Assembly: GCA_045642685.1 (NCBI GenBank)
Contig: JAZUJI010000056.1
Coordinates: 1,696-65,695, forward strand
Direction: 5' to 3'
DNA from: Acutalibacteraceae bacterium
Lineage (GTDB): Bacteria > Bacillota > Clostridia > Oscillospirales > Acutalibacteraceae
DNA: 64,000 bases
The position numbers and the translations under genes were made by a program. The notes under the pieces were generated by a model. That model saw only the letters and a program-made list of their open reading frames with translations, searched no databases and was not told where the DNA came from. Position 1 is the first letter of the stretch, and every line of letters begins with the position of its first letter. This document shows positions 1 through 64,000 of this stretch, piece after piece.

Positions 1-199
1 GCACAGTGGTAGAATTCATTTTTATTATGAAACGAAATCAAGGCTTCACCGTATAATGCAAAGGGGAAGGATTCCCTTTTTTCGGTGAACTTTTCCCGAG
101 TGTTTTTTTCGCAAGGGGGGAAAAGAAACGGAAGCATATTTTGACAATAGCGCAACGACCTGCCCTTGCCCCGAAGCCAGGGCGGCAGCGGTCGAGGCA

Positions 200-1264
200 A
201 TGACACAATATTACGGAAATCCGTCATCACTCCATGCCGTCGGCACAGCGGCGCAGCGTCAGCTGGAGGCGGCGAGAGAAACGGCGGCAAGGCTGCTCGG
301 CTGTGAAAGCGAAGAAATTCTTTTCACGGGGAGCGGTACGCTGAGCAACAACACGGCCGTGTTTGGCGCAGCTTATGCCCTGCGCCGCAGAGGCAACCGC
401 ATTGTAACAACAGCCGTGGAGCATCCGAGTGTGATGCAGGCGATGAACCGGCTGGAACGGGAAGGCTTTGAAATTATCCGTCTGTCAGTGGATTCATTCG
501 GCCGCATCAGCCGGCGTGACCTGCAGCAGGCGATCAACGCAAAAACGGTGTTGGTCAGCATCATGTGGGTGAACAATGAAGTCGGCAGCATCATGCCGAT
601 CGAAGCGATTCGTTCCTGCGTGCGTCGCAGCGGTGCACCGGCACTCATTCATGTGGATGCGGTGCAGGCGTTCGGCAAGCTGCCCATTCGTCCGGCATCC
701 TACGGCATTGATCTGCTCAGTGCCAGTGCCCACAAAATCAACGGCTTGAAGGGCGCCGGGCTGCTTTATGTGCGCAAAGGCGTCAAGCTGGCACCCTATA
801 TTGTCGGCGGCGGCCAGGAGGGCAGGGGTATTTATTCCGGCACGCAGCCGATGCCGAATATTCTGGGTTTTGACGGCGCCATGCGTGCGCTGCCCGATTT
901 GCGTATGCAGCTGGAGCAGACCGCACAACAGCGGGACTATTTTGTGCGCAATGCTGCGGCTATACCCGATGTGGTCATCAATTCCGGCGCCGACTGCCTG
1001 CCTTATATCACCAACCTTTCCGTGATGGGGCATCCGGCGCAGACCATGCTCAATTTCTTGTCGGAACGGGGCATTTATGTTTCGGGTGGCTCTGCGTGCT
1101 CCAAGGGGCATCGTTCAACGGTGCTGACTGCAATGGGGCTTGACCCGGCACGAATCGACAGTGCATTGCGCATCAGCTTCTCCCGCTTCACCACCAAAGA
1201 AGAAATCGATTTGCTTCTTACCGGTCTGGAAAGCGGAGCCGCTCTGCTGAAAAAGAAGCGATAA
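200..1264 (+). CDS. nifZ: Cysteine desulfurase, class V aminotransferase (NifS/NifZ type). The true N-terminus lies upstream of the listed ATG.
   Basis: Shows SSLH, the HVDAVQA PLP region, SAHKINGLKG (PLP lysine) and GSACS (active-site Cys loop). It sits directly upstream of thiI, as in the Bacillus nifZ-thiI pair. The in-frame upstream codons 137-199 encode YFDNSATTCPCPEARAAAVEA, the conserved start of the fold. Confidence 0.88.
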   Translation: MTQYYGNPSSLHAVGTAAQRQLEAARETAARLLGCESEEILFTGSGTLSNNTAVFGAAYALRRRGNRIVTTAVEHPSVMQAMNRLEREGFEIIRLSVDSFGRISRRDLQQAINAKTVLVSIMWVNNEVGSIMPIEAIRSCVRRSGAPALIHVDAVQAFGKLPIRPASYGIDLLSASAHKINGLKGAGLLYVRKGVKLAPYIVGGGQEGRGIYSGTQPMPNILGFDGAMRALPDLRMQLEQTAQQRDYFVRNAAAIPDVVINSGADCLPYITNLSVMGHPAQTMLNFLSERGIYVSGGSACSKGHRSTVLTAMGLDPARIDSALRISFSRFTTKEEIDLLLTGLESGAALLKKKR

Positions 1265-1322
1265 GGCGGCGGTACGCCTTAAACGGTGCGGCATTACCTT
1301 ATGAACGAAAAGGAATTAAAAT

Positions 1323-2489
1323 ATGAAAGAAGTCATACTCATTAAAAACGGGGAACTTGCCCTCAAAGGTCTGAACCGCAGAACCTTTGAAAACATCATG
1401 ATAAAGAATATGCGATACCGTCTGTCCGATTTGGGCAAATTCACCTTTACGCCGGCGCAGTCCACCATCAAAATCGAAGGGGATGAATCGGCGGATCTCG
1501 AACAGGCGGTTGAGCGTTTGACCCGTGTGTTCGGGATTGCCGGATTCAGCCGTGCGCTGAAGCTGGAAAAGGATTTTACGCAGGTGCTGGAGCATAGCGG
1601 AGAATACCTGAAAGAACAGCTTTTGCAGGCGGATACCTTCAAGGTGAATGCACGCCGTTCCGATAAACGGTTCCCGCTGACTTCACCGCAAATCTGCGAA
1701 ACACTCGGCGAAAAACTGCTGGATGAATTTCCGCATTTGTCGGTCGATGTGCATCACCCGGATGTGATCGTCAATGTAGAGGTACGGGATTACGATATTT
1801 TTGTTCACGCCAATCAGATCAAGGGCGCAGGCGGTATGCCGGTCGGTTCGGCGGGCAAAGCGGCTCTGATGGTTTCCGGCGGGATCGACAGCCCGGTGGC
1901 AGGCTGGATGATGGCGAAACGGGGGCTGGAGCTGTGCGCCGTGCATTTTGCCTCGCCGCCCTATACCAGTGAGCGTGCGGAGCAAAAGGTGCACGACCTG
2001 CTCAAAAAAGTGGCTCGCTATTCCGGCCGAATCAACCTTTATGTCGTGCCTTTCACCGAAATCCAGGAGCAGATCCGGGATTTATGCGCCGAGGATCTGT
2101 TTACGATCATCATGCGGCGCCTGATGGTGAAATGTGCGCAGATAATTGCCCGGAGAGAGGATTGCGGTGCCCTGATCACAGGCGAAAGTCTGGGTCAGGT
2201 GGCAAGTCAGACGATGGGTGCCATGGCGTGCACGCAGGATGCCGCCGATATGCTGGTGTTCCGGCCGCTGATCGGAATGGATAAGGGCGAAATTATCGAC
2301 ATTGCCAATAAAATCGATACATTTGAAATTTCTATTTTGCCGTTTGAAGACTGCTGCACGGTCTTTACCCCGAAGCATCCGCACACACGCCCGAAAAAGG
2401 CGGATGTGATCGCCGAGGAGCAAAAGCTCCCCGTGGATGAGCTGATCACACGGGCGGTAGAGCAAGCGAGAAAAATCGTGATCGGATAA
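1323..2489 (+). CDS. thiI: tRNA 4-thiouridine synthase / tRNA sulfurtransferase ThiI, short form without a rhodanese domain
   Basis: N-terminal ferredoxin-like plus THUMP region, a PP-loop SGGIDSPVA, and the typical MKEVILIKNGELALKG start. A Shine-Dalgarno sequence lies upstream. Confidence 0.92.
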   Translation: MKEVILIKNGELALKGLNRRTFENIMIKNMRYRLSDLGKFTFTPAQSTIKIEGDESADLEQAVERLTRVFGIAGFSRALKLEKDFTQVLEHSGEYLKEQLLQADTFKVNARRSDKRFPLTSPQICETLGEKLLDEFPHLSVDVHHPDVIVNVEVRDYDIFVHANQIKGAGGMPVGSAGKAALMVSGGIDSPVAGWMMAKRGLELCAVHFASPPYTSERAEQKVHDLLKKVARYSGRINLYVVPFTEIQEQIRDLCAEDLFTIIMRRLMVKCAQIIARREDCGALITGESLGQVASQTMGAMACTQDAADMLVFRPLIGMDKGEIIDIANKIDTFEISILPFEDCCTVFTPKHPHTRPKKADVIAEEQKLPVDELITRAVEQARKIVIG

Positions 2490-2501
2490 GGAAACAGAGA
2501 A

Positions 2502-3758
2502 ATGAACTGCGAAATCATTTGCGTCGGCACCGAAATTCTGCTCGGCGATATTCTGAACACCAACACCCGTTACCTGTCGCAGGAAATGGCGCAGATGGGT
2601 TTTAATGTGCTGCATCAATGTGTGGTAGGCGATAACGCCGGGCGATTGGCACAGCAGCTGCGGGAATCGTTAGCCCGCAGTGAGATCGTGCTGCTCACCG
2701 GCGGGCTCGGACCAACCGCAGACGACATCACGAAAGAGGTCTGCTGTGAGGTAATGGGTGCAGAGCTGTTCACGGACGAAGCAGAGCTTGAAAAAATCCG
2801 GGCGTATTTTTCTGCACGGGGCAGAGAGATGGCGGATTCAAACAAAAAGCAGGCACTTGTGCCGAAAAACGGCATTGTGTTTGCCAACGACCACGGTACG
2901 GCACCCGGCTGTGCGATCGAGCGTGACGGACATTTTGCCGTGCTTATGCCCGGACCGCCTCGTGAAATGCAGCCGATGTTTGCGGAAAAGATCCGACCGT
3001 GGCTGCTGCAAAGATCCGACAGCGTTATTTTCTCCCGCATGGTGCGCACCTTCGGCATCGGTGAATCGGCAATGGCTCAGGCGGTGTCCGATTTGCTCAG
3101 CGGTGAGAATCCGACGGTTGCACCGTACGCCAAGGACGGAGAAGCTCTCCTGCGGGTGACGGCAAAAGCCCGGACGCAGGAACAGGCAGAGCAGATGTGC
3201 GATGAAGTGATTGAAAAGATCCGGAAAAGAATCGGAAAATATATTTACGGGATAGATATCGAGGGCTTGGAATACGCTGTTGTGGAGCAGCTGAAAAAGA
3301 CGGGCAAAAAGCTCGCTCTGGCGGAAAGCTGCACCGGCGGCTGGATCGCCAAACGAATCACCGATGTGCCCGGCGCATCGCAGGTGTTTGAGTGCGGCAT
3401 CGTGTCCTACGCCAACGAAGTGAAAAGGAATCTGCTCGGTGTAAAGAGCGAAACGATCGAACAGTTTACCGAGGTCAGCCGTGCCTGTGCCGCTGAAATG
3501 GCACAGGGTGTGCGGAGGCTTTCCGGTGCGGATTACGGCTTGAGCGTGACCGGCTTTGCCGGTCCGGATCCGGCGCAGGACGGTCGCCCGTCCGGACTGA
3601 TCTATATCGGGTTGGACAGCGACAGCTCAACGACCGTGAAAGAGCTGAACACCGGACGCAGCGGAGCGGGAAGCCGGGATTACAACCGTGTGCTGGCTGC
3701 ATCAAACGCATTGCACATGGTGTGGGAAGAAGAAAAAAGGCAGGGTGATCTGGATTGA
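2502..3758 (+). CDS. cinA: CinA family competence/damage-inducible protein (nicotinamide-nucleotide amidase)
   Basis: N-terminal MoCF-type domain (EIICVGTEILLGDILNTN, LTGGLGPTADDIT, LMPGPPREM) and a C-terminal PncC deamidase domain (ESCTGGWIA, SVTGFAGP). Confidence 0.92.
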   Translation: MNCEIICVGTEILLGDILNTNTRYLSQEMAQMGFNVLHQCVVGDNAGRLAQQLRESLARSEIVLLTGGLGPTADDITKEVCCEVMGAELFTDEAELEKIRAYFSARGREMADSNKKQALVPKNGIVFANDHGTAPGCAIERDGHFAVLMPGPPREMQPMFAEKIRPWLLQRSDSVIFSRMVRTFGIGESAMAQAVSDLLSGENPTVAPYAKDGEALLRVTAKARTQEQAEQMCDEVIEKIRKRIGKYIYGIDIEGLEYAVVEQLKKTGKKLALAESCTGGWIAKRITDVPGASQVFECGIVSYANEVKRNLLGVKSETIEQFTEVSRACAAEMAQGVRRLSGADYGLSVTGFAGPDPAQDGRPSGLIYIGLDSDSSTTVKELNTGRSGAGSRDYNRVLAASNALHMVWEEEKRQGDLD

Positions 3759-5518
3759 AAGATAAGTTCGACAAGAGCAAACAGAAATTATCCATGGCGA
3801 ATGATGAGGCGGAAAATCCGTCCGGCAAATTCCCGGAGCCGGTCAGCCGTGCTTTTGCGTTTGACGAAGCCTTTTTTTTGGATGATATTGAGGCTCCGGA
3901 GGAGAACAAACCGGCAGAAGCGGCAGAAGAAGAAACAGAGCTGGCTTATGATTTCGGGCTGTTCGGTTCAGCGGATCATGCATCGGCTGTTTATCGCCCT
4001 AAGCCGAAAGCGGTGACACCCCCGGCGGTTGAAGAAGAACCCGAACCGCAGCCGGACACAGCCGTTTCAGCCGAATATCATGAGGAGATGCTTTCGGATT
4101 TATTTGATTCCATCAATGAAGAATTGGCACAAATGGAAATTGAGCCGATCCCGTACGATCCGAAGGCGGAAATTACAGAAGCACCCGGCAGGCAGGCAAC
4201 GGTTTCCTACGATGAGTTTCGTGCCAGGTTCACAACCTCACCGGAGCAGGAGGAACCGGCACCCGAGCTTGCCGAACCACCGGAGGAGGTGCCGGAGGAG
4301 AAGGAGCCGGAGCTTTCCGAAGAGCCTGCCGAAGAACCGCTGCTTTCGGCGGCGGCAATGAACATTCATCTGGATACAGAGAATGATGCGGATGAAGAGA
4401 TCTCAGGGATCGATTCGGAGGACGACAAAGAAAAAGACGGAGAGGAAGACGGCTTCAATGTGCGTTCGCTCGAGGAAGTGGCGACCGAACAGCAGGCAGA
4501 GTACTTTGCCGAGGGTGAGGAGCCGGAGGCGCTGACAGCGCCGTACAGCCCCAAAAGCGGTAACTTTTTCACGCGCAATGTTATCCCGCTGAAGGGTGAT
4601 CCGCCATCCGAAATCATCCGCAAGATCATCATGATCCTTGCCCTGCTTGCCGTGCTCGGTTCAGCAGGATACCTGTTTAATGATTATGTCATTACGCCGT
4701 ACCGCACTGCCAATCAGATCGATGAGCTGAGCGAATTGATCGATGAAGAGAATGATGCGGTCGTTGATGACAGTTTGCAAAAGGAATACCCGGGTGTTGA
4801 GTTCCCGGAAGGAATGTTGGAAAAATATGCACCGCTTTACGCCCGGAATCCGGATTTTGTCGGCTGGCTGAGCATTGACGCTCTGGATATTTCCCTGCCG
4901 GTGGTCAAAGCCGAAAACAACAGCAAATATCTGAAAACCGATTTTGACGGCAAAAAGAACAAGTATGGTTCGCTGTTTATGAATTCCTCAAATAACATCG
5001 ACCGGCTGGATATGAACACCACCATTTTCGGCCATAACATGAAGGATTCAAAGATGCTCGGCAACCTGGTGTATTACCGCACGGTGAAGGGTTACCAGAA
5101 AGCCCCGCTGATCGAGTTCAACACGATTTACGCAGATTATAAATGGAAGATCTTTGCCGTGATGCTGACCAACGGCGATCAGAAAGGCGACCGCGGTTAT
5201 CTGTTCAACTATATGTTCACAAACCTGAGCAGCGAAGCCGTCTTGGAAGAATACCTCGGTGAAATCAAGCAGCGTTCCCTCTATTACCCGGAGGTAGACA
5301 TTGCTTTGTCGGATAAAATTCTCACCATTTCCACCTGCACCTACGATTTTGAGGATGCCCGTCTGGTTATTTTAGCCCGTATGGTTCGTCCCGGCGAAAG
5401 CACGGCGGTGACCGGCACGGTTTACGGCAACGAAAACCCCCGTTATCCGCAGGCGTATTACGACAAGAGCAACCTGAACAATCCGTATTTTGACGCAACC
5501 CGTTGGCAGCCGTCATAA
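3755..5518 (+). CDS. Class B sortase-like transpeptidase with a long acidic N-terminal extension and one TM helix
   Basis: The C-terminal ~230 aa carry SrtB hallmarks: NPDFVGWLSI, FGHNM (His), LTISTCTY (Cys) and RLVILARMVR (Arg). A TM helix is at IIMILALLAVLGSAGYLF. The first ~290 aa are E/D/P-rich and low complexity. The TTG start overlaps the cinA stop; the alternative ATG is at 3794. Confidence 0.8.
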   Translation: MKDKFDKSKQKLSMANDEAENPSGKFPEPVSRAFAFDEAFFLDDIEAPEENKPAEAAEEETELAYDFGLFGSADHASAVYRPKPKAVTPPAVEEEPEPQPDTAVSAEYHEEMLSDLFDSINEELAQMEIEPIPYDPKAEITEAPGRQATVSYDEFRARFTTSPEQEEPAPELAEPPEEVPEEKEPELSEEPAEEPLLSAAAMNIHLDTENDADEEISGIDSEDDKEKDGEEDGFNVRSLEEVATEQQAEYFAEGEEPEALTAPYSPKSGNFFTRNVIPLKGDPPSEIIRKIIMILALLAVLGSAGYLFNDYVITPYRTANQIDELSELIDEENDAVVDDSLQKEYPGVEFPEGMLEKYAPLYARNPDFVGWLSIDALDISLPVVKAENNSKYLKTDFDGKKNKYGSLFMNSSNNIDRLDMNTTIFGHNMKDSKMLGNLVYYRTVKGYQKAPLIEFNTIYADYKWKIFAVMLTNGDQKGDRGYLFNYMFTNLSSEAVLEEYLGEIKQRSLYYPEVDIALSDKILTISTCTYDFEDARLVILARMVRPGESTAVTGTVYGNENPRYPQAYYDKSNLNNPYFDATRWQPS

Positions 5519-5537
5519 TTGAAAGGAAGCAAAACGA

Positions 5538-6788
5538 ATGAATATCAGTTTTATCGAGTTGAATATCAGCGGAGCCGAAAATGTGCAGTCTGCCGCTGAC
5601 CGCCTGAAAGAAATTCTTTCGACCTACGGTGAGTGTGACTTTAAGCTTTGCGGAACGATGCAGCAAATTTCCGCTTCGCTCAATCAGGCATTTGCCAAGG
5701 CCGGTGTGATCGTTGTCGGCATCGAGCCTTCCGCTTTTGCCACAACCAAGCTTGCGGTGCTGCGTGCCATGCACCTCAAAACCGAGCTGGATCCTCGGAT
5801 CAAGGACAAGCTGATCCATGTGCCGGATATTGACAGCCGGTATGTTGCCATGCACAGTGCCGTGCCGGTCGGTGCGGATGTGTTTTTGAGCGAAAGCGGT
5901 TTTTGTTCGGGCTTTGCCGTTGTTTCAGGCGATCAGACGTTTCTCATGCTTCCGCTGGATAAAACAGTGGTGTTGAAGATGATGCGCACCGGTGTGGAGC
6001 CTTATTTCCTTGCCCACGGCATAGAGAGCAAAAGGCCGAATCAAGCAGCAGATGCGGTTTATTTGGCGCAGGCAGAGCTTTTGCGCAAGCTGAAAAAGAA
6101 GGTTTATTTCGCAAGCACGCCGTCGCTTGAGCATTTTCGTGACTTATACGGCACAGGCAACGACGATGCGTTCGTTTTTGACAGTTATTCGGCGAAACGG
6201 AAGAATGAAGCTCCCAAGGATTATCTGGCAGATCTGGCTCGCTATTCCATTCCGGACGGGGAAGAAAATGCGTTAGGTGCGGCCATTTCCAATATCTTCA
6301 CCGGCCAATCGCAAAACGGGGAAGACCGCTATAATGTTTACATCGCATTGTCGGACGGGTATTCCTCCCGTGTTGTCCGCTTTATTTCTCAGCCGGATGA
6401 AACACCGGACGAGCTGATGGAAGCGGCCTATGAAATGCTGCTGGATATGATTGAGGAAAAATGCCGTGAAGCAGATGAGCCGCAAGATGAAGAAAGCAGC
6501 GACTTTGATTACAGCCAGGAAATTTACGAAGAAGAAACCCGCAGGCAGAAAAAGGCACGCAGATTCAACGGTATCACCGCTGCCGTTTTTGCCGTTCTTT
6601 CCATTTTGATCGCACTGGCGGTTCTGCTGTTTGTTAAGGGTATGCATACCACCGAGCAGAGCAATGCCGATGCCGGAAAAATACTGGCAAGCAATGCTCA
6701 GCAGCGTGAAGAGGAAGAAAATGAACTGTCGTTCTGGTTCGGTGTGGAGAATGAGGATGAAAATGAAACCACGGAAGTTAACGGATAA
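5538..6788 (+). CDS. Membrane-anchored hypothetical protein with a degenerate CinA/MoCF-like N-terminal domain
   Basis: Good SD (GAAAGGAAG). Residues ~40-160 align by eye to the CinA N-domain (SAVPVGADVFLSESGFCSGFAVVSGDQTFLMLP versus ALVPKNGIVFANDHGTAPGCAIERDGHFAVLMPGPP) but lack GGLGPTxDD. A TM helix lies near the C-terminus (ITAAVFAVLSILIALAVLLFV), followed by an acidic tail. Confidence 0.6.
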   Translation: MNISFIELNISGAENVQSAADRLKEILSTYGECDFKLCGTMQQISASLNQAFAKAGVIVVGIEPSAFATTKLAVLRAMHLKTELDPRIKDKLIHVPDIDSRYVAMHSAVPVGADVFLSESGFCSGFAVVSGDQTFLMLPLDKTVVLKMMRTGVEPYFLAHGIESKRPNQAADAVYLAQAELLRKLKKKVYFASTPSLEHFRDLYGTGNDDAFVFDSYSAKRKNEAPKDYLADLARYSIPDGEENALGAAISNIFTGQSQNGEDRYNVYIALSDGYSSRVVRFISQPDETPDELMEAAYEMLLDMIEEKCREADEPQDEESSDFDYSQEIYEEETRRQKKARRFNGITAAVFAVLSILIALAVLLFVKGMHTTEQSNADAGKILASNAQQREEEENELSFWFGVENEDENETTEVNG

Positions 6789-6803
6789 GAGGGTGCAGTT
6801 GAG

Positions 6804-8417
6804 ATGACCGAACTGAAAATCGTATCGTCTTTGGAAAAAATTTTTGCTCAGAGCAGCGGTGACTTTTACGAAGTGGAAAAATTGTCGATGCTGCGCCGGG
6901 AGCGGCTGAATTTTCAGCTTGTCGTGTTGACCGATGAGCCGGTTCGGGTCACGCTCACCTGTGCGGAAGCTGTGCAGGTGCAGACCTTTAATGAGCTTTG
7001 CGTGCCCGTACGGCTGCGTTATTACGAAAATCACGATGCCGATGTGCTTGATTCGCCGGACGGCTATTATCCCGATTGTCTGGTGCCCACGGTGAACGGT
7101 GAAGTCGAGTTTGTCAACGGCGGCTGGACCGGTGTCTGGTGTGAAGTGACCTGCGAGCAGGCAGGGGACTATCCGCTGACCGTCTGTGCTTACAACGAGG
7201 AAAACGATTTGGTGGCGCAAACGGAATTATATATTAAAGTGATCGGCGTCGATTTGCCGGAGCAGACGCTCATGTGCACAAATTGGTTTCACTGCGACTG
7301 TCTTGCCACTTTGTACGATCTGGAGCCGCTGAGTGAGGAACACTGGGAAGTCATTGAAAATTATGTGCGTACGGCGGTTCGGCACGGCATCAACTTTTTG
7401 CTGACACCTTTGTTTACGCCTCCGCTGGATACGGCTGTGGGCGGTGAACGCCCGACGGTTCAGTTGGTGGATGTTACGGTGCAGGAGGACGGCTCCTATT
7501 CGTTCGGCTTTGAAAAGCTGCGCCGCTGGTTCGCTATGGCGAAGCGGTGCGGTGTGAAATATTTTGAAATGTCCCACTTGTTTACGCAGTGGGGTGCCGC
7601 CCATGCGCCGAAGATCGTTGACACCTGCGGCAGGAAGCTTTTCGGGTGGAAGACCCGTGCAGGCGGAAAACAGTATAAAGCCTTTTTAACGGCGTTTGCC
7701 GCTGCGCTCAAACCCGTTTTGGAGCAGGAGGGCGTGAAAGACCTTTGCTATTTCCATGTGTCCGATGAGCCGAACCGTGAGCAGCTTCGCTCCTACGCCA
7801 AGGCAAGCCGCCTGATCAACAGCCTGTTTGAGGGGTATCATAAAATCGATGCGCTGAGCGATTACGATTTTTACAAAAAGAAGCTCGTGTCGCTGCCGGT
7901 GCCGTGCCTGGATGAACTGGGGCAGTTTTACGGCAAGGTCGATAAGCTGTGGACTTATTACTGCTGCGGTCAGTATCGGGGCACTCCGAACCGCTTTATG
8001 GCGATGCCCTCTTACCGCAACCGTGTTTTGGGCATGGTGCTGTTCAAATTCAACTGTGCCGGCTTTTTGCAGTGGGGCTATAATTTTTGGTATTCTCAAC
8101 ATTCCAGGCACCCGATCGACCCGTTTTCGCCCAACGGCGAGGATGAAGCATTCCCTGCGGGAGATGCCTATGTGGTCTATCCCGGCGAAGACAGGAAGCC
8201 GCTGGTATCCCTGCGCTTCAAGGTGTTTTATGACGGGTTTCAGGATCATGCCGCCCTGCGCCTGATCGAGGCGAAAGAGGGGCACGAAAAAGCAGTTGCC
8301 CTGCTTGAACGCAACATGAGCCGGCCGCTTACCTCAAAATATTATGAGAAGGGTATAGCGTGGATGCACGAAAAGCGGGAGGAGATCAATGCCCGTATCG
8401 AACAGCTCTATTTGTGA
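6804..8417 (+). CDS. DUF4091-type (GH123-like) glycoside-hydrolase-like protein
   Basis: The length (~540 aa) and the N-terminal VSSLEKIF motif are typical of DUF4091 proteins. No signal peptide. Family recalled from memory, not searched. Confidence 0.55.
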   Translation: MTELKIVSSLEKIFAQSSGDFYEVEKLSMLRRERLNFQLVVLTDEPVRVTLTCAEAVQVQTFNELCVPVRLRYYENHDADVLDSPDGYYPDCLVPTVNGEVEFVNGGWTGVWCEVTCEQAGDYPLTVCAYNEENDLVAQTELYIKVIGVDLPEQTLMCTNWFHCDCLATLYDLEPLSEEHWEVIENYVRTAVRHGINFLLTPLFTPPLDTAVGGERPTVQLVDVTVQEDGSYSFGFEKLRRWFAMAKRCGVKYFEMSHLFTQWGAAHAPKIVDTCGRKLFGWKTRAGGKQYKAFLTAFAAALKPVLEQEGVKDLCYFHVSDEPNREQLRSYAKASRLINSLFEGYHKIDALSDYDFYKKKLVSLPVPCLDELGQFYGKVDKLWTYYCCGQYRGTPNRFMAMPSYRNRVLGMVLFKFNCAGFLQWGYNFWYSQHSRHPIDPFSPNGEDEAFPAGDAYVVYPGEDRKPLVSLRFKVFYDGFQDHAALRLIEAKEGHEKAVALLERNMSRPLTSKYYEKGIAWMHEKREEINARIEQLYL

Positions 8418-8481
8418 AAAATGCAGCGCCCGATATCATTTTGCAACGGTGCCGGGTGTGCAGTTATTGTCGAGAGACGGA

Positions 8482-8516
8482 TTGCAGATATTAAAAGTGC
8501 TAATTGTTATCTGCAA
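8482..8516. promoter_or_regulatory. Perfect 9-bp inverted repeat TTGCAGATA-N17-TATCTGCAA, just upstream of a TATAGT -10-like box (8518-8523)
   Basis: Read directly: 8482-8490 is the reverse complement of 8508-8516. It lies about 45 bp upstream of the 8559 start. Confidence 0.45.
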
Positions 8517-8558
8517 ATATAGTATGGTTATATTGATTTCAATAACAGGAGGTATACT

Positions 8559-10106
8559 ATGGCAAAATGGGATGTGATTGTAATCGGAGCCGGAAACGGC
8601 GGGCTTTCAGCCGGGGTTACCTTTGCAAAAGAAGGCAAAAAGGTTTTAATAATTGAAAAGCACAATGTTCCCGGCGGTTATGCAACAAGCTTTAAAAGGG
8701 GTAGATTTGAATTTGAGGCATCGCTGCATGAATTAAGCTCTTACGGTTGTGTGCCCGGTGCAGGCAATGTCAGAAAGATTTTTGAGGAATTGGGTGTACA
8801 TGAAAAAATCGACTGGAGCAGAATTCCGGACGCATACAGGATGATTACTCTTTCCGATGTGGACAAGCTTGATGTTACCATGCCGTTCGGTGTAGGCAAC
8901 TATATTGATAAAATGGAGCAGTATGTTCCGGGTTCAAGAAAGAAAATGGAAAATCTTTTTGCTTTGGGTGAAAGACTCAGAAAAACAGGAGATTTTTTCG
9001 GCAGTATCAGCAATATTGATATGAATCTTATTCAGGATGTTTTTGAGGACCATACGGACTTTATCAGGGTGGCTCCGTACTCAACCGATGAGGTGCTTAA
9101 GGCGGCAGGAATTCCGAAAAAAGCAAGAGATATTTTCAATGCTTACTGGTGCTACCTTGGCGTTGACACGGAAAACCTCAGCTTTATTCACTATATCGGA
9201 CTGGTTGACAGATATATCAATTTCGGTGCGGTCTGCGCCAAGGGCAGAAGCCATGAGCTGAGCTGTGCCTTCCAGGAAAGATTTGAGGAATTAGGCGGTA
9301 CGATTTATTTCAACAGCTATGTTGAAAAGATTATCATGAAGGATTCAAAAGCCGTCGGCGTTCATATAAAGGGCAGAGATGAAGAAGAATTTGCGGATTG
9401 TATCATCTGTAATGCCGCTCCGCACAATGCGGTTGCAAAAATGATTGATCCGAAAGATCTGCCCGAAATGGCCGTTCGTCACACAAATTCAAGAAAGTTT
9501 GCCGGCAGAGGATTTACAATGTTTTTGGGGCTTGACAAATCCCCTGATGAGCTTGGGATCAACGAACACTGCTATATGATTTACGACACCGCCAACACCG
9601 TCGAACAGGTGAAAAGTATGCGCAGCATTGAAACAAATAATGCTCAGGCGACCTGCTGCCTTAACAGGGCAGTTCCCGATTGCTCACCCGAAGGGACAAC
9701 CATTCTTTATTTCACTACGCTTTATACAGAGGATTGCTGGAGTGCGGTTGACGAAAAGGATTATGTAAAAACAAAAGAATATGTGGCGAACAAAATGATT
9801 GACAATTTTGAAAAAGCCACAGGCACCCACATCCGTGATTCTATTGAAGAAATCGAAATTGCATCACCTGCAACATATGCCCGTTACGCAGATGCTCCTC
9901 AAGGCACGATTTACGGATATAATGCAGAAAAGTGGGACGGAATCGTTCAGCGTCTGCTTATGCCTGCTTCGGAAGACTTTATCCCGAACCTGTATTTTGC
10001 AGGCGGTTACGGCTCGCAGTTGCTCGGCTTCGGTTCTGCATACACCAATGGTTACCAGACCGCAAAACGAGTGATGAAAAAGCAGCAGAAGGAGGCGCAG
10101 AAATGA
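8559..10106 (+). CDS. Phytoene-desaturase (CrtI)-family NAD(P)/FAD-dependent oxidoreductase
   Basis: N-terminal dinucleotide fold DVIVIGAGNGGLSAGVTFAKEGKKVLIIEKHNVPGG, ~515 aa, C-terminal FAGGYG-type motif. Strong SD (AGGAGG). Confidence 0.8.
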   Translation: MAKWDVIVIGAGNGGLSAGVTFAKEGKKVLIIEKHNVPGGYATSFKRGRFEFEASLHELSSYGCVPGAGNVRKIFEELGVHEKIDWSRIPDAYRMITLSDVDKLDVTMPFGVGNYIDKMEQYVPGSRKKMENLFALGERLRKTGDFFGSISNIDMNLIQDVFEDHTDFIRVAPYSTDEVLKAAGIPKKARDIFNAYWCYLGVDTENLSFIHYIGLVDRYINFGAVCAKGRSHELSCAFQERFEELGGTIYFNSYVEKIIMKDSKAVGVHIKGRDEEEFADCIICNAAPHNAVAKMIDPKDLPEMAVRHTNSRKFAGRGFTMFLGLDKSPDELGINEHCYMIYDTANTVEQVKSMRSIETNNAQATCCLNRAVPDCSPEGTTILYFTTLYTEDCWSAVDEKDYVKTKEYVANKMIDNFEKATGTHIRDSIEEIEIASPATYARYADAPQGTIYGYNAEKWDGIVQRLLMPASEDFIPNLYFAGGYGSQLLGFGSAYTNGYQTAKRVMKKQQKEAQK

Positions 10107-11290
10107 GTAAGCGTAAATTTATTGTTAAATCAAATTTTCTTGATATTGTCAATTTTGCAAAGATGATTCCCGACAGAAAGGCTCATCTTGAAAACGGCTC
10201 TGCTGCTCCCGTTCCAAAAACCTATCCCATAAATGAGCTTGCAAAATTATATCATCCGGGGAAAATGCTTCTTCGTGTCGATGAAATAATCGAACAGGCA
10301 AAGGATGTCAAAAGCTTTATTCTTAAATCAGCTGATGGCAGCAAGCTTGCGCCGTTTCGTGCAGGTCAGTATCTTACCTTACAGCTGAAGATCGGAAACA
10401 GCATTGTCACAAGGCCTTACTCCATCGCTTCAACCCCCAATGATGCAAGAAACGGCTTTTACAACATTACGGTGAAAAGGGTTCCCGACGGCTTTGTTTC
10501 GGGATACATTCTTGACAATGTGAAAGTCGGCGATGAAATTACGGCATATTCTCCCGAAGGCACTTTTGTTTATGAACCTATCCGTGATGCAAAAACCGTG
10601 GTCGGCATGGCAGGCGGCAGCGGAATTACGCCGTTTCTTTCCCTTGCAGGCTCCATTGCGGAAGGAACCAGTGAGGCGGAGCTTGTTTTACTGTACGGTG
10701 CGAGAACGGAAAAGGATCTTGTTTTCAAAAAAGAGCTTGATAAACTCAGTGAAAACGAAAAGATCAAGGTTGTATATGTTCTTTCGGATTCAAAATCAAA
10801 GGGTTATGAACACGGTTTTATCAATGCCGATATGATTAAAAAATATGCACCCGAGGAATACAGCATTTTCCTTTGCGGACCGAAAGCAATGTATGAATTT
10901 GCCGAAAAAGAGATCGCAAAGCTGAATATTCGCAAAAAGTTTGTGCGCTTTGAATTGTTCTCATCCGCTTCAAAAGCAGAACAGATTCCGGGCTTCCCCA
11001 TGGATAAAGAGGGACTGACATTTGAACTTACCGTGAACCGTTTCGGCAAATCCACTGCAATTCAGTGCCTTTCAAATGAAAGCATTCTTGTTGCCCTTGA
11101 AAGAGCCGGCATCGAAGCACCTGCCCGCTGCAGAAGCGGTGAGTGCGGTTTCTGTCGCTCGAAGCTGGTTTCCGGTGAGGTGTTTATTCCGGGCAATACC
11201 GACGGCAGAAGAATTGCGGATATCAAATTCGGGTATATTCACCCTTGTTCAACCTATCCTATGTCGGATATTACAATTAAAATTGACTGA
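10103..11290 (+). CDS. Ferredoxin-NAD(P) reductase-type flavoprotein fused to a C-terminal plant-type 2Fe-2S ferredoxin domain
   Basis: RPYSIAS (FAD RxYS motif), GGSGITP (NAD(P) binding) and CRSGECGFCRSKL plus a distal Cys (2Fe-2S). The ATG overlaps the upstream stop as ATGA. The ORF-track start at 9932 lies inside the previous gene and was rejected. Confidence 0.82.
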   Translation: MSKRKFIVKSNFLDIVNFAKMIPDRKAHLENGSAAPVPKTYPINELAKLYHPGKMLLRVDEIIEQAKDVKSFILKSADGSKLAPFRAGQYLTLQLKIGNSIVTRPYSIASTPNDARNGFYNITVKRVPDGFVSGYILDNVKVGDEITAYSPEGTFVYEPIRDAKTVVGMAGGSGITPFLSLAGSIAEGTSEAELVLLYGARTEKDLVFKKELDKLSENEKIKVVYVLSDSKSKGYEHGFINADMIKKYAPEEYSIFLCGPKAMYEFAEKEIAKLNIRKKFVRFELFSSASKAEQIPGFPMDKEGLTFELTVNRFGKSTAIQCLSNESILVALERAGIEAPARCRSGECGFCRSKLVSGEVFIPGNTDGRRIADIKFGYIHPCSTYPMSDITIKID

Positions 11291-11388
11291 TTTCGGAAAA
11301 TAAAAAAGAAGTAGCGAATGCCCTGATTTGCAAGAATGTTTTTTATAACAAAACAACGATCATTTTTAGGCATGGCAAGGCAAAGCAC

Positions 11389-11424
11389 AAACCATAGATT
11401 CGTAGAAATGCGAATCTATGGTTT
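11389..11424. terminator. Bidirectional intrinsic terminator (14-bp stem AAACCATAGATTCG / CGAATCTATGGTTT)
   Basis: A perfect 14-bp stem with an 8-nt loop, flanked by T-run and A-run, between convergent genes. Confidence 0.8.
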
Positions 11425-11429
11425 CTTTA

Positions 11430-12038
11430 TTACTTCCCGCAGTTTTTGTCAAAAGACGGATTGCAGGCGTAGAAGTTTTTGCTGTTGAGCTTGTCGGTGG
11501 CGAATTGCAGCCCTTCACCGAACCGCTGGAAGTGAACGATCTCCCGTTCCCGCAAAAACTTAATGGCATCGCTCACATCGGGGTCATCCGACAGCCGCAG
11601 AATGTTGTCGTAGGTTACCCGTGCCTTTTGCTCAGCCGCCAGATCCTCGGTCAGGTCGCAAATGACATCGCCCTTGGATTGGAAAGTGGTTGCAGACCAC
11701 GGTGTGCCGCTCGCCGCAACCGGGTAAATACCCGTGGTGTGGTCAACGAAATATTTGTCAAAGCCCTGCTTCTTGATTTCCTCGACCGACAAATTGCGGG
11801 TGAGCTGATACACAATGGCGCAGATCATTTCAATGTGCCCCAGCTCCTCGGTGCCGATATCGGTCAAAAGGCCTTTCAATTCGCCCCAGGGCATAGCGAA
11901 ACGCTGACTGAGGTAGCGCAGGGACGCACCCAATTCTCCGTCGGGGCCGCCGAACTGCGTAATGACGATCTGCGCCAGCTTGGGGTTGGGGTTTGCAATT
12001 TTGATGGGATATTGCAGTTTCTTTTCATAAATAAACAT
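11430..12038 (-). CDS. cotJC: Spore coat protein CotJC (manganese-catalase family)
   Basis: MFIYEKKLQYPIKI start and FGGPDGELGASLRYLSQRF, typical of CotJC. It is the third gene of the cotJA-B-C arrangement. Confidence 0.92.
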   Translation of the reverse strand: MFIYEKKLQYPIKIANPNPKLAQIVITQFGGPDGELGASLRYLSQRFAMPWGELKGLLTDIGTEELGHIEMICAIVYQLTRNLSVEEIKKQGFDKYFVDHTTGIYPVAASGTPWSATTFQSKGDVICDLTEDLAAEQKARVTYDNILRLSDDPDVSDAIKFLREREIVHFQRFGEGLQFATDKLNSKNFYACNPSFDKNCGK

Positions 12039-12295
12039 CAGCCGTCACACCCGCATTTCTCCCACGGCCAAGGGTTTTTCAGCCATTCTACGCCTTGTGC
12101 CTGAATGGCGGTCAGCTTGCCGCAGGTGGATTCGTACTCCTCACGGAGCATTCGATATTGCTTATAATATTTGTTGTAAAGCCCGACTGCGTTCAAATCG
12201 CCCGGATGTGTGTCCAGATAAAGGTGCAGATCCCACATGGCAAATTCGATCGCGGACAGCTTTTGCGTCAACTCTGCTTTATTCATGCACGGCAC
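12038..12295 (-). CDS. cotJB: Spore coat protein CotJB
   Basis: 85 aa with the FAMWDLHLYLDTHP motif. Overlaps cotJC by 1 nt. Confidence 0.9.
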   Translation of the reverse strand: MPCMNKAELTQKLSAIEFAMWDLHLYLDTHPGDLNAVGLYNKYYKQYRMLREEYESTCGKLTAIQAQGVEWLKNPWPWEKCGCDG

Positions 12296-12492
12296 CCTCT
12301 TAAAAACGGTTTATCCAGCGCAGGGAACAGCGTCCCTTGCCGCAGCGCTTTACACACCTCGTAAACAGCGGCGTCGGTCTGCACGGGCACATATGCCATA
12401 GCAGCCACTTGACGGTCGCTGTACGGAACAGCGTTTCGCATGGCTTGCCGCTGCTCACAGAATTCACAGCCGGTTCGGCTTGCGTTGTTCAC
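12283..12492 (-). CDS. cotJA: Spore coat-associated protein CotJA
   Basis: 69 aa with the AMAYVPVQ ... GTLFPALDKPF motif. Overlaps cotJB. Confidence 0.85.
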   Translation of the reverse strand: MNNASRTGCEFCEQRQAMRNAVPYSDRQVAAMAYVPVQTDAAVYEVCKALRQGTLFPALDKPFLRGCRA

Positions 12493-12580
12493 GCTTATCG
12501 CTCCTTTGCAAAGTTATCGGAAGCCTTTTCAGCTCCGTTTCATCCTATGCTGCCGCAGCGAAAAGCGACAGTCGATTCTG

Positions 12581-13573
12581 CTATTTTTCCGAGTGGATCT
12601 CGTTGCGGCATACACCGTTTTTCTGAAATTCAAGGATGTTGCCGAGTGTAGTTTCGGCAATGTTTTCCAGAGCCTCCCTCGTCAGAAACGCCTGGTGGGA
12701 GGTGACGATGACATTCGGCATGGAAATCAGACGGGAGAGCGTGTCGTCCTCCACGATATGCCCTGAAAAATCCCGAAAAAACACATCCGATTCTTCTTCA
12801 TACACATCCAGGCACGCTCCGCCGATTTTGCGGTCTTTAATGCCGCTGAGCAGAGCTTCACTGTCAATGAGCGCACCACGGGAGGTGTTGATCAGAATAA
12901 CGCCTTTTTTCATTTTTTCAATGGTTTCCCGGTTGACCATGTGGTAGTTTTCTTCGGTGAGCGGGCAGTGAAACGAAAGAATGTCGGACTGCGCCCACAA
13001 TTCCTCCGGCGAAACATAGGCAATGCCAAGCCCCGGGGACGGATATTTGTCATAAGCGATGATGTTCATGCCGAAGCCACGGCAGATATCGGCAAAGACT
13101 TTGCCGATTTTGCCGGTGCCGACAATGCCGACCGTTTTGCCGTGCAGGTCAAAGCCGGTCATGCCGCTCAGGCTGAAATTAAAATCCCTCGTGCGGATAT
13201 ATGCCTTGTGGATCCGCCGCACCGAAGTCAAAAGCATCGCCATAGCGTGTTCGGCTACGGCATAGGGCGAATACGCAGGCACACGCACGACCGGCATTTT
13301 ACCCTGTGCGTGCCGCAAATCAATATTGTTGTAACCGGCGCACCGCATGGCAAGCAGCTTCACACCCATTTGATTGAGCGCATCAAGCACCGGCGCGTTT
13401 ACGGTGTCGTTGACAAAGGCGCACACGACCTCACAGTCTTCGGCGAGCCGGACGGTGCCTTGCCTCAGCTTTGTTTCAAAATAGCGGATCTCAAAGGTAC
13501 CGTCGTTGGCGGCATCAAAAGAGGTTCGGTCGTACTCTTTGGCATCAAAAAAGGCGATTTTGATTTTTTTCAT
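12581..13573 (-). CDS. ldhA: D-lactate dehydrogenase (D-isomer-specific 2-hydroxyacid dehydrogenase)
   Basis: Collinear by eye with E. coli LdhA: VCAFVND, LAMRCAGYNNIDL, VVRVPAYSPYAVAEHA, RIHKAYIRTRDFNFSL, GIVGTGKIG. Confidence 0.9.
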   Translation of the reverse strand: MKKIKIAFFDAKEYDRTSFDAANDGTFEIRYFETKLRQGTVRLAEDCEVVCAFVNDTVNAPVLDALNQMGVKLLAMRCAGYNNIDLRHAQGKMPVVRVPAYSPYAVAEHAMAMLLTSVRRIHKAYIRTRDFNFSLSGMTGFDLHGKTVGIVGTGKIGKVFADICRGFGMNIIAYDKYPSPGLGIAYVSPEELWAQSDILSFHCPLTEENYHMVNRETIEKMKKGVILINTSRGALIDSEALLSGIKDRKIGGACLDVYEEESDVFFRDFSGHIVEDDTLSRLISMPNVIVTSHQAFLTREALENIAETTLGNILEFQKNGVCRNEIHSEK

Positions 13574-13832
13574 GCTGCTTTCCTCCGAAACGGTTTTACA
13601 AGCTCTATTATGTGCCGAAACGGCAGAGGCGTCCGGGAAAAACAGAACTTTGGCAAAATCACGAAAACTTTTTGAAAAAGATAAACAAAGATTTTGAGCG
13701 AAAAATTTGTCAAAATCGCTTTTGTGGGCGCGAAGCCGGAAAACAACGCAAACAATTCGTTATATTGCACAAATATTGGTCAGGTGATTTGCGCATTATG
13801 TTGAGGATACCGCTTAGCACTTGATTCTTGCG

Positions 13833-13849
13833 TTGTGCATATTGCACAA
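13833..13849. promoter_or_regulatory. Perfect 17-bp palindrome TTGTGCA-TAT-TGCACAA, part of a cluster of five TGCACAA/TTGTGCA half-sites between 13765 and 13895
   Basis: Read directly. Further half-sites are at 13765-13772, 13866-13872 and 13889-13895. The last two flank the -35 box of the promoter at 13880. Confidence 0.55.
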
Positions 13850-13879
13850 TCAAAGCGGTTGCGATTTGTGCAAAAAGAC

Positions 13880-13908
13880 TTGACAAAATGCACAAAGAAG
13901 CGTAGAAT
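13880..13908 (+). promoter_or_regulatory. Sigma-A-type promoter (TTGACA-17 nt-TAGAAT) for the 48-aa ORF
   Basis: A consensus -35, 17-nt spacer and near-consensus -10, about 30 nt upstream of the SD GAGAGGAG. Confidence 0.65.
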
Positions 13909-13939
13909 GAGCTTGCAAAACAAGAGAGGAGTGAAGAAA

Positions 13940-14086
13940 ATGTTATCAAAAATCCTTTACAAGCAGGAGCATGAAATGTTCCGTGAGATCTCCAAAGAGA
14001 AGAACATCTTCCGTAAGCTTGTCATGGCCATGAAGCTTGAAGCAATCACGGCGGCGTTCGCAGAGTCCATCCACAACGCAGAGTGA
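13940..14086 (+). CDS. Small hypothetical protein, 48 aa (MLSKILYKQEHEMFREISKEKNIFRKLVMAMKLEAITAAFAESIHNAE)
   Basis: Has its own promoter, an SD 8 nt upstream, and a terminator downstream at 14164-14200. It is the inner part of ORF-track entry 13835-14086. Confidence 0.55.
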   Translation: MLSKILYKQEHEMFREISKEKNIFRKLVMAMKLEAITAAFAESIHNAE

Positions 14087-14163
14087 GACTCTCTCTCGTC
14101 AAAATAACAGGCGAAAGCCTTTTACGATAGATGTCAAAAGAAAATCTACAGGTTTCACAATAA

Positions 14164-14200
14164 AACAGGGCAACCGCTTTCCCCGGCGGCTGCCCTGTTT
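14164..14200 (+). terminator. Intrinsic terminator (CAGGGCAACCGC / GCGGCTGCCCTG stem followed by TTT)
   Basis: A GC-rich ~12-bp stem with one mismatch and a T-tract. Confidence 0.65.
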
Positions 14201-14211
14201 GTATGTAGCAA

Positions 14212-14571
14212 TTATTTTGAAATATGTTCTTTGATTTTACTCGTTGTCTCCAAGATATCCAACGATTTGTTTATCAAGTCAGCTTTTTGAGTATAGTACA
14301 CTGAATCGGATATGTTTTTTGCAATAACATCGGTCACTTTTTTTGAATTTAACAAAAGCTTTTCCGCCTTTACTCATCTTTTTGCTTTTGTTCACTGTAA
14401 CGGTACTTTTTATTTGATCTGCCTCATAAGCTTTCTCATCGCAGTAGGGAATGGAATTCAGTTGATTTATTCTGTTTTGCAATTTTTTACCAACAGCCTG
14501 CATGAATAAGCGTCCAGCTCTGCTTTTGTCGCAATTTTGAGATAATCACGCATTTTTTCCGTAGTAACCAT
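14212..14571 (-). pseudogene. Possible decayed ~120-codon gene broken by two compensating frameshifts, or alternatively a set of small ORFs
   Basis: The SD GAGGTG sits 8 nt before the ATG at 14571. Frame A stops after 34 codons. ORF 14279-14503 continues in a second frame. After an A7 run (~14337-14343) frame A reopens and reads VTDVIAKNISDSVYYTQKADLINKSLDILETTSKIKEHISK up to the TAA at 14212. The span 14212-14571 is a multiple of 3. Confidence 0.3.
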
Positions 14572-14751
14572 TCTTGAATCACCTCATCGAATAATCCTAT
14601 TTTTAATCGTTGGCTATGCGGAATTTTTGGCTGAATGTTTTTACACCAACAATATTAGCCTTAGCCTACCCCTATACCGTATTGACCGATATTGGTTAAT
14701 GCGATTATACACCGTTTTCGGTTATTATGTCAATAGGGAGGTTGAGAATTT

Positions 14752-14958
14752 ATGATTTCATATGAGAATTTATGGAAAACCATGAAGAAAAAAGAAATCA
14801 CTCAATACTCACTTATTAAGAATTACGGAATCAGTCCTGCGCAAATTACACGGTTAAAGCGAAATGAAAGCGTCAGTACACATACCATTGAAATGTTCTG
14901 TAAGATTCTCAAATGCCGTGTAGAAGATGTTATGACATACATTGAAGATGAGGAGTAA
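14752..14958 (+). CDS. Small XRE/Cro-type helix-turn-helix transcriptional regulator (68 aa)
   Basis: The ITQYSLIKNYGISPAQITRLKRNESVSTHTIEMFCKIL pattern, a strong SD (AGGGAGG), and AT-rich context. Confidence 0.85.
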   Translation: MISYENLWKTMKKKEITQYSLIKNYGISPAQITRLKRNESVSTHTIEMFCKILKCRVEDVMTYIEDEE

Positions 14959-14995
14959 TTTGTTATCATATAGGATTTTCTATATGTGAAAGCTA

Positions 14996-15039
14996 AACGA
15001 AAACAGCGAGCGCTCATGGAACGCTCGCTGCTTTCGTTT
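14996..15039. terminator. Bidirectional terminator hairpin (core CAGCGAGCG / CGCTCGCTG)
   Basis: A long hairpin between the convergent XRE gene and the FAD-protein gene. Confidence 0.75.
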
Positions 15040-15112
15040 GAAATATTTTTATGTTGTGAATAGTTTTAATTTGCAAAGAATAAAAGTCATTCTTAACAGT
15101 TGGCTAATTGTC

Positions 15113-16726
15113 TTATTCCGTTTCGTAAGCAGCGGCATCCTTCAGCACCGCTTCGGCGCAGCGGATCCCGTCCACACCGGCGGAAACGATGCCGCCTGCA
15201 TACCCGGCGCCTTCGCCGCAGGGGTAAACACCCCCGATGTTGCATTGAAAATATTCGTCACGCACGATACGAACCGGCGAAGAAGAACGGGTTTCGGGCG
15301 CGGTCAGCACGGCATCCGGCAGCGCAAAGCCGTTGAGCTGACGATCCATTTTCACGATCGCATCTGCCATAACATCGGTCACTTTTTTCGGCAGGATCCG
15401 GCGAATATCGCCCGGGGTAACACCCATCGGGTAACTCGGCTCGACATTGCCGAGCGCATCGGACGGCTCGTTTTTGAGAAAATCACCGACGAGCTGGCAA
15501 GGCGCCTTATAGTCACGACCGCCCTGTTCAAAGGCGGTCTGTTCGATTTTTCGCTGCAGTGCGATACCGGCAAGCGGATGCTCCGAACCGAAATCTTCGG
15601 GTGAAATACCGACCAGCAAAGCGGAATTGGAGTTGCGTGCATCCCGGGCAAATTCGCTCATGCCGTTGACCACGACACCGCCCTTTTCGCTGGCGGCGGC
15701 AACCACCGTACCGCCCGGACACATACAAAAGGTGTACGCACCTCTGCCATGCTCCGGGTGACAGGAAAGCTTGTAAACGGCGGCACCCAGACGGGGGTCA
15801 CCGGCAAGTGCGCCGAACTGCGCCCGGTCGATCCGCTCACGGGGGTGCTCGATTCTTGCACCGACCGAAAACGGCTTTTGCTCCATTTTGACCCCTTTGT
15901 TATAGAGCATTTCCACTGTATCCCGGGCAGAATGGCCGATGCACAGCAAAAGCGTATCGGTTTCCAGCTCGTGACGGGTACCGTTTTTGTCCTCATAACA
16001 AACACCGTGAATGACCCCATTGGCAACGATCAGCCCCGTAAGTCGGCTGTTGAAATGCACCTCACCGCCCAAAGCGAGAATCTCCTCCCGCATGGAGCGA
16101 ACCACGCCGCCCAGACGGTCGGTGCCGATATGCGGCGTTGCCGACCAAAGGATCTCTTCGGGTGCGCCGTGGCGGACAAATTCCAGAAAGATCTGTCGGC
16201 AAAGGCTGTCTTTGATGCCGGTGGTCAGCTTTCCGTCCGAAAAAGTCCCGGCGCCGCCCTCGCCGAATTGCACATTGCTCTGTTCATCAAGCTGTTTCGT
16301 TTCCCAGAAAGTGCGCACTTTTTTGGTGCGTTCCTCTACGCAGTCGCCCCGTTCCAGCACAATGGGGCGCAGCCCTGCCTTAGCAAGCGTCTGTGCGGCA
16401 AATAAGCCTGCCGGGCCGAAGCCGACCACAACGGGGCGCAGAGCACTCACCCGGCGGCACGGCGGCGGTGTATAGGAAAACGGCTCATACTTTTCCGCTT
16501 TTCCGGGTTTAGCCCGGGCGATCAGCTCGTCCTCGTTTCCGTCAACGGTGATGTTGACATGGTAAACAAACTGAATATCGTCTTTTTTTCGTGAGTCAAT
16601 GGAGCGGCGGGCAACCTCCAGCGACAAAATGCGCCGAACCGGGCAGCGCAGCACCTTTGCGGCGGCGGCAGTCAGCTCTTTCATGCCCGCATCCAACGGC
16701 AGTTTAATCTGGTTAATTCGTATCAA
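15113..16726 (-). CDS. FAD-dependent protein of the COG2509 family (uncharacterised FAD-dependent dehydrogenase)
   Basis: VVVGFGPAGLFAA dinucleotide fold, an N-terminal region containing SIDSRKK, and a C-terminal GEGAGYAGGIVSA motif. It has a TTG start with a weak SD. Confidence 0.8.
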   Translation of the reverse strand: MIRINQIKLPLDAGMKELTAAAAKVLRCPVRRILSLEVARRSIDSRKKDDIQFVYHVNITVDGNEDELIARAKPGKAEKYEPFSYTPPPCRRVSALRPVVVGFGPAGLFAAQTLAKAGLRPIVLERGDCVEERTKKVRTFWETKQLDEQSNVQFGEGGAGTFSDGKLTTGIKDSLCRQIFLEFVRHGAPEEILWSATPHIGTDRLGGVVRSMREEILALGGEVHFNSRLTGLIVANGVIHGVCYEDKNGTRHELETDTLLLCIGHSARDTVEMLYNKGVKMEQKPFSVGARIEHPRERIDRAQFGALAGDPRLGAAVYKLSCHPEHGRGAYTFCMCPGGTVVAAASEKGGVVVNGMSEFARDARNSNSALLVGISPEDFGSEHPLAGIALQRKIEQTAFEQGGRDYKAPCQLVGDFLKNEPSDALGNVEPSYPMGVTPGDIRRILPKKVTDVMADAIVKMDRQLNGFALPDAVLTAPETRSSSPVRIVRDEYFQCNIGGVYPCGEGAGYAGGIVSAGVDGIRCAEAVLKDAAAYETE

Positions 16727-16772
16727 AGCTTTATTTCAGCGGTCAGAACCGCATATCCTCCGGTAAAAAGAT

Positions 16773-16808
16773 AAGCGACGCAGCGCCGTTTGGGGCGAAG
16801 CGTCGCTT
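16773..16808 (-). terminator. Intrinsic terminator (AAGCGACGC / GCGTCGCTT stem) downstream of the 47-aa ORF
   Basis: A perfect 9-bp outer stem, 18 nt below the ORF stop codon. Confidence 0.7.
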
Positions 16809-16825
16809 GCAGTTGCATCGTGTGA

Positions 16826-16969
16826 TTACGGCAGCATAGCGAAGAATTTCGCTGCGAAGTCGCCGAATTCATTCAGGATATTAAGTAAAATCGCAAGGAA
16901 CCCGTCAATCGAGGTCATTGTGAACATATGACTGAATGCGTCACGAAGGGTTGCAATAATTTCGCTCAT
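16826..16969 (-). CDS. Small hypothetical amphipathic protein, 47 aa (MSEIIATLRDAFSHMFTMTSIDGFLAILLNILNEFGDFAAKFFAMLP). Absent from the ORF track because it is under 60 aa.
   Basis: Translated by hand from the minus strand. It has a GGAGG SD 8 nt upstream, its own promoter at 17022-17050, and its own terminator. Confidence 0.6.
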   Translation of the reverse strand: MSEIIATLRDAFSHMFTMTSIDGFLAILLNILNEFGDFAAKFFAMLP

Positions 16970-16998
16970 GGAAAATTCCTCCTCTTATTCCTTTTTTA

Positions 16999-17014
16999 CA
17001 AATCAGCTGATTTG
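16999..17014. promoter_or_regulatory. Perfect 16-bp palindrome CAAATCAGCTGATTTG between the -10 box and the SD of the 47-aa ORF
   Basis: Read directly. There is no loop, so a protein operator is more likely than an RNA hairpin. A related AAATCAGCT occurs at 17065-17073. Confidence 0.5.
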
Positions 17015-17021
17015 CTATTTA

Positions 17022-17050
17022 ATTTTAGCACAACTTCAGACATAATGCAA
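17022..17050 (-). promoter_or_regulatory. Sigma-A-type promoter (TTGCAT-17 nt-TAAAAT) for the 47-aa ORF
   Basis: The reverse complement of 17045-17050 is TTGCAT and of 17022-17027 is TAAAAT, with a 17-nt spacer. Confidence 0.6.
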
Positions 17051-17187
17051 GCTAAACCGATTAAAAATCAGCTAAAACAAAGAATTTTCATACATATACC
17101 CAGGGGGATGGATTCTCGCTATGGGGCAAAAGGGAGAAGAGCGATCCGGGATTCTGCGTGAAAATCAAACAGTGAGCCCGAAAGCTG

Positions 17188-18204
17188 TCAAAGATTCACA
17201 TAAATGTGCTGCGTGGTCATGGAGCCGTCGGAATGAACCGTGAGCGTTGTGCCGCCGCTCATGTCCTCTTCCCAATATCCGCCCGGGCCGGTATGCAGCC
17301 CGTAAGTCAGGCGAATCCCCTGATAGAGGATCGAGGCACTGTTGACATGGTCATGACCGCAGATGATGTTTTTCGTACCCAGTTCTTTGCACAAACCGAA
17401 GAACGGACTGGAGGAAACAGAGAAGCAGACCTGCTCATGGTTCACGCCAAACGAGTCTGCCGCATATTCCCCGACATAGCAGCCCTTTTGTTCGTCGTAT
17501 GCTTCGGCATAGGCAGCGGCAAATTCGGGAACGGGAATATGGAAGAAAGCGGAGCTTTCCACTTTTCTGCCCTCTTTTGCAGCGACACCCTCCAGCACCC
17601 AGCGGTACCACGCCTGCTGACCGGCGTTGATAAACTCGTCGCCGTCGTGGGTATCCAGCATCATCACGGTGTGAATGATTTTTCCGTTTTCGGTGATGTT
17701 AATGGCATAGTTGCCGTAGCCCATGCCTTTCGGACCGAATTGGAAAATGCAGTTTTTCGCTTCATAAAGCTTGTAGGCGCACCAAAATTCGCTGATGCAG
17801 CACGAGCCGTCATGGTTGCCCATGACCGGCGCCCACGGAATCCCGAAGCGGTCAATGTCTTTGATCAGCTTGAGATAAGCACTCGTACACCAGCCGTTGT
17901 CGCCCGTGACGGTGATCAGATCGGGGTTCACCTCTTTGATAAGCTTAAAGATGGTCTGTGTTGCAATGCGGCCCGTTTCGCCCTGCGCATCCCATTTTTC
18001 GATCTGAACATCGGAGAAATTGAGAATAACAAAATCCTTTTCCGGATCTTTTTTCATTTCGATGCAATCATCACAGGAAAAGGTCTGACTAACTGACCAA
18101 TCGTCAAAATAGCTGTCCTCCCCTTTGAACAGCGAAGCCCAGACCGGCGTCAGGATCTGCGGAATGGCGAGAACCAGCACAAGAATTGTTTTAAGATATT
18201 TCAT
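17188..18204 (-). CDS. Secreted calcineurin-like metallophosphoesterase
   Basis: Signal peptide MKYLKTILVLVLAIPQILTPVWA, with GDNGW, GNHD and GHDH metal-binding motifs. Confidence 0.82.
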   Translation of the reverse strand: MKYLKTILVLVLAIPQILTPVWASLFKGEDSYFDDWSVSQTFSCDDCIEMKKDPEKDFVILNFSDVQIEKWDAQGETGRIATQTIFKLIKEVNPDLITVTGDNGWCTSAYLKLIKDIDRFGIPWAPVMGNHDGSCCISEFWCAYKLYEAKNCIFQFGPKGMGYGNYAINITENGKIIHTVMMLDTHDGDEFINAGQQAWYRWVLEGVAAKEGRKVESSAFFHIPVPEFAAAYAEAYDEQKGCYVGEYAADSFGVNHEQVCFSVSSSPFFGLCKELGTKNIICGHDHVNSASILYQGIRLTYGLHTGPGGYWEEDMSGGTTLTVHSDGSMTTQHIYVNL

Positions 18205-18249
18205 AGAATAACCTCTTTCATTCTTTCCGAATTACAAGCGATAATATCA

Positions 18250-18279
18250 ATAACGGGACTGAAAAACAGCCCCGTTATT
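18250..18279 (-). terminator. Intrinsic terminator downstream of the GH38 gene
   Basis: On the minus strand: AATAACGGGGCTG-TTTTT-CAGTCCCGTTATT, followed by a U-rich stretch. Confidence 0.65.
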
Positions 18280-18286
18280 CGTTTTC

Positions 18287-21139
18287 TCAGCCGATGAATT
18301 TCAAGGTAAGAATCTTCTTGCCGGTGATTTCAAAATCAACAAAACCGTCTGCGTTGAGGGCAAGATCTTTTTCGTCCTTTTCTTCCAGCGTGACGAGTTT
18401 GACCTGTGACCACGGCTTGCCGGTGTAGGCGGGCAGCTCAAATTCCGCTTTTTGACGCTCGACCGGTGACTGCGGAGCAGCCGGAGCGATACCGCCGTTG
18501 ACACGAATGGCGTTCTTCACCGCACGGTCGGACGGATTGAACAAACGAATGACCCAGCCTTCACCGTCCTCACTTCTCTTGACAGCGGAGATGTTGAGGT
18601 TTTCGTCTTTCAGCTCAATGAACGAATGAGTCATCGGGGTCTTACCGTGTGCAGTCGGTGCAAGCTGAGCGGCGGTAAGGTAGAGGTTAAACTGTTCGCT
18701 TGCCTGCCACAGGTTTGCTTCCTCCCAGTTGCCTTTATGCGGCATAAAGGCATAACGGAAGGTGTTTTTGCCGATGCACTGAGAGCCTTTGTCCCAATCG
18801 CTGTAATCCTGCATATCCGAGGTGACGCAGATGCGAAGCGGATACGAACGGAGAAGGGTAATATACATTGTTCTGCGCTCGTCGTCGCCTGCCTCAAATG
18901 CCTTGATACCGGTGTTGAGCAGGGCGGCACCGATTTTGCCGTCGGTCAGGTCAACAAATGAATTCATCGGCATTTCGGTCATCGGGATCTCATCGTAAAG
19001 CGAATAATCGGGCTTTTCGATGGGGCGTGCGATTACATCAAACTGGCTCTGTGCCCAGGAGTGATCCGCTTTCAGATCAGTCGGGAACGCAACCTGCAGG
19101 TAGTGATCCTCACAGCGGTTGTTCACGGTCGTTTCCACCTCGACCAGGCGGGAGCCCTTGCGCAGCGTGATAACGGAATCAATGTCGATGGGCAGCTGGT
19201 GCTCACTGCGGGAGCGTTCATCCGCACTGCGCTTTTCGGGCAGCATCCAGCGGTAGGAAACCTTGAACGAGGTTTCAAATTCACCGTGGCGAAGCAGGGT
19301 AACAACGGGTCTTTCACTCAAAGTGGTGAAGGTTTCGTCAAATTCGGGGACAACATGGTTCCACGGGTCGCCAATTTCGCCGCTGTCCTTGAAATAACCC
19401 AGTGAAGTGTATTCTCTGCCGTTTTCCTTGTCGAGAACATCGAAGGTACCGTTGTCGTTGACGGTGACACGAAGGTATTCGTTTTCCATCACACGGGTGG
19501 AACGGAGCATGGTGACGGGTGTGGTCTTGCGGACATTGTGCAGCGGTTCGAGCTTAAAGGTGCGGTAACCCATCGCCGGAATATCCTTGACCTCAAGGGC
19601 GATCAAATACTGCTGTGTGTGCAGCACATTCGCCGTATCGTTCGGGTTCTGGATGATCTGACGGTTGTCCTTGTTGGAGGAAATGATCTGATACTTATAG
19701 GTGTTTCCGTCCTCATCGCTGATACGGAACGAATCCGCTTTCCACTCCTGCGGAATTTCCACACGGAGGTTGACGGTTTCGCTGCGCTTGAAGGGAGCCG
19801 GGTTGAACACGACGATCGCCGCATCATCCCGGGAGAAGGAGGACAAATCAATATCGCCGGCAATATCCATGAACGCACGCTCAAACACGCACTTGGAAAG
19901 CTCGGAGGACTGACGGAAACGGGACATGACATCCTCGTAAACAATGTCTCTGCCGCAGGCACCGATGCTGTCATGCCCATGGTTCTGAAGCAGGTAGTTG
20001 TAGGACAGATCCAGGAAGCCCTGCGGATAAGCCGCGCCCTCAAACGAAGCAAACACGGCAAACGGCTCGGCGTAATTGATCAGGCGGCGTTCGGTGTCGA
20101 AGTTGGTCTGCTTGATGTAAGTGCGTGCGGAAAGGATCCAGCCGCACATGGAGCTGACCGAACCCTTGGTGTAGGGGCAGCGCATTTCGCCCTTGAGCAC
20201 GGGGGAATCGGGCTTGAAGCAGTCGATAACGCCCTGCTCCATTTCTTTCAAAGTGGAATGGAACACGCAGGCATTCGGCAAAGCAGCGTCCAGATCCTCG
20301 ATCAGCTGAACCTCACGGGCATCGGGGCAGGAGGAATCGTGACCGTCGCTCCAGAAGCGGTGCGGTGTCGTCCAGTCGTTATCCTGCTCACGGATCGCCT
20401 GCTCGGCACGGTCTTTGATGTTCTCTTTGTGGTACTCATAGAACGGATGGGTATACTGATAATCCAGCTTCCAGTCCCGGTCGATCAGCTTGAACACACC
20501 GTTGTTGTCGTTCCAGACCATGTCACGGTTGTTCTCGTTTTGCTGATTGTAGTAAACGGGGCGCTGAACCACATACCAGACATTGTAACGGGGACGCTTG
20601 CCCAGACGGGAAGCATAAATGCGGGTGCCGTCGGGGCTTTCCCAGTAAAACTCGGATTTCGGCGCAACATATTCGTTGATGCCGCGGTAGAATGAAGCAA
20701 AATGAATGTCAAAGCCGGCATAAATCTGGGGCAGCTGAGAGATCTGACCCCAGCCGAACGGAGAATAACCGGTCTTGCTCACGCCGCCCATTTCACGGGC
20801 GATCTTATGACCGAGGAGGAGGTTGCGGATAAGAGCCTCGCTGCCGACGGTGTATTCATCCGGCAAAGCAAACCAGGGACCGATACCGATGCGGCCCTCG
20901 GAAACATATTTTTTGAACTTTTCTTTCTTTTCGGGATACACTTCCAGATAGTCCTGCACGGGCATCGTCTGAGAATCCAGATGGAAATGACGGTAACTCG
21001 GGAATTTATCCAGAATATCCATGAGCATATCCAGCATATAGCCCAGCATATACTGCGTGCGGCGTGCGGAAAAACGCCATTCACGATCCCAATGGGTGTT
21101 GGATATAAAGTGACATTGAATCTGATCTTTTTCGTCCAT
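18287..21139 (-). CDS. Glycoside hydrolase family 38 alpha-mannosidase (mannosylglycerate-hydrolase-like), cytoplasmic
   Basis: The N-terminal HFISNTHWDREW motif, ~950 aa, and no signal peptide. Confidence 0.85.
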   Translation of the reverse strand: MDEKDQIQCHFISNTHWDREWRFSARRTQYMLGYMLDMLMDILDKFPSYRHFHLDSQTMPVQDYLEVYPEKKEKFKKYVSEGRIGIGPWFALPDEYTVGSEALIRNLLLGHKIAREMGGVSKTGYSPFGWGQISQLPQIYAGFDIHFASFYRGINEYVAPKSEFYWESPDGTRIYASRLGKRPRYNVWYVVQRPVYYNQQNENNRDMVWNDNNGVFKLIDRDWKLDYQYTHPFYEYHKENIKDRAEQAIREQDNDWTTPHRFWSDGHDSSCPDAREVQLIEDLDAALPNACVFHSTLKEMEQGVIDCFKPDSPVLKGEMRCPYTKGSVSSMCGWILSARTYIKQTNFDTERRLINYAEPFAVFASFEGAAYPQGFLDLSYNYLLQNHGHDSIGACGRDIVYEDVMSRFRQSSELSKCVFERAFMDIAGDIDLSSFSRDDAAIVVFNPAPFKRSETVNLRVEIPQEWKADSFRISDEDGNTYKYQIISSNKDNRQIIQNPNDTANVLHTQQYLIALEVKDIPAMGYRTFKLEPLHNVRKTTPVTMLRSTRVMENEYLRVTVNDNGTFDVLDKENGREYTSLGYFKDSGEIGDPWNHVVPEFDETFTTLSERPVVTLLRHGEFETSFKVSYRWMLPEKRSADERSRSEHQLPIDIDSVITLRKGSRLVEVETTVNNRCEDHYLQVAFPTDLKADHSWAQSQFDVIARPIEKPDYSLYDEIPMTEMPMNSFVDLTDGKIGAALLNTGIKAFEAGDDERRTMYITLLRSYPLRICVTSDMQDYSDWDKGSQCIGKNTFRYAFMPHKGNWEEANLWQASEQFNLYLTAAQLAPTAHGKTPMTHSFIELKDENLNISAVKRSEDGEGWVIRLFNPSDRAVKNAIRVNGGIAPAAPQSPVERQKAEFELPAYTGKPWSQVKLVTLEEKDEKDLALNADGFVDFEITGKKILTLKFIG

Positions 21140-21151
21140 GTTCGTTCTCCT

Positions 21152-22147
21152 TTAACCTTTAATGATTTTCATGATTTCTTCAAAACTGTCGCAGAAATGG
21201 GTGCAAACCGCCTTGGTGCCGCTGGATTCGATGTTGCCGCCTGCGATGCCGACGGTGGCATAGCCCGCCAGACGCACCGAACAGACACCGGCGCCGCTGT
21301 CCTCAATGCCGATCACACGGCTGCGCTCGGCAAACGCCTGACCCAGCCCGACGACCGAGGTTTCGGAATAGAGCCACGGGTGCGGTTTGGGCGAAAGCTC
21401 GCCGAGGGTGCCGACGCTGCCCTTACGCAGCGGGAAACCGGCGGAAATAATGGCATCGTAAAAATCCTTCGGGTCACCCATGCCGAGAGTGCGGAAAGCG
21501 GAAAGGATCTCCGGCCATGCTTTTTCGTAAAGCCCGGAGGTCACCAGACCGATTTTGATGCCCATGCTCTTCAGCTCAAGCAGAAAATCCTTGACACCGG
21601 CATTCGGCGTAAAAGCACCGTCCTTGCCGCGGCCTGCCATGATCTCCTCCATTTCACGGTGTGTATGTTCAAAATAGAAATCACGGGCTTTTTCAAGGGA
21701 TTCACCGGGGCAGTATTTGTCGATGCAGTATTGCAGGTGTTCGGAAACGCTGTGACCCGAAACAAACGGCAGGTCGGCTTCCTCCAGTTCAAATTTCGGG
21801 TTGCCGAGCATACTGGCGGTGCTCATCTGGATGATCCAGATCCAGAAATCCTCGCTGCGCACGGTGGTGCCGTCCAGATCCATCAGCACGGCACTGAGCG
21901 GATATTCGACTTTTACGGGTGAAACCGGGTAATAAACGGGGTAGGCGATCGCCGATTTGACGCACGCCAGCGTGTGTGTGCCGAACGAAACAAATTCCAC
22001 TTTATTGTCGCCGGTGGCAACAACAAATTCAATGCCGTTCTTTCCGGCAACAAATTTACCGTCCTCCGTTGCGTTAAGCAGGTGGAAGCCGCTGTCGGCA
22101 CCGACGGGGCCGAGATCCGGGATAAGCAGGGTCTTGTCAAGAAGCAT
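21152..22147 (-). CDS. HAD-superfamily hydrolase (beta-phosphoglucomutase-like subfamily IA) with an ~90-aa unknown N-terminal domain
   Basis: Motif I LMDLDGTTV, motif II VTSG, motif IV IEDSGAGV. It lies 12 nt upstream of the GH38 gene and is probably co-transcribed with it. Confidence 0.78.
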   Translation of the reverse strand: MLLDKTLLIPDLGPVGADSGFHLLNATEDGKFVAGKNGIEFVVATGDNKVEFVSFGTHTLACVKSAIAYPVYYPVSPVKVEYPLSAVLMDLDGTTVRSEDFWIWIIQMSTASMLGNPKFELEEADLPFVSGHSVSEHLQYCIDKYCPGESLEKARDFYFEHTHREMEEIMAGRGKDGAFTPNAGVKDFLLELKSMGIKIGLVTSGLYEKAWPEILSAFRTLGMGDPKDFYDAIISAGFPLRKGSVGTLGELSPKPHPWLYSETSVVGLGQAFAERSRVIGIEDSGAGVCSVRLAGYATVGIAGGNIESSGTKAVCTHFCDSFEEIMKIIKG

Positions 22148-22337
22148 AGTGTGAGATTCCTTTCCAAAAGAGTATTCGCTTTATCGTACCACATTTTTGC
22201 GCGTAAGTAAACGAAAAAAAGCAAATTCTTTTATCTTTTGCGGAAAGCGGCACGGCAAATTGCTTACGGTCCGGATACAGTAAAACCGAAAATTCCGCAA
22301 GGTGAAAAAGCGCAGCACCGGCAGAGCGTTTCTCTGC

Positions 22338-22366
22338 TTGACAACAGGCGGGAAAAACTATATACT
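22338..22366 (+). promoter_or_regulatory. Sigma-A-type promoter (TTGACA-17 nt-TATACT) upstream of the S8 protease gene
   Basis: Read directly, about 38 nt upstream of the start codon. Confidence 0.6.
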
Positions 22367-22403
22367 GAAACTGTATAACTGTACATAGGAAGGTGACCTG
22401 AGC

Positions 22404-25400
22404 ATGAAAAAAGTAACCAGACGAACGGCGTCTCTTCTGCTCACGATGATTTTCTGCATTTTGTTTTGCTTTTCGTCGTTTGCCGCAACGACGAACGAAT
22501 ACGGTCTCGGGCTTTCCACCGAGCTGAATAAAACCAACTACACCGTCACGCTCTGCAACCGGAACAGCTTTGCAGTCGGCGGTGTTGAGGTGAAGTGCGA
22601 TTTACCCGGGGATCTGCGCACTTCCGGCAAGGTCAACGCTTCTGCCGAAAGCTTTACGGCAGGGCAGAGCCTTACGCTGAAAATGCCGTTGACCGAAGCA
22701 AAAGCGTTCATTGGGCAAAACGGTTCAGGCATCCGGGTGAAAACAGCTGCCTTCGGCGGCGGTGCAGCTGTGCTTGCCGTGTGTGCCGTCGTGTTTACGG
22801 CTGTTCTGCTTCGCCGCAAAAAAGCATCGAAAGCCGTTGCACTTGTGCTGGCGGTTTTTATGCTTCTGCCCTGTTTCAATCTGCTGAAGGTCAACGCATG
22901 GGGTACGGATGAGGTACATACCTTCACCATGCAGGATACCGTAACGCTTGACGGAAAAGAGTATCCGGTTTCGGTTACGGTTCGCTATCTGGCATCCACC
23001 GCAAGAAAAAATTATTTTGAAACGACCGTGACGCCCGATGCCGCAGACGGCTCGACCGTGACCGAATACAAAACCTCTGTCAGCGGTGAAACCGTTGCCG
23101 CCCAAAGGGTCGAAAAAGTGACCTATGAGGTGAGCAGTGCCATTGACAATTATGAACCCGGGGGATCCGGCGAAGCGGTACTCGACGGCTGCAGCTGGTC
23201 GGTCGATCGACTTGATTTGAAGCCGGGTGATAACAAAATCACCGTAACCTCCACTTTGTCGGACGGACAGACGAAAACCGATTCCTATCACCTGACTTAC
23301 GACAAGGGAACCGTTTACCAATGCAAAGAAAACGAGCTGAAGGAGGAGGGAGAATGCCGCTATGTCAACGGCATGATCAATCTTTTCTTCCGTGACGGTG
23401 TGTCCGTTGAACGGGCAGATGAAATCATTCGCTCCCTGGGCGGCGTACGCATCGGTGAACTGTATGCGTCCGATTTGTTCCAGGCTCGTGTGGACGCTGA
23501 TTCGCTGGAGGAGCTGCAGGATTATTGCCGCCGCTACGAGCAGTTTGAGGAAGTGCGCCTGGCGATGATCGAGCGTGCGATCGATTTGGAGACCCAATCC
23601 GTAGTGCCGAACGATAAATGGCTGATGTCGAAGCCATCCTGGGACGAGAATTATCCGCAGAGCTACAACTGGTCGGTGACGGCGGTGCGTGCGCCGAGCG
23701 CATGGGAATATGAGAGCTATATGGGTCATGTGAATCTCGGTATGGTGGATTCCAGCATCTATACCGCTCACGAAGATTTTAAGAGCGGCTTTATCCGTTT
23801 TGCAGCGAGTGAGTATGAAGATTATGCTGCGGATAATGTAAATCAGGAAAAGGGTCAGCACGGCACCCATGTTGCCGGTACGATGGGCGCAGCAGCAAAC
23901 AATAACAAGGGTATCACCGGGCTGCTGTGGGATACCAATGTTTATGCGGCGAATTTCAATAAGGGCGGAACGATCGACTATGTAGTCGGTGCGGTCGTAG
24001 ATGAGATCCTGGCCGGTGCCAAAGCGGTGAACCTTTCGCTCGGTCTGACTAACAACTACAGCCCCGGCAGTCACAAAAACCCGTATCTGAATCTGTATTC
24101 GTCTGCTACGCTGGATTGGTATGCCGAATATTGTGTTGCCATGCTCAGCGGCGTTATAAACGACGGCAAAGAATTTGTTGTGGTGCAGTCTGCCGGCAAC
24201 GGTGTGCAGGATATCCGCCTGGGCTGCAATGATACATCGGCAACGCAGGACGGAGCATGGTTCCGCAGCGTGGATGCTTACCAAAACGGTCTGTTCTGCT
24301 CTGTTCAGAAAAAAGCCTATCGGTGCGGCGGCTCGGAGAACGGCGTAACGGCGGAGGAATCCACAGCCCTTTACGACCGTGTTCTGGTTGTCGGTGCGGC
24401 AGAGAATATTTCCTCTGCAGAGGAACCGAAATTCAAAATGTGGTATCGCAGCAGCGGCGGCAGCCGGGTGGATATCTATGCTCCCGGTGTTACAACGGTC
24501 AGCACCTGCGTTTCGGAAACTTCTCCGGGCACGCTCCAAAGCACTTATGCCGCAATGAGCGGCACATCGCAGGCGGCACCGATCGTTACGGCTGTGGCAG
24601 GTGCCTGCTTTGCCATTAACCCGAATTTGACCGGCGCACAGGTGAAAAAAATCATCTGCAGCCCAACAAACAGCACGCATATCGTTGTGGACAACACGGA
24701 TCTGTTCAAAGGCACTCCGATGGATGTTAATGCGGAGCTGATGTATCACCCGTTTGAAGGCAACGGTCAGCTGATCGATATGGAGCTTTGCGTGAAGGAA
24801 GCTTTGCGCACGGTGTCGACCCGGGCAAACTATTCCGAATTGAACACCTATGTCGGCGTGGCGAACGGTTTGGTGCCGACCGATTACACCAATTTTGATA
24901 CGGTTCAGTCGATTTTAGACAGCATCAATTATAACCTCTATTCATTTGAACAGGATGAGGTCGACGCAAAAGCGCAGGCTCTGATCACTGCCATTTATGA
25001 GCTGGATCCGATTTATGCCGATTACACAAAGGTGGATGAAGCCATTGCGGCGGCAAACAAGCTGGATCCCGCCGATTATGTCAGCTTTGACAGTGTGACC
25101 AAGGCAGTCAATGCCGTAAAGAGAAAGAAGCTGAAAAGCCAGCAGGCGCAGGTGGATGCTATGGCCAAGGCAATTAACGATGCAATCGGAAGTCTTGTTG
25201 TTTATGTGCCCGAGCTGCCCAAGCCCGAAACATTGGACAGCAGCATTGTCGTAGACAGCACCGAGCAGGTGATTGTGCTGACGCAGGAAAATATGCAGAT
25301 CCTTTCGGATGCGCTGACGGCAACGCAGGGCTACACCGTAACACAGCAGCCAAACGAAAACGGCAACTGTTCCACCGGGTCGTATATTGTGCTAAAAAAG

Positions 25401-25652
25401 TCCGGATGTGAGGATGTCGCTTATCAGGTAGCTGTTCTCGGCGATATCGACGGCGATGCAAGATCGGACGGCTTTGATGCTTATCTGGCAGGCTTGTACG
25501 CCGCTCAAGTGCTTCCGGCACCGCAGGGTGTGTGGTTTACCGCCGGTGATGTTGATTCGGACGGAGCCATTACGGCGCAGGATTGCGAACAGCTCAGACG
25601 CTGTGCTTTGTATGAGGATATTTTGGTCAACAGTTACGAACCGAAAGAATAG
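22404..25652 (+). CDS. Large S8 (subtilisin) family serine peptidase with two FIVAR-like repeats and a C-terminal type-I dockerin
   Basis: Catalytic triad context: MVDSSIY (Asp), HGTHVAGT (His), SGTSQAAP (Ser). FIVAR-like helical repeats are at about residues 800-920. The dockerin duplicate is GDIDGDARSDGFDAYL / GDVDSDGAITAQDCEQL. It has an N-terminal signal peptide plus an unusual internal TM pair. Confidence 0.88.
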   Translation: MKKVTRRTASLLLTMIFCILFCFSSFAATTNEYGLGLSTELNKTNYTVTLCNRNSFAVGGVEVKCDLPGDLRTSGKVNASAESFTAGQSLTLKMPLTEAKAFIGQNGSGIRVKTAAFGGGAAVLAVCAVVFTAVLLRRKKASKAVALVLAVFMLLPCFNLLKVNAWGTDEVHTFTMQDTVTLDGKEYPVSVTVRYLASTARKNYFETTVTPDAADGSTVTEYKTSVSGETVAAQRVEKVTYEVSSAIDNYEPGGSGEAVLDGCSWSVDRLDLKPGDNKITVTSTLSDGQTKTDSYHLTYDKGTVYQCKENELKEEGECRYVNGMINLFFRDGVSVERADEIIRSLGGVRIGELYASDLFQARVDADSLEELQDYCRRYEQFEEVRLAMIERAIDLETQSVVPNDKWLMSKPSWDENYPQSYNWSVTAVRAPSAWEYESYMGHVNLGMVDSSIYTAHEDFKSGFIRFAASEYEDYAADNVNQEKGQHGTHVAGTMGAAANNNKGITGLLWDTNVYAANFNKGGTIDYVVGAVVDEILAGAKAVNLSLGLTNNYSPGSHKNPYLNLYSSATLDWYAEYCVAMLSGVINDGKEFVVVQSAGNGVQDIRLGCNDTSATQDGAWFRSVDAYQNGLFCSVQKKAYRCGGSENGVTAEESTALYDRVLVVGAAENISSAEEPKFKMWYRSSGGSRVDIYAPGVTTVSTCVSETSPGTLQSTYAAMSGTSQAAPIVTAVAGACFAINPNLTGAQVKKIICSPTNSTHIVVDNTDLFKGTPMDVNAELMYHPFEGNGQLIDMELCVKEALRTVSTRANYSELNTYVGVANGLVPTDYTNFDTVQSILDSINYNLYSFEQDEVDAKAQALITAIYELDPIYADYTKVDEAIAAANKLDPADYVSFDSVTKAVNAVKRKKLKSQQAQVDAMAKAINDAIGSLVVYVPELPKPETLDSSIVVDSTEQVIVLTQENMQILSDALTATQGYTVTQQPNENGNCSTGSYIVLKKSGCEDVAYQVAVLGDIDGDARSDGFDAYLAGLYAAQVLPAPQGVWFTAGDVDSDGAITAQDCEQLRRCALYEDILVNSYEPKE

Positions 25653-25661
25653 GGAAGCGGC

Positions 25662-26438
25662 ATGAATATCAATATTTTGGCGGTTGGCGATGTGACCGGC
25701 GCACAGGGCTGTGAATATCTGCGCCGCCGTCTGCCAACGATAAAACGGTTGAAGTCGGTTGATTTGTGCATTGTCAACGGTGAAAACTCTGCGGTCGGCA
25801 ACGGAATCACGCCGATGAGCACCGAGGAGCTTTTTGCCGCAGGAGCCGATATTATCACTACGGGGAATCATGTGTTCCGCCGCCGGGAGATATATGACTA
25901 TCTGGATAATTCCCGGAGCGTGGTGCGCCCGGCGAATGTGTACGGCGGCAACCCCGGCAAAGGCTGTGCGATAGCCGATCTGGGGAGCGTGCGTGTCGGT
26001 GTGTTCAATCTGCTCGGCAGCGCTTATATGGAGGGCGGAAATCCCTTTGTTGCGGCGGATGAAATGCTTCGTGAGCTGAAGGACTGCCGTATCGTGCTGT
26101 GTGATTTTCACGCCGAGGCAACCGGCGAAAAAAGAGCACTCGGCTTTTATCTGGACGGCAGGGTCAGCGCCGTTTTCGGCACGCACACCCATGTGCAGAC
26201 TGCCGATGAACAGATTCTGCCCAACGGGACCGGCTACATTACCGATGTCGGTATGACAGGCCCTGTGCAGTCTGTTTTGGGCGTAAAGCCCCAAACCATT
26301 ATCAATAAGCTGAAAACCGGTATGCCCGAACGCTTTGACATTGCCGACGGGGAATGTATGCTCAATGCCTGCCTGTTTACCGTTGACCGTTCCGGCGGAA
26401 AAACGGTTGAGGTGGAACGAATCAATCTTCGAGGATAA
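25662..26438 (+). CDS. ymdB: YmdB-family metallophosphoesterase (2',3'-cyclic-nucleotide 2'-phosphodiesterase)
   Basis: ILAVGDVTG start, NGENSA, TTGNH and DFHAEATSEK-like motifs; ~258 aa. Confidence 0.88.
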   Translation: MNINILAVGDVTGAQGCEYLRRRLPTIKRLKSVDLCIVNGENSAVGNGITPMSTEELFAAGADIITTGNHVFRRREIYDYLDNSRSVVRPANVYGGNPGKGCAIADLGSVRVGVFNLLGSAYMEGGNPFVAADEMLRELKDCRIVLCDFHAEATGEKRALGFYLDGRVSAVFGTHTHVQTADEQILPNGTGYITDVGMTGPVQSVLGVKPQTIINKLKTGMPERFDIADGECMLNACLFTVDRSGGKTVEVERINLRG

Positions 26439-26442
26439 ACGA

Positions 26443-27966
26443 ATGAAACGGATCGCAGCGATTCTGTCGGCGGTGGTTCTTTTGCTCACGCTCGGTGCGT
26501 GCGCCAAAGAAACCGCCGAAGTCAAAACCGAAAAAGTGAAGAAAAAAACCGAAACGGTGCAGCAGGCGTCTGTTACCCTGCCGCTGGCGCACAATGACGG
26601 GCTGAATCCCTACACCGCAAAAAGCAAGGTGAATCAGGCGCTGGTGCCGCTGCTGTTTGACGGACTGTATTACCTGAACGAAGCGTTTGAGCCGCAGCCG
26701 CTCATTGCCTCCTCCGGCACGGTGGACGGTAAAACCGTGACGGTGTCGCTTAACCCGTCGGCTCGCTTTTCGGATGGCAGCGCCGTCACGGCGGACGATG
26801 TGACCTATTCGTTCCGCAAGGCGAAGAGTTGTGACTATTACAGCACCCGGCTTTCCGGCTTTTCCTCCGCTTCGGCTTCGGGCGGCGGTGTGGTGTTTAC
26901 GCTTTCCTCAAACGATATATTTGCACTTTCCTGTCTGGATTTCCCGATCGTTAAGCAGGATACCGCCGGTGATGAGGATGAATTGCCCATTGGCTGCGGC
27001 CGTTTTATTCCGGATGGAAAATTGCCGACGGCGGTGCTCAAGAGCAACGAAAACAGCCTGCGGGGAGCTTCCTCGATCGGTGAAATTCATCTGTATGAAA
27101 TCACCGAAAGCGACGGCATGGCTTACGGTTTGGAAATCGGCAATTATGACTACTGGTATGATGATCTGGCAAGCGGAGAGTATCGCCGCATCAATTCGGG
27201 CGTATCGGTCGTGGATACCAACAACCTGGTCTATCTGGCTTTCAACAGCGAAAAAAGTATTTTCACCGAGGAGCCTGTCCGGCAGGCAGTTTCCGTGCTG
27301 CTCAATCGGGATTCTCTGGTTTCAACGGGCTTTCAGGGGCACGCTGCGGCGTGTGCTCTGCCGTTCCAGCCCAAGTGGAAACCGATGGAGGCGGTTCAGT
27401 CCTCTACGGCTCTTGCCGGCGATAAGAACAAGGCACTCGAAATTCTGAAATCTGCCGGTTATACCAAGGTCAATGCCTATGGTTACCGTGCAAGCACCTC
27501 CAAAAGCCTGACGGCAAATCTGACGGTGTGTAAGGATAATCCCTTTAAGCTTGCCTGCGCCGAAGAAATCAAGGCACAGCTGGCAAAAATCAATTTTCAT
27601 GTGCGCCTTGTGGAGCTGAGCTATGAAGATTACACAAAGGCGATTAGCAAAGGCGAATTTGAAATGTATCTGGGTGAAATCAAGCTGCCGGTGAACATGA
27701 GCCTTTCCGCTTTCTTTTCCTCCTCCGGGGCGGCTTATGTCGGTGTGGATAAAGAAAACGGGCTTGCCTGCCGGGACGAATATTTTGCCATGCGTTCCGG
27801 TGAGCTTTCTTTGAGCGATTTTTGTGCGGCATTCGACCGGTCGATTCCGTTCGTTCCGCTATGCTACCGCTCCGGGCTGGCGATGTACGCCCGCAGCATC
27901 GGCGCATCGGTGGTCGGCACCTGCACAGACGGGTTTTACAACATAAATTCGTGGGTAAAAAAATAA
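26443..27966 (+). CDS. Lipoprotein, ABC-transporter substrate-binding protein family 5 (peptide/nickel type), orphan
   Basis: Lipobox LLTLGAC after MKRIAAILSAVVL, and a family-5 SBP-like length and pattern. The start was moved from ORF-track 26335 to the ATG at 26443. No permease or ATPase genes are adjacent. Confidence 0.7.
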   Translation: MKRIAAILSAVVLLLTLGACAKETAEVKTEKVKKKTETVQQASVTLPLAHNDGLNPYTAKSKVNQALVPLLFDGLYYLNEAFEPQPLIASSGTVDGKTVTVSLNPSARFSDGSAVTADDVTYSFRKAKSCDYYSTRLSGFSSASASGGGVVFTLSSNDIFALSCLDFPIVKQDTAGDEDELPIGCGRFIPDGKLPTAVLKSNENSLRGASSIGEIHLYEITESDGMAYGLEIGNYDYWYDDLASGEYRRINSGVSVVDTNNLVYLAFNSEKSIFTEEPVRQAVSVLLNRDSLVSTGFQGHAAACALPFQPKWKPMEAVQSSTALAGDKNKALEILKSAGYTKVNAYGYRASTSKSLTANLTVCKDNPFKLACAEEIKAQLAKINFHVRLVELSYEDYTKAISKGEFEMYLGEIKLPVNMSLSAFFSSSGAAYVGVDKENGLACRDEYFAMRSGELSLSDFCAAFDRSIPFVPLCYRSGLAMYARSIGASVVGTCTDGFYNINSWVKK

Positions 27967-28025
27967 CCGGCACCGTGTCGTTTTTTTGCGGCACGGTGTT
28001 GCTTTTGAAGGTATGGTTGAACGCA

Positions 28026-30068
28026 ATGGTGGATTTTTCAAGCAGTATTCAATATCTCAGGGGTGTCGGGGAAACCCGTGCCCGTCTGTTCCGGCGGCTC
28101 GGCGTGGAAACCGTCGGCGATCTGCTGCGCCTTTATCCCCGTGCTTATGAGGATTGGAGCCAAACGGTGAAGATCCGTCAGGCCGTGTCGGGTGAGGTGT
28201 GCTGCATTAAAGCGATGGTTGCAGGCCGGGTCAGCAAGGCGATGATCCGCAAGGGCATGACCGTTTATAAATGCGATGTGACCGATGGTGAAAGCATGAT
28301 GAAGGTCACGATTTTCAACAACCGTTTTGCGGCGGAAAAACTGAAAGAGGGAGAAACCTTTTTGTTTTTCGGGCGCATGAATACCAATGCCTACTCCTAT
28401 GAAATGCTCTCCCCGCAGATCGAACGGGCAACCACCGGCGAGCGGATCCGTCCGATTTACCCACAGACGCAGTCGCTGACCTCCCGCATGATCGAAGCCT
28501 GCGTGAAAAGGGCTTTGGAGGAATTGACGGAATTGCCGGAGGATGTGCTCAGCGAAGCGGTGCGTAAACAATATGATTTGTGTGACTACGCCTGCGCATT
28601 ACAGGGGATCCATTTCCCGAAAACACAAAAGATGATGCTGCGGGCACGCAGGCGGCTTTGCTTTGAGGAATTGTATGTGCTGCAAACCGGGATGATGCTG
28701 CTGCGCTCCCGAAATCGCCGCCTGACCGGTTTTCGGTTAAAGAACGATGAAACGGCTCGGTTTCTGGATGGCTTGCCTTTCACGCCGACAAACGCACAAA
28801 AACGGGCGGTGGCGGAATGTATGGCTGATATGATGGGTGAAATTCCGATGAACCGTTTGTTACAGGGGGATGTCGGTTCGGGCAAAACGGCGGTGGCGGC
28901 GGCGATCACATTCAGCTGCGCCGAAAACGGCTTTCAAACGGCAGTGATGGCACCGACCGAAATCCTGGCGATCCAGCATTACAAAACCTTTACCTCTTTG
29001 CTGGAGGGTACCGGTCTGCGGGTCGCTCTGCTGGTCGGTTCAACCCCTGCTGCCGAAAAAAAGAAGTTGAAAAATGAAATTGCACAGGGTGAGGTGTCAA
29101 TCGTCATCGGCACGCACGCTCTCATTCAAAAGGATGTTGTGTTCAAAAATCTTGCGCTGGTGATCACCGATGAACAGCACCGTTTCGGTGTCGGTCAGCG
29201 CAGTGAGCTCAGCGCAAAGGGATGCAATCCGCATCTGCTTGTTATGTCGGCAACGCCGATCCCCCGTACGCTTGCACTGATGATCTACGGTGACTTGGAT
29301 GTTTCGGTGCTGGACGAATTGCCGGCAGGCCGGCAGAAAATCGAAACCTATGCCATCGGCTCGGACAAACGGCAAAGAGCCTACGGCTATGTAAAAAAAC
29401 ACCTGGATGAAGGACGGCAGGGCTACATCGTCTGCCCGCTGGTGGAGGATGGTGAAATGCCGGAGCTGACGGCGGCGGTCACTTATGCCGAAGAATTGGC
29501 AAAAAACGAATTCCAAGGCTACACGGTCGGTTTGCTTCACGGCAAAATGAAGCCGAAAGAAAAGGAAAAGGTTATGACGGCATTTTCCGCCGGGGATATT
29601 CAGCTGCTGGTTTCCACAACGGTGATCGAGGTTGGGATTGATGTGCCGAACGCCGTGATCATGGTGATCGAGAACGCAGACCGTTTCGGACTGTCACAGC
29701 TGCATCAGCTCCGGGGGCGTGTCGGGCGGGGGCAGTTCCGTTCCACCTGTATTCTGATCTCCGATGCCGGGGGCGATACAGCCAAACAGCGTCTGAAGGT
29801 CATGTGCAGAACGACGGACGGCTTCCGCATTGCCGATGAGGATCTGAAGCTGCGGGGTCCGGGCGATTTCTTCGGCAGCAGGCAGCACGGCCTGCCCGAA
29901 ATGAAAATTGCCGATTTGTCGCAGGATATGGATCTGCTCAAAACGGCTCAGACGGCTGCCAAACAGGTTTTGCGTGAGGATGCCGCCCTGCGGGCAACAA
30001 AAAATGCCGCCCTTAAGGCGGCAGTGCTTGATTTGTTTGACCGTGCAGGTCCGTACGGTATGAATTGA
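28026..30068 (+). CDS. recG: ATP-dependent DNA helicase RecG
   Basis: Wedge domain start IQYLRGVGETRARLF, Walker A GDVGSGKT, DEQHRFGV, and TATPIPRT-like SATPIPRT. The start was moved to the ATG at 28026. Confidence 0.93.
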   Translation: MVDFSSSIQYLRGVGETRARLFRRLGVETVGDLLRLYPRAYEDWSQTVKIRQAVSGEVCCIKAMVAGRVSKAMIRKGMTVYKCDVTDGESMMKVTIFNNRFAAEKLKEGETFLFFGRMNTNAYSYEMLSPQIERATTGERIRPIYPQTQSLTSRMIEACVKRALEELTELPEDVLSEAVRKQYDLCDYACALQGIHFPKTQKMMLRARRRLCFEELYVLQTGMMLLRSRNRRLTGFRLKNDETARFLDGLPFTPTNAQKRAVAECMADMMGEIPMNRLLQGDVGSGKTAVAAAITFSCAENGFQTAVMAPTEILAIQHYKTFTSLLEGTGLRVALLVGSTPAAEKKKLKNEIAQGEVSIVIGTHALIQKDVVFKNLALVITDEQHRFGVGQRSELSAKGCNPHLLVMSATPIPRTLALMIYGDLDVSVLDELPAGRQKIETYAIGSDKRQRAYGYVKKHLDEGRQGYIVCPLVEDGEMPELTAAVTYAEELAKNEFQGYTVGLLHGKMKPKEKEKVMTAFSAGDIQLLVSTTVIEVGIDVPNAVIMVIENADRFGLSQLHQLRGRVGRGQFRSTCILISDAGGDTAKQRLKVMCRTTDGFRIADEDLKLRGPGDFFGSRQHGLPEMKIADLSQDMDLLKTAQTAAKQVLREDAALRATKNAALKAAVLDLFDRAGPYGMN

Positions 30069-30070
30069 TT

Positions 30071-30328
30071 TTACAGCTCGTTTGAACGGTCGAAAAGCTT
30101 GTGCGCACACTCACGGCACACTTTTTTGCCGTGAAAATCGACCAGTTCCTCCATTTTTCCGCAAAATACACAGCTGGGGGAATATTTGCGCAGCATAATG
30201 TAATCACCCTCGGTGAAAATTTCAAGATAATCTTCGTTTTCTTTCAATCCCATGGTTGCACGCAATTCCTTGGGTAAAACGATGCGGCCGGCTGAGTCGA
30301 TTTGTCTGGTGATACCGGTTGATTTCAT
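30071..30328 (-). CDS. AbrB/SpoVT-family DNA-binding protein with a C-terminal CxxC...CxxC zinc ribbon
   Basis: The MKSTGITRQIDSAGRIVLPKELR swapped-hairpin motif, and a C-terminal CVFCG-X13-CRECA. Confidence 0.85.
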   Translation of the reverse strand: MKSTGITRQIDSAGRIVLPKELRATMGLKENEDYLEIFTEGDYIMLRKYSPSCVFCGKMEELVDFHGKKVCRECAHKLFDRSNEL

Positions 30329-30523
30329 AATGAATCCCCCTGTTTTTCTACGAAATCTGACAATAGAATACCATTATTTTACATTCTTGTCAATGATTAA
30401 TATGTTTTTTTCGGTAAATGGCGGTTTTTTTGGGAATATCTTACTTTGCTACTTTTCATTTGAAAACAAATGTGTTATAATGAATTGCCCATAAATGAAC
30501 AGCTCGAAAGGAGTTATCCATCC

Positions 30524-31399
30524 ATGAAATCACTTACCATGAAACTCACCGCGATTCTTTTGACCGCAGCGGTCTTCCTTTGCGTCACCTCCTGCTCATT
30601 CGGCGGCAAGACCGAGGAAGAAACCACCGAACCGACTTCGGCAAGCGCAACGGTTTTGCCGAAAGAAGAGGCGGAAATTCTCGCATACTTCAACCGTGTT
30701 TTTGCCCAGGCCAAAGAGGGTCAGGCAAAGCTCAACTATTCCTGTTCCTACAAACCGAAGGGTTTCGAGGCAGAGGATAAGGGTCTTGCCTCCATGCTCA
30801 AGATCGTTGCCAAAAAACTGGACTTCGGTGATCTCGGCTGTGAAGTTGCCTACGGCGAATCTCACCGTGCGGTCATGCCGCTGAAGGACAGTGACTTGCC
30901 CCTCGTTTTAACGGCGGATGACATTGTTAAAATCGAGATCAACCGTGACGAATACGCCAAGCAGGCAGAGGAAGCCTCCAAGCTTGCCAAAGACAAGGAA
31001 TATGTCACGGAGAATGTGAATGTTGACCCCGATCTTCGCCGTGTTTACATTGAATTAAAAGAAGAAACCGATCCGGCAGCCGGCAGCGGTCTGTTCGGCA
31101 AAATCTTCGCTCTGCCCGACCGTGCTGCGATCGAGAAAGAGATGAAGAAAGCTTCCGATTATCTGACCTATGACGGCTCCTATCAGGCAAAGTATACCGG
31201 CTGCACCATCTATATGGAAATTGACCGTGTGACCGATCAGGTGATCAAGGTCGAGTTTAACCGCAGCATTGAAGTGACCGCAGCCGTGACCGGTGTCGGC
31301 ACACTGGAATCCGTCGGTACACAGGAATTGAAATTCCGTGTGGAGGGCAGCGACTGCTATGAGCTTGACTGGACGGAACCGGAAACCACCAATCCGTAA
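30524..31399 (+). CDS. Hypothetical lipoprotein
   Basis: Lipobox FLCVTSC after MKSLTMKLTAILLTAAV, and SD AAAGGAG. The start was moved from 30470 to 30524. Confidence 0.7.
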   Translation: MKSLTMKLTAILLTAAVFLCVTSCSFGGKTEEETTEPTSASATVLPKEEAEILAYFNRVFAQAKEGQAKLNYSCSYKPKGFEAEDKGLASMLKIVAKKLDFGDLGCEVAYGESHRAVMPLKDSDLPLVLTADDIVKIEINRDEYAKQAEEASKLAKDKEYVTENVNVDPDLRRVYIELKEETDPAAGSGLFGKIFALPDRAAIEKEMKKASDYLTYDGSYQAKYTGCTIYMEIDRVTDQVIKVEFNRSIEVTAAVTGVGTLESVGTQELKFRVEGSDCYELDWTEPETTNP

Positions 31400-31417
31400 G
31401 ACAGAAGGGCAAATAAG

Positions 31418-31951
31418 ATGAATATTCTTCACGATATTGACCCGAAGCGTATTTCTCCGAACGACTTTATCGCCGTGATCGAAATTCCGAAGGGCAGCAA
31501 GAACAAGTATGAGCTGGATAAGGAAACAGGTCTGATCATGCTGGATCGTGTGCTTTACACCTCTACGCACTACCCTGCCAATTACGGCTTTATTCCGCTG
31601 ACTTTTGCAGATGACCTTGATCCGCTGGATGTAGTGGTGCTTTGTTCCGAGCCGCTTGACCCGCTGACGCTTGTGCGCTGCTACCCCATTGGCGTGATCA
31701 ATATGCTGGATAACGGGCGTTCCGATGAAAAAATCATTGCCATCCCGTTTTCCGACCCAAACTATAACGGTTATCGCAGTATTTTTAATCTGCCTCGCCA
31801 TATTCAGGATGAAATGTCTCACTTTTTCACCGTGTACAAGCAGTTGGAAAAGAAAGACACCGCCGTGGATGAGATCCAGGGCGAGAGCGACGCCGTGCAG
31901 ATCATCGAAAAAGCGATTGAAGCTTACCGGGAAATGCACGCAGAAGAGTAA
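31418..31951 (+). CDS. ppa: Inorganic pyrophosphatase, family I
   Basis: IEIPKGSKNKYELDKETG, YPANYGFIP and DPLDVVVL motifs. Confidence 0.93.
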   Translation: MNILHDIDPKRISPNDFIAVIEIPKGSKNKYELDKETGLIMLDRVLYTSTHYPANYGFIPLTFADDLDPLDVVVLCSEPLDPLTLVRCYPIGVINMLDNGRSDEKIIAIPFSDPNYNGYRSIFNLPRHIQDEMSHFFTVYKQLEKKDTAVDEIQGESDAVQIIEKAIEAYREMHAEE

Positions 31952-31961
31952 CTTAACAGCG

Positions 31962-31997
31962 AACGGGGTCTGCATTTTTTGCAAGACCCCGTTTTTG
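31962..31997 (+). terminator. Intrinsic terminator after ppa
   Basis: The AACGGGGTCTGC / GCAAGACCCCGTT stem followed by TTTT. Confidence 0.8.
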
Positions 31998-32018
31998 TGC
32001 AGCAGAAAGGAAGAACAT

Positions 32019-32567
32019 ATGAACATACAGCATGGCAGACCTGCCGATTTGACCGGCAGAGCCGAAGAAGAAATTAAAACCTATGATTTTTTGGATCGTA
32101 TCGGCGTAGAATACGACCGGTTGGATCATGAGGCGGCATATACCATGGAGGCGTGCGAAGCGGTTGACCGTGACCTTGGCACGGTGATGTGCAAAAATCT
32201 GTTTTTGTGCAACCGTCAGCAAACAGCCTTTTATCTGCTGCTGATCCCGGGCGGCAAGAAGTTCAAAACCAAGGATTTGTCGGCTCAGCTCGGCGTAGCC
32301 CGGCTTTCATTTGCGCCGGAAGAATTTATGCAGCAGCTTTTGCATATTCAGCCCGGTTCGGTGAGCGTGATGGGTTTGATGAACGACACCGAAAAACAGG
32401 TGCGCCTGCTGATCGACGAGGATCTGCTCAAATGCGACACCTTCGGCTGCCACCCCTGCCGGAACACCGCCAGCCTCAAAATTTCAACGGCAGACCTGAT
32501 GCAAAAGGTCATTCCCGCTTTGGCGCATGAGCCGACTGTGGTCGATCTGCCGGAGGTATTGTCTTAA
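32019..32567 (+). CDS. YbaK/ProX-type aminoacyl-tRNA deacylase (prolyl-tRNA-synthetase-associated editing domain)
   Basis: CKNLFLCNRQQTAFYLLLIPGGKKF and PGSVSVMGL motifs. The start was moved to the ATG at 32019. Confidence 0.78.
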   Translation: MNIQHGRPADLTGRAEEEIKTYDFLDRIGVEYDRLDHEAAYTMEACEAVDRDLGTVMCKNLFLCNRQQTAFYLLLIPGGKKFKTKDLSAQLGVARLSFAPEEFMQQLLHIQPGSVSVMGLMNDTEKQVRLLIDEDLLKCDTFGCHPCRNTASLKISTADLMQKVIPALAHEPTVVDLPEVLS

Positions 32568-32583
32568 CGGTGATCTTTTATCT

Positions 32584-32607
32584 GCGGAGCTTCGGCTCCG
32601 CTTTTTT
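32584..32607 (+). terminator. Intrinsic terminator (GCGGAGC-TTCG-GCTCCGC-TTTTTT)
   Basis: A perfect 7-bp stem, tetraloop and T6. Confidence 0.85.
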
Positions 32608-32740
32608 GTGATGAAAATATATGCTTTTCTTCATTCCGATGTTGAAATACGCCGGTAATATATGGTATACTATATAAGCGTTATTTATAAATCCACGGGA
32701 GACGGTTTGCCGGCTCCTGTTCAAGAAAGGATGTTGACTT

Positions 32741-35700
32741 TTGTCGGAAATCAAAAATCTCGACGCTGTCGCTTCATTGGACGCAATGGATGCCCATGTT
32801 GACGACTGGCGTGACAGCACCAAGGGCAAGCAGAGAGGTATCTTCTCGTTTGACGACCTGGTGAAAGTGAAGCTGAAAACCCTGAAGAAAAGAATCTTCA
32901 CGGATATTGAATCCATTCCCGCCTGGAAAATGAGAGAGTGCATCTACAAGGCTCCCGGCGAATACGAATATTTCTACGATGAGTGGAAAGAGCTGAATGT
33001 CGGCGACACCTGGGGCAACAACGGCTGGAGCGCATTTTTCAAAAACTCCTTCGATATGCCGGAACGCTTTAAGGGCAAAAAAGTTACGCTGAATGTCTAT
33101 TTCGGCGGTGACAGCCTGCTCACCCTCAACGGTGAACCGTATCAGGGTCTTGACCCGTTCCGCAACAGCGTTCTGCTCACCGACTGCGCCAAGGGCGATG
33201 AGCATTACGATGTTGACATTGAATCCTACTATGTATGGCACTCCAATGAATCCACCGTCAAAACGCTCTCCTGCTCTTTCATCGGCTGTGTTGACCCGGA
33301 AATCGAAGATGTTTACTGGGACTTCAAAGCGGTTTTCAACGCCCTGTTCATGCCGGTGCTCGACAAGGGTCTGGGCGATGTGATCCGTGCCGCCTTGAAA
33401 GAAGCATTCACCCATGTCAACTTTGATCTGGACGGTGAGGCATTCAAAGCCGAGCTTCGTCTGGCAAAGAAAGTGCTTCAGGATAAAGTTTACAACAACC
33501 CGAACTACGCCTCCGAGGGCAATCTGGCGCTGGTCGGCAACTCCCACCTTGACCTTGTTTTCATGTGGGCATACAAAGAGTACATCCGCAAGCTCGGCCG
33601 TACTCACGCCACCATGCTCCGCCTGATGGAGCAGTACCCCGACTTCATTTTCTCGCAGAGCACCGTTCCCACCTACATTGAAATGCAAAACCGCTATCCG
33701 TCCCTGTTTGAACAGGTCAAAAAGCGTATGGCAGAGGGCAGATGGGAATATGTCGGCGCTATGTGGGTCGAGCCGGACTGCAACCTCATCAGCGGTGAAT
33801 CGTTCACCCGTCAGCTTCTCCACGGTATCCGCTACGCCGAAAAAACATTCGGTATCACGCCGAAAACCTGCTGGGTACCCGATGTATTCGGCAACGGCTA
33901 CGCCATGCCGCAGATTTTGAAAAAGGCAGGCGTTGAGTATTTTGTCACGCATAAAATGGGCATCTGGAACGACACGAACCCGTGGCAGTACCGCACCTTC
34001 TGGTGGGAAGGTCCGGACGGCTCAAAAGTATTCTCCATCGTTCCTCCGACGCACTTCATCGGCACTGTGGAAGCCGACTCCCTGAAGATGAACTGGGAGC
34101 GTTATACCGACAAGGCGACCATCGGTGAATCCATGTACTGCTACGGCTGGGGTGACGGCGGCGGCGGTGTTGACCCCGAAATGCTGGAATATGTCAAGCG
34201 TTACAAGAAATTCCCCGGTCTGCCCGAAACCAAAGTGAGCAAGATCGAAGATTCCCTTGCCCGCATGAAAGAAAAAGCGACCGACACCAACATTCCCACC
34301 TGGAAAGACGAGCTTTATCTGGAGGAGCACCGCGGTGTTCACACCACCAAGGCTCTGCTGAAAAAATACAACCGCAGATGCGAAAACGAACTGCGTCAGG
34401 CTGAAATTTTCGCCGGTATCGCCATGAAAATGGGTGACGCTTATCCGCTCGAACAGCTCAACGAGGCGTGGCAGCGTTTGCTGACAAGCCAATTCCATGA
34501 CGGTCTGCCCGGTTCCCATATCACGGAAGTTTTCCACGATATGTGCAAAGAATATGAAGAAATCCTTGCCATCGTCACAAAGGTCAGAGATAAGGCTCTC
34601 GACACGCTGGCGGGCTGCATTGACGGCAGCGAAACCTACGGCAAGCCCTTTGCCCTGTTCAATTCTCTGGGCAGCGATGTCACCTCCAAGGTGGAGCTTC
34701 CGTACAAGGATGTTGAAATCTACTGCGCAGGCGGCAAAAAGGTTCCCGTGCAGGCATACACCAAGCCGGACGGCACCAAGGTTCTCTGCTTTATTGCAAA
34801 GAATGTTCCCGCCTGCGGCTACAAGGTCTATTACGCCAAGCCTGCCGAAGTGCCGCAGGCCGCAGCCGCCGACCCTGCCGCCTTTGAAAACGAGTTCTTC
34901 TCCCTCAAATTCGATGACCGAGCCGAGCTTGTTTCCGTTTTCGACAAGAAAAACAACCGGGAAGTGCTTTCCGGCAAGGGCAATGTGTTCCGTCTCTACG
35001 AGGATCTGCCCGGCAAGTACGATGCGTGGGATATTGTTGCCACCTATGTTGACCGGGAGTTTGACACGCCTGCCGGTAAAGTGGAAAGCATGGTAAAGGG
35101 CGATGTGTTCACCTGCGTGACCATCTCCAAGGAGATCAACCGCTCCCGTATTTTGCAGAACATCCTTATCTATAACGAGCTTGACCGCATTGACTTCGAC
35201 ACCTTCATCTCCTGGCATGAGCAGGAAAAGCTGCTCAAGGTCGGCTTTGATGTGGATATTAAAGCTCAGAAATACACCCGTGACATTGCCTACGCCACCA
35301 TTGAAAGCTCAAATTACCGCCACAATCCCTATGATAAGGCGAAATTTGAGGTTTCCGCTCACAACTTCATCGACATGAGCGAGGACGGCTACGGCCTGTC
35401 GATCCTCAACGACTGCAAGTACGGTTATGAAGTGGACAAGAACCGCATGATCGTCACTTTGCTGAAAGCACCCATGAACCCCGACCCCGAATCTGACCGC
35501 GGTGACCACACCTTCACCTATTCCCTGTATCCGCACGCAGGCGACTGGAAAGACGCCGGCACTTTGACGCAGGGGCTTGTGTTCAACAACCCGTTGACCG
35601 CCGTTGAGGTCAAGCCCGAGAGCAAGGGCGAAACCAAGGGTTCGTTCCTTCGTGTTTCCGCCGGTAATGTTCCGCTGGAAGCCCTGAAGAAGTGCGAGGA

Positions 35701-35905
35701 TGAGGATGCCTACATCATCCGCTTTGTCGAAAAGGCAGGACGCAGAACAAAAGTGAATGTTGATTTCTTCGCCGACATTGAAAAGGCTGCCGAGGTCAAC
35801 CTGCTGGAGCGTGAAGATACTGCCTTTGACGGCATTGACGGCAAGCAGCTTACCTTTGAGATCAACCCGTTTGAAATCAAGACCTTCAAGCTGTTTGTAA
35901 AATAA
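32741..35905 (+). CDS. Glycoside hydrolase family 38 alpha-mannosidase, second paralog, cytoplasmic
   Basis: LVGNSHLDLVFMW (GH38 N-terminal metal site), WVPDVFG, QFHD; ~1050 aa. It has a TTG start with SD GAAAGGA. Confidence 0.88.
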   Translation: MSEIKNLDAVASLDAMDAHVDDWRDSTKGKQRGIFSFDDLVKVKLKTLKKRIFTDIESIPAWKMRECIYKAPGEYEYFYDEWKELNVGDTWGNNGWSAFFKNSFDMPERFKGKKVTLNVYFGGDSLLTLNGEPYQGLDPFRNSVLLTDCAKGDEHYDVDIESYYVWHSNESTVKTLSCSFIGCVDPEIEDVYWDFKAVFNALFMPVLDKGLGDVIRAALKEAFTHVNFDLDGEAFKAELRLAKKVLQDKVYNNPNYASEGNLALVGNSHLDLVFMWAYKEYIRKLGRTHATMLRLMEQYPDFIFSQSTVPTYIEMQNRYPSLFEQVKKRMAEGRWEYVGAMWVEPDCNLISGESFTRQLLHGIRYAEKTFGITPKTCWVPDVFGNGYAMPQILKKAGVEYFVTHKMGIWNDTNPWQYRTFWWEGPDGSKVFSIVPPTHFIGTVEADSLKMNWERYTDKATIGESMYCYGWGDGGGGVDPEMLEYVKRYKKFPGLPETKVSKIEDSLARMKEKATDTNIPTWKDELYLEEHRGVHTTKALLKKYNRRCENELRQAEIFAGIAMKMGDAYPLEQLNEAWQRLLTSQFHDGLPGSHITEVFHDMCKEYEEILAIVTKVRDKALDTLAGCIDGSETYGKPFALFNSLGSDVTSKVELPYKDVEIYCAGGKKVPVQAYTKPDGTKVLCFIAKNVPACGYKVYYAKPAEVPQAAAADPAAFENEFFSLKFDDRAELVSVFDKKNNREVLSGKGNVFRLYEDLPGKYDAWDIVATYVDREFDTPAGKVESMVKGDVFTCVTISKEINRSRILQNILIYNELDRIDFDTFISWHEQEKLLKVGFDVDIKAQKYTRDIAYATIESSNYRHNPYDKAKFEVSAHNFIDMSEDGYGLSILNDCKYGYEVDKNRMIVTLLKAPMNPDPESDRGDHTFTYSLYPHAGDWKDAGTLTQGLVFNNPLTAVEVKPESKGETKGSFLRVSAGNVPLEALKKCEDEDAYIIRFVEKAGRRTKVNVDFFADIEKAAEVNLLEREDTAFDGIDGKQLTFEINPFEIKTFKLFVK

Positions 35906-35922
35906 ACCGAACAAAAAAATCT

Positions 35923-35957
35923 GCCGGGTGTCCGTTTTCGGATGCCCGGCATTTTTT
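35923..35957 (+). terminator. Intrinsic terminator after the GH38 gene
   Basis: The GCCGGGTGTCCG-TTTT-CGGATGCCCGGC stem followed by ATTTTTT. Confidence 0.85.
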
Positions 35958-36046
35958 GCAAAAAACAGCTCTCCCCGTAAGGGCGGTACAATTTAGGGAT
36001 AAATCGTCTGAAAACGCATCTTTCAGCGAATAAGGGCTTCAAAAGC

Positions 36047-36079
36047 GGGCAACATACGCCGGTATGCTGCCCCCTTTTT
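36047..36079. terminator. Second strong hairpin with T-tract (GGGCAACATAC-GCCG-GTATGCTGCCC-CCTTTTT) in a gene-free convergent spacer
   Basis: An 11-bp stem with one mismatch. It could terminate a short plus-strand transcript or the minus-strand darA operon. Confidence 0.55.
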
Positions 36080-36324
36080 CATCTGAAATATGCAGTTTTC
36101 AGATACATAGTAGCTTTGAAAGTGATAGAATCAGAGACTTAAACGCCGCTGACAAAACTGCAGGAATACTTGCGTATTTCAAGGTTTTTCAGCAAGTATA
36201 AGGCGATTATAGCCATTCAAAACCGGTTTCTCCCTGATTTGCACCGCCCAAATGCGGAGAGAGCCGAAAAAGCTTTTGAAGCGAGGCTGTAATCAACCTT
36301 TTGGTTTCGTCCAATGCCGCCTGC

Positions 36325-36651
36325 TCAATATTTTTCCATATCCTCAACATTCAGCACAAGCACCGTTGCGCCGCCGACGGTGACTTCATCCTCCAAAGCA
36401 CCCTCGGCAAAGCCTCTGCCGAACGAAGCGGAGGTGGTGTTGGTGTGGGTACGGGTCTGCGAATGTTTTTGGATGATGCTCTTGGCAAATGCGACCCGGT
36501 TTTCCTCCGTGCCGATCAAAAAGGTGGTGTTGCCCACCATCAAAAATCCGCCGGTGGTGGAAAGCTTGGTGACGGTAAAGTTTTCTTTGGTCAGGGCTGC
36601 TGCAACAACAGCGGAATCTTCGTTATTTACGATCGCAATAATCAGCTTCAT
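36325..36651 (-). CDS. darA: Cyclic-di-AMP receptor, PII-like protein DarA (YaaQ/PstA, DUF970)
   Basis: Collinear by eye with B. subtilis DarA: MKLIIAIV, FTVTKLSTTGGFL, GNTTFLIG, VGGATVLVL. Confidence 0.9.
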   Translation of the reverse strand: MKLIIAIVNNEDSAVVAAALTKENFTVTKLSTTGGFLMVGNTTFLIGTEENRVAFAKSIIQKHSQTRTHTNTTSASFGRGFAEGALEDEVTVGGATVLVLNVEDMEKY

Positions 36652-36665
36652 AGTTCAATCTCCTT

Positions 36666-37157
36666 TTACAGTTTCGGTTCGAGCATCCGGCGGCTCTTTT
36701 TGTCGAGCCTGCGGTAATCGGGTATTTCATAGCGGTTGTCGTTAGCATCCTTGATCAGGACACGCCCGTCATACAGCGGCTTAATGCTTGCTATGTGGTT
36801 GCGTATTTCAAAGGTAATGACACCCCGGTCGGTTTCTACTGTCCACATCCAAATGCGGAATTTTTCCGTCATTTTCTGGATTTTCGTGATGTGCGGCATG
36901 GTGTAGTATTCTTCCAGGGCACGAACGACCACTTCTTTGGATTGTGGCAAGAGACGGTCGGCATCACGGATGACTGCACGCTGTTCACCGTCCTCATCCA
37001 GCAAAACCAGGTAGCGGTTTCCGCCGGATTTCGGGAACAGGCGGTGCACCTCCAGCCCGGTCAGCTTTTCGCCCGTGTGATAAAATTCCGCATCTACAAA
37101 AATACCGTCGTTTTCGGTAATCCTTATTTCCGGTCCGTCAATGTACTGGATCATCAC
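36666..37157 (-). CDS. DUF1854 domain protein
   Basis: ~160 aa immediately downstream of an ABC exporter, which is the usual DUF1854 context. Family recalled from memory. Confidence 0.6.
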   Translation of the reverse strand: MMIQYIDGPEIRITENDGIFVDAEFYHTGEKLTGLEVHRLFPKSGGNRYLVLLDEDGEQRAVIRDADRLLPQSKEVVVRALEEYYTMPHITKIQKMTEKFRIWMWTVETDRGVITFEIRNHIASIKPLYDGRVLIKDANDNRYEIPDYRRLDKKSRRMLEPKL

Positions 37158-37166
37158 ACTACCCCC

Positions 37167-39416
37167 TTACTCAAAGCGTTCAGCTTCTTTTTGCGCCCGG
37201 AGCTGTTCGCCCATGGATTGAATTTCCACCAGCTTATAATACTTACCTTTTTTGTCAAGGAGCTCCTGCGGTGTACCGCACTCAATGATTTCGCCTTTAT
37301 CGACCACAACGATTTTATTTGCCTTGCGCAAAGTGGAAAGACGGTGTGCGATCATCAGCGTTGTGCGGCCGCGGATCAGGCGTTCGATCGCTTCCTGGAT
37401 CAGCTTTTCCGTTTCGGAATCCACGGCGGCGGTTGCTTCGTCCAGAATCAGAATGGATGGATTTTTCATTACGGCACGGGCAATGGAAACGCGCTGCTTT
37501 TCACCGCCCGAAAGCCCGACACCCCGTTCCCCCAATACGGTATCATACGCATCGGGCAGGCGGGAAATGAAGCCGTGGGCGTTGGCGATATCTGCCGCAC
37601 GCAGTACCTGTTCCGTGTGCACATTAGCCGTGCCGAAGGCGATGTTGTTGAAAATGGTGTCCTTGAACATCAACGGCTCCTGCTGAACAAAGCCGATTTG
37701 TTCACGGTAATATTTCATGTCAATGTCTTTCAGGTTCTGCCCGTCTACGAGAATCTCACCGTCATAATCATCGTAATAGCGCATGATCAGGTTGATGAGG
37801 GTGGATTTGCCGGAACCTGTTGTGCCCACAATGCCGACCACATCGCCCGGCTCAATGGTCAGGTTGATATCGGACAGCACCTTTTTGGAACGGTCGAATG
37901 AGAAATTGACATTTTTGAACTCAATGCGGCCTTCAATGCGCTGGGGTACATTGCCGCTGCCGAAATCATGCTCCGGCTCTGCGTCAAGAATATCTAAAAT
38001 CTTTTCTGCCGATGCCACGGTGTTTTTGTATACATCGGAAAAATTGGCAAAGAAGTTGACGGGTGTATAGAACATACTCGCATAGGAGATGAACGACACG
38101 AGCAAACCGACGGAAAAACCTTTTTCACCGGCAATGATGTAATTGCCGCCCGAAAACCAAATGATCAGCGTGCCGCAGGTGACCAGGAAGGTCATCGCCG
38201 CCGGGAAAATGCCTGCCACTTTGGATACCCGTTTGTCCTCACGCATCCATTCGTCGCAATAGGCATCAAAGTTTTTCACGGCTTTTTTTTCGCTTGTGAA
38301 GGCTTTGATAATGCGGATGCCGGGGATCGTGTCGGTAAGCAGACCGGAGATGGCAGAGCTTCTGCGCCACAGACGCATATACATCGGACCGATTTTTCTG
38401 CCGAAGGTTCTGCCGATGAGGGCGACCAGCGGGATCGGCACAAGAGAAAACAGCGTCAGCTTCCAGTTGAGCGATGCCATGATCACCAGAATACCGACCA
38501 TTGTCAAAAACTGAACGACCGCTTCCTGCGTGATTTTCATTACGAAGTTTTGTATGGCGGCGGTATCGGAATTGATGCGGTTGATTACCGAACCGGTGGA
38601 GGTTTTGTCATAAAAGCTCAGCGGCAGGAACTGCGCCTTGGCGTAAATATCTTTTTTCAGGCCGACCACAATGCGGTCACCGGTCAGCCGGAGCAGATAG
38701 CTGCGCAGAGCCGTGACGGAATATTGCAGCACATACACCGCAAGCAGAACCAGAATCGCTTTGATGAGCAGCTGCTGATTGTTGCTCGGCAAAACCTTAT
38801 CGACCATGTAACCCGTAATGTACGGCGGCACCAGCGACATGGCCGTGGTAAAGACCGACAGCAGCATACACGCAAGGAGCTGTTTTTTGTAGGGCTTGGC
38901 GTAACCGGAGAATTTGGAGATCATTTTTCCCTTGCCCTTGCAGTTTATACATTCGGCATCGGGGTTCGGCAGCTTCCGACCGCATTTCGGGCAAAAGGAG
39001 CGCAAATGCAGCACCGTGTTTTCCACGCCGTACACCGCTTCCTCCCGAAAGCCTTTTTCGGCGGTTGCGTTAACAAATTCCGCTGCCGCTTCCGCCACGC
39101 TGGCGGCTGCATAGGTGAAACGAATCAGCTTGTTTGTTTTTCCGTCCTTTTTTTCAACGGCAAAATAGGCACTGCCGTACATACGCTTGACGAGAGCCTC
39201 TTTCACCTCATCATATGCCACATAGACCGGCTCCGCACCTTCTTCGGCAAATGCAAACAAACCCTTTTTGCCGAACAGGATCGCAGAGGTTCCGTACCGC
39301 CTGGAAAGTGTAAAATCACCGACCAGATTGAACAGCCACTCATCGTTGCCGAATAACTCCGGTGCCTGCTTTTCGATCCGTTCGGGCAGAGGCAGATTTG
39401 TGATGATTTTTCGCAT
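37167..39416 (-). CDS. ABC exporter (fused permease/ATPase, type I) with an extra ~175-aa cytoplasmic N-terminal domain containing a zinc ribbon
   Basis: Six-TM exporter core, Walker A GTTGSGKST, signature LSGGEKQR, Walker B ILILDEAT. The N-terminal domain carries CPKCG-X10-CINC (nt 38940-38993). The start was set to the ATG at 39416 (SD GGTGAGGG). Confidence 0.88.
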   Translation of the reverse strand: MRKIITNLPLPERIEKQAPELFGNDEWLFNLVGDFTLSRRYGTSAILFGKKGLFAFAEEGAEPVYVAYDEVKEALVKRMYGSAYFAVEKKDGKTNKLIRFTYAAASVAEAAAEFVNATAEKGFREEAVYGVENTVLHLRSFCPKCGRKLPNPDAECINCKGKGKMISKFSGYAKPYKKQLLACMLLSVFTTAMSLVPPYITGYMVDKVLPSNNQQLLIKAILVLLAVYVLQYSVTALRSYLLRLTGDRIVVGLKKDIYAKAQFLPLSFYDKTSTGSVINRINSDTAAIQNFVMKITQEAVVQFLTMVGILVIMASLNWKLTLFSLVPIPLVALIGRTFGRKIGPMYMRLWRRSSAISGLLTDTIPGIRIIKAFTSEKKAVKNFDAYCDEWMREDKRVSKVAGIFPAAMTFLVTCGTLIIWFSGGNYIIAGEKGFSVGLLVSFISYASMFYTPVNFFANFSDVYKNTVASAEKILDILDAEPEHDFGSGNVPQRIEGRIEFKNVNFSFDRSKKVLSDINLTIEPGDVVGIVGTTGSGKSTLINLIMRYYDDYDGEILVDGQNLKDIDMKYYREQIGFVQQEPLMFKDTIFNNIAFGTANVHTEQVLRAADIANAHGFISRLPDAYDTVLGERGVGLSGGEKQRVSIARAVMKNPSILILDEATAAVDSETEKLIQEAIERLIRGRTTLMIAHRLSTLRKANKIVVVDKGEIIECGTPQELLDKKGKYYKLVEIQSMGEQLRAQKEAERFE

Positions 39417-39624
39417 ACCCTCACCCCATAAAAACATTTCGCCCGTATTATAATTTCAATAATATGCAATGTCAAGCTTTTCCGTAAAATAAGTCGGTTT
39501 TGTCCGTCAGCTTTTTTCAGAGCGGGAATTTCTCCTTCCTATGATATTTGTTCGGCTTTGTAACAAACTATACAAATCAGCAAGCAATTTTTTACTCAGC
39601 TTGTAACAAAATGCAGTAAAAAAC

Positions 39625-39653
39625 TTGAAATTTGCTGCAAAATTTGCTATGAT
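39625..39653 (+). promoter_or_regulatory. Sigma-A-type promoter (TTGAAA-17 nt-TATGAT) for the glg operon
   Basis: Read directly, about 45 nt upstream of the glgB ATG. Confidence 0.5.
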
Positions 39654-39696
39654 AAAATCTGTATAGGAATCTGTTACGAACCATGAGGGAGAAAAT

Positions 39697-41613
39697 ATGG
39701 ATAACATACCGCTTTATTTGTTCAATAAGGGCGAAAACGCCCGAAGCTATGAATATATGGGCGCACATTTTCAGCCGGACGGTAAGGTCGTGTTCCGTGT
39801 GTGGGCACCTCATGCGCTGAGTGTGAGCGTGGTAGGCGACTTCAACAACTGGGTCAGCGGCGTTCACCCCATGCAGGAACTGACCGGCGGCGTGTGGGAA
39901 TGTGAAATTGAAAACCTGCATCGGTTTGATGCTTATAAGTTTGCCGTTCGCACTCGGGACGGCAGAGAGCTGCTCAAAAGCGATCCCTATGCGTTCCACA
40001 CTGAAACCAGGCCGAAAAACGCTTCCAAGCTCTACGATCTGAGCGGATATGAATGGCACGATGACGAGTGGCTCTGTCGCCGCAAAAAAACACGCGTTTA
40101 TGATGAACCGGTGAACATTTATGAGGTTCATGCCGGGTCGTGGAAGCAGTATGAGGACGGCAACTTTCTGTCCTACCGTGCTTTGGCGGATTCTCTGATC
40201 CCGTATGTTGCGGAAATGGGATACACGCACATTGAGCTGATGCCACTGGGTGAGTATCCGTTTGACGGTTCCTGGGGGTATCAGGTGACCGGCTATTTTG
40301 CGCCGACCTCCCGTTACGGCGAGCCGAAAGATTTTATGTACTTTATCGATCGCTGTCATCAGGCGGGCATCGGCGTTATTCTGGACTGGGTTCCGGCGCA
40401 TTTCCCGAAGGATGCGTACGGGCTTTACGAATTTGACGGAGAGCCGTGCTATGAGTATGCCGACCCGCAAAAAGGGGAACACTACCAATGGGGGACCCGT
40501 GTATTTGACTTCGGAAAAAAAGAGGTGCAGAGCTTTCTGATGTCCTCTGCCGCCATGTGGCTGAAGGAGTATCACCTGGACGGTCTGCGCATTGATGCCG
40601 TGGCATCCATGGTCTATCTCGACTATGCCCGTGAACCGGGTCAGTGGAAGCCGAACATTTACGGCGGTAATCAGAACCTGGAAGCGGTTGCTTTTATTAA
40701 AAAGCTCAATGAATCCATTTTCCGTGATTTTTGGGACTGCATGATGATCGCCGAGGAGTCCACCTCGTTCCCGCTTGTTTCCAAGCCGACCTGTGACGGC
40801 GGTCTGGGGTTCAACTTCAAGTGGAACATGGGCTGGATGAACGATTGCCTCAAATATTTTTCGCTCGACGGCATTTACCGCAAATTCAACCACGACTGCT
40901 TGACCTTTTCCTTCTTCTATGCGTTTTCCGAAAACTTTGTTTTGCCGATCTCGCACGATGAGGTGGTGCACGGAAAATGCTCGCTCATCAACAAAATGCC
41001 CGGCACCTACGAGGAAAAGTTTGCCGGTGTGCGTTCGTTTTTAGGCTATATGTATGCACATCCGGGCAAGAAGCTGCTGTTCATGGGCTGCGAATTCGGG
41101 CAGTTTATTGAGTGGAAATATGATGCCGGTCTGGACTGGCTGCTGCTCGATTATGAGATGCACCGCAAGCTCCGGGATTTCACAAAAGAATTGAATCACT
41201 TCTATAAAGAGAACGCTCCGCTGTGGCAGATCGACTACAGTTGGGAAGGCTTTTCGTGGATTTCAAGTGATGACAACACCAATTCGGTCATTGCGTTCCG
41301 CCGGATGGACACCAAGGGCAAAGAGCTGATTTGTGTATCCAATCTGACCAATGTTGACCGTTATGACTACAAAATCGGCGTGCCTGCCGCAGGCACTTAC
41401 GAGGTGGTGTTCAATTCCGATGAGGAACGCTTCGGCGGAAGCGGAAACGGTGTAACGGGCAGGGTCAAAACCTTGCCGGTCGGAATGCACGGGCAGGAGC
41501 AATGCCTGTCCCTTCATCTGGCAGGCTTAAGCACCGTTTATCTGCGGTTGGTGCGGCGTGCGCCGAAAAAAAGAACCCGGCAAAAGCCGGATGGCATAAA
41601 ACAAGAGCTGTGA
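39697..41613 (+). CDS. glgB: 1,4-alpha-glucan branching enzyme
   Basis: GH13 motifs: HIELMP, GVILDWVPAHF, GLRIDAV, MIAEES, LPISHDEVVHGK. Confidence 0.95.
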   Translation: MDNIPLYLFNKGENARSYEYMGAHFQPDGKVVFRVWAPHALSVSVVGDFNNWVSGVHPMQELTGGVWECEIENLHRFDAYKFAVRTRDGRELLKSDPYAFHTETRPKNASKLYDLSGYEWHDDEWLCRRKKTRVYDEPVNIYEVHAGSWKQYEDGNFLSYRALADSLIPYVAEMGYTHIELMPLGEYPFDGSWGYQVTGYFAPTSRYGEPKDFMYFIDRCHQAGIGVILDWVPAHFPKDAYGLYEFDGEPCYEYADPQKGEHYQWGTRVFDFGKKEVQSFLMSSAAMWLKEYHLDGLRIDAVASMVYLDYAREPGQWKPNIYGGNQNLEAVAFIKKLNESIFRDFWDCMMIAEESTSFPLVSKPTCDGGLGFNFKWNMGWMNDCLKYFSLDGIYRKFNHDCLTFSFFYAFSENFVLPISHDEVVHGKCSLINKMPGTYEEKFAGVRSFLGYMYAHPGKKLLFMGCEFGQFIEWKYDAGLDWLLLDYEMHRKLRDFTKELNHFYKENAPLWQIDYSWEGFSWISSDDNTNSVIAFRRMDTKGKELICVSNLTNVDRYDYKIGVPAAGTYEVVFNSDEERFGGSGNGVTGRVKTLPVGMHGQEQCLSLHLAGLSTVYLRLVRRAPKKRTRQKPDGIKQEL

Positions 41614-41644
41614 AAATAAGCTTCAAAAATAAGGAGGTTCAAAT

Positions 41645-42877
41645 ATGTCTAAAAAAGCAGAATGTATTGCCATGCTTCTGGCAGGCGGTCAGGGAAGCAG
41701 ACTCGGCATTTTGACAAAAAATATCGCCAAGCCTGCCGTTCCTTACGGTGGGAAATACAGGATCATTGACTTCCCGCTGTCGAACTGTGTCAATTCCGGT
41801 ATCTACACCGTGGGCGTTTTAACGCAGTATCAGCCGCTGGAGCTGAATGATTATATCGGCAACGGTGCCGCATGGGATCTGGACCGTGAAAACGGCGGCG
41901 TGCATATCCTCTCCCCCTATCAGCAGATAAAGGGCAGTGAGTGGTATAAGGGTACGGCGAATGCCATTTATCAGAACATCAATTTCATTGACCGCTATGA
42001 TCCCGAATATGTTTGTATCCTTTCCGGTGACCATATCTATAAAATGGATTATTCCAAGATGCTGGCGTTCCACAAGGAAAAGGATGCCGCCTGCACCATC
42101 GCCATGCTGGAGGTGCCGTGGGAGGAAGCGTCCCGATTCGGCTTGATGTTGGTTGATGACAACGGTGCGATCACCGCTTTTGAAGAAAAACCCAAGGAGC
42201 CGCACAGCAACAAGGCATCCATGGGCGTTTATGTGTTCACCTGGAAGAAGCTGCGGGAGTATCTGCTGGCAGACGAAGCTGACGAAAATTCCAGCAACGA
42301 CTTCGGCAAGGATTTGATCCCTGCCATGCATCAGGCAGGCGAGCGGATGTTTGCCTACCACTTTGACGGCTACTGGAAGGATGTCGGCACGATCGACAGC
42401 CTGTGGGAAGCCAACCTGGATCTGCTTCGCCCGAGTGTGGATTTGGATTTGTCCGATGCTTCCTGGCGCATTTATTCCAAAATTTCCGCCGCACCGCCGC
42501 ACTATATTTCCGCCAGGGCGAATGTGCAGAATTCCATGATTACGGAAGGCTGTTCGATTGCCGGTGAAATTGATTATTCGGTTCTGTTCGCAAATGTAAA
42601 AGTGGAAGAGGGCGCAAAGGTGGATTCTTCCATCATCATGCCCGGTACGGTCATCAAAAAGGGTGCCGTTGTTCAGTATGCCATCGTGGCGGAAAACGCT
42701 GTGATTGAGCCGGGTGCCGTGGTCGGCGAAAAGCCCGAAAACATGGAAAACCGTGATGAATGGGGCGTTGCCGTGGTCGGTGCCGGTGTTCGGGTCGGTC
42801 AGGGTGCCTTTGTTGCGCCGAAGGCTATGGTCGGCGAGGATGTTCCCGCTGTGGATGCAGAGGAGGAAAAGAAATGA
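41645..42877 (+). CDS. glgC: Glucose-1-phosphate adenylyltransferase, catalytic subunit
   Basis: [29 protein letters not shown], and a left-handed beta-helix C-terminus. Confidence 0.95.
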
Positions 42878-43989
42878 TTCGTTCCAATGATATTCTGGGT
42901 ATTATCCAGTCCAACGCTTATGATTCCAGCCTGTCGGAGCTGACCAATTCCCGCACGATGGGCTCGGTTCCGTTCGGCGGCCGTTATCGCCTGATCGACT
43001 TTACTCTTTCCAACATGGTGAATGCCGGAATCGGCAAGGTCGGCGTGCTCACCAAGAGCAATTATCAGTCGCTCATGGATCATCTGGGCACAGGTCGTCC
43101 GTGGGATTTATCCCGCAAGCACGGCGGTATGTATCTGCTGCCGCCCTTTGCTACAGGCGAGATCGGCAAATTCAGCAGCCGGATCGAAGCCCTTAAGGGC
43201 AATATGCACTTTATTGCACGCAGTGACGAAGAATATGTGCTGATGAGTGACTGCAATGTGGTCATGAATTTTTCTGTGTCCGAATTTGCCGCTTTCCATG
43301 AGAAGAGCGGTGCGGATATCACCGTTCTTTGCAAGCACGGCAAAATTCCGGCTCTTGAGGGTACGCTCGTGTTTGAATGTGGAGAGGACGGTCAGGTCAT
43401 TACTGCCATGCTCGGCAAGGCAGGTGAAGAGGGGAACTATTCCGTCAATATTTACTTCATGAAAAAAGCTTTGCTTGAACGGCTGATCAACGATGCCGCC
43501 GCCATGAAAAAGAAAAGCTTTGAAGAAGATGTTATTCTGGCAAATATCGACAGCCTGAAAATCTGTGCGATGGAGCATAAGGGCTTTGCCTATGCGATCG
43601 ATTCGCTGACCGCTTATTATGAAGCGAACATGGCTTTGCTGGAAGCGGAGAATGCGCACGACCTGTTTACAAGCAGGCGTCCGATCTACACCAAGGTGCG
43701 GGATGATATGCCGGCTCTTTACGGTATTGATTCCCATGTCGGAAACAGTCTGGTTTCCGACGGCTGCGTGATTAAGGGCGAAGTGGAAAACTGTATTCTT
43801 GCCCGTGGTGTTACCGTGGAAAAGGGTGCGGTCGTGAAGAATTCCGTCATTATGCAGGATGGCTTCATCGGTGCCGGTGCCCGTGTGGAAAATGTGATTT
43901 TTGATAAGTCGGTCATCCTCAAGCCCGGCAAAACCCTGTGCGGTGCAGAGGGCTTCCCGGTGTTTGTCGGCAAAGGCATCGTGATTTAA
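42874..43989 (+). CDS. glgD: Glucose-1-phosphate adenylyltransferase, regulatory subunit GlgD
   Basis: Homologous to glgC but lacking the GGxGxRL motif ([16 protein letters not shown]). ATGA overlap with glgC, in the Firmicute glgC-glgD order. Confidence 0.88.
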
Positions 43990-44002
43990 GGAGGAAAGAT
44001 AC

Positions 44003-45424
44003 ATGAAAGTTTTATATGCCGCCAGTGAGGCTCTGCCTTATATTGCGAGCGGCGGATTGGCAGATGTGGCAGGCTCTCTGCCGCAGGCTTTGCGCAAAAG
44101 GCTCATCGGCTGCCGTGTGGTGCTGCCGCTTTATGATACCATTCGGCAGGAGCTGAAAGATACGCTGACTTTTGTGACCCATATTTCCGTGCCCGTGGCG
44201 TGGAGAAGGCAGTACTGCGGTATTTTTGAAGCGCATCACAACGGCGTGATTTATTATCTGATCGACAACCAGTACTATTTCAAGCGGGATCGGATCTACG
44301 GTCATTACGATGATGCAGAACGGTTTGCATTTTTCTCCCGTGCAGTGCTTGAAATGATTCCGCACATCGGCTTCAAGCCCGACATTATTCACTGCAACGA
44401 TTGGCAGACGGCTCTGACGCCGCTGTATTATTCACTTTTTTATGCGAATCGTCCCGAATACGAAAACATAAAAACGGTGTTCACCATTCATAACATCCAG
44501 TATCAGGGCGTGTACGGCATGGAACTTATCGGCGATGTGCTCGGTTTGCCCAAAGAAGCGGAGCATTTGGTGGAATACAACGGCTGCGTGAACCTGATGA
44601 AGGGTGCGATCGAAGCGGCGAATATGGTTACGACCGTCAGCCCGAGCTACGCCAACGAAATTCTTGACCCGTGGTTCAGTCACGGTCTGGATAATATTCT
44701 GGAGCAGCGGCGGTTCAAACTCACGGGCATCCTCAACGGCATTGATGTCGAAAATTACAATCCGCTCACCGATAAGGATATTGCTTATCCCTATTCGGCA
44801 GAGGATTTTTCGGACAAGGCAAAGAACAAAGCGGCGTTACAGGAACGCTTCGGTCTGCCGCAGAATCCCGATACGCCCGTCATCGGTATCGTCAGCCGTC
44901 TGGTGTCGCACAAGGGCTTTGATTTGGTGAAGGCTGTGCTGGATGAATTGCTTGCAACGGAGGATGTTCAGCTGGCAGTGCTCGGCTCGGGTGATTGGCA
45001 GTATGAAAGCTTCTTTAACGAAATGGCAGCCCGTTATCCGCACAAGTGCGGTGTTTATATCGGCTTTGTGCCGGAGCTTGCCCGCAAGATTTACGCCGGC
45101 AGCGATTTGTTCCTCATGCCGTCCAAGAGTGAGCCATGCGGTCTGTCGCAAATGGTTGCTTTGCGTTACGGTTCAATTCCGATCGTGCGGGAAACCGGCG
45201 GTCTGAGGGATTCGATTCAGGACAGTGGGGACGGAACCGGCAACGGCTTCACATTCTCCCGCTATAACGCCCACGATATGCTGCACACCATTCGCCGCGG
45301 CTTGGAGGGCTACCGTAACCGGGAAGGCTGGCAGGTGCTCGTCCGGCGTGCGATGGAATGTGACAACAGCTGGGCAGCTTCGGCAAGCGAATACATTCGC
45401 CTTTATAAAAATTTGCTGAAATAA
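44003..45424 (+). CDS. glgA: Glycogen synthase (ADP-glucose type, GT5)
   Basis: MKVLYAASEALPYIASGGLADV start, MPSKSEPCGLSQM, and GGLRDS. Confidence 0.95.
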   Translation: MKVLYAASEALPYIASGGLADVAGSLPQALRKRLIGCRVVLPLYDTIRQELKDTLTFVTHISVPVAWRRQYCGIFEAHHNGVIYYLIDNQYYFKRDRIYGHYDDAERFAFFSRAVLEMIPHIGFKPDIIHCNDWQTALTPLYYSLFYANRPEYENIKTVFTIHNIQYQGVYGMELIGDVLGLPKEAEHLVEYNGCVNLMKGAIEAANMVTTVSPSYANEILDPWFSHGLDNILEQRRFKLTGILNGIDVENYNPLTDKDIAYPYSAEDFSDKAKNKAALQERFGLPQNPDTPVIGIVSRLVSHKGFDLVKAVLDELLATEDVQLAVLGSGDWQYESFFNEMAARYPHKCGVYIGFVPELARKIYAGSDLFLMPSKSEPCGLSQMVALRYGSIPIVRETGGLRDSIQDSGDGTGNGFTFSRYNAHDMLHTIRRGLEGYRNREGWQVLVRRAMECDNSWAASASEYIRLYKNLLK

Positions 45425-45455
45425 AAAAGCGGGCGATTTTCGCCCGCTAAAAAAT
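45423..45455. terminator. Bidirectional terminator (AGCGGGCG-ATTTT-CGCCCGCT flanked by A and T runs)
   Basis: A perfect 8-bp GC-rich stem between convergent glgA and the HTH gene. Confidence 0.85.
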
Positions 45456-45460
45456 TTGTT

Positions 45461-46102
45461 TTATTTTAATTTCTTAACGACCTGACTTCTTATAATGGTG
45501 GAGGCATAGTTTTCCACGCTTTCCATCAGCTTGTTCATAAAGTGCGGCAGCATTTCCACACCGATGCCATAGTCGTAAGAAGGTAATTGCTTTCGCAGGA
45601 ACATACCGTTCCAGATGCCATCCACGATTTGCTGGAACATCTCATCGTTATAACGGCAGGGGTAGGTGAATGATTTTGGGTTCAAACGCCCGGAATTGAG
45701 AGCGGTCACCAGAATTTTATACTGTGTCAATGCATAGGACCACAGCATTTTGTCCCCTAAAATAGGGTCGTTGATAACAAGCTTTTCGCTCAGATAGCTT
45801 GCGCAGAGAAGCACCGTCTGCATATCGAGGGCTTCTGTATTTTCAACGGTGCTGACCGTTTCGGGGTTCTCAAAGTTGTAGCGCAGACCGTATTTGCTGT
45901 TTTGCCGCCCTAAAAGGTAGTCGGTGGTGACACCGTAAAAATCGGCGCATTTTAACACAAAATCCAAGCCACATTCTCTTATGCCTTTTTCATAGTGCGA
46001 GAGCAGAGCTTGTGAGATCCCGAGGCTCAGGGCAGCCTCTTTTTGGCTCATGCTGCGTTCCTTGCGCAGGGAAGTAATACGGGAAGCAAATATTGCCGAC
46101 AT
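45461..46102 (-). CDS. XRE-family HTH transcriptional regulator with a ~140-aa C-terminal domain
   Basis: RKERSMSQKEAALSLGISQALLSHYEKGIRE helix-turn-helix. Confidence 0.82.
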   Translation of the reverse strand: MSAIFASRITSLRKERSMSQKEAALSLGISQALLSHYEKGIRECGLDFVLKCADFYGVTTDYLLGRQNSKYGLRYNFENPETVSTVENTEALDMQTVLLCASYLSEKLVINDPILGDKMLWSYALTQYKILVTALNSGRLNPKSFTYPCRYNDEMFQQIVDGIWNGMFLRKQLPSYDYGIGVEMLPHFMNKLMESVENYASTIIRSQVVKKLK

Positions 46103-46187
46103 ACCGACACCTCATTAAAAAGAATACAAACAGTATAACAGCGTGCCGAAAAAAAGTCAACAGAAATGAATATATTCGGAGAACAGA

Positions 46188-46856
46188 ATGAAAAGCTATA
46201 CCATTACCTTTATCAGAAACGCACTCACCAAAGAAAATTTAGAGGGTCGCTATCTGGGCCATTCGGATGTTCCGGTTTGTGAGGAAGGACGCCGCCAGCT
46301 GGAGGATTTGATCGCATCTTACCGTTACCCGAAGGTGCAGGTGGTGTTCAGCAGTCCGCTCAAACGCTGCATGGATACGGCGCATATGATTTACCCCGAC
46401 AAAGAAATCATCCCGATGGATGAGCTGATCGAATACGATTTCGGTTCATTTGATGGCAAAACAGCGGATGAGCTGAAGAATCACCCCCTGTTTGCGGATT
46501 GGCTGGCAGGCAAAAAAGGCGTGGATCCGCCATTCGGCGAGAGTAATGTCGCTTTTGCCAAACGCATTTGCGAGGGCTTTGAAAAAATCGTTGACGGGAT
46601 GTTGAAATCAGGGGTGGAGTCAACGGCAATCATTACTCACGGCGGTGTGATCATGCAGCTGATGTCCCGTTATGCCATACCCGAAGCACAGGCACATGAA
46701 TGGCTGACCCCAAGTGGCTGCGGTTATACCTTGCGTATAACACCGTCCATTTGGATGACGGCACGCAAGGCAGAGGCGATCTGCGAAGTGCCCGAGGAGG
46801 AGCATGATTTCGATTACGAGCGTATGCTCTGGGGTCAGGAGCCGTTCGAAGAATAA
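46188..46856 (+). CDS. Histidine-phosphatase (phosphoglycerate-mutase) superfamily protein with a substituted catalytic His
   Basis: Superfamily pattern FIRNALTKEN (normally RHGxTxxN), SSPLKRC, and ITHGGV. Confidence 0.75.
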   Translation: MKSYTITFIRNALTKENLEGRYLGHSDVPVCEEGRRQLEDLIASYRYPKVQVVFSSPLKRCMDTAHMIYPDKEIIPMDELIEYDFGSFDGKTADELKNHPLFADWLAGKKGVDPPFGESNVAFAKRICEGFEKIVDGMLKSGVESTAIITHGGVIMQLMSRYAIPEAQAHEWLTPSGCGYTLRITPSIWMTARKAEAICEVPEEEHDFDYERMLWGQEPFEE

Positions 46857-46878
46857 ACCGGAAAGCGAGTGACACCCG

Positions 46879-49275
46879 TTGACCTTGATAACCAAAGCAA
46901 AGGATGCCGCCGAAAAGGCAAGACTTTATTGGCGCACACCGCCGCTGGGTAACTTTATGACCTACAAGGAAGTTGCTTCCCTGGCAGGCGGCGGTATCGG
47001 CGTGAAATTTATTCTGACTTTCGTTCAGGGCGTGCTGGTCTGCGTTGGCAATGCTTTTTTGGGCAACACCATCGGCATTAAACCGGACCCGATGTACGCC
47101 ATTTATTTAATCAGCGTTTTGGCGAGCTTTCCGCTTACGGCGCTGCGTGCGAATATCGTCGATAACACACGCAACCGCAAGGGAAAGTACCGACCCTATA
47201 TCATTTCCATGGGCTTGCCGACGGTTCTGCTTTCGCTCGGCTATGTGTGGGCACCCTATGAGCGAATGAGCGACATGGGAAAATATGTTACGGTTTTGCT
47301 GTTCAATATCGGGTTTCAGTTTTTCTACAACTTTCTGTTGGACGCATACGACAATTATGTGGTGGTGCTTTCCTCCAACACGCAGGAGCGAGCCAATGTG
47401 GCGGCGGTGCGTGCCGTAACGGATTCGCTTGCGCCGTCGATCACCAACATCGTGGTTCCCATTGCCGGGCGCATGATTACCGGCGGCGAAAATCTGTTTG
47501 ATATTCGCATTTACCGTATCGTATGGCCGCCGATTTTAATTCTCGGTTTTTTCATCAGTCTGATCATCTATGTCAACACGAAAGAAAAAATCATTCAGGC
47601 TCGTACCCATGTGGTGCAGATCAAGTTTACCGATGCGTTCCGTGCCGTTTTCAAAAACAAATATTTCTGGATCATTTCGCTGGCAGGCTGGGTCGGCTTT
47701 TTAGAGGGCATGGCGGCGAATAATATTCTGCCGTGGCTCTATTCTTATCAGCACGCCTGTTCCGATAAGGCGTATGCTCTGATTTGGACGATTTACGGCA
47801 ACGCTTCCCTTTGGGGGATGCTGCTGGCACCGTTCCTCATCAAAAAAATCGGCAAGAAAAATACCCTCATTTTTTCCAATATCATGAACATCTTTTTTAT
47901 CGCCGCCATGTACCCGATCGCCAGAACGGTGGATCCGAGTGTGATGATTTGGCCGATCATGGCCTGTCTGTGGATCAATTCGCTTGTCGGCGCATTTGCG
48001 CACATTCTCAATCCCAGTATCAACGGCGATATCCGGGATTATCAGCAGTATGTCACCGGGGAGCGTATTGACGGAATGTTTGCGGCAGTCGGTTTGATCG
48101 GCAGTGCGGTCACGATGTTTACCACGGGCATACAGTCGTTTATTTACACCCGGGTCGGCTTTAATGACGCAAAGCTGAAGGAGGTTTTGCCTGCCATTAT
48201 TGCGAGCGGACAGAAGATTGACGATGTGAACAATGTCTATAATGTTTTATATGACCGTAACACATTCCTTTCCATTTTCGGCGTACTGATTTTGTTTTCC
48301 GTGATCGGTGCAGCGATGAATGTGGTGCCGTATTTCTTCTATGATTTGTCGGAGACCAAACAGCAGGGCATGGTGCGTGTGCTTCAGATCCGTGCGTTGT
48401 TTGAGGATTACGGTAAGGGTGTCCTCAGCGACAGCAATTTGGTGAAGGCGATTGATCTGGTCAATGAATCACGGAAAAAAACGGAACAGACCCCGATCCC
48501 GACAGAACCTCTGCGGCTGAACCGCAGCCTTTTGAATAAACAGCAGCGCAAACAACGGCGGGAGGCTGTGGAGTACAACCGGGCGATCGAAGTGGCACGG
48601 TTTGTCATGGAGGAAATGAACCGTTTCGATACCCCGCAGGGTATGGCACAGCTGGAAGAGGCCAAACAGGTGGTGAATGCCGGTTTTGACCACATTTTCA
48701 CTGTCAGCAAGGCAGATTTAGCCGCCGCCAGAGTACTTCCTACCGCAACGGTGCAGGAAAAAGAATTCCGCAAGGCGGAAATCCAGCGCATACGGGACTG
48801 CCTTTATGCGCAGAAAATCGCACGCCGCCACTTCCCCAACGGCATTGAAAAATTTGATGAAACGAAGTTTGACAAGCTGTTCCGGCAGGAAGATGAAAAC
48901 GATGAACAGCTTGACAACACCTATAAAGCATACTACGAGGCAAAGGATGCCGGTGACCGGGCGGCGGTGCTTGATTTGATGGAAAAACTCAAGGAGCTGA
49001 AAGCGAAGCGTAAGAGCATTGACCGAGCCATCAAGGAAGCGACGGATAAAAACTCGGTTTACCACCGTGCCGCCAAACCGTTTCTGGATGCTGAAAAATT
49101 GCTTACGCAGGCAGAAAACTACAAGCGGTATGATTTGATTGCCGCTCAGTACGGGGATGCTCTGCGGAGAAAGCAGGCGGCAGAACTTGCCGCCGCCGAA
49201 CAGGCGCAGCAGGAAAAAGCGGCTGAAAAGGCGCACGCCGAACAGCTCCGCAGTCAGCGAAAAAAGAAAAAATAA
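46879..49275 (+). CDS. GPH/MFS-type transporter (about 12 TM) fused to a ~310-aa charged helical C-terminal domain
   Basis: Hydrophobic core to about residue 485, then a K/E/R/Q-rich helical tail ending QRKKKK. The start is uncertain: TTG at 46879 or ATG at 46957. Confidence 0.72.
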   Translation: MTLITKAKDAAEKARLYWRTPPLGNFMTYKEVASLAGGGIGVKFILTFVQGVLVCVGNAFLGNTIGIKPDPMYAIYLISVLASFPLTALRANIVDNTRNRKGKYRPYIISMGLPTVLLSLGYVWAPYERMSDMGKYVTVLLFNIGFQFFYNFLLDAYDNYVVVLSSNTQERANVAAVRAVTDSLAPSITNIVVPIAGRMITGGENLFDIRIYRIVWPPILILGFFISLIIYVNTKEKIIQARTHVVQIKFTDAFRAVFKNKYFWIISLAGWVGFLEGMAANNILPWLYSYQHACSDKAYALIWTIYGNASLWGMLLAPFLIKKIGKKNTLIFSNIMNIFFIAAMYPIARTVDPSVMIWPIMACLWINSLVGAFAHILNPSINGDIRDYQQYVTGERIDGMFAAVGLIGSAVTMFTTGIQSFIYTRVGFNDAKLKEVLPAIIASGQKIDDVNNVYNVLYDRNTFLSIFGVLILFSVIGAAMNVVPYFFYDLSETKQQGMVRVLQIRALFEDYGKGVLSDSNLVKAIDLVNESRKKTEQTPIPTEPLRLNRSLLNKQQRKQRREAVEYNRAIEVARFVMEEMNRFDTPQGMAQLEEAKQVVNAGFDHIFTVSKADLAAARVLPTATVQEKEFRKAEIQRIRDCLYAQKIARRHFPNGIEKFDETKFDKLFRQEDENDEQLDNTYKAYYEAKDAGDRAAVLDLMEKLKELKAKRKSIDRAIKEATDKNSVYHRAAKPFLDAEKLLTQAENYKRYDLIAAQYGDALRRKQAAELAAAEQAQQEKAAEKAHAEQLRSQRKKKK

Positions 49276-49324
49276 TATTCCGATCGGTTCCTGAAAAAGG
49301 AGCCGATTTTTTTCTTTGAGATAC

Positions 49325-49353
49325 TTGACAGTACACAAAAAACAGCGTAACAT
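49325..49353 (+). promoter_or_regulatory. Sigma-A-type promoter (TTGACA-17 nt-TAACAT), overlapped by two ACATATGAA repeats (49350-49358 and 49366-49374)
   Basis: Read directly. The repeats probably form the ArsR-family operator. Confidence 0.5.
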
Positions 49354-49387
49354 ATGAATAGATAAACATATGAAGGAGTGTTCATAT

Positions 49388-49747
49388 ATGATAGACGAAA
49401 AGCGAAACGGGGATGAATTTCTCTGCGCTCACAACGAAACGGTGGAAAAGGTGATAAAAGAAATGCCGGAGGAAGAAACGCTGTACGATTTGGCAGAATT
49501 GTTTAAGGTGTTCGGCGATTCGACCCGTATCAAAATTCTGTATGCGCTGTTTGAAACGCAGCTGTGCGTGTGCGATATCGCAAAGCTTCTGAATGTGTCG
49601 CAAACGGCGGTATCCCACCAGCTTCGCATTTTGCGCACAAACAAGCTGGTGATAGGGCGAAAAGAAGGCAAAAATGTGTTGTATTCGCTGGCAGATGACC
49701 ATGTGCGCACGATGATCGGCATGGGTCTGGAGCATATTGAGGAGTGA
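49388..49747 (+). CDS. ArsR/SmtB-family metal-responsive repressor
   Basis: LFKVFGDSTRIKILYAL, CVCDIAKLLNVSQTAVSHQLRIL. The start was moved to the ATG at 49388 (SD AAGGAG at 49372). Confidence 0.88.
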   Translation: MIDEKRNGDEFLCAHNETVEKVIKEMPEEETLYDLAELFKVFGDSTRIKILYALFETQLCVCDIAKLLNVSQTAVSHQLRILRTNKLVIGRKEGKNVLYSLADDHVRTMIGMGLEHIEE

Positions 49748-49751
49748 AAGC

Positions 49752-51635
49752 ATGAGCGATAAGGAAAAACACCACGGGCACGAACACGCCGAAAACCCGA
49801 AGAAGAATATTCTTAAAATTCTTATTGCGGCTGGATTGGCAGTCGGTGCTTTTGGGCTGTGCCGATTTGTTCCTTTATCTGCCGGCGGTGAGCTGCTGCT
49901 GTGGCTGATCCCCTACGGATTGATTTCCTGCGAAACATGGTTTGAGGCACTTCATAACCTGCTTCACGGCGAAGTGTTTGATGAAGCTTTTCTGATGAGC
50001 GTTGCCTCAGCCGGTGCCTTGATTCTGGGCGATTACCCGGAGGCGGTGCTGGTGATGCTCCTGTTTCAAATCGGTGAGTTGTTTGAGAGCTATGCCGTCG
50101 GCAAAAGCCGCCGTTCCATTGAGCAGATGATGGCGATTCGCCCCGATGTTGCCCGGGTCGTGCGCGGCGAAGCAGCTGTGGCAGTGAATCCGGAAGAAGT
50201 AAAAACCGGCGAGGTGATCGAAATTCGCCCCGGGGAACGAATCCCCTTGGACGGTGTGGTGCTTTCGGGTAGCTCAACGGTGGATACCTCTGCCTTAACC
50301 GGCGAATCATGCCCGGCTGCGGCGGCAGCGGGTGATGAGGTGCTCAGCGGCTGTGTGAACCAAAGCGGACTATTGCGGGTGCAGGTCACAAAACCGTTTC
50401 GTCAGTCAACGGTCAACAAGGTTCTGGAGCTGGTACAATACGCCGAAAGCCAAAAGGCAAAAAGAGAAACTTTCATTCACCGTTTTTCCAAAATCTATAC
50501 ACCGTGCGTGGTCGGCTTTGCGCTGCTGCTGGCGGTCGTACCGGGTATTTTCACGAAGGATTTTGCCGCATGGTTTTCACGGGCTTGTGTGTTTCTGGTC
50601 ATTTCCTGCCCCTGCGCTCTGGTGATTTCTGTGCCGCTGGCTTACTTTTGCGGCATCGGTGCGGCTTCCCGGCACGGCATCCTGATAAAGGGAAGCTGTG
50701 CGCTGGATGCACTTGCCAAAACCGGAACGGTCGTTCTGGACAAAACGGGGACTCTGACAAAAGGCGTGTTCCGTGTAACAGCAGTCCACGCCGACAGAAT
50801 GGATGAACAACGGCTGTTGTCGCTGGCGGCGGCACTTGAGCAAGGCTCCAATCACCCGGTTGCACGCAGCATTGTGCAGGCGTGTGAAGCGGCACCTGAA
50901 CCGGTGAGCGAGGTCGAAGAACTTGCCGGTCGTGGTGTGCGAGGCGTTGTGGGCGGTCGGACGGTGTATGTCGGCAGCGATAAATGGATGGATGAGCTTG
51001 GGCTGCCGTGGTATCCCTGTCACCGGGTCGGAACAACGGTACACATGGCGGCGGATGGTGAATATCTCGGGCATATCGTGGTTTCGGATGAGATGAAAGC
51101 CGAATCGGCACCGGCGATTGAAAAGCTGAGAAAAATCGGTGTCACAAAAACGGTGATGCTCACCGGTGATGCAGCCGAAATCGGGCAGGCAGCTGCAAGG
51201 GAATTGAAGCTTGACGAAGTATTTACGAAGCTGCTCCCCGGGGATAAATTGAAAAAAACGGAGGAGCTGCTCCGGCACAAGCCGAATCGCTCGACCCTTG
51301 CCTTTGTCGGGGACGGCATGAACGATGCAGCGGTTCTGACCCGTGCCGATGTCGGAATCGCTATGGGCGGAATCGGTTCCGATGCAGCGATCGAGGCGGC
51401 AGATGTGGTGCTGATGGATGATAACCCACTGAAAATTCCGCTTGCCATTCAGCTTGCCGGGCGCACGCTTCGTGTGGTGAAAGAAAATATCATATTTTCG
51501 CTGGCTGTAAAACTGCTTGTTATGGTGCTCGGACTGCTCGGTTTGGCACCGATGGGCTTAGCGGTGTTCGCCGATGTCGGCGTAACGATGCTGGTGATCC
51601 TCAACGCAATGCGTCTTTTGAAAACAGAACAATAA
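49752..51635 (+). CDS. P1B-2-type heavy-metal (Zn/Cd/Pb) translocating P-type ATPase, lacking an HMA domain and with a His-rich N-terminus
   Basis: SCPCALVIS (CPC), DKTGTLT, GDGMNDA, a TM7 Lys (SLAVKLLV) and a TM8 DVG motif. N-terminal KHHGHEH. Confidence 0.9.
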   Translation: MSDKEKHHGHEHAENPKKNILKILIAAGLAVGAFGLCRFVPLSAGGELLLWLIPYGLISCETWFEALHNLLHGEVFDEAFLMSVASAGALILGDYPEAVLVMLLFQIGELFESYAVGKSRRSIEQMMAIRPDVARVVRGEAAVAVNPEEVKTGEVIEIRPGERIPLDGVVLSGSSTVDTSALTGESCPAAAAAGDEVLSGCVNQSGLLRVQVTKPFRQSTVNKVLELVQYAESQKAKRETFIHRFSKIYTPCVVGFALLLAVVPGIFTKDFAAWFSRACVFLVISCPCALVISVPLAYFCGIGAASRHGILIKGSCALDALAKTGTVVLDKTGTLTKGVFRVTAVHADRMDEQRLLSLAAALEQGSNHPVARSIVQACEAAPEPVSEVEELAGRGVRGVVGGRTVYVGSDKWMDELGLPWYPCHRVGTTVHMAADGEYLGHIVVSDEMKAESAPAIEKLRKIGVTKTVMLTGDAAEIGQAAARELKLDEVFTKLLPGDKLKKTEELLRHKPNRSTLAFVGDGMNDAAVLTRADVGIAMGGIGSDAAIEAADVVLMDDNPLKIPLAIQLAGRTLRVVKENIIFSLAVKLLVMVLGLLGLAPMGLAVFADVGVTMLVILNAMRLLKTEQ

Positions 51636-51686
51636 AAAAGTCTTCCCCTCTGCACTCAGTGTGATTGCCTTGGGAAAGACTTTTTT
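51634..51686. terminator. Bidirectional hairpin (AAAAAAGTCTTCCC ... GGGAAAGACTTTTTT)
   Basis: A long-loop hairpin between convergent genes. Confidence 0.6.
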
Positions 51687-51699
51687 GATTTGATCTTTA

Positions 51700-52845
51700 T
51701 CAGAATTTCAACACATAGATAAATGAGCGAATCAGCGCAGCAAACAGATTAACAACCGAAAAAACGACCTTTTCCAAGGGACTGTCGGCGGTGCGGTAAT
51801 CCTCCGAATCGGTCTGCTGTGTGAACACACCGTTCCGATATGTGTAGAGGGTGGTGTTCACCTGCGAGGGATCGTCCTTGCAGATGGTGACGGTGCGTAT
51901 GCCGTAGGGGGACGGCTTGGCAAACTGGCAGCCGTAGGTCACCCCGAGAGTCATGCCGTCATACACGCCCGTGTAGCCGTCCAGATGAATGTCACCGAAA
52001 AAGGCGGCAACGGTGTTTTTTTGCTTGAGAACAGGGAATTGAGCGGAGGTATTGCCGGGCAGGCACGGGTCTTCGGTGTGACCGCTTGCTACGGCATGAT
52101 TCAGGCGAACCACTTTCCCCGATGTGAGAATGGCGCCGTCATCGAACAGGGAACATTCTTCAAACAGATTGCCCGTTTCGGCGATCGGGTTATGTTCAAA
52201 CGCATAACAGGGTACCCCTTGCGTCGGGTAATTCTTCAGCCATTCGAGCTGCCCGTCCGTAAACCCTCTGGCGTTGTCAAGGGCAAACAAGCCGCAAACC
52301 GGGCGTCCGTCCGCTTCCAGAGAAATATAAGTGTCAATGTGACCGTCTGTGTCATCACTCATGTCCACGGTAAGGCAATGCGGATATTCGGCAAAAATTT
52401 TGAGCCAGTCTTCGTTTTTCAGCTGCGTGCGGTAGTCGTTGTCGCCCATTGCGATCGCATAAGGGATGCCCGAGCGTTCAAACGGCTCAAACACCGTGTC
52501 ACAGATGGCTTTGACATTGGCAAATGTTTTTTCATAATCGCCTTTTACAAGCACGCCCTCGTGAAATGGCTGCGCATCGCTGACCAGGTCACCAAAACGG
52601 GAATCCTCAGCAATATCGCCCGAGAGAATGATTAGATCCGGCTTTGCGGTTTGGATGGCTTTGCTCAAAAACTCATTCAGCCCGTGCGCCGGATAAGCAT
52701 CGTCCTGCGGGTCGGAAATCTGCAGAATGGTGAATGTGTCTTTACTGCCGAAGGAACAGGTCGGAGCCTGAACGGCCAATGCGTTCAAGGTCAAAGCAAA
52801 AAGCAGGAATACAACTGAAATTACGGAATAAATCTTCTTCATCAT
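51700..52845 (-). CDS. Secreted calcineurin-like metallophosphoesterase
   Basis: A signal peptide, then ISDPQDD, SGDIAED, GDNDY and FEHNP motifs. Confidence 0.78.
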   Translation of the reverse strand: MMKKIYSVISVVFLLFALTLNALAVQAPTCSFGSKDTFTILQISDPQDDAYPAHGLNEFLSKAIQTAKPDLIILSGDIAEDSRFGDLVSDAQPFHEGVLVKGDYEKTFANVKAICDTVFEPFERSGIPYAIAMGDNDYRTQLKNEDWLKIFAEYPHCLTVDMSDDTDGHIDTYISLEADGRPVCGLFALDNARGFTDGQLEWLKNYPTQGVPCYAFEHNPIAETGNLFEECSLFDDGAILTSGKVVRLNHAVASGHTEDPCLPGNTSAQFPVLKQKNTVAAFFGDIHLDGYTGVYDGMTLGVTYGCQFAKPSPYGIRTVTICKDDPSQVNTTLYTYRNGVFTQQTDSEDYRTADSPLEKVVFSVVNLFAALIRSFIYVLKF

Positions 52846-52858
52846 TATTCTCCGATTG

Positions 52859-52891
52859 AAAAAGCACCGCAGACTGAGAAGCCTGCGGCGC
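52859..52891 (-). terminator. Intrinsic terminator ending the transketolase/aminotransferase operon
   Basis: On the minus strand: GCGCCGCAG-N10-CTGCGGTGC followed by TTTTT. Confidence 0.7.
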
Positions 52892-52907
52892 AGAATAAGT
52901 GTGTGGA

Positions 52908-53723
52908 TCAGCCCTGTGCGTAAGCACCGACCTGAAGCATAAAGTTGCCGAACTGAGCACCGAATTCGGGGCCGCCGTCCATTATGATTCTGCCGTTCTT
53001 GGTTGCGTCAAGCATATCGTCCGTTCCGAGAAGGGTGCCGAGGGCGCTCTTGAAGGAATCGAAGCGAAGTGTGAAGAAAGGCATAGCTCTCTTGTATTCG
53101 CCTCTGCCGGCTCTTGATTTGCCTGCTTTAATGCGGATGAAGGCAGATACCTCAGGGTGATCATTCACCGCCAGTGCATAAACACGGTCGGGGCTGGGCG
53201 CAGTCCAAGCGTTGATTTCGGGGTGACCGTGCTTGTTCAGCGCACTGATGCCGCTTGTCAGCAAATAGAAGAAGCACTTGACCATAAGAGCCTGCGTTTC
53301 TTCATCTTCGGGAGCCTCTTTTGCGGTGAGCAGGCTGCTCATTTTAAGAAGCACCGACATAAACGCGATGAATGTGCTCATATTTTTTGCAATACCCTTC
53401 ATTTTGGGAAGCGTCTTGGGGCCGATGCTGCCCTTGAAAAACGCATTCATCTGCTCAACGGTCTTAAATTCAAGCTCGATATTGGTATGCTCTGCATCGC
53501 ATACACGATCGGCATGAACAAGCCATTCGCCCGAATTGATAACAAAGTGTGTTGCATATTTGCCATCGGGTGCATCGGGATCCAATGCGCTTATCTGAAT
53601 GACCGCATGGGTTTTTTCAAACTTTTTGGCAAGCGAGGGAACATCATTGGCAATCGTCTTCATGAGCGGAAGAGCACCGCAGAGGAATACTTTATTGGTA
53701 AAAATATCTTCTCTTGAAGCCAT
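52908..53723 (-). CDS. Hypothetical protein, suspected tandem SCP2-like (sterol-carrier-protein-2 fold). Paralog of 56953-57711.
   Basis: 271 aa. The C-terminal segment FTLRFDSFKSALGTLLGTDDMLDATKNGRIIMDGGPEFGAQFGNFM resembles the SCP2 C-terminal pattern, and the N-terminal half has a similar pattern. The fold assignment is by eye only. Confidence 0.5.
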   Translation of the reverse strand: MASREDIFTNKVFLCGALPLMKTIANDVPSLAKKFEKTHAVIQISALDPDAPDGKYATHFVINSGEWLVHADRVCDAEHTNIELEFKTVEQMNAFFKGSIGPKTLPKMKGIAKNMSTFIAFMSVLLKMSSLLTAKEAPEDEETQALMVKCFFYLLTSGISALNKHGHPEINAWTAPSPDRVYALAVNDHPEVSAFIRIKAGKSRAGRGEYKRAMPFFTLRFDSFKSALGTLLGTDDMLDATKNGRIIMDGGPEFGAQFGNFMLQVGAYAQG

Positions 53724-53753
53724 ATCTATCTGTCCTTTCTGTTGCTCTTCTTA

Positions 53754-54761
53754 TCAATACTCGTCGTCCCAGTTGTCGTCTTCTTCAAAGTCCTTCTTCA
53801 TAACTTCACGGACGGATGCAATGATGCCGTTTGCATCAATGCCGGCATCTGCCATGATGTCTTCCTGAAGACCGATCATAGCAAAGCCCTTGTGACCGAG
53901 CATCTTGAATGCACAGGCCTTACCGCTTTCAACAACAACTTCGGATACCGCTGAGCCGAGACCGCCTGTTACGAGGTGATCCTCAACGGTGATGATTCTT
54001 CTGGTTTCCATGACCGCCTTGAGAATAGCATCCTTGTCAATGGGCTTGATGGTGTGCATATCGAGCACACGAACACTCAAACCGTCGGCGTTTGCAAGGA
54101 ACTCAGCAGCCTGCTTGGCCTGGAATACGCAGGAGCCGCAGGCGATAACGGTAATATCGGTACCTTCGTTGACGGTAACAGCCTTACCGACTTCAAAGCC
54201 GTAGTCCATATCGGTGTAGAGAACACGGTCAAAACCACGGTTGATGCGGATATAGAAAGGACCTTCCTGAGCGTAAGCTGCGTTGACTGCGTTGGCGGTT
54301 TCGATACCGTCTGCCGGGCAGATAACGGTCAGGTTGGGCATAGCTCTGGTGATGGCAAGGTCGGTGATGGCATGGTGCGTGGAGCCTGCCTGACCGAACG
54401 AGGTGCCGGAATGGGTGGCAACGATTTTAACATTTGCTTTCTGATAGCAGATGTCGGTGTGAAGCTGGTCGCAGGCTCTCATGGAGGTGAAAGCCGAAAA
54501 GCCGGAAACGAACGGAGTGATGCCCGCTTTTGCCATACCGGCGGCAACGCCGAACATATCCTGTTCTGCGATACCGACATTGATGACTCTTTCGGGGCAG
54601 GTTTTCAGAACATCACCGAGCTTTGTTGACTTTGCAAGGTCAGCTGTAATGGCAACAACCTTGGGGTCATTCATCATAATATCCGATATTGCCTTGCCGT
54701 AAATTTCAGCGGTAGCAACCTCGGTCTGATCGATTGCGTTATAAACAAATCCGCCTGCCAT
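53754..54761 (-). CDS. Transketolase, C-terminal (pyrimidine-binding plus C-terminal domain) subunit
   Basis: YGKAISDIM, ITADLAKSTK, VGIAEQDMFGVAAGMA, HDGxTH-like ATHSGTSFGQAGSTHH. Confidence 0.9.
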   Translation of the reverse strand: MAGGFVYNAIDQTEVATAEIYGKAISDIMMNDPKVVAITADLAKSTKLGDVLKTCPERVINVGIAEQDMFGVAAGMAKAGITPFVSGFSAFTSMRACDQLHTDICYQKANVKIVATHSGTSFGQAGSTHHAITDLAITRAMPNLTVICPADGIETANAVNAAYAQEGPFYIRINRGFDRVLYTDMDYGFEVGKAVTVNEGTDITVIACGSCVFQAKQAAEFLANADGLSVRVLDMHTIKPIDKDAILKAVMETRRIITVEDHLVTGGLGSAVSEVVVESGKACAFKMLGHKGFAMIGLQEDIMADAGIDANGIIASVREVMKKDFEEDDNWDDEY

Positions 54762-54763
54762 GA

Positions 54764-55642
54764 TTATTTGCCCTCCTTCTCTGCTCTTGCTTTGCGTTCT
54801 GCATAGGTTGCATCGAGCTCTTTCTTATGCTTTTCAAATGTGTCATCATCGATCGCCATGTAGTGGCAGTGATAGTCGCCTGCAACAGAGGTAAGACCGC
54901 AGCCCTTGACCGTATCCATCAGGATGCAGGTGGGAGCGCAGGGCTCTTTGGAGCGCTCGATTGCAATGTCGATCGCATCGCACAGCTCTTTGATGTTGTT
55001 GCCGTCAACCTTGATGGTGTTGAAGCCGAAAGCGGTAAGCTTATCGGCAAGAGGTTCGAGCTTCATAACTTCTTCGGTCGGACCGTCGATCATGCAATGG
55101 TTTCTGTCAACAAAAACGATGCAGTTTGAAAGCTGATAGTGGTTCATTGTCATGAAGCCTTCCCAGTTGGAGCCTTCACCAAGCTCGCCGTCACCGGTGA
55201 CAACATAGGTAAGGTAGCTTTTGCCGAGAAGTCTGGCAGCAAGGGCAGTACCGGCGGCAATGGAGGGACCGTGACCGAGTGAACCGGTCGAAGCGTCAAC
55301 GCCGACAACCTTGTTGGAGTCAAGGTGCATACCCATCTTTGAGCCGGAAAGGTTAAAGGTTTTGAGCATTTCGGGGTCATTGAAGCCCTTATCGCAAAGT
55401 ACGGGAGCATATGCAATAGCAGCATGACCCTTTGAAAGAATAAATCTGTCTCTGTCTTCCCACTTGGGTTCGTCAACCTTTATATTAAGGTATTTATGAT
55501 ACATAACCGTGAGAAGATCCATGACGGACATACCGCCGCCGAGGTGACCGCTGCCTGCCCACACGGTGGTCTGAAGGCAAAGGTGGCGCAGCTCATTCGC
55601 TTTCTTTTCAAGGGCAAGCCATTCATCCTTTTTCAAAGGCAT
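54764..55642 (-). CDS. Transketolase, N-terminal (thiamine-diphosphate-binding) subunit
   Basis: AGSGHLGGGMSVMDLLTVMY, DRDRFILSKGHAA, GSLGHGPS, GDGELGEGSNWE. A 2-nt gap to the C-terminal subunit gene. Confidence 0.9.
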   Translation of the reverse strand: MPLKKDEWLALEKKANELRHLCLQTTVWAGSGHLGGGMSVMDLLTVMYHKYLNIKVDEPKWEDRDRFILSKGHAAIAYAPVLCDKGFNDPEMLKTFNLSGSKMGMHLDSNKVVGVDASTGSLGHGPSIAAGTALAARLLGKSYLTYVVTGDGELGEGSNWEGFMTMNHYQLSNCIVFVDRNHCMIDGPTEEVMKLEPLADKLTAFGFNTIKVDGNNIKELCDAIDIAIERSKEPCAPTCILMDTVKGCGLTSVAGDYHCHYMAIDDDTFEKHKKELDATYAERKARAEKEGK

Positions 55643-55674
55643 ATCATTTTCCTCCTGTTGTGTTTATTTGTTAT

Positions 55675-56937
55675 TCAGAAAAGCTCGGGGTGATTTTTGG
55701 CAACTGCTTTGAAAGCCTCGTCTGCCACTTCAACCGTCAGGTCAATGTCCTTGTCGGTGATGGCGGCGTTCATGAAGTGGTTGTGGTGGCTTGCAAAGAA
55801 TACGCCTCTCTTGACACATTCGGCGATCCATTCCTGATGAAGCATCATGCTGTCATCGTTGGCGATTCTGAGGTAGAACAAAGCAGGTTCACCGGAAACG
55901 ACCAGGTTGAAGCCGTTATTAGCGGCGGCATCCTTCAAGCCGTTGGTGAGCTTAAGACCCTTTTCACGGAACAGGGTCGGGGTGTCGAGCTTCTTCATCT
56001 TGTTGATGCAGGCGATACCTGCGGCAAACGGGACACAGCTCATCCAGTAGCTGCCGGTGTAGGACAGAGAGCTGACAGCACTCTTGAGGGATTCTTTACC
56101 GCACAGGCAGGAAACATTCCAGCCGTTGGCGATTGCTTTGCAGAAGCAGATGAGGTCTGCCTCAAAGCCGTAGAAATGGTCGGAACCTGCCAGGTCAAGG
56201 CGGAAGCCGGCACGAACATCATCCACGATCAGGACAATGCCTTTACGGGTGCAAAGCTCACGAACCTTCTGCCAGTAGCCGTCTGCCGGAAGCTCGTTGT
56301 CCTTATAGTTGCCGTGCATATAGGGCGTTGCGATGAAAGCGGCAACCTCGTTGTCGTTTTCGGCAACCAGCTTTTCGAGTGCCTCAAAGTCGTTCCAGTC
56401 AACATAAAGGTTGTTGGCAACATCCTCGGGAACAACGCCGGGGTAGTCGACCTTCTGGGTCCAGGGAGAAATGCCGTGATAGAAGCCGTTGACGAAGATG
56501 ATCTTTTTGCGGTGGGTGGCTGCACGGGCGGTCATGATGGCGCAGGTGGTCACATCGTTGCCGTTCTTAGCGAAGAAAGCCCAGTCAGCGGTTGCAACGG
56601 TGTCAACCATCAGCTCAGCAAATTCGACCATGATTTTGTTCGGGGAGGTGGTGCAGTTGCCGAGTTTGGACTGCGCAATGGCAGCGGCATCAACATCCTT
56701 GTCGCAGTAACCCAGAACATTGGGGCCGTAGGCGCACATATAGTCGATGTACTTGTTGTCGTCCACATCCCAGAAATAAGCACCCTTGGCGTGGTCGCCG
56801 AACAGCGGCCAGTCGGATACGGGGATGAAGTTGCCTTCGGCAGGGCCGAGGTGACCGTAAACACCGGAGGGGATCACTTTGGTTGCACGGTTAAAATATT
56901 CACGGCTTTTGTCGTGTTCATAAATCGGAAAACTCAT
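55675..56937 (-). CDS. Class-III (HemL / glutamate-1-semialdehyde-aminomutase-like) PLP-dependent aminotransferase
   Basis: DVDDNKYIDYMCAYGPNVLGY, LIVDDVRAGFR, and ADLICFCKAIANG (Lys at the position of the HemL GKxIGGG PLP lysine). Confidence 0.82.
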   Translation of the reverse strand: MSFPIYEHDKSREYFNRATKVIPSGVYGHLGPAEGNFIPVSDWPLFGDHAKGAYFWDVDDNKYIDYMCAYGPNVLGYCDKDVDAAAIAQSKLGNCTTSPNKIMVEFAELMVDTVATADWAFFAKNGNDVTTCAIMTARAATHRKKIIFVNGFYHGISPWTQKVDYPGVVPEDVANNLYVDWNDFEALEKLVAENDNEVAAFIATPYMHGNYKDNELPADGYWQKVRELCTRKGIVLIVDDVRAGFRLDLAGSDHFYGFEADLICFCKAIANGWNVSCLCGKESLKSAVSSLSYTGSYWMSCVPFAAGIACINKMKKLDTPTLFREKGLKLTNGLKDAAANNGFNLVVSGEPALFYLRIANDDSMMLHQEWIAECVKRGVFFASHHNHFMNAAITDKDIDLTVEVADEAFKAVAKNHPELF

Positions 56938-56952
56938 CTTGCAGTACCTCCG

Positions 56953-57711
56953 TTATGCCAGATACAGAGCTACTCGGTCGAGTATTCTGTTCAGGTTGTC
57001 TATCATGTTGATCATGCCGCGCATCTCAATGGAGCCTTCACCGATGCAGGCAACGGCGTTGACTTTGCCGTCAAACAAATCACGGGCAAGGTCAATGCTT
57101 TCAAATCTCATCAAAGCTCTGGGGTTCTCACAGGCCTTTTTGATGGTGACAAGTTTGTGATCCTTGACACGGATGGTGGCGGCAGGACCGTCCTTGATGC
57201 CGAAGGCGATTTCACCGTCGGGAATCAGGTGAGCGGAGAACTTGCCGATTTCATCGTTGTTGGCGATCTGAGCCAAAGCGACGGAGATGGTGTAGAACAT
57301 CAGCTTTGTGCTGATCTCAAAGAATTCACGGTCTTCAAGGTCTTTGGGGTCGGGGCGCATGAAAGCGGTCAGACGATCGGTCAGAGCGGTGAAGGTCTTG
57401 AGCAGGAAACCGATGTGGGTAAGGCCCTTGGTGGGGATGGGGGTAACGGTTCCGTCAAACAAGCCGTTGAATTTTTCGCAGGAAGCGAAGGGGATTTTGA
57501 TGGTGCAGTCACCCAGACCCTGTTCAAGACGGCATTTGCCGTTCTTGAAGTAAAGAGTGGCTTTCGGACCGCCGGCCACATCGAAGCCGATGGAGATCGG
57601 TTTCTGGTTTGAAAGCATTGCGCTTGAAGCGGTATCAAGCTCGCAAAGGTTTTCAAGAGTGCCGAAAATAGCATACATATTGATGTATGCCATTGTTCTT
57701 GAATCTGTCAA
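56953..57711 (-). CDS. Hypothetical protein, suspected tandem SCP2-like. Paralog of 52908-53723.
   Basis: Aligns by eye along its whole length with the 52908 protein (for example ALMRFESIDLARDLFDGKVNAVACIGEGSIEMRG versus FTLRFDSFKSALGTLLGTDDMLDATKNGRIIMDG). The start was set to TTG at 57711, 8 nt after AAGGAGG; the ORF-track ATG at 57756 has no SD. Confidence 0.5.
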   Translation of the reverse strand: MTDSRTMAYINMYAIFGTLENLCELDTASSAMLSNQKPISIGFDVAGGPKATLYFKNGKCRLEQGLGDCTIKIPFASCEKFNGLFDGTVTPIPTKGLTHIGFLLKTFTALTDRLTAFMRPDPKDLEDREFFEISTKLMFYTISVALAQIANNDEIGKFSAHLIPDGEIAFGIKDGPAATIRVKDHKLVTIKKACENPRALMRFESIDLARDLFDGKVNAVACIGEGSIEMRGMINMIDNLNRILDRVALYLA

Positions 57712-57779
57712 AGCACATTCCTCCTTGCAAGACGCATGATAATTTTGTGCTTGCACACTGCGTCTAATATATCATTCTG

Positions 57780-57809
57780 ATTTTACCAAATAATTGCATG
57801 GCTTGTCAA
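57780..57809 (-). promoter_or_regulatory. Sigma-A-type promoter (TTGACA-18 nt-TAAAAT) for the five-gene operon
   Basis: The reverse complement of 57804-57809 is TTGACA and of 57780-57785 is TAAAAT. It is followed by a leader hairpin at 57730-57765. Confidence 0.55.
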
Positions 57810-57845
57810 TCGTTTTAGACGATATTCACAAATATTTTAATAATA

Positions 57846-59240
57846 TCACACGGCTTCCTCTGCTTTTTCTCCGTCCGGCTTCATCGTCACATCCCGGATC
57901 CAGCGGAACCGGTTCACCTTTACGGCGGCAACGGCGCATTTTGTCACCTGGTCGGATTTGAGGCAGGCGAAGGTCACGGCAGGCGGCCACTTGAAAACAA
58001 AGGCGGAAAGCAGCGAAAGCGGCAGGACAATGCCCCACATGAAAATTAAATCGTTGCGGAACACGAAGCCGGTATCACCGCCGGCGCACACGATGCCGGT
58101 CAGGCACGGACATTCATAGGCGGTGCCCACGGTGGTGACGCACAAAATGGTCATGAACAAATTCGCCAGTGCCTTGGTCGGTGCGCTGACCTCCTTGTAG
58201 AACAGCAAAAACAGCGGTCGGGAGAAAAACAAAACCGCACCCGAAGCAAGCCCGATCAAAAGGAACAGCACCTGAAGGGTTTTCGCATACTGCTTGACCA
58301 AATCAAGCTTGTTCTCCCCGATGGTTTTGCCGATAATGACCGAAGCTGCATTTCCGGCAGCATAAAGCACAACGCTGATGAGTTGGAAGACGGTGGCGGC
58401 AATGGAGTTGGCACTCAGCACCGATTCCGAGCCTAAGTGGCCGAGGATAACACCCTGTATCGCCATGGCGATACCCCAGCTCAGCGAAGAAAGCGTCAGC
58501 GGAAAACCGACCTTAAAGAACAGGCGGATATAGGATTTTTCAACATAGAAAAAGTGGCGGAGCTTCAGCCGCAGCGTTTTTTCAACGCCGAATACATAAA
58601 CAAGCACCACGGCAAACTCGATCAGCCGGGAGGTGAGCGTTGCGATAGCGGCACCACGGATCCCCATGGGCGAAAAGCCGAGATGGCCGTAAATCAGGAC
58701 ATAGTTGAGAAATACATTGGAAAGGAGTGCCGACAGGGAAACAAAAAAGCCGATACGCACTTTTTCGATGCTTCGCATTAAGGCGAGCAGAAGCTGCGTC
58801 ACAAGAAAGAACGGGTAGGAAAAGCAGGTGATCAGCAGGTAGGGGATCCCTTCGTTGACAACGGCGGTCTGGTCGGTCAGAAGGGAAAGGGCTGCCCGGG
58901 GAAAGAACAGCACCGCACCGAACAGAACCAGCACAAACGCCATGCCGATGGCAAGCGTCACACCGAAACAGCGGCGAATGGGCGTCAGCTCTTTTTTGCC
59001 CCAGTATTGAGCGGTCAGAACGATCAGACCGTTGGAAAAGCCGATGGCGATCATCTGCACCAGAAACTGGATCTGATTGACGACCGAAACAGCACTGAGC
59101 GACAGCTCACTGTAGCTGCCGATCATGACATTATCTGCCAGATTAACAGCGCAGACGATGACATTCTGCAAAGAGATTGTCATCGCCATTGAAAAAAACA
59201 TTTTATAAAATTGTTTATCTTTCACAAGGAATTTTTTCAT
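57846..59240 (-). CDS. MATE-family efflux transporter
   Basis: ~460 aa, 12 TM, with a typical N-terminal FYKMFFSMAMTISLQNVI pattern. Confidence 0.85.
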   Translation of the reverse strand: MKKFLVKDKQFYKMFFSMAMTISLQNVIVCAVNLADNVMIGSYSELSLSAVSVVNQIQFLVQMIAIGFSNGLIVLTAQYWGKKELTPIRRCFGVTLAIGMAFVLVLFGAVLFFPRAALSLLTDQTAVVNEGIPYLLITCFSYPFFLVTQLLLALMRSIEKVRIGFFVSLSALLSNVFLNYVLIYGHLGFSPMGIRGAAIATLTSRLIEFAVVLVYVFGVEKTLRLKLRHFFYVEKSYIRLFFKVGFPLTLSSLSWGIAMAIQGVILGHLGSESVLSANSIAATVFQLISVVLYAAGNAASVIIGKTIGENKLDLVKQYAKTLQVLFLLIGLASGAVLFFSRPLFLLFYKEVSAPTKALANLFMTILCVTTVGTAYECPCLTGIVCAGGDTGFVFRNDLIFMWGIVLPLSLLSAFVFKWPPAVTFACLKSDQVTKCAVAAVKVNRFRWIRDVTMKPDGEKAEEAV

Positions 59241-59255
59241 GGTTTGCCGCCTTTA

Positions 59256-60227
59256 TTATTTTGTTCGCCGGGTGTCAAGCACTTTTTCCATTGCCTTTTC
59301 GATCACACGGTCATTGCGCTTCATGGGGTATTCCTTGGCTGTTTCGATGAGCATATCGGAGAGCATTTCACCGCGAAGCGCATCGACATAACGGGTGCGG
59401 TAATGGGTGTAGTTGTTGACATCGCCTTTTTTCGCATCGGAGCGGACGACCAAAAAGATGTATTCGTCCGTTTCGATAACGGTCGGCTTGTTGTAGGCGA
59501 GTGAGGCGACCTTTTTCAGGAAGCCCTCCGGGTAGGCGGAGCTGTTGACGGAAACAAAAATCGGGCTGACCTCAATGTCATCGTTCACCTGCGCCAGGGT
59601 AACACCCTCGTACATACGGTTGCGCTTGGTGTAAAATTCCGTGCGCAGGTCCGCCAGCTCCCGCCACGGCAGCTCAACGGTTTTGCCGTTTTCATCCTGC
59701 GTGGTCAGATAGCCGACGATCGCCTGAAATTCGACATAATTCTGGTCAAAGTAATATTCGATTTCCTCCTCGGAAACCTCGTATTCACTGCCTTCACCGA
59801 AATAGTACAGGAGCAGAGCCGTGCGGTATTGCTCCACGGCTTCGATCTTGCCGATCGTGGTTTTGCTGATACCGGCTTTGGTGTAATGCCCGCCGTAAAG
59901 CCGCCAACATTCTTCGCTGTCGTCCGATATGGCCTTGCGGCTTTCTGCATCAAGCTTGAGCGAAATCTGCTCAAACATGGTGGTTGCGCCGACATAGCGG
60001 CAGCACAAATCAACGGCACGCTCCACAAGAGCATCCGTGTCGCTTAAATCGGCACCGCTTTTTTCGGCTTCGCTGTAGGCGGCATCCAGATAGTAGGCAA
60101 AAACCTCATTGTCCACTTCGGCTTTTCCGATGGTCAGAGCCGTTTTTTTGCGCGGAGCGGCAGAACAGGCAGTGAACACCGGCAAAAGCATGGTCAGAAG
60201 CAGAATAACGGACAGAATTTTTTTCAT
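59256..60227 (-). CDS. Hypothetical lipoprotein (possibly a SurA-N/PrsA-like chaperone fold)
   Basis: Lipobox LLPVFTAC after MKKILSVILLLTM. The start was moved to the ATG at 60227, which overlaps the gtrA-like stop as ATGA. The functional guess is weak. Confidence 0.6.
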   Translation of the reverse strand: MKKILSVILLLTMLLPVFTACSAAPRKKTALTIGKAEVDNEVFAYYLDAAYSEAEKSGADLSDTDALVERAVDLCCRYVGATTMFEQISLKLDAESRKAISDDSEECWRLYGGHYTKAGISKTTIGKIEAVEQYRTALLLYYFGEGSEYEVSEEEIEYYFDQNYVEFQAIVGYLTTQDENGKTVELPWRELADLRTEFYTKRNRMYEGVTLAQVNDDIEVSPIFVSVNSSAYPEGFLKKVASLAYNKPTVIETDEYIFLVVRSDAKKGDVNNYTHYRTRYVDALRGEMLSDMLIETAKEYPMKRNDRVIEKAMEKVLDTRRTK

Positions 60228-60682
60228 GAATCGTTTCTTCTTTCGTTTTCCGCTTGTGCGGCTTTGTTGGTGTTGATGCTGTTGCGGTACACCACAAAAC
60301 GGCAGAAGAGGAATTCGGTGGTTAAGTTGATGAGCATGGTAAACGCCAGAACGAGGTACTCGTTCCAGTGCGCCGATTCCGTCAGCGCATCGCCCCACCA
60401 GGTCGAAAGCGGCGTGAACACGCAGTAGTACGCAGCGACCTTCAGCATGGCGATGGGGACATTGGTGGCGGATTTGAATGTGAAGCGGCGGTTGACCGTG
60501 AAGTTATACAGCACGGACAGCACCAGCGCCGGCAAATAGGCGTACCAGTACTTGAAATGGAACACTTCATTGAGCAGCGTAAAGGTAATCGTTTGAATAA
60601 TACCGGCTCCGGCAGAAAACGCAACAAACTTTGCCACCTGCACCAGTGTTTGCTTCGGGGTCAGCTTGGATTGGCTTGACAT
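60224..60682 (-). CDS. GtrA-family membrane protein
   Basis: ~150 aa, 4 TM, with the FVAFSAGAGIIQTITFTLL ... NFTVNRRFTFK pattern. Confidence 0.82.
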   Translation of the reverse strand: MSSQSKLTPKQTLVQVAKFVAFSAGAGIIQTITFTLLNEVFHFKYWYAYLPALVLSVLYNFTVNRRFTFKSATNVPIAMLKVAAYYCVFTPLSTWWGDALTESAHWNEYLVLAFTMLINLTTEFLFCRFVVYRNSINTNKAAQAENERRNDS

Positions 60683-61608
60683 GACGGTTCGTCACACCTT
60701 TCGATAGCTTTGTCGAAGAATGCGATAAGATCTCTGTAAAATTCTTCACGGCAGTATTCGTTGAACAATTCGTGCCGTGCTTTCGGGTAAGTGCGAAGGC
60801 TGACATTTTGCAGACCGTGTTTTTTGTAAACACGAGCCAGCTTGACGGCACCGGAGGATTTGTGCCCGCCGATGGGGTCATCCTCACCGGAAAAGATGCC
60901 GACCGGAATGTCCTTTTTGATTTTTTCAAGGTTTTTATCGGTGTAAAGCCGACCGAACGATTTGAGCATCGACCAGTCGAAGTTGATGCTCACGGCAATG
61001 TCGGTCAGCGGGTCATCCAGATATTCCCGGCGGCGTTCCGGGTCGCTCATCACCCACTGCGCCGGACCTTTATCCCCTTTGTATTTGAAGCTGAACAGCA
61101 GATTGCTCGCTTTGTTGACAAAGGACGGACGCCAGTTTTTGGCGACCAGCTCAAGCGGTAAAAGCAGCCCCAGACCTGCCTGCTTTCCGTTCATACAGGC
61201 GGTACCGGTCAAGGCAACGGCGCAGGCTTCCGTTTCGCTTTCGAGAAAAGCCTGACCCAGAAAAGAACCGTAGCTGTGACCCACAAAAACGGTGGGCAGA
61301 TGATAACGAAGCGTGAGAATGTGGTTGAAGCAAACCAAGTCACGCAGCGTGCGGTCGAAAATATCGCCCTTGTGGCGGCCACGGTTTTCGTCGGTTTCGG
61401 TCTTGCCGTGGGCACGGTGGTCATCGGCAAAAACGATGTATCCGGCGGCGTTGAGCTTCCTTGCCATTTCATCGTACCGTCCGGCGTGCTCACACATACC
61501 GTGGGAAATCTGCGCAACGGCCTTGGGGTTTTCGACTTCATCCCAAAGGTAGCCGTGAATCGGCAGCCCGTTAAAGCCGGGCATCGTAATTTCTTTCATT
61601 GAAATCAA
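60661..61608 (-). CDS. Alpha/beta hydrolase, lysophospholipase / monoacylglycerol-lipase-like
   Basis: HGMCEHAGRY, nucleophile elbow GHSYGS, and C-terminal ARHE (His). ATGA overlap with the upstream MFS gene. Confidence 0.8.
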   Translation of the reverse strand: MISMKEITMPGFNGLPIHGYLWDEVENPKAVAQISHGMCEHAGRYDEMARKLNAAGYIVFADDHRAHGKTETDENRGRHKGDIFDRTLRDLVCFNHILTLRYHLPTVFVGHSYGSFLGQAFLESETEACAVALTGTACMNGKQAGLGLLLPLELVAKNWRPSFVNKASNLLFSFKYKGDKGPAQWVMSDPERRREYLDDPLTDIAVSINFDWSMLKSFGRLYTDKNLEKIKKDIPVGIFSGEDDPIGGHKSSGAVKLARVYKKHGLQNVSLRTYPKARHELFNEYCREEFYRDLIAFFDKAIERCDEPSCQANPS

Positions 61609-63107
61609 TCCTCATTTTCTTCTCTTGCTTTTTCGGCGGCGGCTTCGACCCAGCCCGTGTCCGCTTCACCGTGCTTGACAAACAGGATGCAGAGAATGGC
61701 AAGCAGGAATGCGATTGGAGAATAGTAGAACAGGGACATATAGCTGCCGGAGAACATACGGACGATACCGTAGAGAATGGGAGAGGCGATCTGAGCGGAG
61801 AAGGTGGCAGTATAGTAGTAGCCGGTGAAAGTGCCGACTTTATCCTGACCGCCGATTTCCAGCACGAGCGGCAGCGTGTTGACGGTGATGAACATATTGG
61901 CGGCACCGCCCAGGATCAGGGCGACCCAGATAAGTGCAAAGCTGCGGGTGACGACATAGAGCAGGAACACAATCATGAACACAGCCAAGCCGAGAAGGAT
62001 AGTCTTTTTGCGGCCGATTTTGACCCCGAGCTTGCCGGCGGGCAAAGCGGCGATGGCAGAGCAGACGGCGAAAATTGCCATCATAATGGTTGCGTCCTTG
62101 GTCTCCTTGCCGAGTACCTCAGCGGCGAACAGGGCAAAGAAAGTGGTGATGGCGTTGGTGCCGCAGAACAGGAAAAACAGACCTGCGAGCATGGCAATAA
62201 GGCTTTTGCGTTCGCTGCCGGAAAGCTTTTCCGCCTTGCGGGCGGTGCGTTCGGCTTTTTCTGCTTCTTTTTCTGCCTTGCGTCTGGCGGCGGCATCCTG
62301 TGTACGGTTGTTTTCGCCCTGAACAAGCAGACGGCTGTCCTCTTCCTCAACACGAATACGAACCACCAGCATACCGATGAGCATGACCACCGAACCGGTG
62401 ATGAAAACATAGGGGAAGGTTTGTTCTTCGGTGAAATTGCCCTGACCGAGGATGAGTACCATAACGGCGGTAACAATGGTGCCTGCGACCATGCCGATGA
62501 AGCCGCCGACACCGCCCATGAGGTTGATGATGGCATTGCCCCGGCTGCGCATTTCGGGCGGAGTCAGGTCGGGCATCAGGGCAACAACGGGCGCACGCCA
62601 CAGAGACATGACAAAAACAAAGAGGATGATCAGCGTCATCGTGGCGGCGAGAGAACCGGTGAGCGCCACAAAAGGAATGGCGGCGAAGAGCAAAGCGGAG
62701 ATCGGTGCGCCGAACATGATGAACGGACGGCGTTTGCCGAGTTTGGAGTGGCAGCGGTCAGACAGCTTGCCGAAGGTCGGCTGAAAAATAACGCCGAAAA
62801 TGTTGTCAAAGGTCATGATAATGCCGATGAACAGCGGCACAAGGGTGATCCCGCCGGCGGCGGTGCTGACATCGTTGCCCTGCGTTTTGGCAAATTCCGC
62901 CAGAACAGGGAACATGGCGTTGAGCTTGCTGCTCCATGCCGTGATGGTGGCGGAATCGGTGAGCAGACGGTTGAGAATTTTGGTTATGTACGGGTCGTAG
63001 ATCGCCCAGGCAATCGAGGTTGCCATGAAGCCGAAGCCCGTGAGGATCGTGCGTGCGGCGCTGAACTCACCGTTCGGCGCACAAAAATACTTCTTTTGTT
63101 TTTCCAT
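61605..63107 (-). CDS. MFS-type transporter with a charged insertion in the central loop
   Basis: About 12 TM. The central loop is EEEDSRLLVQGENNRTQDAAARRKAEKEAEKAERTARKAEK. Confidence 0.78.
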   Translation of the reverse strand: MEKQKKYFCAPNGEFSAARTILTGFGFMATSIAWAIYDPYITKILNRLLTDSATITAWSSKLNAMFPVLAEFAKTQGNDVSTAAGGITLVPLFIGIIMTFDNIFGVIFQPTFGKLSDRCHSKLGKRRPFIMFGAPISALLFAAIPFVALTGSLAATMTLIILFVFVMSLWRAPVVALMPDLTPPEMRSRGNAIINLMGGVGGFIGMVAGTIVTAVMVLILGQGNFTEEQTFPYVFITGSVVMLIGMLVVRIRVEEEDSRLLVQGENNRTQDAAARRKAEKEAEKAERTARKAEKLSGSERKSLIAMLAGLFFLFCGTNAITTFFALFAAEVLGKETKDATIMMAIFAVCSAIAALPAGKLGVKIGRKKTILLGLAVFMIVFLLYVVTRSFALIWVALILGGAANMFITVNTLPLVLEIGGQDKVGTFTGYYYTATFSAQIASPILYGIVRMFSGSYMSLFYYSPIAFLLAILCILFVKHGEADTGWVEAAAEKAREENED

Positions 63108-63124
63108 AACATTTTTCCTTTCTC

Positions 63125-64000
63125 TCAGCTGAGGAAGCCCTCAATAATCACCTGCTCCGCTTCCTCGGGGGTCATACCCAGAGTGCAAAGCTTGGTAAGC
63201 TGGTCGTTGTTAATGCGCCCGATGGCGGCTTCATGCACAATTTGCGCATCGCAATGGTTGGCAGAGATTTCGGGGATGGAGCGGATCTTGGAACGGTTCA
63301 TAATAATGGAATCGCATTGCACATGCGCCCGGCAGCGGTTGTTGCCGACTGCTCTGGGGTAGAAAATCTGCTCGGAGGTGTCTTTTGCGACCGAACGGGA
63401 AATGATCTGAGCGGAAGCATCCTCGCCGTTGAGGTTGATGATCACATCGGAGCGTGCGGTTTGTGCGCCGTGCGTCATCAGCCGTTCGGTGATGAGCAGC
63501 TTTGCGTTTTTGTCAAGGTTGGCAACGGTGCTGCGTGCGGTGGAATCCACACCCTTGATCTGCACCATTTCCATTTCACATTCGGCACCCTCATCCATAT
63601 AGACTTCCGTGACGGGGTTGAGGATCCTTGCGCCGTTTCCGCTGCCCTCACCGTAGTGCTTTTCGACATAAGTCACTTTGGCGTTTTTGCCGATGTGGAA
63701 GCGGTGGATCCCGTCGTGGCGGCTGTCGCAGTCACCGTCGTTATGAATTCCGCAGCCTGCAACAATGTTTACTTCAGCACCTTCGCCGATATAGAAATCG
63801 TTGTAAACAACATCGTTCATGCCGCTTTCGGTGACGATGACGGGGATATGCACGGCTTCGTGTTTGGTGAACGGCATGACCTTGATGTCGATGCCCGGTT
63901 TGTCCTTTTTCGGCTCAATAGTGATGTGTTCGGTTGAACTTCTGCCTGCACTTTCGCCGTTGCGGCGGATGTTGAATGCACCCACGCTCGGCAAATCGGT
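63125..64000 (-). CDS. SufB/SufD-family Fe-S cluster assembly protein, 5' end outside the window
   Basis: Beta-helix repeats and the C-terminal LGMTPEEAEQVIIEGFLS. The reading frame stays open up to position 64000, and the ORF-track start at 63994 is only a TTG. Confidence 0.8.
   Translation of the reverse strand, partial: TDLPSVGAFNIRRNGESAGRSSTEHITIEPKKDKPGIDIKVMPFTKHEAVHIPVIVTESGMNDVVYNDFYIGEGAEVNIVAGCGIHNDGDCDSRHDGIHRFHIGKNAKVTYVEKHYGEGSGNGARILNPVTEVYMDEGAECEMEMVQIKGVDSTARSTVANLDKNAKLLITERLMTHGAQTARSDVIINLNGEDASAQIISRSVAKDTSEQIFYPRAVGNNRCRAHVQCDSIIMNRSKIRSIPEISANHCDAQIVHEAAIGRINNDQLTKLCTLGMTPEEAEQVIIEGFLS

Follow-up and report, generated by a model that had tools for sequence, protein, structure and literature searches.

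A conserved five-gene unit combining a split transketolase, a FumI-like aminotransferase, and tandem SCP2-like proteins may degrade sphingoid-type amino alcohols

We analyzed a 64,000-nt stretch of contig JAZUJI010000056.1 from an Acutalibacteraceae bacterium (assembly GCA_045642685.1), referred to here as the window. Five genes between positions 52908 and 57711 are all on the minus strand and run B, aminotransferase, transketolase-N, transketolase-C, A, with intergenic gaps of 15, 32, 2, and 30 nt calculated from the ORF coordinates (Table 1). The promoter ahead of these genes ranks first among 11 promoter-like sites between 50000 and 60000. The terminator hairpin (52891-52864, followed by TTTTT) is the strongest in the same interval. 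An earlier sequence-only reading of this DNA had reported the same gene order, spacing, promoter, and terminator, and all of them held up. It had also noted that no sugar kinase, isomerase, binding protein, or permease is present, and the ORF listing places no kinase, isomerase, binding protein, or permease inside the five-gene unit. The operon in the window contains no aldehyde-handling gene, regulator, or transporter, and its neighbors are unrelated genes. A MATE exporter adjoins the operon in the window and is also found near it in another locus (L085).

Table 1. Features of the five-gene unit (window coordinates)
Feature	Position	Strand	Details and basis
Promoter, sigma-70-type	57780..57809	-	TTGACA, 18-nt spacer, TAAAAT, TG extension; 11/12 matches
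Ribosome-binding site	57720..57726	-	AAGGAGG, 8 nt upstream of gene B TTG start; read from sequence
Gene B	56953..57711	-	252 aa, two tandem SCP2-like domains; ORF, Foldseek, AlphaFold
Class-III PLP aminotransferase, FumI-like	55675..56937	-	420 aa; Pfam Aminotran_3
Transketolase N-terminal (ThDP-binding) subunit	54764..55642	-	292 aa; Pfam PF00456
Transketolase C-terminal subunit (pyrimidine-binding and C-terminal domains)	53754..54761	-	335 aa; Pfam PF02779, PF02780
Gene A	52908..53723	-	271 aa, two tandem SCP2-like domains, paralog of B; ORF, AlphaFold, Foldseek
Intrinsic terminator	52859..52891	-	12-bp stem (8 G-C), 4-nt loop, T run

The ORF of gene B was listed as 56953-57756. Its true start is most likely the TTG codon at 57711, because the AAGGAGG motif precedes that codon and homologs, almost all of them 252 aa long, begin at the same residue. 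The sequence-only reading had given ~255-270 aa for the two flanking proteins; the length of B is corrected from approximately 267 aa to 252 aa.

The products of genes A and B had been described as paralogs that align end to end, each with two SCP2-type halves. The two proteins are 26% identical over 177 residues (BLASTP, E 2e-7) and their families align over their full length with 18 invariant columns; by these alignments, A and B are true paralogs. AlphaFold predicted the same architecture of two SCP2-like halves for both proteins with high confidence (pLDDT 91.7 for A and 93.7 for B). Foldseek matched B to the SdsA1 C-terminal region, UbiJ-SCP2, and SCP2 with probability 1.0, and matched A to SdsA1, TT1886, SCP2, and UbiJ. 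The best of these structural matches (the alkylsulfatase SdsA1, UbiJ, and SCP2) are domains that bind lipid or alkyl ligands. Profile searches recovered the expected core enzyme families (Aminotran_3, Transketolase_N, Transket_pyr, and Transketolase_C) but not the SCP2 family. Gene B scored 19.8 bits against SCP2 (PF02036), slightly below the 21.3 cut-off, and gene A matched no Pfam or NCBIfam family; no Pfam model covers either protein, and neither carries an attached enzyme domain.

Among A and B representatives of 27-65% identity, residues conserved at 90% or more are almost exclusively Gly, Pro, Phe, and other non-polar residues, the polar exceptions being Q43 in A and N82, D153, and Y250 in B. 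Because of this non-polar bias, A and B fit binders better than enzymes. The fold is shared with UbiJ/UbiT, the SdsA1 C-terminal domain, and eukaryotic SCP2/SCPx (Foldseek probability 1.0, TM-score to target about 0.55-0.69). By analogy with these proteins, A and B may be lipid carriers that offer a hydrophobic substrate to soluble enzymes, and B may serve as a carrier or scaffold that partners the aminotransferase. It is analogy that links the SCP2 fold to hydrophobic ligands here. Unlike the known proteins, A and B are stand-alone, contain two tandem SCP2 domains each, and form a paralogous pair. B and the aminotransferase also occur together without transketolase at two loci (L088 and L089), and the pair at L089 is surrounded by genes for a PlsC-type acyltransferase, an HpnA/OleD-like reductase, and an OlsE-like lipid hydroxylase.

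The aminotransferase had been labeled HemL-like, and this label did not survive. Its best PDB relative is the aminopentol aminotransferase FumI (6hbs; E 1.3e-88, 301 bits, 38.5% identity over 400 residues), whereas the best HemL structure reached about 156 bits. It does match HemL models (E 1e-59 to 1e-67), but it stays far below every HemL cut-off, scoring 199 bits against TIGR00713, for which the cut-off is 527. We rejected a HemL identity on these grounds. FumI deaminates the long-chain 2-amino-3-ol hydrolysed fumonisin B1, using pyruvate as acceptor and forming the 2-ketone (Km 1.1 uM; PMC3136697). FumI comes from the fumonisin degradation cluster of Sphingopyxis sp. MTA144 and has the same class-III PLP fold as the operon enzyme. 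Its substrate is a sphinganine-like 1-deoxy base, so its product is a methyl ketone and not a transketolase donor as proposed below for the operon. FumI comes from aerobic Proteobacteria, and in the two contexts we examined it has neither an SCP2 partner nor a transketolase. In Shinella, a FumI-like gene adjoins acetoin-dehydrogenase-like ThDP E1/E2 genes; in Novosphingobium, one adjoins class II aldolases and genes for a kinase, TetR, an esterase, and an aldehyde dehydrogenase. Proteobacterial FumI-like aminotransferases appear to follow the same logic as the operon, with other hydroxyketone-cleaving enzymes as neighbors.

The transketolase N subunit finds its best PDB match in the split transketolase of Carboxydothermus hydrogenoformans (6yak; E 4e-59), and the subunit's four active-site histidines line up with the human ones. 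The C. hydrogenoformans enzyme (6yak/6yaj) likewise consists of two subunits and is, for both subunits of the operon enzyme, the closest structural relative. We compared C-subunit residues by alignment to 6yaj and human transketolase and by a census of 66 orthologs and distant operons. Alanine replaces E. coli R358 (Ala18; 65 of 66 orthologs) and E. coli D469 (Ala125; all 66), the latter within the motif H117-SGTSFGQ-A125-GST-H129. By E. coli numbering, the operon subfamily also has Phe at L466 and Gln at E468, and it keeps E411, S385, H461, H473, and R520. The same pocket signature was found in operons whose C subunits are just 60-65% identical. Canonical transketolases (E. coli, yeast, human) and the operon enzyme have in common the catalytic Glu, the active-site histidines, and three phosphate-site residues. 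Where the operon subfamily has Ala at both positions, the Arg and Asp are present in the human and C. hydrogenoformans enzymes.

R358 of E. coli transketolase contributes to binding of the substrate phosphate, and D469 forms a hydrogen bond to a sugar hydroxyl and selects the stereoisomer (PMC11387542). Replacement of D469 opened the E. coli pocket to non-polar aldehydes (PMC5073344). By sequence comparison, the operon subfamily keeps its catalytic residues and has lost the Arg and Asp that bind sugar phosphate and hydroxyl. Engineered transketolase/omega-transaminase cascades convert an aldehyde and a ketol donor to a 1,3-dihydroxy-2-ketone and then to a 2-amino-1,3-diol. Their two-step chemistry is the one considered here, run in the synthetic direction. 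In E. coli transketolase variants, replacing D469 is the key change that lets non-polar aldehydes in (PMC5073344). These are laboratory constructs acting on short aldehydes, whereas the operon has natural, family-wide substitutions and is coupled to SCP2 proteins.

The genes could in principle encode housekeeping enzymes, namely a pentose-phosphate transketolase and HemL flanked by two unrelated conserved hypothetical proteins. Split transketolase is the normal pentose-phosphate enzyme in many Clostridia, and the HemL model matches point the same way. This explanation is largely refuted, and we give it almost no credence. The aminotransferase is much closer to FumI, the transketolase subfamily lacks two substrate-binding residues conserved in canonical enzymes, one locus (L091) carries a second split transketolase pair beside the operon-type pair, and the five genes travel together across phyla.

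Synteny of the unit extends very broadly. About 590 or more species genomes of one family keep the order, so that carriers, anaerobes from gut and sediment, number in the hundreds. The order B-AT-TKN-TKC-A (AT, aminotransferase; TKN and TKC, transketolase subunits) is present at each close locus for which enough sequence is available. It recurs farther afield, in distant Clostridia and a spirochaete, with instances in Oceanirhabdus, Vallitalea, a Spirochaetaceae MAG, and numerous metagenome contigs; Oceanirhabdus sp. W0125-5 and Vallitalea longa are carriers in culture. The unit is near-universal in one bacterial family, and its proteins are on average 66-80% identical across 84 loci. The sequence-only reading had called the unit self-contained, which is true only of the window's lineage; other lineages add co-directional genes after A. 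About 19 loci have TetR there, about 15 have a glyoxalase-fold protein, and about 8 have a BaiCD/bilirubin-reductase/FadH-like Fe-S flavoenzyme, an ene-reductase; aldehyde:ferredoxin oxidoreductase (AOR) is encoded at 4 loci in two clades. AOR, the ene-reductase, and TetR are accessories typical of pathways for hydrophobic carbonyl compounds.

We tentatively propose, with rather less than even confidence, that the operon serves the cytoplasmic degradation or detoxification of hydrophobic vicinal amino alcohols, most likely sphingoid-type 2-amino-1,3-diols such as sphinganine and sphingosine. In this scheme, the tandem-SCP2 proteins would extract the lipid from the membrane and hand it over to the soluble enzymes. 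The FumI-like aminotransferase would transfer the C2 amino group to a 2-oxo acid, removing the cationic, antibacterial amine and leaving a 1,3-dihydroxy-2-ketone. This product would carry the CH2OH-CO-CHOH-R motif of transketolase donors. The split transketolase could then cut between C2 and C3, releasing the fatty aldehyde R-CHO and passing the two-carbon ketol unit to an acceptor aldose. The second substrate may still be a sugar phosphate, since the pocket still has one Arg that binds phosphate, along with a His and a Ser. In other lineages, a 4-ene base should yield a 2-enal as substrate for the ene-reductase, AOR would act on the released aldehyde, and TetR would make the unit inducible.

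If this is true, the unit breaks down sphingosine-like fatty amino alcohols by an undescribed route. We found no published description of this gene combination, as the sequence-only reading had supposed. The proposed outcome would match that of the sphingosine-1-phosphate lyase pathway of sphingoid-base breakdown, in which the C2-C3 bond is cut and the resulting fatty aldehyde (a 2-enal from 4-ene bases) undergoes reduction or oxidation. There, a kinase and a PLP lyase act and phosphoethanolamine is released, whereas transamination and ThDP-dependent ketol transfer are proposed here; Pfam searches identified no homolog of its kinase or lyase in the unit. Stereochemical reasoning weighs against a sphingoid substrate. 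Transamination of natural D-erythro sphingoid bases would yield ketols of 3R configuration, whereas the donors used by canonical transketolases are 3S, and the mismatch would call for altered stereopreference or an epimerase, for example the glyoxalase-fold protein, which is absent from the window. The unrelated neighbors of the window operon, and its lack of a regulator, a transporter, and any aldehyde-handling gene, also count against the proposal.

The sequence-only reading had speculated that the transketolase and aminotransferase may act on a lipid-linked 2-amino-1,3-diol, a guess now supported by four independent lines: the FumI likeness, the SCP2 folds, the lost Arg and Asp, and the accessory genes. 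It had also allowed for biosynthesis independent of serine palmitoyltransferase, which gained no such support. In that direction, transketolase would add a two-carbon ketol to a fatty aldehyde, the aminotransferase would form the sphingoid-like 2-amino-1,3-diol, and A and B would hold lipid intermediates. Both reactions are reversible in principle. The near-universal occurrence and very strong conservation of the unit in one family look more like a core function than an accessory catabolic trait; a core lipid function would be expected to show such a distribution, and this argues against a catabolic role. The promoter in the window looks constitutive and has no associated regulator. AORs can also reduce acids to aldehydes, so their association with the unit is compatible with synthesis. 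Also on the side of synthesis, one paper reports phytosphingosine production by the clostridial Flavonifractor plautii, with genes not identified (PMC11914097). However, no sphingolipids are known from the taxa that carry the operon. Transketolase-containing units had no N-acyltransferase or ceramide-synthase-like gene in the contexts examined, the TetR, ene-reductase, and glyoxalase-fold accessories look catabolic, and FumI, the closest characterized aminotransferase, runs in the deaminating direction. Because of the accessory genes and the FumI precedent, we favor degradation or detoxification and regard synthesis as fairly unlikely.

A water-soluble substrate would also be compatible with part of the genomic context. 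This could be an amino-polyol, an amino-sugar alcohol, or a non-phosphorylated ribose analog derived from MtnN activity (5-deoxyribose, methylthioribose). In a clade about 70% identical to the window, mtnN is the immediate upstream neighbor and has the same orientation, and luxS is near the operon in that clade and one other, in several arrangements. The sphingoid model leaves these neighbors unexplained. A PfkB kinase gene follows the operon in some relatives, and class II aldolases are close by in a human-gut clade. A substrate that carries no phosphate would be in line with the missing R358 equivalent, and FumI-like aminotransferases are found in sugar-like contexts too, which counts against a sphingoid one. 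Nevertheless, ribose-type acceptors have a 2-hydroxyl normally bound by the Asp that is lost here, four SCP2 domains would have no role with a soluble sugar, and MtnN and LuxS are missing from the window and from distant operons. The recurrent BaiCD/FadH-like reductase, AOR, and TetR are better suited to hydrophobic carbonyl compounds. A soluble substrate is, in our estimate, unlikely.

Finally, the unit might produce a small, hydrophobic signaling molecule or natural product (an alpha-hydroxyketone or amino alcohol, for instance), although we judge this very unlikely. Typical biosynthetic clusters are far less widespread and uniform, and tailoring, NRPS, and PKS genes are absent from the unit. 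ThDP enzymes do pair with aminotransferases in nature, in AniP/AniQ (anisomycin) and PigD/PigE (prodigiosin), and, as is proposed for the operon pair, they join a C-C bond enzyme to an aminotransferase on a non-phosphorylated hydrophobic substrate (PMC11387542). AniP uses arylpyruvate donors and lacks the histidine-rich transketolase motif (PMC11387542), which the operon enzyme keeps; both pairs are biosynthetic, lie in secondary-metabolite clusters, and are not accompanied by SCP2 proteins. PigE and GntE are among the weaker matches of the aminotransferase. In some clades LuxS and MtnN are encoded close by, a possible hint of signaling, and the adjoining MATE exporter would be in keeping with such a product.

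The genes between 52908 and 57711 on the minus strand of the window form a compact operon. In order, they encode a tandem-SCP2 protein (B), a class-III PLP aminotransferase (AT), the N and C subunits of a split transketolase (TKN and TKC), and a second tandem-SCP2 protein (A) that is paralogous to B. A sequence-only reading of the window had proposed a self-contained unit of five genes separated by gaps of 15, 32, 2, and 30 nt, with a promoter and a terminator of its own, and the ORF coordinates and signal searches bore this out. The TTG codon at 57711 is most likely the true start of B because AAGGAGG lies 8 nt upstream and homologues start at the same residue. Nearly all B homologues are 252 aa long, with a first residue that matches this codon. 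Using Rfam, we detected no riboswitch or other RNA family across the entire window, and the unit in the window includes neither an aldehyde-handling gene nor a regulator.

Genes and signals of the five-gene operon in the window
Feature	Position	Strand	Remark
Promoter, TTGACA-18-TAAAAT with TG extension	57809-57780	minus	top promoter-like site within 50000-60000
Gene B	56953-57756 (ORF as listed)	minus	likeliest start TTG at 57711
AT, class-III aminotransferase	55675-56937	minus	ORF; Pfam Aminotran_3
TKN	54764-55642	minus	ORF; Pfam Transketolase_N
TKC	53754-54761	minus	ORF; Pfam Transket_pyr and Transketolase_C
Gene A	52908-53723	minus	ORF
Terminator hairpin, 12 pairs (8 G-C), then T run	52891-52864	minus	top terminator-like site within 50000-60000

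The sequence-only reading had suggested checking whether the unit is conserved in Clostridia, and the same gene order was found across Acutalibacteraceae and Oscillospiraceae MAGs, distant Clostridia, and a spirochaete. A pattern scan covering one genome per GTDB species identified at least 593 relatives of B, the best 80 of which were all MAGs of Clostridia, Acutalibacteraceae, or Oscillospiraceae, with rumen, colon, and feces as sources. The order B-AT-TKN-TKC-A was present in every locus with sufficient sequence. A distant B-like query recovered the same order in Oceanirhabdus sp. W0125-5, Vallitalea longa, a Spirochaetaceae MAG, and two more contigs, and a profile built from distant members located the five-gene core in about 60 further metagenome loci from fermenters, sediments, and the human gut. 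Mean protein identity was 66-80% across 84 loci. The unit is rearranged in three homologous loci (L091, L156, and L163), where B-AT faces A-TKC-TKN, and a second split transketolase pair adjoins it in L091 and L156. The operon is a real, very widespread, and uncharacterized five-gene module. We read it, as the best of several possibilities, as a putative new lipid amino-alcohol route assembled from known enzyme chemistries, with its direction uncertain.

The split transketolase carries the expected domains (PF00456, E 9e-41; PF02779, E 8e-41; PF02780, E 1e-27), and the closest PDB relatives of both subunits are 6yak and 6yaj, a characterized split transketolase from Carboxydothermus hydrogenoformans. 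The ThDP-activating glutamate (E411 in E. coli, E366 in human) and the active-site histidines (E. coli H26, H66, H100, H261, and H473) align as conserved, and 66 orthologues show no variation at the positions that correspond to E366, H416, and H473. The substrate site differs from that of canonical transketolases in lacking two defining features, an arginine and an aspartate. We compared these positions using a human-E. coli correspondence that we checked against the motifs H-x7-D-x3-H and A-T/S-R-K-A.

Substrate-site residues of the operon transketolase
Position (human / E. coli)	Canonical residue	Operon transketolase
R318 / R358	Arg	Ala in 65/66 orthologues
D424 / D469	Asp	Ala in 66/66 orthologues
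E423 / E468	Glu	Gln in operon subfamily
I421 / L466	Ile / Leu	Phe in operon subfamily
S345 / S385	Ser	retained
H416 / H461	His	retained
R474 / R520	Arg	retained

The same substitutions extend to more divergent operons. Distant operons have Ala or Gly at the R358 equivalent, and each of the seven additional operon-linked sequences that we examined has Ala at the D469 equivalent. Both the Arg and the Asp are retained in the transketolases of C. hydrogenoformans and human. In operon-linked TKC proteins that are only 60-65% identical, the motif SFGQAG(S/T)THH is again accompanied by Ala or Gly at the Arg position, and this combination is therefore a subfamily signature. E. coli transketolase binds the phosphate of its substrate through R358, S385, H461, and R520, and its D469 hydrogen bonds to a sugar hydroxyl, picks the stereoisomer, and is a major engineering site (PMC11387542). 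A D469T substitution makes room for non-polar aldehydes (PMC5073344). In the operon enzyme, the phosphate-binding set is incomplete, with the R358 equivalent lost and the other three residues kept. Given the known roles of R358 and D469, this altered channel looks adapted to a substrate tail without a phosphate or a hydroxyl beside the reacting carbon. Its second substrate could still be a sugar phosphate. The second split transketolase pair of L091 (15138-16897, plus strand) lies beside the operon-type pair and has unusual substrate-position residues of its own, with Cys at S345, Asp at H416, and Asn at D424 in human numbering. It possibly represents another non-canonical transketolase subfamily.

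The sequence-only reading had called the aminotransferase HemL-like, but this assignment did not survive comparison with curated models. AT scored 199.3 bits against TIGR00713 (HemL; cut-off 527.3, NCBIfam) and 225 bits against NF000818 (cut-off 398). Its best PDB match is 6hbs, FumI of Sphingopyxis (E 1.3e-88, 301 bits, 38.5% identity), which aligns over the full length of the protein (residues 12-416). The next-best PDB family reached about 156 bits, which is the score of the best HemL in the PDB and roughly half that of FumI. We therefore discarded a glutamate-1-semialdehyde 2,1-aminomutase function, as the protein falls below the equivalog cut-offs and lies far closer to FumI. By full-length homology, AT belongs with the FumI-like aminopentol aminotransferases, an activity that is predicted here. 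FumI strips the amino group at C2 from hydrolyzed fumonisin B1, a sphinganine-like long-chain 2-amino-3-ol, to give a 2-ketone, and uses pyruvate as the amino acceptor with a Km of 1.1 uM (PMC3136697).

The flanking proteins A and B were described in the sequence-only reading as aligning with each other end to end and as each containing two SCP2-type half-domains. Both descriptions were correct. BLASTP aligned A with B at 26% identity over 177 residues (E 2e-7), and when 41 family members were aligned jointly, the alignment spanned the proteins from end to end and had 18 invariant columns. A had no family match in Pfam or NCBIfam, and B scored 19.8 bits against the Pfam SCP2 family (PF02036), for which the gathering cut-off is 21.3; some homologues have a precomputed PF02036 match. 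High-confidence AlphaFold models of A and B (pLDDT 91.7 and 93.7, respectively; pTM 0.89) each comprise two consecutive alpha/beta modules. Nearly all Foldseek matches of both models in the PDB were SCP2-fold entries with a probability of 1.0, including the SCP2-like C-terminal region of the alkylsulfatase SdsA1, UbiJ-SCP2, animal and yeast SCP2, and TT1886. The predicted structures thus place two domains of the SCP2 alpha/beta fold in each protein. A and B have this fold, but neither belongs to a Pfam or NCBIfam sequence family.

An exhaustive profile search placed A and B in a superfamily of 550 clusters at 50% identity, with A-like and B-like branches. Among members that are 27-65% identical, conservation at 90% or more is nearly confined to Gly, Pro, Phe, and further non-polar residues, and the only polar positions that reach this level are Q43 in A and N82, D153, and Y250 in B. 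We had considered A and B as enzymes. A search for catalytic residues disfavored this role because conservation across the superfamily is almost solely non-polar, a pattern that suits binding or scaffold proteins better.

Genes associated with the core in other genomes provide further clues to its function. Outside the Acutalibacteraceae, the core is often extended by genes on the same strand, which encode a TetR regulator (about 19 loci), a glyoxalase-fold (VOC) protein (about 15 loci), or a 750-aa Fe-S flavoenzyme (about 8 loci). By family, the flavoenzyme is closest to BaiCD, bilirubin reductase, and FadH/OYE; in the PDB, it is closest to 2-naphthoyl-CoA reductase and 2,4-dienoyl-CoA reductase. 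The cultured carriers Oceanirhabdus sp. W0125-5 and V. longa both have the TetR gene. A tungsten-type aldehyde:ferredoxin oxidoreductase gene directly follows the TetR gene in four loci, which represent two clades. B and AT also occur as a pair without any transketolase. One such pair, in locus L089, lies among genes for a PlsC-type acyltransferase, an HpnA/OleD-like reductase, and an OlsE-like lipid hydroxylase.

Two proteobacterial plasmids carry FumI-like aminotransferases that are 50-62% identical to FumI. In Novosphingobium capsulatum, the gene is found with class II aldolases, a carbohydrate kinase, a TetR regulator, an aldehyde dehydrogenase, a P450, a GDSL esterase, and a TonB receptor. 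The gene of Shinella sp. HZN7 has as neighbors an acetoin-dehydrogenase-like ThDP E1/E2 and a class IV aminotransferase. Both may be uncharacterized clusters for amino-alcohol catabolism. Their gene content suggests a shared logic, in which a vicinal amino alcohol is deaminated and the resulting hydroxyketone is cleaved.

We compared the operon to described systems. Its enzymes fall into known superfamilies. The earlier impression that this gene combination matches no known pathway held, as our full-text literature search found no description of a transketolase/aminotransferase/SCP2 gene set. Split-transketolase operons for apiose (AptAB) and sulfoquinovose (sulfo-TK) carry an adjacent sugar isomerase, kinase, transporter, or binding protein. 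In contrast, none of these genes lies within the unit in the window or within the distant operons, and a PfkB kinase gene lies downstream of the operon in only 4 of 84 loci. The unit also differs from canonical sphingolipid synthesis (Spt, CerR, bCerS): we found no serine palmitoyltransferase (SPT)-type (class II) acyl-CoA:amino acid C-acyltransferase and no ceramide synthase domain among the five genes or their neighbors. Split-transketolase sugar operons, the S1P-lyase pathway, SPT-based synthesis, and AniP/AniQ each have one aspect in common with the operon, but never the gene set.

Taken together, these lines of evidence point to a substrate that is a hydrophobic vicinal amino alcohol or ketol. 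To our knowledge, a 2-amino-1,3-diol is the only amine whose deamination product (CH2OH-CO-CHOH-R) is a transketolase donor, which favors the aminotransferase acting before the transketolase. Our leading explanation, which we hold tentatively, is the degradation or detoxification of sphingoid-type 2-amino-1,3-diols; we infer this direction from the accessory genes and by analogy with FumI. AT would convert a sphingoid-type base to a 1,3-dihydroxy-2-ketone, and the transketolase would cleave the C2-C3 bond of this ketone, freeing a fatty aldehyde and passing the two-carbon unit to an acceptor. A and B would shuttle the lipid. Where accessory genes are present, an ene-reductase would reduce the 2-enal expected from 4-ene bases, the aldehyde oxidoreductase would oxidize the fatty aldehyde, and TetR would act as a lipid sensor. 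The B and AT pair alone would be enough to strip the cationic amine.

Degradation leaves several points poorly explained. On stereochemical reasoning, natural D-erythro bases would yield a 3R ketol, whereas canonical transketolase donors are 3S. The absence of aldehyde-handling and regulatory genes from the unit in the window is a further weakness. The near-universal presence and strong conservation of the unit also look like those of a core function. The biosynthetic direction, which the sequence-only reading had proposed alongside degradation, is possible but less likely. We know of no sphingolipid pathway in abundant gut Clostridia. Phytosphingosine production by Flavonifractor plautii has been reported, with the genes not identified (PMC11914097). 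In its broadest form, which we regard as unlikely, the proposal is that anaerobic Firmicutes and spirochaetes interconvert fatty aldehydes and sphingoid bases using a lipid-specialized transketolase, a FumI-like aminotransferase, and tandem-SCP2 carriers, and that the synthetic direction supplies abundant gut Clostridia with SPT-independent sphingoid-like lipids or signals.

A different set of neighbors is found in two clades. The gene mtnN (SAH/MTA nucleosidase) lies directly upstream of the unit on the same strand in 25 loci (L038-L084; for example, upstream of position 8001 in L042), at a distance of 120-650 nt in most of them. luxS lies near the unit in loci L011-L024, where its placement varies among divergent, co-directional, and downstream. 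In the window and in the distant lineages, both genes are absent from the vicinity of the operon. Such variety of arrangement is a hint that proximity itself has been selected, and the degradation reading leaves this link unaccounted for. We considered an MtnN/LuxS-linked salvage of 5-deoxyribose, methylthioribose, or DPD, but salvage accounts for neither the SCP2 proteins nor the missing Asp, and we therefore keep it only as a minority alternative to sphingoid-base degradation.

Sphingoid bases are abundant in the gut, where they derive from diet, host epithelium, and Bacteroidota, and they are bioactive and antibacterial. The kinase/S1P-lyase route is the only pathway for their breakdown known to us. 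If our reading is correct, hundreds of Clostridia species would have a second, mechanistically distinct way to remove or make sphingoid bases, by transaminase and transketolase, with a bearing on how gut bacteria shape host sphingolipid pools. We know of no other natural lipid-adapted transketolase; this one would be the first, and its changes at D469 and R358 would coincide with the mutations that engineers have introduced there for non-polar aldehydes. A role would also be assigned to a large unannotated tandem-SCP2 family (about 550 clusters at 50% identity). The operon is a potential source of enzymes for detoxifying fumonisin or other sphinganine analogues under anaerobic, rumen-like conditions.

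Several clades have conserved neighbors beyond the core. A clade that is 81-83% identical to the window (L008-L024) has a gene for a 339-aa NAD-dependent epimerase/SDR-like protein with a weak HpnA match on the same strand, 59-153 nt past A; this gene is missing from the window. We considered equating it with the lipid-type SDR of L089 and dropped the idea, as the similarity is generic to Rossmann folds. A human-gut clade of about 30 loci (L123-L170) has conserved opposite-strand neighbors about 2-9 kb downstream of A, comprising a membrane protein, two class II aldolase-like genes, and a second class-III aminotransferase (511 aa). Upstream, this clade has a phosphopantetheinyl transferase and a metallo-beta-lactamase-fold gene, with a BD-FAE/Abhydrolase_3 esterase in about 20 loci.

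In the window, a MATE efflux gene (57846-59240, minus strand) lies directly upstream of the operon promoter. Another lies just past the TetR gene in the Oceanirhabdus locus (L085, 18332-19687). This proximity may be a coincidence or may reflect export of a pathway product. A 381-aa calcineurin-like metallophosphoesterase with a hydrophobic signal-like N-terminus is encoded 19 nt past the operon terminator (51700-52845, minus strand). It had no PDB sequence relative at E 0.01, and we therefore dropped an acid sphingomyelinase-like function. L001 and L002 likewise have genes for a metallophosphoesterase and a PTS_EIIC_2 membrane protein within a few kb of the operon, and in L091 the gene directly ahead of B encodes a PTS_EIIC_2 protein. 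Farther along the window, an ArsR-family regulator gene overlaps the start of a gene for a 632-aa P-type (E1-E2) ATPase (49370-51635, plus strand), which looks like an ordinary metal-efflux pair. The adjacent region (46879-49275, plus strand) encodes a 798-aa MFS_2 transporter whose C-terminus is extended by a long, highly charged, Lys/Glu/Ala-rich stretch of about 350 residues, an unusual feature among MFS_2 proteins.
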